A stretch of DNA of 53,803 nucleotides, counting the filler, from Basidiobolus ranarum (Eukaryota), in assembly GCA_040143965.1 (NCBI GenBank). It is 4 parts of 4 records of this genome, joined end to end, with 100 filler letters (N's around TTAATTAATTAA, not from the genome) between each part and the next. Parts side by side here need not be neighbours in the genome. Positions count along the whole stretch, not along the records: positions 40,451 to 53,803 come from JASJQH010000489.1; 3 more parts are not named here. One strand, given 5' to 3'. Shown here piece after piece: positions 1-53,803 of this stretch (positions within the stretch are counted from its first letter, which is position 1; each line of letters begins with the position of its first letter). The position numbers and the translations under genes were made by a program. Below the pieces are notes generated by a model, which saw only the letters and a program-made list of their open reading frames with translations, did no database searches and was not told the DNA's origin.

Positions 1-897
1 CTACATATGCACATATTTGACTGATTAGACATAACTCAACAACATCAATATGCTTTACCAGCAAACTAACGGTGGAAAAATTGCTAAACATCTGAAATTT
101 TGAATAGCACATATTAGCATATATTTTCTTTGGTAACCAAACAGTTCATTATCGTAGTTATTTACCTGAGTAATCTGATGAATTAGATGTGTTTTATCCG
201 ATTCTACTTCCTCATAGTCAGGTGGTAAGTCGAATTCCACTTGACGTTTCAAAAACTGCAATCTGGATTTGGCCATACTTAAGGGAGTTCGCTGTCTTGC
301 ATCGGCTATTTCTAGATTAGCACCTGCTGCTAGAAGTATAGATACACATTCTAAGTTTCCTGAAGTTACAGCTAAAAAGGCATCAGGCTACGGTACTTCA
401 TGAAATCATGCTTAAATAAAACGGTAATTCACCTAACAAAAGGGGTGTACTTCCATTGACATCGCGTGAATTTACTTTTGCACCACTTGTAATCAATAAA
501 TTTATCAATTCAAGGCAACCAGCTGCACATGCAAAGTGTAAAGGAGTACGTAGGCGTTCATCATAACAAGTAGCTTTAGTCCCTTTTTCTAATAGCTGTT
601 TGACTGATATATTTTAAAATATATATATGTTTAGTATTAACGAAAAAAATTTCACTCTTTTGTTCAAGTAAAAGAAAGTTTTGTCAAGTAATGATTGAAT
701 ATACCTCGGGGAATATCACGGCTAGCAGTTGCGTCAAGTAGCTCAGTTTCGTCATATGTAAGTACTAAAGTACGAGCTCCTTTGAGTAAAATATCTCGAG
801 CGGTACTGGTATTTTTGTGTATTTTGGGTTGAGCAATACGGCGAAGCCCCTGGCCAAGCGCGTCTTTGTAGTCTCTACGGTTGAATTTTCTACTCAT
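1..897 (-). CDS. Ankyrin-repeat protein (multi-exon, 3' end probably outside window)
   Basis: Splicing a GT-AG intron (604-704) and a second short intron gives ...RDIPRVKQLLEKGTKATCYDERLRTPLHFACAAGCLELINLLITSGAKVNSRDVNGSTPLLLAVTSGNLECVSILLAAGANLEIADARQRTPL, i.e. tandem TPLH/TPLL ankyrin motifs. Confidence 0.85.
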
Positions 898-1214
898 TGT
901 AGAAATTCAAAGTTAACAAATGTTATGTCCTAAAGTAAACAACATGGTGTGTGTGCCCCTTATGTTCAATTTCATAGTGTGCAATGTGATCTAAAATCTG
1001 ATTATTTTGCTTGGTTTCCCCTACAATAGTGGTCAATTCGGAAGTGACTGCGGCAATTGAATGCTCATATATTCTGATCGGAGTACGAATTAGATTGGTT
1101 GGTTGTCGTAGTGCTCTTTTATTATATGTTTATCTTTTATTAACTACAAACAAGGATTACATCAGACAATTTTCGCAAAGCTTTTCGAAAATCACCTTAG
1201 AAGGTTACATAAAC

Positions 1215-2990
<1,776 letters not shown>

Positions 2991-3408
2991 ACAGCTTAAG
3001 TTTGACCTCTGAATATTTGGTCAAATCCTATAGACTTTATAAACTCTGTTCATATCAAGAATTATGTATATTAAATCAGCATTTACTCTATCCCATATTG
3101 AATTCTAGAAGCACCTCTTTCTTCAGAGACTCATTAATCAGATCCCAGAGAATAATATACATCTCTAGCTATTCCTTCAAACATGCTTATGTGGCTTGAA
3201 TGTTCAATCTTTGGACGACTTGATGCATAAACGGGATAATGAGCGAACAAGTATCATATGACGGGTGAAATTACCCAAGGAAATACCTTATTTAGAAAAG
3301 CGAATACTGGTTGATCACGTTGTTACGATTGATCTATTACTTGTGACGTTCAAAGTATTCTTCTTCATAGTTGTTTCTTTTTGATACTATCAAAGCTTTG
3401 AGTCTAAT

Positions 3409-4166
3409 ATGTCTAAAGCACTTAGAACCGCGAGTGTTTCACGTAAAACAAATGAGACTGATATTAACATCTCTCTAACCTTGGGCGACATTCACACTGA
3501 GAATCAAATAATTGACATTAGCACTGGAATTGGCTTTCTTGATCATGTAATACCACCATCAAAACGTACTTTGACTATTGAAAAAAGATACAGTATATTA
3601 AAATTGAAGTATATTCTCTTTACTAGATGTACCATGCTTTAGCCAAACATTCTCGTTGGTCTCTTACCTTAGCCTGCACAGGTGATATTCATATCGATGA
3701 TCACCACACCGCTGAAGACACTGCCATTGCTCTAGGAATGGCATTCAAACAGGCTCTTGGCGAACCACGTGGTATCAAAAGATTTGGTTATGCGTATGCT
3801 CCTTTAGATGAAGTAAGTTAATGTATTCAAATTGGTCTTGCATTCTTTTTTTCTCAAATACAAACTTATCCTTTTTACAAACAGGCTCTATCTCGTGCCG
3901 TAGTGGATATTTCTGGACGTCCACATGCAGAGATAGATTTAGGTCTAAAGCGTGAGATGATTGGACAACTATCTTGTGAAATGATTCCCCACGTTTTTCA
4001 GTCCTTTGCCACTGCCGCAGGTATTACACTTCATGTAGATGTTATCAAGGGATTCAATGATCATCATCGAGCTGAGTCTGCTTTTAAAGCCACTGCCGTT
4101 GCTTTACGTGAAGCCATTGCGTTTACTGGAACTAACGATGTCCCAAGTACCAAGGGAGTTCTGTAA
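3409..4166 (+). CDS. HIS3: Imidazoleglycerol-phosphate dehydratase (3 exons)
   Basis: [49 protein letters not shown] motifs across ORFs 3409-3642, 3627-3821 and 3903-4166, joined by GT-AG introns. Confidence 0.97.
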
Positions 4167-4440
4167 ATCAATTTAACGAATTTAAGCTTGCAATAAGAAT
4201 AAAAAGTAGTTAGATACCTAAATAATTTCTAGGTTTTGTTTGAGGAGATAATCATGCACGTGTGGTCAATGTGAATTATCTACAACCATACGAGTATAAA
4301 GATAGAGAAAAATCCATTGATTTCCTACAAAAACCCATCGTGGATTGATGTTTACTTCCTGAACATCAATATGGGTGTCTTTATTTAAAAAGCACGTAAA
4401 CATTCCAAATAACTATCATGTGTTGTCATAGATTTCTTAT

Positions 4441-6830
4441 TTACAAGTCCATAGTATCTTCTGACTTGATCTCCATGGCGCCAGTAGTAGTAGGCTCTAG
4501 AGGATCTTGAGTAATCGTAATATCTAAGATTAGGCTTAAGTCGGTTTACGACGTAAGAGATGAACTGGGAGCAATACCTTTAGACTCAATAGTACCATCC
4601 GATGATGAGAGCATGGCAGCCTCTCCTTCAGGAGAAGGTAGTTTAGAGATAGAAAGTCGTGAATTTCGAACGGGATTTAGCCTCATTCGGGTTCTTTTTG
4701 GCTTCACAGAAGTGTCGTTCTTAAAATTATGCTGATTTCGACGATTGTCTCCATCATCTTCGGAATCAGAAAGCTCGCCCTCTGTAGTCACGTAGCTATC
4801 TCTCTTTTTCTCTGGAAATAATCAATGTTTAAACCTGGCACAAATCAAACCATTCTAGGGGGTATATCTTACGAGAAATACGTTCGTTGGGATCATCATT
4901 ATCTTCATCATCGGATTGGTAATTTACTGTAGGGATATCTGGTTATAAAGATACAAATCCGACTTTTAGAGCGGTTTCTTGGCTGTGTAACAATTATTCT
5001 TTACCAACCTTGCATTTGAACACTTGGAACGAATTTTGTACGAGATAAGTTCTCAAGCACCTTGACCCTTTAATATCATTAGTTGAACGAATTGAAATAT
5101 AGCCATACATTATTCATGCGCTTACTTGATCTTTTCAAGATACTCTCTAGTGTTTAGATTCTGCATATTACTTGGTTTAACCTCGAGCTTGTAATCGGGT
5201 CCAAAATATTCCATATACTCATTGGGAGGGATATCTACATTAAACATAGAGTTAGTTGAAGCTGTGAAGGATCTTGATTCGATTCTTCTGCTATCATGAA
5301 TTACCTTCAGGAAGATCTTCCCCAACTATGACACCAGTTTCATAGGCCCAAGCTCTGGAGACATTACGGATAGTATACCCACCCCCACCAAGGACCAACG
5401 TCGGTAAGTTGAAGCTTTTCACGAATTTCACGCAATTAGCGTGTCCTATGGTTCAAGTATGACACTGATCAGTAATTTGTATCGAAGTGACTGAGCAATG
5501 AATGATAACACACCTTTAAGAGACAAATTAAAGCATCCGAGTTTATCACCAGATAGCGAATCTGCACCACACTGTAACACTACAGCAGAAGGTTGATACC
5601 AGTCCATGACATGTCGAACCACCTGAAAATTCAAAAGTTAGAATCCAAACGTATAGGAGATATTGAATATGAAGAGTTACATACCGGTTCGAAAACACTT
5701 TGGTAACTATCATCATCGATACCTTCCCGAAGTGGGAAGTTGACCGCATAATTCTTACCCTTGCCAACACCAATATCCTAAAGTGAACTTGATCATTTAA
5801 TATCATTCCAAATGAAGAATGATCTTTTATAACTTACCCGAAGCTCACCAGTACCAGGGAAATATTCACCATACTTATGAAAGCTAACTGTCATTACTCT
5901 GTCGGTAGCATAAAAGGCCTCTTCAACACCATCTCCATGATGTACATCGATGTCAATGTAAACAACTCTGGGATGATACCTGAATAAACAAAGTGAACGT
6001 TTGTTAAACACATAAACTGTAAGATCATGAACAAGAGTTATCAACCTTAGCAACTCGATAATGGCCAAAACAATATCATTAACGTAACAAAATCCACTGG
6101 CTTCGGATTTTTTGGCATGATGTAAACCTCCAGACCAGTTTATACAGATATCCGAGATATTTTGATTTAACCTGGCGGCGCTTTCTATACAGGGATTGGC
6201 ATATAAGTCAAAATGAAGTATAAACCTACATACATATTCAACAACTATATACCGAGGGAACCACCAGAGGAAATTGTACAATACTCGTAAAGTCCATCAA
6301 AGACTGGGCAGTCATCTCCTACATTGACTTCGATAAAAAATATACTAAATACCTCATTCTAACATTCTATATATGCTCTTTCGGTAATACATTTCACTTG
6401 CTCTTTAACAAACTGGTCTACTGTTTCCGGTGAAACTCGTTGTAAAAAATCAATATATTCTTCTGTATGAAACTGCGTCATTTCCTCCCTGGTACCAGGC
6501 CTAGCACGCTATAATAAAAGGTCAAGGAATAGCAATAAATTGACTACCTTCATACTTGTCTATGTAATAGTAATACATTGTATATCTATTATGGAAAAAG
6601 GATACATATATGTCCAGTTTATTATACAGACCGTAGTTCATGCAAAGTGTATGTGTCATACGAATTCTGTGAGGTTTCATTGGATGTCCAGGGCCATAGT
6701 GGTATTGACTGATATTGGCTAAGAATAATAATATAACTTGAGTATCATAGAAGAGATATATAAAGTTTTAAAGAAAGAAAAACTTACGATCGTAAAAGTA
6801 GGAAATACGTTTTCTTGTCTCACCAGACAT
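4441..6830 (-). CDS. RPD3: Class I histone deacetylase (Rpd3/HDAC1-2 type), multi-exon
   Basis: [14 protein letters not shown]...[11 protein letters not shown]...DCPVFDG...[21 protein letters not shown]...[15 protein letters not shown]...[10 protein letters not shown]...[10 protein letters not shown]...[10 protein letters not shown] final 54-nt GT-AG intron bypasses the TAA at 4546 and gives a stop at 4441. Confidence 0.96.
6509..6605 (-). other. U12-type (minor spliceosome) GT-AG intron in RPD3
   Basis: 5' splice site GTATCCTTTTT; branch sequence TTCCTTGAC (6521-6529) about 13 nt from the 3' TAG; removal joins DIY|RARP in frame. Confidence 0.88.
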
Positions 6831-7568
6831 TGATATGAAATATACAAGGTTCTATAATTCAAGAAACTAGTGTTATTTCATTCAAGGTCAAACCAAACGA
6901 TTTGATTTTATGGACCATCGTGATTCGAACCTATGACTCTAGTTAACTTGTTAAAACCATTCACTATGTTCTACCTCTATAGATGTTTATCAAAATGGAT
7001 ATCTAACCAACACTTTATGTTCCAAAAGAGCTAGCTATAAATATCAACCACAAATGATTGATGTTGATAGCTTTGACTCGACCTGTAGCTCATATGCTAT
7101 ATGCTAATATTATTTTTATAAACTATCCTCTTTTTATCACAATACAATACAATCTAACACGAAGTTAAGCCAAGTATTCCAAAATATAGAATACAATGAC
7201 TTTAGTTTACTTTTGCAACAAACCATTTCTTTTTACCATATCACCCTCCTCTTCCATATTGAACAAGGCAGTTCAATTTGTAACAGGGATATTATGGCAT
7301 TTCTTAAATGAGGTGAAGAAACGCGTGACAACAGGCTGATTAAGGAGCAATTAAGCTATTTCATACGATCCACCTTGAGTTAGATGCTGATCATTCAAAT
7401 CACACACAAATTCCGAATTATAATTACGTGATCATAGAATTGTCGAACCCATCACCATATACACGACGAAGATTATTCAATTTTAACTTGCTACATATTA
7501 GAAGTTAAATATTGTAGAGCAAAGAAAGCGTATCCATTTTCTATATAGTTAATATACTTTACGAAGAA

Positions 7569-10500
7569 ATGGTACTAGATTCTGAAGCGAATACTATCAA
7601 TGAAGAGGAAAAAGCAAAGTCGGAAAACACGTACCAGAAATGGTTCACAGGTTGAGACATTACGTTAGGACAGTTCTTTATAAGAGTTAGTTTACTTAAA
7701 GTCTCTTACTAGAATTCCTCTGCCAGCAGGGTATTACCTTAAATACGACGTACACTATTGTTGCTTTCATCGATTTTACCAGTACGCCTTTTCGAGAAAC
7801 TTCAAGAAGCGTTTTGAATCTGCTTGATAGCTCTACTACAGTAAAACACAAATTTTTGTTCTTTTAATTTGACGACACCATTGAAAAATTTCCTTCTTTA
7901 AATATATAGAATAATGAGGCTCATAACTCGGATCCTAAACATAAATCCCCTCCAGATTTGGTAAATTATTTATTGCAATTCTAAAATTCAGTTACATGCT
8001 TACCGGTTACCTTTTCTAGGAACGACTCCAAGTCTATTGTGATGCCAGCAGCTGCATTCTATACTTGAGCATATCTCTTAATTTAACAGCTCAGGATATT
8101 TTGGCTCTATCAGAAGTTAAAGAGGGTACCTCTGTTGATAAGGTAATTGAGTTCTTAGGATCGTTAAAAACACCATAGTACCAATCCACTAAAATTGGTA
8201 ACAGGATGATCTGTCGCTGTTAGAATACCAAACGTTCCGGACATTGCTGTTCACTTTTCTGATTTCAGATTTGGTTGTGGTAAGCTAGAAAGTGTTTTTA
8301 AGATTTGATCATTTGTAAAGTCTACTAATATGACCTCAAATAGATTTTAAACGATTCTAGACTTTTAACTTCGACTATAATTTCCACCTTACGGTTACTA
8401 TCTACTTTGAAACGAAGAATATTTCCTCTCTTAACTGCTTTCGAAGAACAATATTCAAGTGGGAATGGAGATGGCCCACATGTAGATATCGGTAGAGGAT
8501 TAAGTCACTTTGTTCGAAAAGTCCCAACTATTTCATTCGTTTTCCACGGCGTAAGAATATTCTGAAAATGCTGACTTGAAAACATCCTAATCCCAATACA
8601 CTATATTAGACATCTTCGAACCTTACAACACGCAAATTTCTGTTCAACTTGGAATCTAGGATCAAATTCATATTTCGTGCTTGCGGTTTGTTGGAACATC
8701 ATGAACGTCACTTTAAATACGATGGGTACAGTTGGCCATTCTTTTCGTACCTTCAGAATGTATTGATCTAACACGCGAGATCTAGTCGACAGCTGTTTTC
8801 CTTATCTCCCAACTCCTCCAATCAGAGTTTTGTTCATTTTGCTAGCTGGAACACGGAAAGTAATCCAGTGATGGATCTATTGAATCACTATTTCCGTGTC
8901 CCTACCGTAGAGAGACCATCATGGGAACAGCTGGGAAAAGATGATGGTAATATCGACTTTGACCACGTTGTTACCCTGAAAAACCAACTACTTGAATGGA
9001 TTAAGAGGTCCTATGAGCTGAGAAGTAAAAGGAATTTTAGCGAAACCACGGTATGTCTCTACAACTCTCCCATCGATCCAATCCCACGAGTTTTCTTATC
9101 AATGGGATTCCACTCTAGGCCCTTGAAATTGGTTATTGGGTAGAAGCCAGTGGTTTTCTGTTTGCAAAGATCTTTGTGTCAGTGTCTAATGCCGATCGAA
9201 AGAAATCAATGGAGGAAATTGTATACCGAAAGCTTAAGGATTATGTGGAATTGGATCGTCACGTGTCATTATGGTAATTCTCTAGTGTTTCATTTCATTA
9301 TTCGCGAATGTTAACATTCTGCTATTCAGTCATTGCAAACAAGCTATGAAGAAATCCGTTGACTGGTATATATCCGAATGTCCCCCGCATTACACGGAAC
9401 AACTACATGAACATAAGGTGTGTTTGTCCCTGTCATGTCCTATGCAAAGGCTATCAAGCTAATATGTGTATCAGTTGAATCAGGCTTTACAGCATTATCG
9501 TTCAATGGCGCGTGGCCCTTGTTCTAGTGAGTTTCTTAACAGTGTCAAAAAGGAATGCCAAAAGTACTGGGAGAACGGTCATCAAAGATGCGAGGCTAGT
9601 AGTCTTACCGGACACGAGTGTGGCTTATCAGTATGCAGTTCTCTTATTTTAAGACCCCATCAAAGGACATTACTAAAATCATGTATCTATCACCTAGAAT
9701 ATACATGGAACTGGCAAAGAAAGCTCAAGAGGTGGAGGTAAACGTGATGCCAAGCACAAATCCCCTTTCCAGGCTCTACACGCCTGCAATTGTGGGCGCA
9801 GTAGACGTGTAAGAGACGATCCTTTCTCTCTTAAAGTGCGTAGCTCATAGTAACATACAGATGTAGCCTTCGAAACATTACTAACCCAAAACACCTACTT
9901 ACAGGAAGCCAACTATGGGTTCTTCAAAATCCCAGAATGCTGCAACAACGATGATATCGTAAGTTATGACTTCCCTGTGGAGTCTTTTGATACACCTATG
10001 TGGTCCCTAGTTAGAATAGGACCCAGCAACTTTTATAGACCACTCTTTGGATTGGAAAAATGGGATGGGTTTATTGGGAATTGTAATTTCCTGATGCCAT
10101 GGTGTATACCATCTGACGAGACACTCAACTCTAGGCCCGAGTATAGACGAAAAGATTCTACATCTTTGTCAAATGGTAAATTCCTTTCTTTATCCGATCT
10201 GTCTGATATTCAGCCGTACGCTTATTCACTTGGACACTCTATTTGTAACATAGGAAACAATAGTGCATTGAAAGAGGATACTGCAAATAGAGATCAAGAG
10301 AGACTCTCGGAGCATTCAAATAGGTCTGGTTTCGATGATAAGCCAAGACGCTCTCGTAGAAACAGGCGTAATCGTGGTGTAGGAAAACATGGACGTGACG
10401 GAAGATCAAAGCCTAATGGGTATCTTGGCATTGAGTACGAATGCCCTTTGGGTCATCGTTTCTTGAGCTGTGGAAGCGGGCGTGTGTGCAAACTAGGCCA

Positions 10501-11072
10501 TACAGAGATGGTAAAGTGGCTTGTATATTGACCTATCTATATGCATGTGTTAAGCCATTCGTTTCGTGTCATTATAGGAAGAAGCTCATTCCCTGATCGA
10601 GCAGGACTTCCCAATTTACATTACGTGCCCATGCAGTAATACCACTACTGGTCCTCCCATCAATGCGCAATTACAACGAATCATCATGGTTACTCCCAGC
10701 GCACCTATCAACTGTGTATTATCACCTACAGTCAAGGTAACCTAACTTCGATAAGGTCAAAAGTCATGGATTCTCTAACTTTTTTGCTATTCAAGATCGA
10801 AGTAAACGAACGCCTGATCTCGGTGCCTCTGTGTAACGATGAAGGCCTCACACTGCCTAAGGAAAGCTTTATGGTTTTGAGGCTCCCGTATCCTTTTGCA
10901 ATATGATTGTACATTCTCAATGATTGAAATCAAACGTTAGACCCTTAACCACTTCTAAAGATACATCTACTATGACGGTAAAGCCGCTATTGCCCCGCCA
11001 CCCAACGAACTGAAGTCCAAATTTTACTTGGCCAAGAACTTTCTTCATACTCATAGTAGCGAGGAGCCCTAG
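7569..11072 (+). CDS. SMG8: SMG8-like subunit of the SMG1-SMG8-SMG9 NMD kinase complex, multi-exon
   Basis: Spliced motifs CQKYWENGHQRCEASSLTGHEC, ACNCGRSRRVRDDPFSLKEANYGFF, YLGIEYECPLGHRF, LPIYITCPC, AQLQRIIMVTP, LRLPYIY match my recollection of SMG8-family motifs. The start codon is inferred. Confidence 0.85.
10888..10960 (+). other. U12-type GT-AG intron (last intron of SMG8)
   Basis: 5' splice site GTATCCTTTT; branch sequence CCCTTAAC (10942-10949) just upstream of AAG; removal restores LRLP|YIY. Confidence 0.88.
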
Positions 11073-11710
11073 TGAGTAATTTTTCCATTTGCCATATTTC
11101 CTAAGAAAATTTTCTCCCTCTTGGACAGCTTGGTTGATTGGGAAGAAAAGCTGTTACCTTGTATTTCCTTGAATCAGGATGGGATTGGGCTATGCTCGAT
11201 ACCTAGATTTCAGATCTTATAAGAGTTCAGTTTCCTTTTTACCTGAACACTTCATGTAGCCATAGCCGTAGCCCATCTTATGATCAAATCAACTTGGCCT
11301 CTCACTGGAACCTTCTCGCTATGCCAGTTCAGGTCGAGAACTTCCTGCTTATAATAATTCAATTCTCCCCACCTGTTGAAGTAAATAAATGGAAGTTATC
11401 TAACCATTCGATGTAGTGTGTACTTTGATCATTTAATCTAGTGAGCAGATGTGCTATTTTCTAGATCTAGTTAATAAACAGGTTTACTCCGCCGGGTGGA
11501 TTCCGAATTGGTGGAAATCTTTTTTTCTTGCATTGTGACAAGGGTATATATGGTTAGTACGATTTACCCAATCAAGCCCCAGAATCGAGGCATATAAGTT
11601 TACTAGCATGAGACGATTAACAGAGGTGAACGCTTTCAGATTGATTGAATCGGACCTTCACTGGTAACACGCTCGTAAAATTCGATAACCATAATAATTC
11701 TACTTGTTAA

Positions 11711-12958
<1,248 letters not shown>

Positions 12959-13391
12959 AATAGATTAATTTCTCAAACACGCCCCTTTGTAATATTCACT
13001 TCATCATATATATTCATGCTAATGCAAAATACCCAATTCATTCCATTTACATTCACACCCTTTTCACTTTATCATATCAAATGGCACAATCCGCTATCAT
13101 ATACCCTTTTCTGACAATCTTGTGAAATACAGCATATTAAGTGGATGAGACTAACCTCAATTTGTTCTCTAACAAATATATCATAAACTTGTGTTCTTAG
13201 ATAGCCAGGTATCAAGCTAGTAACATGGCTTGGCACCAAATTCCTCAAGAGATTAGCATATAAGGTATTGCTAGATTTTACAAAATATTTAATCTTCCTA
13301 CCCCTAACAAAAATAAAATCGATTTGATCCGGATCGGATCCACCCTCCGAAATAGCAAAACCGTCAGAGAACCGTCACAATATCGTTGGCT

Positions 13392-13491
13392 NNNNNNNNN
13401 NNNNNNNNNNNNNNNNNNNNNNNNNNNNNNNNNNNTTAATTAATTAANNNNNNNNNNNNNNNNNNNNNNNNNNNNNNNNNNNNNNNNNNNN
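13392..13491. other. Assembly gap with artificial TTAATTAATTAA linker
   Basis: 100-nt N run with a central 12-mer that gives stops in all six frames; identical design at all three gaps. Confidence 0.95.
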
Positions 13492-15205
13492 TGGGAGCTG
13501 TTCAAGAGCTCTGGTTTAATCAAATCTGTCAAAAAATTGGATCTAATTCATTCAGATTTGTGTGGATATATGCAAAATTTATCTGTAGGCAGAAAATGAT
13601 ATTTAATCACATTTATTGATGATTATACAAGATACACTTGGATCTAATTTATTTAAAGAAAAGAAGCCCTCTCTATCTTTAGATATCTTGAAACACTTGT
13701 GGAGACTGAAACTGGAGCTAAAATCAAGAAAATACATGCTGATAGTGGTGGAGAATATACTGCAACACTATTTAATCACTTTAGCAAAGTTCATGGAATT
13801 AGGCAAGAAACTACTGCCTCCTATTGATCTCAACAAAATGGTGTTGCTGAAAGAGCTTACAGGAATATAATAGAAATGGCAAGATCCATGCTAAGTACAT
13901 AAAATTGAAAATGAGATTTTCACCCAAAATATCCCCAGATGATGATGAAAATCAATTTTCTCCTGATTCAATCATTCAAATTGATTCAAAGTAAAACAAT
14001 GAAAAAAATAGCATTCCTGTAGTCCCTTCAATCAAAATTTTGCCTACTGAAGTGCCCAATACAATGCCATAAGTTGTAATACTGATATCACAAACTAGAA
14101 GATCAAATTTGATCAGAAATAGCCCTGATTACTAAATCAATGAGTCACCAAATTGGGCCTATGCCTGAACAGCTCAAATACATCAATCTCAGATGGCAAA
14201 AGAGGTGCCAAATGGACCTCACATAAGATTTTGGAGATCTGCAATGGCTGATAAGTTCCAGGCTTTGAATTGATAACCAAATTTGGACTTTAACACTTAC
14301 CTGATGATAGAAAATCAATTGGCTGCCAATGGGTGTTTGAAGCTAAATACAATTTGGATAGAAATATAGAAAGATACAATGCTTGACTAGTAGCCAAAGG
14401 CTATTCCAAAGCACCAGGAATAGATCACACAGAAATTTTTGCTCCTGTAGCAAAGTTTAATTCAGTTAGAATGATTTTAGCAATAGCAGCTAAATATCAG
14501 TTTATTATATAGCAAACGGATATTAAAGCTACTTTTTTGAGTAGTGAGCTTGCTCAGCAGTTCTATATGGACCAGCCAGAAGGATTTGTGGCCCCAGAAA
14601 ACCCTAAATAAGATAGCAGACCCTAGAAAACACTCTTGGCTTAAAACAGTCTCCAAGAGCTTAGAATAGCAAGATAGACTCTTTTTTTGAAACACTCAAA
14701 TTCCAAATAAGTAATGCAGACTATAGCATCTACTTCAGCCCAGATAAGACAAGCCCATCTTTACTATTCATATCTGTAGATGAACTTGTTATAACAACCA
14801 AGTACTTGAAGACTTTAGAGAAAACCAAATCCAGCTTATCTACCAGATTCAAAATGATTGATCTTAGTGAACTAACATACTTTCTAGGAATCTAAATTAA
14901 GATAGATAGAACAACCAGAACAATAACTTTCAACCAGTCTAGGTATATCATAAATATACTAAAGAAGTTTAAAATGGAAGAATATAATCCAGTATCTACC
15001 TCAATTGAGACAAATCTTAACCTGACCAAAAATGGCTCAAATTGGATGTTGTTGGATTCAAATGAAAGCCAGAAATTTCCTTATCAACCTATGGTTGGTA
15101 GTTTGATGTATATCATGGTTGGAACATGACCAGGTATTGCATATTCTGTGGGAGTTGTGTGCCAATATATTCAAAATTATGGATCTCATCAAATCACAGC
15201 ATAAG
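13492..15205 (+). mobile_element. Degenerate Ty1/copia retrotransposon pol (integrase followed by RT)
   Basis: Broken frames read DLIHSDLCG..YLITFIDDYTRYTW, DSGGEY, QQNGVAER (integrase), then [55 protein letters not shown] (copia RT). Many stops and frameshifts. Confidence 0.92.
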
Positions 15206-15218
15206 ATGCTATGGATCT

Positions 15219-15564
15219 TGTTGAAATTAGCATTGCCTAAGCACCTGTATAGTCATATATAGCTTAGTACCTAGTTATCCTAAATTTCACTAAGCTATTA
15301 TCCATTATTCTCAATTGGAATTTACTTACAATATTTCTACAAACTTACAAGTTCTCAGATGTATTTATTTTTCAACTTATTCTAGAAGCCCCACACTCTG
15401 CACACATATCCCTGTGCCCTTTTCTAACACATTTACATGTTAGTTTGCTTACATCTGGACAAAACTATAATTGTCAGCATTCTACTCAATAAATCAACAA
15501 GTGAAAACCACCAATTTCTCTTATTCTCCAAACCACTTCCAACTGGCTCCCAAATACTTCAACA
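15219..15564 (+). mobile_element. Solo LTR (family A) with near-perfect 5-bp TSD
   Basis: Ends TGTTGAA...TTCAACA; flanks are GATCT and TATCT; homologous to the inverted copy at 26975-27321. Confidence 0.8.
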
Positions 15565-15699
15565 TATCTCACAGCTTACTGATCAAATGTCTTACTCTTC
15601 ATATATATTGGCTACTATAAAGTAGGTACAAGGGCTTATAAATCAAGGTCAGACAGCATAATTGCTTGATTTCCTTGTTATCATTTTTTCATCCTATTT

Positions 15700-17400
15700 G
15701 CTAGGTGTTCAACTAAATCTCAGTAACTTTGGTGTCATACATATCTTGCAGATAAGAAAGCCTTGAATTCACAAACCCCATGTTCTAATAACAAATAACT
15801 TTAGGTGTATGAAAATAATGTTTCTAATAACTGCCATTTATTGACTGCATCTTAATAAAAGCACTTTTGAACATCTCCAATAACTGACTTAATTCTCTAT
15901 CACAGAGGCTACTGCTAAGAATGAAGCAACAAAAGCATTATTGCAAGCTGTTCCTGAGTTGAAAGTAAATCATTATTATGACCAGATATTAAACATTATA
16001 GCTTCCATTTAAAGCAAAATACATGCTTTATTAAATGCTGAAACATTTCAGTAAATCATGCTTTTGTAAGTAGAACTGCAAAGAGCCATTTTATCTCATT
16101 TTTGAGTGCTACCAGTATGTATGGCATGAAGCTAACTTCTCCACCACAGCAGTTTCTATCCTTTGCCAGTTTCTTAATCCTGAATATCTAGATACAGCTA
16201 TGGCTGAATTGAATAAAAGTCATTTCATGTATAGATATTGTTACATAGGCTTGACACTTATATAATAGGTTGCCAGTTGGAGCACATACCTGTTATAAGA
16301 ATTTGAGGTTTGCAAACAATGCAGTAATAAGCAGGACTAATTTATGAATAAAAAACATAAATTAAAGTAAAACAAATCCTTACTCCAAAGAGTAGTTTGA
16401 AAAGGCAACTGATTTGTGTATTAAGAGAAACTCACATTTCCGGAAAGGGATTGCACAAACTGAGCTGCTGTGAGCCTGAGGAGCATTTCACCTGGAAAAT
16501 ATGGTTTTATTTAAATTTCTCAGAGAATGTTGTTCTTATGGATATGTGAAATACATATATGATAACCCAAAAAAGCAGTTATGCTTTTCAGCAAAAATAC
16601 AAGGAATAAGCAATGTGGTTGTATTCAGAGTGCATGTAGGAGTAAATCAAGCAATTAAGGAGTCATATTGGTGGCGTAAGAGTTTCATGTGCAACTTGAA
16701 TCATTCCAGATGATATATACATAAATATCTTATGCTAAAATTTCTACACAGGTATTAAACATAAAGCACTGTTAGTTCAGATAATTTAGATATACTAATT
16801 AGCTAATTTTGTCAAGATAGTGATGACAAATAAGATGAAGACAATAAACTCTCATATGTTCATGAGTTGCACAGAAAGATATGAGTTCAATCTTGAAGAT
16901 AGCAAAGGCAACAATGGGGGTTGGCTAAGAGTACCTGTAAGACCACAAGGGCTATGCAGGAGTTGATTTGCATAACTTTACTATTTCAAATTTACTTTGA
17001 GAGTTCTTTGGCAATACACTGATGTCCAAAGGGGGAATTCAAACTTTTAACCAAGTAGTACTTCAGTAAGCAATATTGGCAAAACATGCATACAATTTAT
17101 GAGTTATCTGATTGGACAAAGAAAGGATCACAAGTAAGATAACAATAAGTTGCAAAAGTTGGAATATCAGTCAGTAAAATAAAATATGCTAAGGTTAACT
17201 TGAAAAGTATACTGCTATGTACATATGGGAAATAGGATGTACATACCACCAATTCGACAGATATATCACAAGAAATTACAAAGGTGTACATACAGCATAT
17301 TCTAAAAATGAATAATTGCTCCTGCAAGTAACCAATTATTTGTATCATTAATGGTTATGTTCAATAATCATCTAGTGGTTGTAACATAGCTGATTAAAGT
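15700..17400 (+). mobile_element. Highly decayed Ty3/gypsy-like pol remnant (integrase-like traces)
   Basis: RVHVGVNQAIKESYWW (ORF 16501-16713) resembles the gypsy integrase H..G...YWW segment; TLMSKGGIQ near 17015 resembles the integrase core; the region is almost CpG-free. Boundaries approximate. Confidence 0.45.
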
Positions 17401-20400
17401 GTATAGGTTTCTGCAGTGACAAACTTGAATGATTTCCACTTAATATCATATATGTGAATATCCTATGGCTGTCTTCAGTACATGTGAGTCAAATTAGCAA
17501 ACAATAATATGTAAATGTATACACTTAAATAAAAGTATATGTTCCCAAACTAATAAAGTGCCAGGTGTAAATGCTGCAATTCTAATTAACGTATATATAG
17601 TCTCAGAGTCCCAGATAACTGTCATATTTCTATTATCTGACTTTTACCATTTTCAGGCCCACTGTTGTCCTCTACTACTGCTCAAATTTCATTAGTTCCT
17701 GTCAAGTGTCTAGTAGATAATAGACAATGGATGATTTTCTGACCCAATTAGCCAGTTGTAATTCACCATGGCCAAGATAGATCATACTTTCTGCTTGCTT
17801 ACGCTAGTAGTACTAAACTCGCCAAATTCCAAGCTGGTGTGAGCTTATTCTGACCAAGTTACAAGTTGATAACTCATTAAGAATTGCTATCCGTAAGTCG
17901 TCCACGTGTAAATGAAACAGAAATGCGTATACTCTGGTTTCAAACATAAACATATACTCAGCCATTTACTGACTGGGATGTTCTATATTTTCAGGATATG
18001 TCCACTACACACCATGGCTCAACAGCCTCCAGGCGTAACAGAATAGATAATGAAGTGATAATTACTAATCAGAGTCTCTAAAAGTCATATAATACAAAAT
18101 ATGAGGAAAACCAAGTATTAAGGAAACGATATTGCTGTTATTTTACAGTCAATTTAAGAAGAGATGGATTATAAATCTAAGCTCTTACGTGTAAGTATTC
18201 ATACAAAAGATTACAATGAAGAAGCCGCAAAGGTGGAAGCGAAATCGTAGATTTTAATTTCATCACCTTATGAAATTGCAATCCTCATATGCCTTGATAT
18301 CAAAATTGAAAACAATCTTGTTCTAGTAAGATTGCTTTTTAATCGAGTGCACCTCTCACACTATCCCAAGTTCCATCTTGGCACTGTTTGCTAGCTATTC
18401 GTTTATGATGGAACTTGATCTCAAATTAGTATGCATTATAGGAGCAGACACAAAGTTTACATGGTAAGGATCAGATAGAGGGGGAGTAGTTAAACCATGT
18501 TGATATTCCAATCCTATCATTCTGCATAATCAGCGACAAGTTTATAATTGGCCAGTAACGCCACTAAATCAAACACTGCACTAGTTACCACACGAGACTA
18601 TTTGCACCAAGTGGTAGGACGGAGACCCCAGGCTGAAATAAGCTAGACCCAATGATGTAACATCCGTCCAATTATCTTGGCGCAGATATGATATTAGTGA
18701 CAAGAAACTGGTTTCTAAAAAACCCAACTCACGTTACAGAACCCCTCCTTTTGGTAATATATAGTCACAACATTCTCCGGAATTCTGCTCTCCGTTGGTA
18801 GACTATATGGTCAGGTTGGCAGTATTGTGAATGAATCGAATACATGAGTGCCTCGAGGCAATCCAAAGCCAGATATTGATGGTAGGTTTTATTGAAGACC
18901 AAAAGATAGTTAGCGTTATAAATGATTTGTCCAATCCTCAATGTTGCGCTTAAATGTAGGGGGCTTGTGTAATGTTCCATTACAATTTGATCATGTATGA
19001 TCAGTTCAGAGAATCTTAATTTTTTGGATGCGGATGCTCCCTTAGGAGAGTAAACTGAATCATACGGCGCTCATGAGAAATTAGTTTGAGGGACCTTAGT
19101 TGGTATCCAAGAATTATCATCACCCATCATAGGAGTATCCGTAGTATCCCTCGATTTGTGTACATGTCTACTAGTGGAAAATTGATTCCGCTCTCATTCA
19201 TGCTACAGGGCGGTTTTCGTAGGGAGTAAACTCAAATTACTCTGATTTTATCCCCAAAGAACATAGAAGTAGTAATTATGCATAGGAGCTACGCGGATGG
19301 CAAACTTGACTGTATTCTCTTGACCTAGTAGCATTATGTATATTGCTCAGTTAGATCTGGTTGGAGCTTATTTGTTGGATGGCAAAAAGCAACTCGGGAG
19401 GAATTCTATGAAAACTTAATATGCAAAAAGGACTATCCTGACCTGACCAACTACCTCATAAACCTGCTCAACCCAGAGCTAGAACCACACGTATATTGTG
19501 AATTACTGAGTTTCGTACCTGAAAAATCCACTATTTCGTGATCTTACACATATTGAAGATCTACCATGAAACTGCAATACATTAGGTCTACTAAAGAACC
19601 CAGCGGATAGATGTTCAAGGTGAAACCAATTCAATTGGTACCTGGGTTTAGATGTTTGACGACAGCCGTCTTGTATTCTAAGAATTCTCGACACTGTATA
19701 GATAGTTGTTCTAATGAAATCGATGACGTCTGCAGGTATCTAGCGAACGATATTGAAGGCTTTTAACGCATAGCAAATGAAACAATTTCCGATCTAGATG
19801 GTAAATGTAAATTCAAATCAGTCATCTTTGGATCACTAATTGCAAGGAGTGAGGATGGCAATTTGGGATTGGATCTCTGTACGACGTTTATTTACCCGAG
19901 ACTCGATCTATTCATTTGGATACACTGAAGTGACTGTTCATGCTTGTCTTGACAAATCTCACCTAGGGTTATCATTCGACTTATGGCTTTCAGGGTAGAT
20001 GGTTAGCTGTCTCAGCAGAGGCACAGGATGTCTATATTGATCACATCATTTCTTGCCTTTCAAACTATACCAGCAAGAGGTGTCCGGCAATGGAATATGG
20101 TCTGATTAGCATTCAAGAGCAGAATGCGGCGTTGTCTATTTACTAGCAATGACAGATGATTTTCTTCCACGACAGTTCCTGGCTATTAATGGTGGTCAAC
20201 ATTATGCTGATCACGATCTTCCTAATATCGCCGTGTAACCATGTCTTTTCTGAAAAGCACTTCAGAATGAATCCTCTAGCGTCAACGAGTATTTGGCTTT
20301 CGTTGTTAATGTATACAGTCAACACTCACTCACCCGAAGACACACTCTGGGCTTTGTCATTGTAATATTCAGAGCTCGGATCTGACTCGTACCGGTAAAT

Positions 20401-21009
20401 TACCCAGCATATCAATTTCAGTATTCGTAGAGATTTGCTCTCTAGAACGATATTCCTGGCTGGTAAACCATTTACTCCGGCTTGCCAATTACCTAGACTG
20501 AGTAAATCAGGAGGGCTGATATCCATTGGAATTTGATCAAAAGTAATTTTAATTTCCACTCCCACAAACAGCAGACTCTGAAATCGGTGTGATTTGGATG
20601 TGATTGGCGTGATGATGGCGCTTATTTAGGAAATCACTTGGTTGGGTTGGAATAAAGTGCAATGAGTGAGGACGTAGTGGTTTGCAGTTGTATGAATGTT
20701 CCCGGAGTATGTCACTCAGTAATAAAGTGAATTGGCCGATCTATCTGGATCAAGGAGCACTGTCGACAGAATAAAACTCGATGATCTCCCCGAACTTTTG
20801 TTACTTCACAAGCTTGATGATTACTTCCTTAAATTAGATTCACAATCGTCCCATTTCATACTGCATATTTCCTGATATTTTCTCTAGTCATTTTTGTTCA
20901 AGTTACCTGAATCACAATACTTCTTGAGTCTCTCTTTGTAAACAAGCCATTCTAGTAAAGTAGTCGCTCACCACTTTTTATTCTATCCCTGGTTTTGGAT
21001 AAAGCATCA

Positions 21010-24000
21010 ATGTCCTCAAAAGGTAAAGGAACTTTTAACACTGTCTGACATCCTACTTGGCTAACTGAAGGCCGTTGGAATCGATTTAGCTCCCCAGATA
21101 AATAATGCAGGCATAAGCGTCGAGTTGGAAGAATTTGCGCGCAATCTCAATAGTAACAAAATATCCATAATTCTGTAGCTATAAGAGGCAAATTATTAAT
21201 AAGAGAACTATTCTATGATTTATAGATTGGAGCTTAGATAGCTCTGAGGTGGAGGTAAGCAATCATCGACGCAAGTCTCTGGTTAGACCCGAAAGACGTC
21301 CCAGCACTAAAAGGCCTTCCCATCACGATACTATCCTCTTTGACGAGAGTATGAACCGACGTGATCTCCTGGGAAGATGTGATAGTTTTAACAAGCCAAA
21401 AAAAACCACAAAAGCATTGCTTATTACTGAAGTTAAAAGATGCCCAAGTTGCTGGGTACTATTCTCTAAAATAATCACCTTTTATGCTCCTTCTCCCCTA
21501 TTAGTGTGCTGCGGTTAGTATGCACTAATCATTAATAACAACGGACTGAAAGTGATGAACTAATCATGTACAATTTGATAGGTATGAGAACCTCAGAAAT
21601 TAGACAAGCCTGGAGGGAAAAAATGGCTCTTTGTACGATAATCTTGCTCCTCTGTGGTTTAATCGGGTTCTTGACCTTCGGGTTTCAACAAGTAGTTTGC
21701 GGCTTTGACAATGTAGGGCGCATAAGACAAGGTACTATGAATGCAGCTGATGGTTCAATCTACGGTAGAGCGTTACGACTTGGGGGATTGAATCACCCGA
21801 TAGTTCCTGGGGTCACAACAACAGGAAGCATAGCTTCATTAGCAGGAGGCAAAGATATCTCGTTTCTATTTCAAAATATGAATAGTCGCTGCAAAGGTAT
21901 TCTTACTCCCAGGAATGGAGCGGATAAGAACAAGAATATCATAAATTACTTTCCATGTGTGATTAGAGGCACTGACGCCACTCCAAATCCTTCTGCCAAC
22001 CCCGAAAATACCGCTTGCCACAATTCTTCTTTAGCTAGAAGAACTGTCCACCGCCTTCCATTCGAGGGAGAAATTTATTCCGATTGGAGTGATCTCCAAA
22101 CAAAGCAGAGAGCTTTAGTGGTGTATAACGGACATATATTAGACTTCGACTTGATTTCTTGGCTACTTCCTGAAATTCAAGCACCGCCATTATTCTATCA
22201 ATTGCAGGATCCTAACTCTACTTATCGGGGATCAGATGTGACTTATCTACTTAATAATTTTCACAAAGCTGAGGCAGATTGTGCCATGGATATCCTGAGA
22301 GTTGGCGTACTTGATAGTACAAGTATGGGGTGCATTGTCTCCAACGTAGTTCTCTATGTCTCATTGATTGTGATTCTCGGCGTTGTATTGACGAAATTTT
22401 TTCTGGCAATCTATTTCGGCTGGGTGCTGAGCTGGCGTCTTGGTTCCTTTCGCGAAGAGACATACGAAGAACGTATGAAAAGACTGGAAGCTATTGAGCA
22501 ATGGAGTGAAAGTCCAAATAACTTGGCCATGTTGGCCTCTAAATCCAACGGTACCATCACTCACAAGCCTAGTATTGGCTTTTTACCAACAATGAGTCGG
22601 TACTCATCCCCCTCTATGATTGCCGAAACTACTACTAGAAGAATCGGAAACTATCCCAGTCCGCTTAATAACGAAAATAGAACCAAAGTGAGTATAAATT
22701 CTGCTAATTCCTTAGCTCCAAAAGGCCTTTCCAGTCGATCAGGATCCACGCGCACCATAGGTTCTTCCTCGTCTGATTCTCCTCGCACCATTTCTCGCCA
22801 ATCCTCGAATGCATCCATCACTGGAGAATTCAGCGTTCACACTCCACCCACACCCCCATCCGCCTCTTTTCAGCCATTCAACTTTCGTCTTGCTCATACC
22901 ATTATGCTTGTTACATGCTATTCCGAAGGAGCAGAAGGCATGCGTACAACTTTGGATTCGTTAGCACTAACTGATTACCCACAGTCGCACAAACTAATTC
23001 TCGTCATTGCTGATGGCATCATCACTGGTAGCGGAAATGAAATGTCCACACCAGATATCTGTCTGTCGATGATCAAGGATTTTGTGATCTCTCCAGATAA
23101 TGTTCAGCCATATTCGTATGTTGCCATTGCTAATGGTTCTAAACGCCATAATATGGCCAAAGTGTATGCTGGCTGCTATAAATTCGATAATAGCACCATT
23201 CCTCCAGAGAAGCAACAACGAGTCCCAATCATCTTAATTTCCAAATGTGGAACGCCAGAAGAGGCCAACACATCCAAGCCTGGAAATCGTGGTAAACGTG
23301 ATAGTCAAATCATCCTAATGTCTTTCTTACAGCATGTAATGTTTGATGATAGGATGACAGAGATGGAATATGAGCTATTCAACGCCATATGGAGTACTAC
23401 CGGTGTTAGTGCCGACCACTTTGAAATTGTTCTTATGGTAGATGCAGATACGAAAGTGTACACAGATTCTGTAACGCGAATGGTGTCTTGTATGGTGCGA
23501 GATCCACAAATTATGGGCCTATGCGGAGAGACTAAGATTGCCAATAAGACGGATAGTTGGGTGTCGATGATTCAGGTGTTCGAGTATTACATCTCACATC
23601 ATCAAAGCAAGGCATTTGAGTCAGTGTTCGGGGGTGTGACTTGCTTACCTGGATGTTTCTGCATGTACAGGATAAAATCCCCCAAAGGCTATAATGGACT
23701 GTGGGTACCCATCCTCGCCAGTCCAGATATCGTGGAGCACTACTCGGAAAACGTAGTGGATACGTTGCACAAGAAAAACCTACTGTTGTTAGGCGAAGAT
23801 CGATTTCTCACCACATTGATGCTGCGAACATTTCCCAAAAGGAAGATGGTATTCGTGCCTCAGGCTGTATGTAAGACGGTGGTACCGGATTCATTCAGTG
23901 TTCTACTATCCCAGCGTCGGCGTTGGATCAATTCTACAGTTCATAATCTATTCGAGTTAGCTTTGATCCGAGATCTTTGCGGTACTTTCTGTTTCTCCAT

Positions 24001-24568
24001 GCAGTTTGTGATATTTATGGAATTAGTGGGTACTACGGTGCTACCGGCCGCAATATGCTTCACCATCTACCTTATAGTCATTTCATTCATTGTTACTCCT
24101 GTTCCAATTATACCACTGACCTTGCTGGCCATCGTGCTAGGATTGCCAGCGGTGTTGATCCTGATGACTACTCGAAAGATGGTGTATATTGGGTGGATGA
24201 TCGTGTATCTCATTTCACTGCCTGTGTGGAACTTCATCCTGCCAGTGTATGCTTTCTGGCATTTCGATGATTTTAGTTGGGGACAAACTCGTATGGTCAT
24301 TGGAGAGACTGCCGACGATGTGGATCATAGTGCAAAAGAGGGAGAGTTTGATTCCAGCCGAATTCTGCTGCGCAAATGGTCTGAATTTGAGATCGTGAAG
24401 CGTCGTAAAGCCAACCATGTCTTATCAGAAATGTGCAGTTATGGTGACTCCAATAACTCCATCGAAAAGTTGGGTTATCATACGCCCAGTGAGCTTGCTC
24501 GGTTTTCATCGGTTAACTTATATATGAACACAAGTGAAACAGATAGTGAATGCACAATGGGCAGTTAA
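21010..24568 (+). CDS. CHS3: Class IV chitin synthase (Chs3-like)
   Basis: N-terminal RRKSLVRPER, RQAWREK, TCYSEG, KPGNRGKRDSQ, DADT, VTCLPGCF, LGEDR, QRRRW, WHFDDFSWG. Small 5' exons inferred from GT-AG sites upstream of ORF 21566-24568. Confidence 0.95.
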
Positions 24569-25799
24569 CTGATTGCTTGGGTATCGTTTTCTATTGGATA
24601 TTCTTTGCCTTCCTCTGTTCCCATTTTCAGTTACCGAGAATCTATCATTTAGGTTGCTATCTGAAGTTATAGCAGATGCATCTAATATGTTCTGTACAAA
24701 TGGATCAGTGTAGCTAAAATGATTCTGGAAATCAACAGTCTCCACTTGAAAACAATCATAATACTTTTAAACAAGATACTTGTCCTATTATTATCTTTCT
24801 ATTGATATTGACTTCGATCCAGTGATACGAAACCATTACAGCATGGTATAATGGCCCTCATCCTCGATGAATTTGGACGAGGTTAGGATTGTAATATCAA
24901 GATCATTTTTGATAGCTGATTCAGCGCTAATCTGCATTTAATGCAACAGACTCTAGAATATTGTGCAAAGGATGCCATGATAATTGAACTTAGTGGAGTA
25001 AATATATACGGCATGCCATGCTGACTTTGTGACTCTCTCTGTGAGTTCTCCAATTATCGCTGGCTGGGCAATTGATCACATTGGCTTGAGAATAGTACCC
25101 AATGTCAAGCATAGAAGGGAATGTATTGTAACTATTCAACAGGATCCATAATTGTTAAAGTGAATCTGAAATACCAAAGATCCTCAAATGGGACCTATTA
25201 TTTCTCTTGCTACTGCTATAAACAGTACTGTGAGCAGAACTTTGGCGTTTTTTACTTGGAAAGTTTAGAAATATCTCCTGGTTGTTATTGAATGTTCTTT
25301 TGACACCTGTCAAATCATATATCTAAATCCCAGTCGTGACATTCCAATCAGTTTAAATACACTTCTTCACTGGGGAAAGTGTATTCAACAATGTTGCTGA
25401 TGAGGTAGAACAAGGAATTTATGCTTCACAAATGCACAGCTATAAACTGTTGATTAATTTACAGATATATAGATGGATAGATTGATTGACTTGGCTGAAA
25501 TTTGACCTGATTGAAGGAGACAGAGAAAAAGTCAACTTCAGCTTTACTCTCAAGGAAATACCACGTTATGAGACCACAGTTACTAGGATGCTGATGTGAG
25601 AAAGACCAATATTGAAAGAAAACTTGTATTGAAAAGCAGGCATTTAATTCCAAAGAGCAATGGTGTAATCAAGCTGGTATTTAGATATTAGTCAACAACT
25701 GTAAGTAACATTATTTTTTCTAGCTTGACATGGAAGAAATTTATGATTAGAACTTGCCAACTTTATCAAGAGTTGCTAGATGTTGGTGAGCTTTTAACA

Positions 25800-26285
25800 A
25801 TGTTTCAAGCAAAGTTGAAGTAGCAGCTATACTGGGATTAGAACATAGTCCTTCTATCTCTTCACAAAGTCTATAAAGGCTATCATGCTTCCAAAACAAC
25901 ATAATTCCCTTTATGATTAAAACAAAAATTAGTCCCTCTGATGCTACTTGACTTCCTGATTATAGGTCTTTGGCTTTCCAAACCTAATATAACTCACATT
26001 TGGAGTTGAATATTATTGGGTAAAGTTATGACTAGAGAAATATATCAACATATGGATGTATAATTGACTTGAGAGGTACTTGCTAACAGTTCAGAAATTG
26101 TGCAATTGCCTTTTTGTAGAAGGAGAAAGAAGAAGAGTTCTGTACAGAATATGTGCAGGATTAAGATTGACTATCATGGAGAGACTTGCTTGACTTCCAA
26201 ATCTCCATAAGGAATTGGCGATACTCAACTACTCCAATAAAAAAGACATTTAGTAAAATTTTAGATAATTTCCAATAACTAAGCT
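25800..26285 (+). mobile_element. Decayed Ty3/gypsy-like RT N-terminal remnant
   Basis: CLFVEG...YRICAGLRLTIMERLA*LPNL... then, after a frameshift, KTFSKILD, aligning by eye to gypsy 'VLFVKK...RMCIDYR.LN.LT....YPLP.I......AKYFSKLD'; CpG-depleted. Confidence 0.45.
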
Positions 26286-26289
26286 CACA

Positions 26290-26874
26290 TGTTGTGACTT
26301 ATGTACTGCTATTATAAAAACATTAGATTGCTGCATAGAGTGCAAATGTTTGGCTTCATCATATAAGTATCACTGCAATAGCTTTTATTTTGTTGCAATC
26401 ATTATTGGGAAAATATGGGCGGTTTGGAGGAACTAAAGAAAAGTGGAGTTGTGGATAGCTTTGTGCGATAATTATTTGTTGTCCAGAAATAAAGCATTTA
26501 TACATTTTGGAAAAAATACCAAAAACTAACACTGGGGTTGCATTCAGAACATATGTGGGAGTAAAAAGAGCTATCTTTGGGGCAATTTGGACAAGTTTGA
26601 ATTTTTCAATATGGAATTGCTAATTCTCACATTATTCACATATATATATAATAAGTGTTCAGATTTGCAGCTAAGAGATATTCAACTAAGTATTCTTAAC
26701 TAACTTATATGTCATATATGAAATAGTTAAGTGTATAAAGACAGGGATAACAAATATGATAAAGATAATAAACTTCAACACTCCCACTCAACTAAATATT
26801 CATATATCTTAATCCTAACTCAAATCTTAATTCTTCAAATTTTGGCTTTGGTAATGGTTTGGTAAGGATGTCAG
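26290..26874 (-). mobile_element. 3' end of a Ty1/copia element: RNase H C-terminus, PPT and 3' LTR (family B)
   Basis: From the gap the minus strand reads DILTKPLPKPKFEELRFELGL* (copia RNase H end), then purine tract TGAGTGGGAG directly followed by TGTTGAAG at 26780. A possible LTR end CAACA lies at 26290 (uncertain). Confidence 0.82.
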
Positions 26875-26974
26875 NNNNNNNNNNNNNNNNNNNNNNNNNN
26901 NNNNNNNNNNNNNNNNNNTTAATTAATTAANNNNNNNNNNNNNNNNNNNNNNNNNNNNNNNNNNNNNNNNNNNN
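26875..26974. other. Assembly gap with artificial linker
   Basis: 100-nt N run with TTAATTAATTAA. Confidence 0.95.
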
Positions 26975-27321
26975 AAAAGCATCTGGGAGCCTGTTGGAAG
27001 TGGCTTGGAGAATTAGAGAAATTGGTGGTTTTCACTTATTGATTTATTGAGTATTCCGTTGACATTTATAGTTTTGTCAAGATGTAAACAAACCAACATG
27101 TAGAAATGTGTTAAGGAAGGTCCCAGGAACATGTGTGCAAAGTTTGGGACTTCTAGCACAAGCTTGAAAAAAGCTATATATCTGAGAACTTCTAAGCTGG
27201 TATCAATATTCCAAGTAAATTCCCATATCAAATAATGGGTAATATCTTAGTTCAATATAAGATAACTAAATACTAAGCTATATATGACTATATAGGTGTT
27301 TAGGCAAAGCTAATTTCAACA
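26975..27321 (-). mobile_element. LTR (family A), second copy, running into the gap
   Basis: Minus strand starts TGTTGAAATTAGC at 27321 and aligns along its length with 15219-15560 (shared blocks such as TATAGTCATATATAGCTTAGTA and GTGAAAACCACCAATTTCTC). Confidence 0.82.
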
Positions 27322-27642
27322 CCTGAGACCTTCCTTAACACAATCTACACGCGGATATGGTCAAGTAAACTAAAAAAACTTAATCAAAATCGGTACTAAC
27401 TAATTGCAAACTCTCTATCATGGACTTTCCAACTTTCCAAAACACTGCGAACTAATGTTCCTGATCCTTCTTTTATCATCTGACAGTGGGGCCACTGGCT
27501 GAAGCTACTGGCTGAAACATGCAAACCAGGCAACAATACCTCGAAAATATTTCAGAGCTCTTCGTTCCAAAATTGATTGATTTAAAGATCTGTATGAGCT
27601 GTGTGCTGGATATGTGCTGGATGGTCATTGATTTGCAATTTA

Positions 27643-27706
27643 TACAGAGTTGAAGCGAAGTAGTATAAGTATCTACAGAGTTGATTGAAGTAGTATAAGT
27701 ATCTAC
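27643..27706 (+). repeat. Tandem duplication of a 30-31 bp unit
   Basis: TACAGAGTTGA(AGC/TT)GAAGTAGTATAAGTATC twice, back to back; smaller duplications (CTGGCTGAA, TGTGCTGGAT) just upstream. Confidence 0.85.
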
Positions 27707-28349
27707 GGAAGTGCAGCTGGAAAGTCAGGTATTGAACGGAACACAGATGCTATATATGACCATACAACTATCACAGCTTTCTCGGATGCGGAACTAGCAT
27801 ATATGGAAGCGTACCCAAGTGATGTATATTTCTATGTACGAATACTTGAATACCAATAGATCAGGTATTTGTAGCTAGTTTGGCTTCTTGGATCGTGCTA
27901 ATGAGAAAAATCTATATTCAAAAAGAAGGTTACATTAACAGAGATCCTGTATTCTCACACTCTACACCGGCTAAACTTTCCACATTAGCTGCATTCAGTC
28001 CATGCCCCGTCAATCAGATCTGACTATGCCTTTTCTCCAGTACACCGCTACTGCAAAGCCATTTAAAGTTATATCGAGGTGGAATGGTAATACATATAAT
28101 AATCAATACACAAGCTACATCAGAACCCTATATATCAGAACTCTAAGCTATATCAAAGTAGAATGGGAATACAAATACCAGCCCAGCAAGTAGGCGTGCA
28201 TGAAGGATTACTGTACCAACGTCGAAAGTGATTTGTTTCATAACTTCAGGTTTCCATCCAATTAGGTTAAATTACATCTTCAATCAATCACCAACGAAGT
28301 AAACTATAAATGCTGCTCTCAACCCACGGCTTCGTCGTTGTTAACTCCA

Positions 28350-29663
28350 ATGATGTGGAAAACACCACTTGGACAGCTAATAGTTCTATCTCTCACATTC
28401 TGCTTTATTCAGGGGACTTACAACATCTATTATGGCTCTGGCACCTTTGGGGGAACAGATATTTCGACCTTAGTTGGAAACAATGTAACTCTATATGCTG
28501 CATTCTCGGTGTTCTCCATCCTGTCCGGAAGCGTACAGAATGCCTTAGGGCCTCGAATATGCATCATGATCGGAGGCTTCACTTATATGATCTATCTAGG
28601 AAGTCTCTGGTATTATCTGTATTCAAAAAACTCTGTCTTCATCTTTATCGGTGCGGTGATCGAGGGATTCGGGGCCTCGATGTCGTGGGCAGCAGCAGGT
28701 ACTATCCTTATGGCATATCCTACAGAAAACCAGAAGGGAAGGTTTTTTGGGATTTTCTGGATTCTTTTCAACCTTGGCTCGCTTATCGCTGGATTCCTCC
28801 CACTGATGAATGTTGAGGTGAATTATGTTACCATAGGGTTTCTATGTCTGATGTTCATTGGCGTTTTAACTGCGTCATTCTTGGCACCTCCATATCAAGT
28901 GATACGAGAGGACAAGACACGCGTCTCGGAACATTCTAGCTTTAGTATCAAGTATGAATTACGTCAAGCCTACCACTCTATTCGATCCAAAGATCTACTA
29001 CTATTGTTCCCATTCTTCTTTTATTCGAATTTCTTCTACGCATATCGACTTGGTCATCTAATTCAGGATAGCTTTACCGATCGAACGCGAATGTTCAACA
29101 CTGTGACCTACTGGGCAGCCCAGATGTTGGGTGCCTTCACATTTGGCCAATTCTTGGATAATTCATTAGTTACAAGATCGAAACGTGGAAATATGGGTCT
29201 CGTGTTTGTTGGGATATTCAACACCTTGACATGGATAGGGTGTTTGATCCTGGAATTGACCAAAAACTCCATCTCCAACACACTCACCGACTTAATAGAT
29301 GGGAACTACGGAGCTTCTTTAGTGCTCATGCTATTGTGTGGATTTACCGATGCGATGGTTCAAAGCTGGTGTAGTTGGATACTCGGAGCAAAAACCAATG
29401 AGGTGAACATACTATCTAGATATGGTGGATTTTACAAGGCAGTTCAAAGTGCTGGTGCTGCTGTTGCCTGGTATATTTCCACCACAGATATCCCATCGTG
29501 GTTGATAATTGTGATTAACTTTGGATTGTTCAGCGTGGGCTTATTCTTTGCTTACTTTGCCACCAGAGATATCACAGATACTAACTACCATTTAGTGGTT
29601 GGGTCAAATGATGAAGGTATTGTCATCCCCATGAAAACCCAAAACCATGATCAATTCAGTTAA
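28350..29663 (+). CDS. MFS transporter, UNC-93-like/DUF895 family (intronless)
   Basis: About 12 hydrophobic segments; W.A.G..LMAYPTENQKGRFFGIFW..FNLGSLI, LLFPFFFYSNFFYAY, RYGGFYKAVQSAGAAVAW are typical of fungal UNC-93-like MFS proteins. Confidence 0.88.
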   Translation: MMWKTPLGQLIVLSLTFCFIQGTYNIYYGSGTFGGTDISTLVGNNVTLYAAFSVFSILSGSVQNALGPRICIMIGGFTYMIYLGSLWYYLYSKNSVFIFIGAVIEGFGASMSWAAAGTILMAYPTENQKGRFFGIFWILFNLGSLIAGFLPLMNVEVNYVTIGFLCLMFIGVLTASFLAPPYQVIREDKTRVSEHSSFSIKYELRQAYHSIRSKDLLLLFPFFFYSNFFYAYRLGHLIQDSFTDRTRMFNTVTYWAAQMLGAFTFGQFLDNSLVTRSKRGNMGLVFVGIFNTLTWIGCLILELTKNSISNTLTDLIDGNYGASLVLMLLCGFTDAMVQSWCSWILGAKTNEVNILSRYGGFYKAVQSAGAAVAWYISTTDIPSWLIIVINFGLFSVGLFFAYFATRDITDTNYHLVVGSNDEGIVIPMKTQNHDQFS

Positions 29664-29849
29664 TAGCGATCTTAAAAAATAATTGGAGTAATAATAATAA
29701 TCACTTTCTCTTGGATAATATTTGGATTTTCTTGCTTGTAAAAATGGATTTAATTTAGAGAGTAATAAATATTTTATATTATATAAGCTTTGCCTGTATC
29801 CCTGCACATGGTTGAATGGTAGCACGCAATCATATGTTGGCAATATAAG

Positions 29850-30320
29850 TGAAATTCTAGGTTACCTCATATTCACTAATTCAGTCATAGTGGTTCTTGA
29901 CTTGGGTAGCATATGAAGAACTGATTTTTATGGCCATCTCAGTTGTATCAGTAATAAGAATATTAACAAATCTTCTAAAAGAACAAGCAGAAAATATGCC
30001 CAAGTTATTCTTATTCTTAACAAAACCTTGTTAGTAATGTTATAGAGTGAGGTGAAATTGAATGGTTTAAATTACAAGTCATATCATAATTGGGTATATC
30101 TAGATCATCTCTGAATGAGATCTAATATCATTAGGCTGTATGGCTGGATTGAAAAAGGACCAAAAGGCGTAGACTGATCAACACCATATTGTAGTGCATT
30201 CAAAAAGTCCAAATGACATGCAACAAATATTCAGAGGTAATGGTAAAATCTTAGTCAGTTTAGCTATTTGGGACTTTTAAGGATATTCTCCAATATATCC
30301 CAGCTTAAAATTTCAATAGG
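29850..30320 (-). mobile_element. Possible very decayed gypsy-like RT trace
   Basis: CpG-poor intergenic stretch with minus-strand fragments TPFG (near 30160) and LGHIF (near 29995) in RT-like order. Confidence 0.25.
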
Positions 30321-30564
30321 GAGTACTACAAACAGTATATTAGTTGAATTCAAGATATTGTTTGAGTAAATTTTTATTGGTTTTCGTTGAAGTTTTAATA
30401 GTCTTATATGTTCCCTATATACATGTCTCTGCAATTAAGAGAATGAAACAAAAATACCCCAATTGATATAAAGTTCAAAAGCTCCTTATATCTAACGAAT
30501 TGCACGTTTTCACCGTGGAGTTCAAACAATCAAGAGAGTACGTTTCAACGCAATACCAGATAGA

Positions 30565-30972
30565 TCACTCCTCCTCTTCTTCGTCATAATATTTACGAGC
30601 TCGGCGATCAACGGGAGAGCTCGACCTTTGACGATCCTCGGTTTCTTGGTTGATCTTCTCACAAGCATCAATCCACTCACTATAAACGTCAATAGGTTCA
30701 CTTAAGTAATTGATCATACACTGGAAACTTGCGGAGCAAATACGACAACTAAGGTGACCGATCTTACTGTCCTTCTCACTATAAATAAAATAAAGAAAAA
30801 ACCCTTTAAAAAAACCTTCTTTCACTAAACTCAAATAAAAGAAAATTTCGGTTTTCACTTACAGTCTACAAGAAATGGACTTTTCATGATTACAGAAAAG
30901 ACAGTTGAACGTGGTATCAAGAACAACTTTTCTTTTGGTTGGAGCTTTAGCACTGGATTTACGTTTACCCAT
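30565..30972 (-). CDS. ELF1: Transcription elongation factor Elf1/ELOF1 (2 exons)
   Basis: MGKRKSS...[18 protein letters not shown]|...CRIC...[16 protein letters not shown]; four-Cys zinc ribbon. Confidence 0.96.
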
Positions 30973-31259
30973 TTTCTTACTTGATAAAGTGACTCACGAA
31001 CAAACGATAGGGGGAGCTGTAAGTAAAGTTACTGAAGCCACAATACCCTATCCCTGCCTTTTATACTTCATGCTCAAGTGGTTCAAGAGTTTTTGGTGGA
31101 CGCAGACACCATTCGGTGCATTTAATCGTTGTAGTCATGTGACTATGAGAGGAAAATTTCCATCACCAATAAGAATGGAATCATTTTATGCTAAGATATA
31201 GTAGCTGTAGTATAACCGGTGAAGTTTAACAAGGTAGAATCACTTGTAGTTGATTAATT

Positions 31260-33774
31260 ATGAGCAGTCAACACTCTTTAGACGCCATAAAGGAAAAGCA
31301 GATTCATGAAGACGAACTATTTGCTTTAGAATTACAGGTTTGAATAATAAGTTTAAACCTTTCCTGTTCCTGTATATTAATACATATATATATAAACAAC
31401 CCACTTGAAATATTTGGTTGGTACTTTTTAAACCTTTCATAGAAACAGTTTGAAGCAGAAGAACGTGAACAAGCTAATATCACCCAAAGAAGTGAAAATT
31501 ATTCCTTAGTTTCAGAAACTTCTCACCGTTCAGAGTTTTCGAAATCTTCTAAACTAGTGCTCGACAAACCAACCAGTTTATTTAGCTTACTTGAGGTTCG
31601 CGATGCACCTTTCAAAGAAAATCGAGAAAGAATTAGTTTAGAACAGTTGTTGCAGGTGTTTAGTACTACTTTAAGTTGTTGGCTATTATTACGTGAGTAA
31701 AAGTATAAAGCTAACTGGTTATTTCAAAAGGGAGAATTGAAGGCCATGGTTCAATTTAATTACTTGATTGATGTTGACTGGTTCATGTCAAAATTACCCC
31801 CGAATAATCGAGAAGTTCCTGTTTTATTTGTACACGGAATGTCTGGCACCAACTCGCACACTCTAATGGTAGAGTAGCTACCTCTTGTTATTTCTTCCTT
31901 TAGAATACCGAATGATTAAGAGATATCTAGGATCAAGTTCAAAAGTATAAGAATCTCAAGATACACCTACCCCAGCTACCACCATACGGAACTCATCATA
32001 CAAAGGTTGGAATAGGTCAAGATATTGACTAGTTCATCCGCTATATAGCTTACAATTAATCTCTTCAGACGATGATACTATTCTATGAAGATAACATAAG
32101 GATTGTTATTCACACCGCAAATCTGATTGAGCGGGATTGGAGGTAGATTTACTTGACGAGGTTAAAGTCGATTGATTTCTAAACAGTATGATTCTCGTTC
32201 TAGGAATAAAGCTCAAGCAGCTTATGTGAGGTAACGTTTCTTGAAGAATTCATTCATTTCAATCGTCACTAATAGATGTGCCGATGAAGCCCACTGCTTG
32301 AGAAAAAAAGTCCCAACAGTAAGCCTACCGCATTTGAACAAGACTTCCTTGAATATCTTACAGCATATGGAAATGTGTTGAAAAGTACTCGTGAGAAACT
32401 TTCTCGGTACGACTTTTCCCCTTGCAAGGTTGGGATTTTCGAAGCTTTATGTATAGAATATGGTGATTTAGATTTCATTATAGGGTACTATTATAGGCTC
32501 AGTTCCCGGAAGACATACAGGCAATGAGCTACACAAGTGGGGGCATATGAGAATTCGGAATATGCTATCCGCCGTAGAGTTGAACAGTCAATTCCAAGAT
32601 AGCACTTTGATTTTTCAAGCAAGTTATCTTTTGTCACTCATTCTGATTAGAAATCCAACTAACCATTAACAGTTTTCAAGCATTGGTTCTTTGGGGAAAA
32701 CTCCGGATTGGTTGACCAAAGAACTCGCGGAGAGCTTTTCTAGACACCACACAACTGGAGAGTTGAATGAGTCCAAAAGAAGAAGAAAAGAGAAGGACGA
32801 TTCTCGTACCGGCCAAGTCAATACTCCCGAAATTCAACTGATTTTCCCGACTGTTGAAGAAGTCAGGAATAGGTAAACGCATGTTACGTACCAGTAAGTT
32901 ATGGCTATGACTAAATCCTAGTTATACCAGCTTTGAGGGGTATGCTGCTGGAGGATCTATTCCTTATGATCTAAAGAACTTCCAAAATCAGCAGCATTAT
33001 TTACAAAGATACATGTGCCATTGGAAAGCTAGAGGGCAGAATTTAGACCGTGCAATGCCTCATATCAAAGTGAGTGGCATTTATTTCATTGTTATAGTAC
33101 ACTAGAAGCAAGTAGACTTAAAGACCCTAGACATATGCTCGAGTTACAAACGATGGGGAGGAGCTCGCTTGGTGCATAGTTACCTCCGCGAACTTATCGA
33201 AAGCAGCTTGGTAGGTCTCACTCGTAGTTATCAAAAGGGTCAGATATTCACTAATGTCGTGCTCAGGGGCGTATTAGAAAAGAAAACCACGGCCAATCCC
33301 CAGCTTCATATTCGCTCCTTTGAGCTAGGCGTAGTGTACTTTCCGGCGTCAATTGAGGTTTTTGAATGATAGCTCATAGGCCATTAGTCGCACATCTGTT
33401 TACCATCTCTCCTATACATAGCCTGACTCCGAGGTTCGTTTAACTACGAAAAAACACCCTGGTGAGGAACCGGCAACGGAACTGGCAACAAGAAAGCGAT
33501 CTACAGACATCCATAACTATTGGTGCCCCCTACCCTATGATTTACCACCTACTCCATACTCTGCATCAGGTAATTTTACTCGCTTTAACCAATACGTCAT
33601 AGTCAAAATGCTTACACAAAGCTTATGCTGTCCAAACGTGCCGGTAGATAGACCTTGGGTGAGTGAGCTTATTTTTATTCCATCTCTACACCAGCTAAAC
33701 ATGTTGCATAGGTTTGGAATGATACATATCTTGAGCCTGATCTGTTTGGAGCAACCTGGCCGATGGAGACTTAG
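31260..33774 (+). CDS. TDP1: Tyrosyl-DNA phosphodiesterase 1, multi-exon
   Basis: Two HKN motifs after splicing (YGTHHTK...IHTANL and AMPHIKTY...TSANLSKAAWG), plus FNYLIDVDW, QFSSIGSLG, IFPTVEEVR, SFELGV, PLPYDLPP, PWVWN. Confidence 0.93.
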
Positions 33775-34415
33775 AGCCTAACGCGCTTATCAGTAAGTTT
33801 TGCGCGTCATTGCAATTCGTGGCAATTCGTGGCAATGAAAACAAAAACACCTCCTGAATATGTAGATTATGGATCGACAAATGAGATATAAGCAACTATT
33901 TAATTGTGAGAATAAACCATCTCAACCAGGGTTAGGGCTCAAAATGGGTCATATACAAAAATAATATCCCATTTCCTATGATTTTATGGAAAAAATATCG
34001 GAAAGGTCGCATTGCTCTGTCGGGACCTGTTCAATGAGATTCAGCAGGGGTAGTGTATTCATGCGAACTCTCTTACGCTTAATCTTGACTTGACCAGGCG
34101 CGACATTATATCTGATTGTAATTCCCAGTAGTGATAGGAACAAACCATCATAGCTTCCAGGGGTGACCACAACTTTGTACAGCAGTGCCTCCCCCAATTT
34201 CCATCCTAACGTTTTATTGCTCAAACCTTCACTGCTTTATTCTAAATTAACCTACATTTTTACTTTTTACTTTGTCTGACCTATAGCTCAGCAAGAACTT
34301 ACTTTCGGATATTATCGTAACGTAGTGAACTCTTAATTTTTTAACTCATAACTTTGTGTCTCGCACTCTTCATACCATAATCTCCCCTTGTATTCTCCAC
34401 ATCTGTTAACTTGAC

Positions 34416-35267
<852 letters not shown>

Positions 35268-35644
35268 AGAAGATATTTGGAAACGTAGAGGCCAACCTTG
35301 TTAAGTAAAGTAATCGAAATTTCACAATCAACCTGCTTTTATTTCACTTCATTTTCTTCCTTCGTTAGTGTCTCTCCCTTCATATAATTAGCTTGATTTT
35401 CTTTCCCAAGAAACGGAATTTTTGGCTACGATTTCGAATTCCCGTTTAAATAGGTTTCTTTTCCACTAATTTATTTCTTAATGTTATCTTTCAAAAAGAA
35501 TCTTTTTCTTCTAATAAACGTCTCACAGATATGCTGATGATTTATGTAGTATTTTTATTAAAATCATTCATGAACTTATTTCCAAACCAAACCAATTTTA
35601 TTAATTGAACTGTAAAGGAGAAAATTTCCAATCCCCTCACTCAA

Positions 35645-36127
35645 TTAGATCAAAGTCTCGTAAGCGATAGGGTAAATGGTGGTAGGTGCGTTGTCCTTGA
35701 TGGAAACGTGACGAGCCTCACGGGGTTGGGCAGGGAGACGCTTAAGATGAATGGTCTTGCCAGAGGCCTTGGCTTCTTGCTTCTTGGCAGCGTTCTCCTT
35801 GACACGACGCAAGAAATCGTCACGGCACTTGGAGTGCTTGATGTGTTCAACACGAATGTTAACACGCTTCTCCATGAAACGGTTACCAACTCTCTTGTTG
35901 ATGATGACACCGACGGAGGTCTTGGTAACATTGTAAATGATACCGGTTCTACCGTGGTAGAACTTGTGGGGCATACCCTTTTGAACGGAGGCATTGGCCT
36001 TGATGTCAACGATATCACCAACCTTGTAGGTCTTCAAGTAAGTGGAAAGCTTGATAGAACCATGTTCACGGAACTTCTGAGAGAACAAGTGACGAGTACG
36101 AGCACGATAACCGAAGGAGTGAGGCAT
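35645..36127 (-). CDS. RPL21: 60S ribosomal protein eL21
   Basis: MPHSFGYRARTR...GMPHKFYHGRTG...KRVNIRVEHIKHSKCR; strong codon bias. Probable 5'-UTR intron at 36137-36238. Confidence 0.97.
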   Translation of the reverse strand: MPHSFGYRARTRHLFSQKFREHGSIKLSTYLKTYKVGDIVDIKANASVQKGMPHKFYHGRTGIIYNVTKTSVGVIINKRVGNRFMEKRVNIRVEHIKHSKCRDDFLRRVKENAAKKQEAKASGKTIHLKRLPAQPREARHVSIKDNAPTTIYPIAYETLI

Positions 36128-36239
36128 TGTTGTTTACTACATAAAAATCAATAGTCAATACTGGTTCAATCAACCCCTACTACTTTATCACACTCTATCT
36201 ATCTCTCTACGCATACTAATTCCTAACTGTTTCCGTACC

Positions 36240-36511
36240 TGTAAACCTACAATAGTTTCCACCTATAAAGCTCGTGAAAGAGAAAAGGAGGATTCTTGAT
36301 TTTGCCATGTCCTTAGTTTTGTCGATTCATTGTGTGGAAAAAAAATCCATCATCACACAGGGGTTAAGTCTCTCCCGAGCAATTGATCATTGGGCAGGAC
36401 AAGGGTCCTTAATGGGGTTTTTTTTTCAAACAAGTCACCGTCAGTTAAAAATGTGGACTTTGGTTAATTGAGCGGCCTTTTCCCTTGGTTGGACTGAAGT
36501 AACGGCACATC
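36240..36511. promoter_or_regulatory. Compact bidirectional promoter between RPL21 and RPS9
   Basis: Head-to-head ribosomal protein genes with about 270 bp between the RPL21 5'-UTR exon and the RPS9 ATG; several GGGT-containing motifs and AAGTCAC. Confidence 0.6.
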
Positions 36512-37311
36512 ATGGCTCCCCCAAGAAACTGTATTCAGTATGAACAGGAATAGAATGAACCAATTGTTTTTTATCAGTGATTTTTATGAAAGTGATTTTC
36601 CCATTTTGATTTTTCTTGGTTTATTGACTCAAGGCGACCTGTTCTTATGAAGAGATACTTAGCATATTCTCTGGGCATGAACGAATAAGATACACTAGCT
36701 AAACGTTAAAGGAAAGTCCTTGTCACCCATGGAACTTTACCTGGTTGCTTTTCAATTTTTTAGGCTCCAAGACCTACAAGGTCCCCAGACGTCCTTTCGA
36801 GAAGGAACGTATGGACCAAGAATTGAAGATTATTGGTGAATACGGACTCCGTAACAAGCGCGAAATTTGGAGAATTGGATACACTCTTTCCAACATTCGT
36901 CGTGCCGCTCGTGAACTTCTTACCTTAGATGTTAAGGATACCCGTCGTCTCTTCGAAGGTAATGCCCTTATTCGTCGTCTTATTCGTATCGGTGTATTGG
37001 ACGAGTCTAAGGCCAAGCTTGATTATGTCTTGGGTTTGAAGGTTGAGGATTTCTTGGAACGTCGTCTTCAAACTCAAGTTTTCAAACTTGGTTTGGCAAA
37101 ATCTATCCATCACGCTCGTGTCCTTATTAAGCAAAGACATATTCGTGTTGGTAAGCAAGTAGTCGATATTCCTTCCTTCGTGGTCCGTTTGGAATCCCAG
37201 AAGCATATCGATTTCGCTTTGACCTCTCCTTATGGTGGTGGTCGCCCTGGTCGCGTTAAGAGAAAGAGAATGGCTTCCGCCGGTGGTGATGCCGAAGAGG
37301 ATGAGGAATAA
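36512..37311 (+). CDS. RPS9: 40S ribosomal protein uS4 (2 exons; intron 36531-36763)
   Basis: [22 protein letters not shown]...[11 protein letters not shown]...[24 protein letters not shown]...[11 protein letters not shown]. Confidence 0.97.
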
Positions 37312-37819
37312 ATAATGCTTCGACATACTGTTCTTCTAATTAATTATCATCCATCACTCTCTCAATAAACGAGATACTTGAACATTTATTGGTTAATGTG
37401 TTTATAGTTATGCATCAATTTAAACCTATTTTGTTTAATCCTCGAGATTTTTTCTGTAATCGATCTCACGTTTTTCTTACTGTTTACACATTTCAATGTG
37501 ACCAATGATAATGACAATTCAGATTATGGAAGAGACTAGCCTTCGGCAGCTACATAAATAAAACTGCCGAGCCGCAAAATCGAATTTCCATGATAGTTTC
37601 ACAACATCACTGGTATTCATTCAATTCAAATTAGATAATGATGATTAGTCAATTTCTTTATGCAATATATTGAAGAGTTTTCAATGTAATCACCCTATAT
37701 TTTTGGGGGGAGGAAATGGATAAATCAATTCATAATAAGCCTCACCGAATGAAGATAAATCTGAATTTTCCCTCTTCTGCTTTCTTTACACATTCCGTCC
37801 CGTATCTTTACATATAATA

Positions 37820-38020
37820 ATGTCCTCTTTAACCGAAAAGCTCTCTTTGAAGTACTACCAATATGAATTGGTCACCGCACTTTATATGTTGGAACCTTGG
37901 GAGAAGGCTTGCTTTAATACTATTGTCGTGTTGGGATTAGGACTTACACTTTATACCACTGCCATCTACGTTCCTGAGTATGCTTCTACCGCTATCACCA
38001 AAATTTCCGCTTATTGTTAA
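37820..38020 (+). CDS. Serine palmitoyltransferase small subunit (ssSPTa/b-like)
   Basis: 66 aa with YYQYELVTALYMLEPWEK..FN followed by one TM helix and Y.P, the SPTSSA/B signature. Confidence 0.88.
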   Translation: MSSLTEKLSLKYYQYELVTALYMLEPWEKACFNTIVVLGLGLTLYTTAIYVPEYASTAITKISAYC

Positions 38021-38313
38021 AGATCCGCTCGGGATATATTGCCCTTTGAAGCTAACAGAATCCAAAGACTTACGTAATTCATTAATAGAACCTTGACCTG
38101 TTGAAACTGAATATTTCCTGTACTTTAATAATATTCTTCATTTGTAATAAATCAATATATACAATTTAATTTCCTCGGCATGATTTACTTGTCCAAGATG
38201 GAGGTATAGAGCATGTGTTTATTTGCAATGGTTGGGTTGGGTATATATCCCGAATTGTTGAGTAATAGTAGCGTAAATAATAGTTAATAGTGAGTGGTGG
38301 ATGGAAACAAGTT

Positions 38314-40218
38314 CTAACTTTTCTTGAATACGGAACCTAGTAGAGATTTGAATGTATCAAATTGTCGAATTTGTATGTATTTCGGTAACATGAAATGGTA
38401 TGATTTGATTTCTTCTTGAGCTTCTGGTCGAACAAATCGCAGGTTTTCTAACATGAATCCTTTCATACACTTCAGTATTAATTCGGCTCTTTTGATCACC
38501 AAATTCTCCGAAAATAGTCCCAATTCAATGTTCTCCGGAAGCAGTAACATCGGTATTTGAACTGTACTAATATCATACCGTTGGCATGTCTTGAGAATAT
38601 TCCGAAGTCCCATTATTAGCGGTGAGCGTTGGGTGAGATTAATATCATTCGCTTCTAGTAAAGTTGAGTTATGGCATTTCTTTAGAATCAAAAGAAAGTG
38701 GTTAAGAATTTCATAAAAAAGATACGATCTGGTCCAATGAACAGATGAAACACCAAATGGATCATAGGGAGATTTGAGTGCCGGGTTATAAAGAAGTCTC
38801 CTGTGGACAAAGCAATGTTACTGTCTGTACATGAGTATATCATATCAAAGCATGCTTACCCGGTTGTGGGGAGTTTGGTTCTTCAAAATCTTGTTGAATC
38901 GTTTTCATCTGGGTTTCTACGTCATCGAAATGAAATTCAGTTGTTTGCCGGCATTTTTTGAAGAATGCTGTTAAGAAACGAGTAGGTTATCGATGTGTAG
39001 ATTGTTGATTTAATCAAAAAGAAAGTTACGTTGGTTAGCTGATTTTCCCGAGATATACTTCGGCCAGTCTTTGAGCTCCAACAGAAGAACCGAGGCTGAA
39101 AGACTCTCAGAGTATAAGGATGAGGTGGTTTGAGCATGGATCTCCGTAATATGATCCGCCTCAATTCCCGTTTGCATTAAAGCATCTAAATCAGTGACTT
39201 GTAGTCTTACGTTGTATTTAGATTTGACGTGAGTTCCGAGAGTAATGGTCATGTTCTCAACTAATTCAGCCTCTTTTTTCTGACGACGTCTAAACATTAG
39301 TGAAAATGTAAGTATCAAGTGGGTTCAAGTGCGTATAAAAATCTGCCAACTCTGTTTCATTTTCGTCCATCTTAAGATTTTCCATGGCTCTTCCTAACCA
39401 TCCTCCAAGCTTTCGCACAGATGGATTGGAGTTGGAGGATAGTTGTGCTTGCCGTTGATTTAAAAATGACATCGGTGACCAGGATTTCGCTTGCTTAGAT
39501 AAAGAATCACTGCTGTTTACTCGTCCAGAGATCTTTTTACGAGCCAATGGTGAGTCTGCGCCTTGAGTACGATTTACATTACTCTCTAACTTTCTACTTT
39601 GTATTTGTCTCTTTTCGTGAATTTTAACTTCGATAGCATGAGGATTCTCCAAAAGTAGCATTACAGCTTGCTCCTAATAGGGTTGTAATGTGGATTTAGA
39701 CTTGTATTTATAAATCAAAGATGTATCAACTGAACATACGGCATCCCTATTCGTAATTTCTAAAGCACATTCGGCTTGCTCTCGATTAAAGCCCATCTCT
39801 TGGAGTTCTGCTATCATTTTACTTAAAGCAGGATCTTCTGGCTAAAGATATGTATGCAAAACAAAAGGTTAACCGTTGAACCTACTTTCTTTGCATGCCA
39901 TTTCCTAAAACAAACCGGTTTGATTTTGGGAGAGCTTGGTGATTCTGCAGTTTGAGCGGTAACATTTGGCATGAGACTTGCTAGTTCTGGAGTGGGATTG
40001 GAATGCTTTTCCGAAAACTCCAAAAACGCAGAATCAAAGATTGACTTGTCGATATTCCCTTCTTCTAAAGAATTTGTCAATTGATGCTGTTCATACTCGG
40101 CTAATTTCTCCTGGTGCTTATTGTAGAGAATTTTCACAAAATTTATGAATTCCTCTCGTTGCTTCGTTTTAGTCTCTTCAATGGCACTTCCCCAAGTTGC
40201 TTGTGCTACTTCCATTTC
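38314..40218 (-). CDS. C12orf4/FERRY3 (DUF2362) homolog with inserted UBA domain; 5' part missing at the gap
   Basis: W...Q..EF..FV, ENMTITLG, SLYSESLSASVLL, TEFHFDD, GDFFITRHSNL..IHLVFHL, SPLIMGLRNIL...YDISTVQIP, KRAELILKCMKGFM motifs; UBA-like LQEMGFNREQAECAL...AVMLLL. Confidence 0.85.
38655..38725 (-). other. Probable U12-type GT-AG intron in the C12orf4 homolog
   Basis: 5' splice site GTATCTTTTT; branch-like GCCATAAC close to the 3' TAG; removal joins GPD|QAND in frame. Confidence 0.6.
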
Positions 40219-40350
40219 CTACAAGGAGATCGTCGATAGGTTACTAATTCATAGATGAACAAGACTCTAATGTTTCCATCTCTAAACTGGACATCACAGT
40301 TTCACTTGGCCAATCGTAGGTAACAAGTCAGTCATAAACAAATATCAAAG

Positions 40351-40450
40351 NNNNNNNNNNNNNNNNNNNNNNNNNNNNNNNNNNNNNNNNNNNNTTAATT
40401 AATTAANNNNNNNNNNNNNNNNNNNNNNNNNNNNNNNNNNNNNNNNNNNN
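40351..40450. other. Assembly gap with artificial linker
   Basis: 100-nt N run with TTAATTAATTAA. Confidence 0.95.
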
Positions 40451-40540
40451 GATGTTAATGCTGCTGAAAACATCCATAATATCTCTCATGAGATACTCTC
40501 TGGAAAAGTTCGCCCCTCTCCTTTCTGTCGTTCGCGATAG
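40451..40540 (+). mobile_element. C-terminal fragment of a Fanzor (eukaryotic TnpB-derived RNA-guided RuvC endonuclease), truncated by the gap
   Basis: The frame starting at the first base after the gap reads DVNAAENIHNISHEILSGKVRPSPFCRSR*: the (R)DxNAAxNI RuvC-III motif plus the terminal G.RP..F.R motif of Fanzor1 proteins. Confidence 0.8.
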
Positions 40541-40836
40541 ATGTCTCAGTGATATATTACAAAATTTGCTTGTATTGAAGTGTTACTTGATAAGAATGGG
40601 AAAACTCGCATCGAAAAAGTAGAATAAACTTGTGATTTTGAAGGTTTGTAGCAATGTGTTCATGGTACAGTAAGACATTAGTATACAGGCAAAACCCAAA
40701 GTAAAAAATGTATGTCTGTCATAGAATGTGTGGGTGAGGAATGCAGATATTAGGGCCACGATGAATTGTTTTTGTGATTGTTCTATATATATCGGAAGAT
40801 AAAGAGGGAGGAGCAGAAGGGCAACCGCCAGTAATC

Positions 40837-41430
40837 TTATAAACATGTTTCTACTGGTGGTAAAGTACAATCGGCCAAAGTTCTCCGTTTTCGAGTGCAT
40901 ATAGGATCGTGAGTTCCTTCAGATTTGTGCTTTCGAGAAGTGCTCTCGTCATTTGTAGAGGGTGGTGGTGTCAATGGAGCAAAGGAAGCAACTGGATGGT
41001 TAAGATCAGTGGTTCTTACGATCCATTTGACCTTGGGGATTTCAGGGAAGCTTAACACACAATCAAACATCCACTCATGTAGATTAATATATTCTTCGAC
41101 AACACTTAGATTGCATAGATATGCTAGCCGAACATGATCGGTAACCACTCGAGCAAAGCCAATCTGGCGTGCAGCATACGCAGAGTGAGGATTGCTTTTG
41201 TCAGGTGATGCGCTAGGAACTATAACATAAAGACCAAAGCATAGAGAGTGTTCGAGCACACGTTTGAAATCTTGAAAAGCCAACGCCGCGCTACTAGAAT
41301 TAGACTTGACAACAAGATTGTAAATGAAGGTAAGATCCAATCGACGAGGGTCAGTACTTATAAAGAACGAATCGCGAAACCAAGTGTAATAATTTTGTAC
41401 AGGGAGAGCAGAGCCGAAGTCACAGTTCAT
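40837..41430 (-). CDS. GNAT-fold N-acetyltransferase-like protein (intronless, motif A degenerate)
   Basis: ISTDPRRLDL..I...LEHSLCFGLY...QIGFARVVTD...AYLCNL.V..EY...WM..CVL..P: the pattern of a widespread bacterial/fungal GNAT family. Confidence 0.8.
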   Translation of the reverse strand: MNCDFGSALPVQNYYTWFRDSFFISTDPRRLDLTFIYNLVVKSNSSSAALAFQDFKRVLEHSLCFGLYVIVPSASPDKSNPHSAYAARQIGFARVVTDHVRLAYLCNLSVVEEYINLHEWMFDCVLSFPEIPKVKWIVRTTDLNHPVASFAPLTPPPSTNDESTSRKHKSEGTHDPICTRKRRTLADCTLPPVETCL

Positions 41431-44400
41431 GATCCTTCAAGCAAAGAATTATGGGACACAGTTGTCAGAAATCTGGGGTGCTATTGAGGCCGGAATAATG
41501 ATAGAGACTTTTAAACAATTTGGTGAAGAATGGAGTCTCGCAACGAAGATGACAACGGAAGAACAACTTTAGGTTGAAGAAATACAATAATTTATAACAA
41601 GGATTATAGTTATCAAAAAAAACTCTAAGAATAACATCGGGGAATTGTGTAATTGAACGTTTTATATAAATTTCTGGTCATCCCTCAAATGGTTGACAAG
41701 ACAAATCTCGAATTCTCCAAAAAGGAAAAGGTTTCTTGCGAAACTTCCACGAGACTAGTCAGATCTTTGAGCTCTGCATGAATGATTTCCTTGAATGGAA
41801 GTCAGCGATGTAGTTGTTGATTTTTCCAGTCGATTTAGGATTTTTTTCAAGCGAATGCCACACCGAACAAGGCCAGTAATGAGTATATTATGATATATCT
41901 CCATATGGCTGGCATCACTAAATGACGAGGATAATATGAGAATAGGCTATTAGATTGCTAAGAATTGGATCGAACACGCATGTACACAATAGCCATCCCA
42001 ATACAATCGTAATTTGCCCCAATATATCCGTGATAGCATTTGGAAAAGGTTCAATTTGGATCTTTTAATTTGGCTGGGATAATGATGATGAGCTTTCATG
42101 TCCACTTTGTGGATAATGGTGATGAGCATGCCCGGATGGGATTTGATTGAGGTGAGCGGAAATGGTATGAATTCAGGCGCATACAATAGGATGGAAGGGC
42201 AACATACACGAAGCAAGCAATCAATTTGCAAGCACAATGGTGACCACAACCTTGTTACGCACACTTGACCAGTCGTAGCACAATGGCCGGTGTCATGATT
42301 TCAAATGCTTTGATGAGCCGCGCTTGCTTTCTGATTGTGACGATGGGTTGGGCCCACAATCCAGCTCAGTGCTTTCTATGCTGACAGCACATAGCGTGGG
42401 CAACTTGCTCGTCGAGGGTGGCTTAGTGTCCAGAGCTGATTCCAATCTCTGCTCGCCATCAACACTACCGACGGCAGAGTGATACAGGTGCACAAACAAG
42501 TTTATTGCAAGACTGGTGGTGCTCATTGGACCGAACGAATAAAGCAATATTCGAACAATCTACCACATCACAAATTGCTGTGCGATGTGTTCTGAATATA
42601 TATATAGTTACATGAGTCACGGGTTGAGGGCAAACACAGGATTTCCCATCCACAAGGGTAACATAAGCTGTACTTATTCTGGTCGCCAAAATTGGGCTAG
42701 CCTAATATACAAGGCTGCTCTTGGCTGATGCATGATAGCTCCACAGGACTCAAATCAGAGCCAGGCTAGGATTCGGAGGCAGTAACAGAGGAAACTGAGT
42801 GTACTTGAGATGCAATTCACCCAAATCCTGTCACCATCAAAAACCCATGTGCTTAGCAATAACCAGATAGTTTAAGGTCATGGTAGTTGTGATTTTATTA
42901 AACCAAGCCAAACTGATGAGCAATCACTGTTGTTTTACTCAAACCTCCATGAGAGAGAGTCAACAGAAGGCCAGTCAATCATTTCCGTATTGGCGGGTAA
43001 ATTACGTGGCAGCGAATGAAAGTGTTTACACGCTCAAGCATACGCTTCATATTCCAGACTCGCTTGTGTGAGTAGTGGGCTATTGTCATCGGCCCTGAGA
43101 TCGATCTGACGAAAATAATTGCTCTCATGTGACATCTAATGTACACAACGATATAAATGTCAGTAGCAAATGATGTTTAAGGAAACTCCAAACTTCCATC
43201 GGCCAAATAGGGGGAGACTCTTTCTCAGTGACAACCAGCACTTCAATATCAGCTGATACACTGCGCCGGATAGAATCAACTGAAGTAAATTACAACTCGT
43301 ATTACCAATATCAGGAAGTCACTAGTTTGGTGAAGAAATGACCCCAAGGTCTGCACAGCAGGCTAAGATTGGTTGTGGTGAGGAAAAGTGACATTCAGAC
43401 AATGTGTTATTAGTGGTTGCTACATGTCTTTAGAGATATCCTTGCATACTCTACCCTTTGTTGACTGCACACTATGCACATAGAGTCGAGAAAAGCAAGA
43501 ACTCTCATGATCCTTATCGATGAGAAATAGCCACCAAGAACGGATGGAGTCAACCGCATCATAATATAACCATAATAGCTACTCAAGTTGGCTTGTGGAA
43601 AATTCTTATTTATTATCTGAGACTTCGGTAATTAGTTTCAATCATTCGACAGTAGAGTCTGGGATATAAACGATGCTGGAGTCTTTGACATTAGGATCCT
43701 CTGCGTTGTCAAGCTCCCATTCACTACTGTATCATTGAGACAGGTCAGATTAACCAAATTAACTGCTAAGCTTATCAACAGAGTACAATTGAAAATTTCA
43801 GTCATGCTGCTAAAATCGCTAGATATCTAATAGTCCAACTATACTGTTCACTAGCTTTGAAACACTCTAGAGATCTTAGGTAACATGGAATCTCTTCAAC
43901 CTTGGTTATGGCAGTGAATACATAACGGTTGGCATCAGATGATCTTCCGTAAAGCCCTCTCTACCCCCAGTCTTACGTCCATGGATGTGCCAAAGAAAGT
44001 CTGAATATCTGTTCTTACAAGGCTTGAACTCCAGCCATGTTAAACCAGTGACTAATTGGATTTGTCATAATATCGTACTGCAATCAATGTATGGATCTAC
44101 TGCCAGGTGATTTGGAAGCAGCATCCCATCACACCGATTTTCTTATCAAATGCCGATTCACTCGGAAGCGTATGTTGGTGTGTCAGGATTTGGGGCATGT
44201 ATCTCCCATGCCAATTAAGACTCAGTACATTTAGAAGCTTGCGGTGCTAACAAATGTGAACTTCTTGTGTTCAAGGTAAAGATACCTTGCTATGATTACA
44301 TCCAAATTACTTAATGGAACGCCTGACTCAGAGATGTGTGCAGATCTCAATTATCTCATGAATACGTGCTGTAGAATGAATAGCACACGGAGATAGAGTA

Positions 44401-45617
44401 GCAATTGGATTGAGCTTGGGTCCAGCTAGTCTGACGAGACCCGTTCTTGCAAATTAAACCATTGCCTCAGAATCTGCCTATCCCTGAGGCAACAGAAGCC
44501 GCAATGGAGTTTAACTATTCAGCAGTGCTGAATCATTGGGATTCCTTCACCCTGTAGGAGTGGGTGATCCGAAAAATTAATATCTATTGGCCTCACTATT
44601 GGGTATTCCTGCTCACCATATCATCCAATGTTGATGAAATCATGATGACCGATGGACTGAAAGTGCCATGCATGAGCAAAACAAACCCTTCGTTTGGTCT
44701 ATCTGACCACCAAGTATCATTGAAACGCTTCCCAGCCAGTGCCTTTGCTAAGCGTATCCATGGTGTTCAATTAGCGCAGGCCATGATATACCTGTTGAGT
44801 CTCACATGGATTCCAACCCATTTTAGCAGCCTATATACATGTCCAGCAGATTAGTCAGGCTTCCACATAACAGCACATACAATTGTGGGCTCTTATGTAT
44901 ACAAGCCTCGTAATTAGATTAATTGCCATTCAATTCTATAAAGCCATTTTCTCGACAATCAGGCGAACTCCAGCGTTAATTAATAATGGTCAGTTGGTGA
45001 GAATGCCTCTAATCCCACTTACATTAATCAATTCTACTACATCAATCCCAATTCCTCAATGAAACACTCATTCAGTGGTTTTCGATCGCAACCTAGGATT
45101 TCAGACATTTTAACGAGCAATAACAAATCCTATGGACTTATTTGTGGTCCTTCTGAAATTCAGCATAAGCAACGTGAAAATATGCGGCGTTTTTATGTGT
45201 ACATGACTGCATCTGGTATTCAACAGCACGGGCAGTTAACCTGAGATCCAGCTAGACTATTGAGGCTCCATCGTAGACAATAAATTAGCCAGATCAACAT
45301 AGCTTGACAAATAGATTCATTCAAATGTCGACTGAAAATACAATGCATCATTTGATTGATTTGAATTGTTTATCATTTTCCTTATAGAATGATTCTTTCT
45401 TATATAACAGCGTATTTTTCGTGAAACCTGTAACATACTCGTTTTTTTCCGTTCTTTGACTCTTTTTCACTGCCTCGCGACGTGACGCGTATTAATTTAC
45501 CTTTGACTACTCTGTATCTCTTTGTCTGTAATATTTCATCCAAACTTATAAAGAGTTCTAGTATACCAATCGTTTTATTTCCCCCTAAATTTCCCCTTAC
45601 ATTTCAACTAAACAGAT

Positions 45618-48112
45618 ATGGGTTTCAATGAATGGGAGGGTGAACCAATTGTTCAAGTAAATCTTGAAAATTTTAAATCTGAAGATCTCAGCCCACCTGG
45701 TTCTCCTGATCCTCTGTATGAAAGCTGGGATAACGACAGGCAAAGGGTAAAAAGGGAACAAAAAAACTTCAACGAATATAACCATTTTTCTCAAAAAGAA
45801 TGGTCTTGGGACCGCCTGATAAGGGTACCTTTATTTCAAAAATCACCTCTCAATCTATGACTTTACCTAATTCAATCCATTATCATATTCAAAATGTACC
45901 TAGGAATGCACTAACCTCCAAAAAAAGAATTATGACTTGGAACTTCGTAATCTAGTAATGCAAGAGCAGCTGTTTCGCTCCAGGGCAGATAATGTTAGAG
46001 AACTAATGAAAGAGGTTTTTGTTCTTTTCTAACTTTACATATAGCCCTTCTTAGTAATGCTAATAATCTTGTTATAATCCAGTATTACGCCGATAAAGAA
46101 TTAATAAGCGATTTAAATGAGGAACAAGAGAAGCAGTACAAACTTCTCAAAGAAGCACAAGAAGAAATAACCGCACTTAAAGAAAAAGTCAAAAAGCCCT
46201 GTTCACTACAGCATGGAATGACGGAAGAGGAGCAGAGTCGATATAATCTGGCTCTTCGGGAAGAAAAAGCTCTTCGTAGAGAGTTGGGTATACTTAAGGA
46301 ACGATTCAATAATAGTAATAACGATGCCCAAAGTTCTCAAGAGGAATTACAGCAAGCTCGTACCGCCTTGGATGTGTTACAACGTGAATTTGACGAATAT
46401 AAAGAGACATCTGAAGGTCGGATCAACGACGCACTCTCGCTAAAGATGCAAGTTGAGAAAGATCTAGCTCTTCTAGATGAACAGCATTCAGCACTTATCA
46501 ACAATATGCCAGCTACAAAGGAGGAAGTTATGGCACTTCGTGAAATGCGTGATAATGCCCTGGAAGAACTGGAAAGGTGCCGGCAAAAATTAACTGAGGT
46601 TCAACATCAACTCTCAGCCCAAGAGAAGTGGATAGCAAAGGTTCAGATTGAGCGTGAACAAATAGAAAATTCACGAACTCGCTCTTCATCTGGTCATCTG
46701 TTTACGCCTGAAACTGGTTCCCAAGAGGGCTCTACATTTGGTTCCAAAGATGCCGATGTCGAACACTATGCTCATTGCAAATTCAGAAAGGTTTGCGATT
46801 TCTCTTTCGATATTAGTTTATCTTCACACCCTAATGAAAACTATTTGAATTTGAACAGAATTGTGAGATGTATAAAGACCAAATCGCAGAACTCAATATG
46901 CAAGTGATTCAGTATAAGCTCTCATACATTAAAACTGAAAACCAAATCAGAGAGTCGGATAACGAAATTCACGCAGTAGGCAATTTCAGCAATAACTTTT
47001 GACCTTCTAATGATACTAATAGTTTATTTCCACTATATAGTTACGACAAAAGTTGATTGAAGCTGAAGATTTATCCCACCTATTATCTAGTCACGTACAC
47101 GAATTAGAAGAGCAATTGGACAATAATGAACGTGGAAATACCGAAACAGAGCGCTCTTATAGAAAGGAGATACTAAGACTGGAGGAGGTAAGTTCTCATA
47201 TGGCATGATTACTTCGATAATATACTTAGATTATTGTTATAGGAACTTTCTGTAGCTATGACCAATCTCTATTCCAAAAGCCCCTCTGTGGCTGATATGG
47301 TTACAGAACTGCAATATCTACGTAACCAAGTTGAAGAGAATGTCGCCCGATCAAAAGCATTAAAATCACAAGTTGCTCAAGAGGCTATTAATCGAATGAC
47401 AGCCGAATCCAAAGTTAAGGCAATAGAACGAGATCTGCATGATAAATACATGGACAACATATTTCTGCTGGAACAGGTAACTATCGTTATTAGAATGCAT
47501 TTGTAAGCACTACTAATCAAGCGAATTACAGGATCTGGAAACTAAAGATGTGGAAATCGCGCGGTTACGAAGAAAATTGGCTAACTTCAGTAGCTCACAA
47601 TCCTCACCTCCATCTCCTAAAGATTCACTTCATTACAGAAGAGTAGGAACCGAGAGTACTCAATTTGTTAGCGAGAAACAAACTAATATATTTTTCATCT
47701 CTAGTCGCTTCATGATATGAAGCTTTCTTACGGCTCGCCCCGAGATACTCTTCAATACCGCAAGGTAGCTTATACTGTTGGATTTATTTCACACACCCCG
47801 GTTGACTAACTATTCCTGTATTTTAGTCTATTCATGATATGAAACATTCATTAACTACACCAGGCTATTCTAAAAGTCATACAGAGTACGAAATACCGAA
47901 GTCTTCACTCGGGGTATGAACCACGCCATTTATATTTGTATTGGGTGTTTATTTTGTCTAATTATTTTTTCAAGGATGCAAGCTTTGTACGGGAGCCTTC
48001 CAATTACCTTGAACGTGTCAGCAGGCGTTATGAGGTAAATAATATTGGTTATGTTGCTTAATGAGATGCCAGTGTTAACTGTTTGAACTAGGATCGACGA
48101 GATGTCTCCTGA
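45618..48112 (+). CDS. Coiled-coil protein with N-terminal CM1 (centrosomin/Mto1)-like motif; putative gamma-tubulin complex receptor
   Basis: Spliced N-terminus ECTNLQKKNYDLELRNLVMQEQL...VRELMKEYYADKELISDLNEEQEKQYKLLKEA resembles CM1 (L.KENFnLKLRIyflEE.L...elLKEN...kLL.eA); long heptad-rich exons follow. The 3' end may be 47919 if the last two small exons are unused. Confidence 0.6.
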
Positions 48113-49602
48113 TATGCTGATGCAGTTGATGAAGTCATTCAACTATATAAATGATACACCTTACATTATATATTTGTAAACTAAATGCTAATATGGACAG
48201 GTATAAGGGGCCGTAAACACTGATCATAGCTTGCTATTCTAATGGTCGAAGTCTGTTATGGGCTGGTTGTAAATATTTTTAAAGCTAGAAAGAACAATGA
48301 AGAAACTAGCTTTATTTTTAAATAAGTTTCATCCATCAAACTTTAGAATTTATTCAATACGTGACTGCTCGACAACCTTTTCTGTACTAACGAATATACT
48401 AACTGCAAGTAAAATAATTGACCAATTCTTTGTATGATCACCTGCTGCAATTTGTTTCATATTGAAATTAAGAACTTATATGCAACCCGCGCTCTCGAGC
48501 TTAAATGTCATCGCCAAACTGTAGTATGATGGCGTGGCATCGTTGTGTAAAACATTACTTGGAACAGGCATGCATTCGTGCCTTTAGCATGACTTATTTA
48601 ATCATCTCTATAGTACAACTCTGTAAATCGATGCATTGCAGTAGCAAGAGCTCAGGGGCCACAGATGTAAAGTTCACCATGTATTTGTATGCACTCTGAA
48701 GCGTGTCTCCAAGAACCTTTAATCCTAGATAGTAGGTGGAAGTTTGGATAGTGCGAAGTAACTATTATGTCTATTTTCGACCTTTTATTAGGTTTAGTAT
48801 TTTCACAGTATAAAAATGGCTGGATCTAGTTTGACACTGATATTTCGTAATGAAGCATAATAGCTAATGGTGAAAAGCATCATGATACATGTCAATACTA
48901 GCACTTCTCGAAGTAGCCGGTAGTAGATCACGAAGGTAGATGATTTAGGCCGAAATACCAATTCAGTGTTCCATCAAACCGGTTCTAATTCACTTTGTGT
49001 GAAGAATATCACTAGATTACCATGATAATGATTCTGTACCTTGCAAAGCCTGAAAACATTGGTGTCTTGGCAATCCTCAGAGTAAACATATATATATACA
49101 CATGTTAAGATATGAGCATTTAACTTATAGCCAAAACCCACCTGTAGCCGTGTCACTTCTTATGGTTATACTAAACTCACACGCTCTACTCTTGCTCCAA
49201 TTTCTCTACAGTTTGTGGTAAAATACGATATTTGATATTCAGCATCAAAGTTGGTTGAATCTGATACTGAGTGCACATGATTTTAGTGCATAAAGAATCC
49301 TCTCTAGCATTAGTGTAGGAAAAAGACAATGGGTGTTAATCTATCGTATGTTATTGGCGCTTGGTGTTTTCATGTATTATAGTTTGAGATATTATAAACC
49401 TAGCCCGATTTTGGTTACAGGATATAATAGATTACTTAGTATTCTCTGATGAATTCAGCGATAAATCTGGAAAATTGACAGTCCATTTAAATTGATACTT
49501 TCCAGTACTTATTCACTGAATGGTACAAGAGCTCAAGTTCGTGGCGTAATTCGTTGTAACTTCTTCATTCTGAATTGCAACAACTTCTCAAAGCTTATTC
49601 AG

Positions 49603-52600
49603 ATGAACGTACCGGGTATTATTGAACACAAGAAACTTGTTCCCAAGAAACCGAATGAACCAGCGAATCAAGATAAATCGCTTCTCCATACTGGAGTGTA
49701 TTTGCTTCGAATATTTCTTTAGTTTGGTTCTAATGAACTAACCTTTTTTTTGCAATTAAGATATAAAGTACCTAATGAGGGAACTACCTCCGCACCTCTT
49801 TCAGAATATCATTCACCTGTATGTATATTGGTGTAGCGTTGAAGTTCATTCTTTCCTCGATGAAGTTCCTAAAGCAATCGATTCTTTTATTGTACATAGA
49901 GTCACATAAAGCGGAAAACTTCTATCAGATCGATAATGCAAGAGGAAGATCAAATAATAGTACCAACCCCATTCCGGAAAAGTAACGAGTTCAAAACGAT
50001 CATCGAAGATGAAGTAAAAACAGGTATTTACACTGTATAAGTTCTAACTATCTTTTTTCATGTCAGTAAATTTTACTTCCAAGCTCGGAAACGACTTGCT
50101 CTTAATATGAAACCGCGAAATGAGAAACGACCCGTGAGTGTTGAACACAAACCAAAAAAATTATCAAAAGGATTGGATGGTTTGGGACGCTCGAATTTAT
50201 CTTTAAAACCCAAGAAAAAATTGTACAGAGAGAAAATTGTCTTTCAAAATCAGTATATTTCTCCCGCCAAGCAAACCCCGAAACGCATCAGTGTTTTATC
50301 GGTATACAGAAGCTTATCCATATCAACCTATGCTTTAGAATGCACTAAACCCCGTGAAATGTCAGATTGAAAATAATAAGATTCCGGCCACTCCAAAGAA
50401 TGAACGAATTCCTTCTTGTGTATGGGTTAGTGACGAGGAAGAACTTGGTATAGTTAATCGGCCAGACTGAGTAAATCCTAAATTGTGCGAGTCTAACATG
50501 TATGCTTTTGGAAAAAGAAAACTTGGATAGGTCAGAGAACCCCATCCTGGTCGAAACACCCGAAGATACGCTCGAAACTAGATCTCCTCAAACAAGATCG
50601 AAGGAAACCAATGCTCATGAGTTACCTTCTGTGGCTACAACCATCTCGGATCAACACGAGCTCAATAATGTATTTGAATCTACGGAGTCGAAGGTATGTA
50701 AATTTGGTATCATTAACTAATTTCAGAGATTGAATGCATTCAGTCACCTACTATAGAGGCTTTAGAAGACAAAGATTGTAGCGTAGAGTGTTTAAAGGGC
50801 AATCAAATACCAGGTAGTATGCTCCCTGAGGTATGTTCAAGTGGGATGTTTCCTCCAGGCTATAGATGATTTACTGCAGTAACTTTACTAGAAGGTCAAC
50901 ATGCCACCGAATGCAACGCTACCAGCTAGCGATCAAAGTATGCAATATACACCATGTACTCAAAAGCCTATGATGAGCCTTGAGTGTCTTTCAATAGGGT
51001 GTAAATATTACAGCAGTATTGCAGACCGTCTTCTTCTCAGCTATGATAAAGATTCAGTGGAAATATACCATGGCTGTGATCAATTAGTAGCCATCACTTT
51101 GAATCAAATTACTGCACTAAGAGTGAGGGCGCGTTTAGCTAACATTAAACAATTGTTACAACGTTATTTACTCTATCCTTTTAGTATTACAGCCAGGCTA
51201 GCCCGTACTTGATCACATTAAAAACTAAATATCGTCTGAAAAACGAAAAGTTTGCCAATTACTACGACCCAGGTACATAAGCGCATCCGTAGACGACATT
51301 CTCTGCTGACTATTCTTATTTATTTGAAAATGACCATCTTATAGAAGACCTTGTATCCAAAAAAAACCAGATCTTATGCTTTTGCAAAGATACGCCCGAC
51401 ATGTTAGTTAAAGACCTCGATAAGTTCCCATGGTTCACATGTGAACCATTATCGTACGTAGATATTGTTAACAAATTAAATACTGTACGTGTGATTAAAT
51501 CCCTCCCCCTTCCACAATAGAAGGCTGGAATGGGATAAGCTTTGTGGGGAAACGATATCAGTAAAATATGAAGAAAATGATATCAATATACAGCAGTTCC
51601 TTACTCACACTGACACATTCCAACCCTCTGGCGAAGGAAGCAACAAAATCACCAAACCTGGGAGCTCTATATTGCGGTACCTTATTAGTGCTAATCGTTG
51701 AATGTGTAAAAATAGTAATAACTCTGTTTGATACTTAGGTCACCTAGAAAATCTTTGCGAAGCTACACTCGTAAAGCCGTACCGCGAAACAGGCGATCTT
51801 CAGAGTATGTGCAAGACATTTATTTTCTCTCTATATGCTCTCCTCACCCCAATTCCTTCCAGACTTTTTTTTTACCCTTTTGATCGGATAAATGCCTTGG
51901 CAGTGACCAGTGACGACGTTTACCGACTCTCTGAAGGAGAATTCCTGAATGACACTCTTGTAGAATTTTATATGAGGTATTTATTTGAAACAAGCTATCT
52001 GATAACATTTTATACTTACTCGACGACTATATGTTTGAAAGGTATATACACAATGATCTCTCCAAGAAGAACCTCCAGTTATCTGAGAAGATCCATTTTT
52101 TCAACCCATTTTTTTACCATCGCCTCACACAAAAAGACTCCACCAGGTTAGTTTAGATAGTAAAATTGATTATCAGCATAGCTGTTAATTGAGTTTTTAG
52201 TGATGTTTATGAGAGAGTTAAGAAATGGACATCAAAGATAGACCTCTTTGAAAAGGATTTTATTTTCGTACCGATTAATGAGAAGTAACTTTGAAATTCG
52301 CATTTTAAAATTTTCGCCCGAGTCTTCAACTATTTTGATGATTTTGTTTATAGCCTACACTGGTATCTTGCGTTGATATGCTTTCCTGCACTACTACTAG
52401 CCAATACAAGTTTTGATCAGCTTGTAGTAAATCCCGAAACTAAAGATGGTACACTGGATTCACATTCTTTATGATAGCTCAATGATTTTAAGCCATTTTT
52501 GAGCAGATAAAACTGGGAGTGATATTAATCCCATCGACGTACAATCGATAAAGAATGACACGGCGCTTCACACCGACAATGAAATTATGACAGACAACTC

Positions 52601-53167
52601 GAAGAGGTCATACATTTATGATGAACTTAACTGAATTGAACTAATCACGTTTATTAATTAGTCCATGGATCATTGTATTTGATTCATTGAATTTACGTCA
52701 TGAAAGTGTGTTCGAGGTTTTAAACACTTATTTGCACAACGAGGCTAAAGAAAAGAAGAAGATTGAAATTCGTCAAAGAGTAGAAGGAATCTATGCAAAA
52801 GTTGTCTACATTTTTTACTTGATTACCTATCTTATCAGGCTAACTCACCAGGGATTATCAAACCAGGTCCCTTGCCAAACTAATCATTGTGATTGTGGAG
52901 TATATTTATTACAATATGTAGAGACTTTCTTGAATGATACCAAGAAGTATCTAGATCTGGCGGTGGTTAGTAACAGTATCCTGTCATCATTAGGGCTATT
53001 CTAGTATCTCATTGTTTTATTTGATTTAGAATGGTGTGGACAATACAGTTGCTTGGTTTTCCCACAAGGACATCAAAAGAAAACGTGAAGAGATTCGTGA
53101 CATCATTTGTAAATTATCTAAAGAATACCAGGGGCTGAAAAGGGATCCTCTAATTAACAATTTATGA
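49603..53167 (+). CDS. SUMO-specific protease, Ulp2/SENP6-7 type (peptidase C48), multi-exon
   Basis: [56 protein letters not shown] (catalytic His), VFDSL (Asp), [19 protein letters not shown] (Gln, Cys); long disordered N-terminus. Start inferred. Confidence 0.9.
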
Positions 53168-53383
53168 TATCTTGCTTGTCTAATCTTAATTCCTTCACAT
53201 ATCCTATGGCAAAGAAATATATAAAAATGTATCATCTACTTATATATGAATATCCACATATGTCTGGGCTTAATATGCTGACCAATTGTAACACTTCTAA
53301 ATCTGCAGATATTTAACTGATTTCAGGTAGACATGCTTAATTAATGTTTATTATATGGGGTGTAAGTTTCTGGAGAATTACCA

Positions 53384-53803
53384 CTAAAAGTCACCAAAGT
53401 CATCACCACCAAATCCACCATCATCACCACCAAAATCATAGGAATCACCAGCATCATAGCTATTATCGATATTCGTATCATTAATCGTGGTAGAGTCATT
53501 TATCGTGGTAGTCTCATTATTTATATATGTATCGTTATTATTGATAATAATGGTATCTCCACCATAGTAATTATCACTACCATAGCCACCACCATAACCA
53601 CCGCCATACCCCCCACCATGATGACCAAATCCAGGAGAAAGTAATGAGCTAGCCAAGTAACCCGCTCCTAATCCAGCTAGAGCACCACCAGCTACACCAC
53701 CAGCCATCTGTTTACCAGAGAATGTTTTTGAGGCAGCTGGTTTTGCAGTAGACTGTTGCATAATGGGTGGTTGTGGTTGTGGATTATTGTAAGGAGAATA
53801 ACC
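53384..53803 (-). CDS. 3' end of a Gly/Asp-rich low-complexity protein (5' part outside window)
   Basis: Open frame from the window edge: GYSPYNNPQPQPPIMQQ...GGVAGGALAGLGAGYL...GGYGGGYGG...GGDDGGFGGDDFGDF*. Confidence 0.75.
   Translation of the reverse strand, partial: GYSPYNNPQPQPPIMQQSTAKPAASKTFSGKQMAGGVAGGALAGLGAGYLASSLLSPGFGHHGGGYGGGYGGGYGSDNYYGGDTIIINNNDTYINNETTTINDSTTINDTNIDNSYDAGDSYDFGGDDGGFGGDDFGDF

Follow-up and report, generated by a model that had tools for sequence, protein, structure and literature searches.

The window analysed in our study (the whole stretch of 53,803 nucleotides) contained three identical 100-nt spacers (N44-TTAATTAATTAA-N44) at 13392-13491, 26875-26974 and 40351-40450, which divided it into pieces of 13391, 13383, 13376 and 13353 nt, in descending order of size. 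The N blocks are a six-frame-stop linker between contigs listed largest first, and across the spacers neighbourhood in the window is biologically meaningless. Position 40451 is a true contig end, and the sequence to its left is unrelated. Straight after the third N block, the stretch 40451-40540 opened with GATGTTAAT (GATGTTAATGCT as its start). It was found, in agreement with the original prediction, to translate in frame 1 to the 29-residue peptide DVNAAENIHNISHEILSGKVRPSPFCRSR (40451-40537), followed by the stop codon TAG at 40538-40540. The features at this contig end were as follows:

40351-40450, no strand: artificial spacer joining two unrelated contigs (N44-TTAATTAATTAA-N44), not a sized assembly gap
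40451-40537, plus strand: probable final 29 codons of a Fanzor1-family gene, the 5' side cut by the contig end
40451-40474, plus strand: RuvC-III motif DVNAAENI, whose catalytic Asp is encoded by the contig's first codon
40511-40531, plus strand: Fanzor1-type C-terminal tail RPSPFCR (RP..F.R), at residue 21, about 20 after the Asp
40538-40540, plus strand: stop codon TAG, giving an Asp-to-stop distance of 29 residues
40541-40836, plus strand: spacer of 296 nt before a convergent GNAT gene; going by the S. punctatus locus, an omega RNA and the transposon right end would lie here

The fragment had originally been placed at the edge of an assembly gap, into which the body of the element was proposed to have collapsed. 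The contig break at 40451 was confirmed, but a sized gap was not, the three N blocks being identical artificial spacers. An inserted linker between two contigs that have nothing to do with each other leaves no room for a collapsed element, and this part of the prediction was wrong. The missing part of the putative Fanzor1 gene lies beyond the end of the 13,353-nt contig, not in the N block. In windows of such build, N blocks containing TTAATTAATTAA are to be read as spacers and not as gaps.

Among the products encoded in the window were a DAHP synthase, Smg8/9, UNC-93, a FERRY subunit 3 domain (Fy-3), a histone deacetylase and a chitin synthase that also has a CHS4 domain (PF03142, E 2.8e-279); the window is eukaryotic and most likely fungal. 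A clear ribosomal protein S4/S9 ORF was present at 36703-37311 (+), and on another contig a 302-aa ORF at 45999-46907 (+) gave a weak match to the S4 N-terminal domain (E 0.0015, below the Pfam cut-off). Downstream of the fragment lay a 197-aa ORF at 40837-41430 (-), which had no Pfam match at E<=0.01. Language-model features (0.94) and the predicted structure (TM 0.61) pointed to a GNAT N-acetyltransferase, and the product looks like a eukaryote-like member of that family. The predicted GNAT gene was convergent with the Fanzor tail, with 296 nt from stop to stop.

Direct searches with the peptide were empty for want of length (29 residues). The peptide matched no Pfam family at E<=10, no PDB chain by phmmer and no phage sequence by tblastn, and a word-index search of 5.8 billion proteins, with a longer reference that included spacer codons, gave no candidate sharing three 5-mers. 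When 1.84 billion representatives were searched exhaustively with phmmer, three matches came up, all of them tandem-repeat proteins with 4-6 weak stretches and none TnpB-like; these were rejected as homologues, being tandem-repeat artefacts. In 6/6 relatives scanned, the match to the PF07282 model was found to stop at precisely the N-I of the motif. The Pfam search was silent because the peptide reaches only the last 8 positions of this model.

Relatives were collected by a pattern scan of IMG/VR, in which D.NAA.N[IM], 12 codons and RP..F were required. The scan gave 8 loci in two bins, all eight with TnpB-like ORFs. PF07282 was present in each of the four ORFs scanned, and in three of the eight the distance from Asp to stop was exactly 29 residues, as in the query. 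Four of the 8 ORFs, with the query left out, were made into a profile (A2), and a search of 5.8 billion proteins with this profile, in which longer proteins were sought, gave 14 matches (P0006-P0019). Ten of these (P0006-P0015) were 557-703 aa long; PF07282 was listed for nine of them, P0011 being the one without, and was re-confirmed in 6/6 rescanned. The alignment and profile of these ten proteins (A3) matched, among solved structures, the Fanzor1 of S. punctatus best (E 1.7e-42), followed by the Fanzor1 of G. theta (1.2e-30) and that of P. parasitica (2.7e-25). Weaker matches were the mimivirus Fanzor2 (2.4e-11) and Cas12/TnpB proteins (2e-7 or weaker), with ISDra2 TnpB at E 0.0039. The relatives were assigned to Fanzor1 because three Fanzor1 structures were the best solved matches of A3; P0015 alone gave no match in the PDB. 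A protein search with A3 gave 8 proteins, mostly kin of P0006, and the sample of Fanzor1 tails stayed small. This sample is also somewhat biased towards the tail, since the first pattern demanded RP..F at the spacing of the query and A2 held the tail; the solved Fanzor1 chains are independent of this bias.

Two groups of short or interrupted genes were observed in IMG/VR. A Fanzor1-like gene on a 911-kb contig (L014, 11419-12741 (+), and L019) consisted of three consecutive ORFs in the same frame, with single in-frame stops between them, and is either a pseudogene or belongs to a host in which a stop codon has been reassigned. Six Fanzor1-like C-terminal remnants (L012, L013, L015-L018), mostly short or interrupted ORFs, were found in one giant-virus MAG bin with 46-49% GC. 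They may represent a multi-copy element, or eukaryotic DNA that was binned as viral.

An HMM was built from P0006-P0015 without the query and run, with all filters off, against the 1709 stop-to-stop six-frame peptides of the window that were at least 20 aa long. The peptide ranked 1st of the 1709 (E 8.3e-5, 18.0 bits, HMM positions 557-584 of 591), and the next best peptide of the window had an E-value of 0.45. Alignment of the peptide with A3 by hhalign gave a probability of 90% and E 1.7e-6 over 28 columns (profile columns 545-572 of 587). The profile search proposed together with the original prediction therefore gave a significant match, over the final 28 columns only. No other Fanzor fragment and no second copy was found in the window, either by the Fanzor1 HMM over the 1709 peptides or by repeat comparison.

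The D, N, A, A and N of DVNAAENI aligned to invariant columns of A3, and all 7 of the A3-invariant residues that fall within the fragment (D, N, A, A, N, R and P) were conserved. The RuvC-III catalytic Asp, the first codon of the contig, was thus intact as had been claimed, with NAA.NI after it on the invariant columns. The Fanzor family motif is given as D-X-[TS][TS]-X-X-C4 zinc finger-X-RD (Bao & Jurka; PMC3627910). The fragment covers the final Asp of this motif alone, which was present; the preceding Arg lies past the contig end.

The motif D.NAA.N[IL] occurred a single time in the six-frame translation of the window and was not found in 200 windows simulated with a first-order Markov model. 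Given the residue frequencies over all six frames of the window, 0.0015 occurrences were expected per window and 1.4e-8 per position. The chance of RP..F.R was 6.5e-6 at one fixed offset and 3.9e-5 at any of six offsets, and the joint chance of the motif and of the tail at one of six offsets is negligible. The exact octapeptide DVNAAENI was also back-translated and scanned in IMG/VR, where 12 matches were found across 11 loci, each 17-56 residues ahead of a stop. A strict CxxC..CxxC was present within 60 residues upstream in 7 of the 12 matches, and another match (L005) was a full TnpB, with E 4e-72 to ISDra2 TnpB. Truncated ORFs were found in L006, L008 and L009; the tail of L006 was the same as that of the L001 TnpB, and L009 contained half a zinc finger upstream. 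The octapeptide is therefore a strong marker of the RuvC-III site of TnpB. A chance open frame that spells a RuvC-III-like motif nevertheless deserves consideration, as the fragment is very short and was chosen by eye out of a very large scan, and one of the 12 octapeptide matches (L003) had no TnpB feature. The negligible joint probability of motif and tail, the two profile E-values and an Asp-to-stop distance that is the same as in relatives all argue against a chance frame, which we consider extremely improbable.

The C-terminal tail was counted in P0006-P0024 (n=19), from which P0016 and P0021-P0024 were dropped as having no RuvC-III-like motif in the last 90 residues. RP..[FLY] was found 17-22 residues after the Asp in all 12 Fanzor-size relatives, and in 8 of them it stood at residue 21, like that of the query. 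The distance from Asp to stop was exactly 29 in 4/12 (P0006, P0007, P0008 and P0020). The prokaryote-type TnpB tails compared (n=14) were 12 TnpB-context tails from viral contigs and two bacterial-type proteins (P0017 and P0018, which also carried PF01385); RP..[FLY] was found in 0/12 and 0/2 of these, respectively, and hence in 0/14. The solved fungal Fanzor1 chains of Spizellomyces punctatus (SpuFz1) and Parasitella parasitica (PpFz1) contained RP..FSR at about the query's distance from the Asp, and the chain ended 6-7 residues on. An RP..F.R about 20 residues past the RuvC-III Asp thus separated Fanzor1-type from prokaryote-type TnpB ends in this small sample. The RP..F tail as a marker of Fanzor1 is an empirical feature of the present analysis and has no published definition; a term search of the Cell 2024 Fanzor structure paper found no text on the C-terminal tail. 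The tail had been given in the original prediction as G.RP..F.R. Its RP..F.R part was present, in line with the RP..FSR of the solved fungal proteins, but the spacing of the glycine differed, the arrangement here being G..RP..F.R.

The tail was also scored separately. With a tail-only HMM, the last 21 residues of the query scored 5.7 bits, higher than all other 1607 pre-stop 21-mers of the window, and this score was reached in 58 of 5000 shuffles of the tail. The support that the tail by itself gives to Fanzor1 is modest, and the check is partly independent of the RuvC-III motif that had first drawn attention to the locus.

A prokaryotic TnpB of the IS200/IS605 or IS607 type, brought in by contamination or by recent transfer, would also end in such a motif. 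The octapeptide has the canonical TnpB form, and exact DVNAAENI occurs in prokaryote-type TnpBs of viral contigs. The tail, however, fits Fanzor1 and was found in none of the viral-contig or bacterial-type proteins. The contig as a whole had 39% GC and a CpG o/e of 0.72, typical of the window outside the CpG-poor repeats, and it carries the eukaryote-like GNAT gene. A prokaryotic source is accordingly very unlikely.

The profile matches, the RP..F.R tail, the intact Asp and the eukaryotic context together uphold the central claim of the original prediction, that the peptide is the C-terminus of a Fanzor1-type protein of the TnpB superfamily. Judged from sequence comparison, 40451-40540 very probably belongs to a fungal Fanzor1-family gene, of which it forms the 3' end (29 codons and the stop). 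In the full Fanzor1 protein, the Asp of the first codon would be the third catalytic residue of the RuvC site, and this site would cleave the DNA targets to which an omega RNA directs it. The roughly 20 residues after the RuvC-III motif, which end in RP..F.R, would be the conserved Fanzor1 tail, and the N-terminal half, RuvC-I/II and the zinc ribbon would be encoded past the contig end. The fragment would once have been part of a full-length gene. That gene may sit in a repeated transposon, the contig having broken there because the element is repeated, and the omega RNA may be encoded just downstream of the fragment.

The state of such an element was considered from its CpG content and from the contig end. 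The fragment contained 4 CpG in 90 nt (o/e 0.98). A CpG-depleted repeat was present elsewhere in the window, with an o/e of 0.02 in 14001-16000 and of 0.10 over 14001-18000. The original prediction that the fragment keeps its CpGs in comparison with decayed repeats was therefore correct (0.98 vs 0.10), with the note that 90 nt carry little weight. Contig 3 was also found to begin in a repeat, 26977-27321 being an inverted copy of one part of this CpG-depleted repeat (15219-15559) at 82-86%. The contig-end argument gains some indirect support from this, because the start of contig 3 also lies inside a repeat. The reading of the fragment as young and multi-copy draws on the 4 CpGs in 90 nt and the contig end only. 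An intact and recently active Fanzor1 transposon family, present in many copies and equipped with an omega RNA and a TAM of its own, may stand behind the fragment, but we regard this as rather doubtful.

The fragment may also be derived from Fanzor1 but dead, with no intact nuclease gene upstream. It would then be an isolated 3' end or a short, non-autonomous element in which a deletion has left just the gene end, together with any omega RNA region. It is known from the last 29 codons only, and many relatives are broken too, with short or interrupted ORFs in L012-L019. In S. punctatus, 'ghost' loci are described of which just the surroundings of the 3' inverted repeat are left (PMC10432273). 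On the other hand, the reading frame and 7/7 of the checkable invariant residues are intact, the CpG o/e is unlike that of the window's decayed repeat, and the break is a contig end, with no truncation visible in the genome. A dead remnant is a possibility to be taken seriously, to which we give roughly one third of the weight once Fanzor1 identity is granted.

By analogy with S. punctatus, an omega RNA and the right end of the transposon would be expected downstream of the stop codon (PMC10432273). Five RNA folds in this downstream region were compared with shuffled sequences, and none was better than the shuffles (z -0.45, 0.05, -1.21, 0.15 and -0.51). A search of the downstream 296 nt against Rfam gave nothing at E<=1. 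Since omega RNAs are short and differ between lineages, a missing signal is weak evidence. No repeat or inverted-repeat partner of 40451-40836 was found within the window except for one 21-nt pair with 86% complementarity, which is probably due to chance. A transposase was not found next to the fragment, and no transposon end was visible there.

Fanzor1 nucleases were reportedly first known from early-diverging fungi, in 2013, and were shown to be RNA-guided endonucleases in 2023. The family itself was reported in 2013 from S. punctatus, Rhizopus, Allomyces, Phycomyces and Mucor, among others (PMC3627910). Fanzor1 is described as an endonuclease that cuts double-stranded DNA under the guidance of an omega RNA, depends on a TAM and has one RuvC site (PMC10432273, PMC10530073), and later surveys listed thousands of Fanzors, with Fanzor1 "highly spread in fungi" (PMC10530073, PMC10432273). 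The suggestion of a possibly uncharacterised OMEGA system was thus overstated, as Fanzor1 is documented in many fungi (PMC3627910, PMC10432273). The supplementary tables of the Fanzor surveys may include this genome already. A literature search on the copy number of Fanzor1 in fungi found nothing relevant. As it stands, the 29-residue tail is one more locus of a known fungal nuclease family and matters little. If the full gene were recovered and found intact, its value would be modest, each Fanzor1 with its omega RNA being a candidate compact genome editor. An intact, active multi-copy family, if real, would be of moderate interest, as a programmable nuclease new to the catalogues and with the canonical D.NAA.NI.

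Among known systems, the Fanzor1 of Spizellomyces punctatus (SpuFz1; PDB 8gkh, 9ceu-9cez) resembles the fragment in being fungal and in having RP..FSR 20 residues on from the Asp. In the alignment, SpuFz1 and the peptide of the window share Ile11, Leu16, Gly18, Arg21, Pro22, Phe25 and Arg27 by position. The RuvC-III core of SpuFz1 is diverged and has no NAA, whereas that of the window is the canonical D.NAA.NI. SpuFz1 is also a complete protein whose nuclease activity is proven biochemically and whose omega RNA is known, whereas the fragment comprises 29 residues read from DNA. The Fanzor1 of Parasitella parasitica (PpFz1; PDB 9cf0-9cf3) is likewise fungal and ends with RP..FSR at an equal distance from the Asp; it differs from the fragment in its diverged RuvC-III core and in its much larger protein. 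The two are comparable only from the Asp on.

ISDra2 TnpB (PDB 8exa, 8h1j) and other prokaryotic TnpBs have the RuvC-III motif in a near-C-terminal place, as the fragment does. They differ from it in the RP..F.R tail, which was present in 0/14, and their match to the Fanzor1 profile is confined to the zinc ribbon and RuvC-III (E 0.0039). The Fanzor2 of mimivirus matched the profile of the relatives far more weakly than Fanzor1 did (2.4e-11 vs 1.7e-42). The proteins P0006-P0008, P0012 and P0020 (557-735 aa, with PF07282, from public assemblies) contained, like the fragment, the canonical D.NAA.N[IM] together with RP..F at residue 21. P0012 had an Asp-to-stop distance of 30 residues; in the other four it was 29, as in the fragment. 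Aligned without gaps, P0006-P0008 and P0012, the nearest sequences found, shared 12-13/29 residues with the peptide, and P0020 shared 9/29. At 31-45% identity over 29 residues, none of these proteins is a close relative of the fragment.
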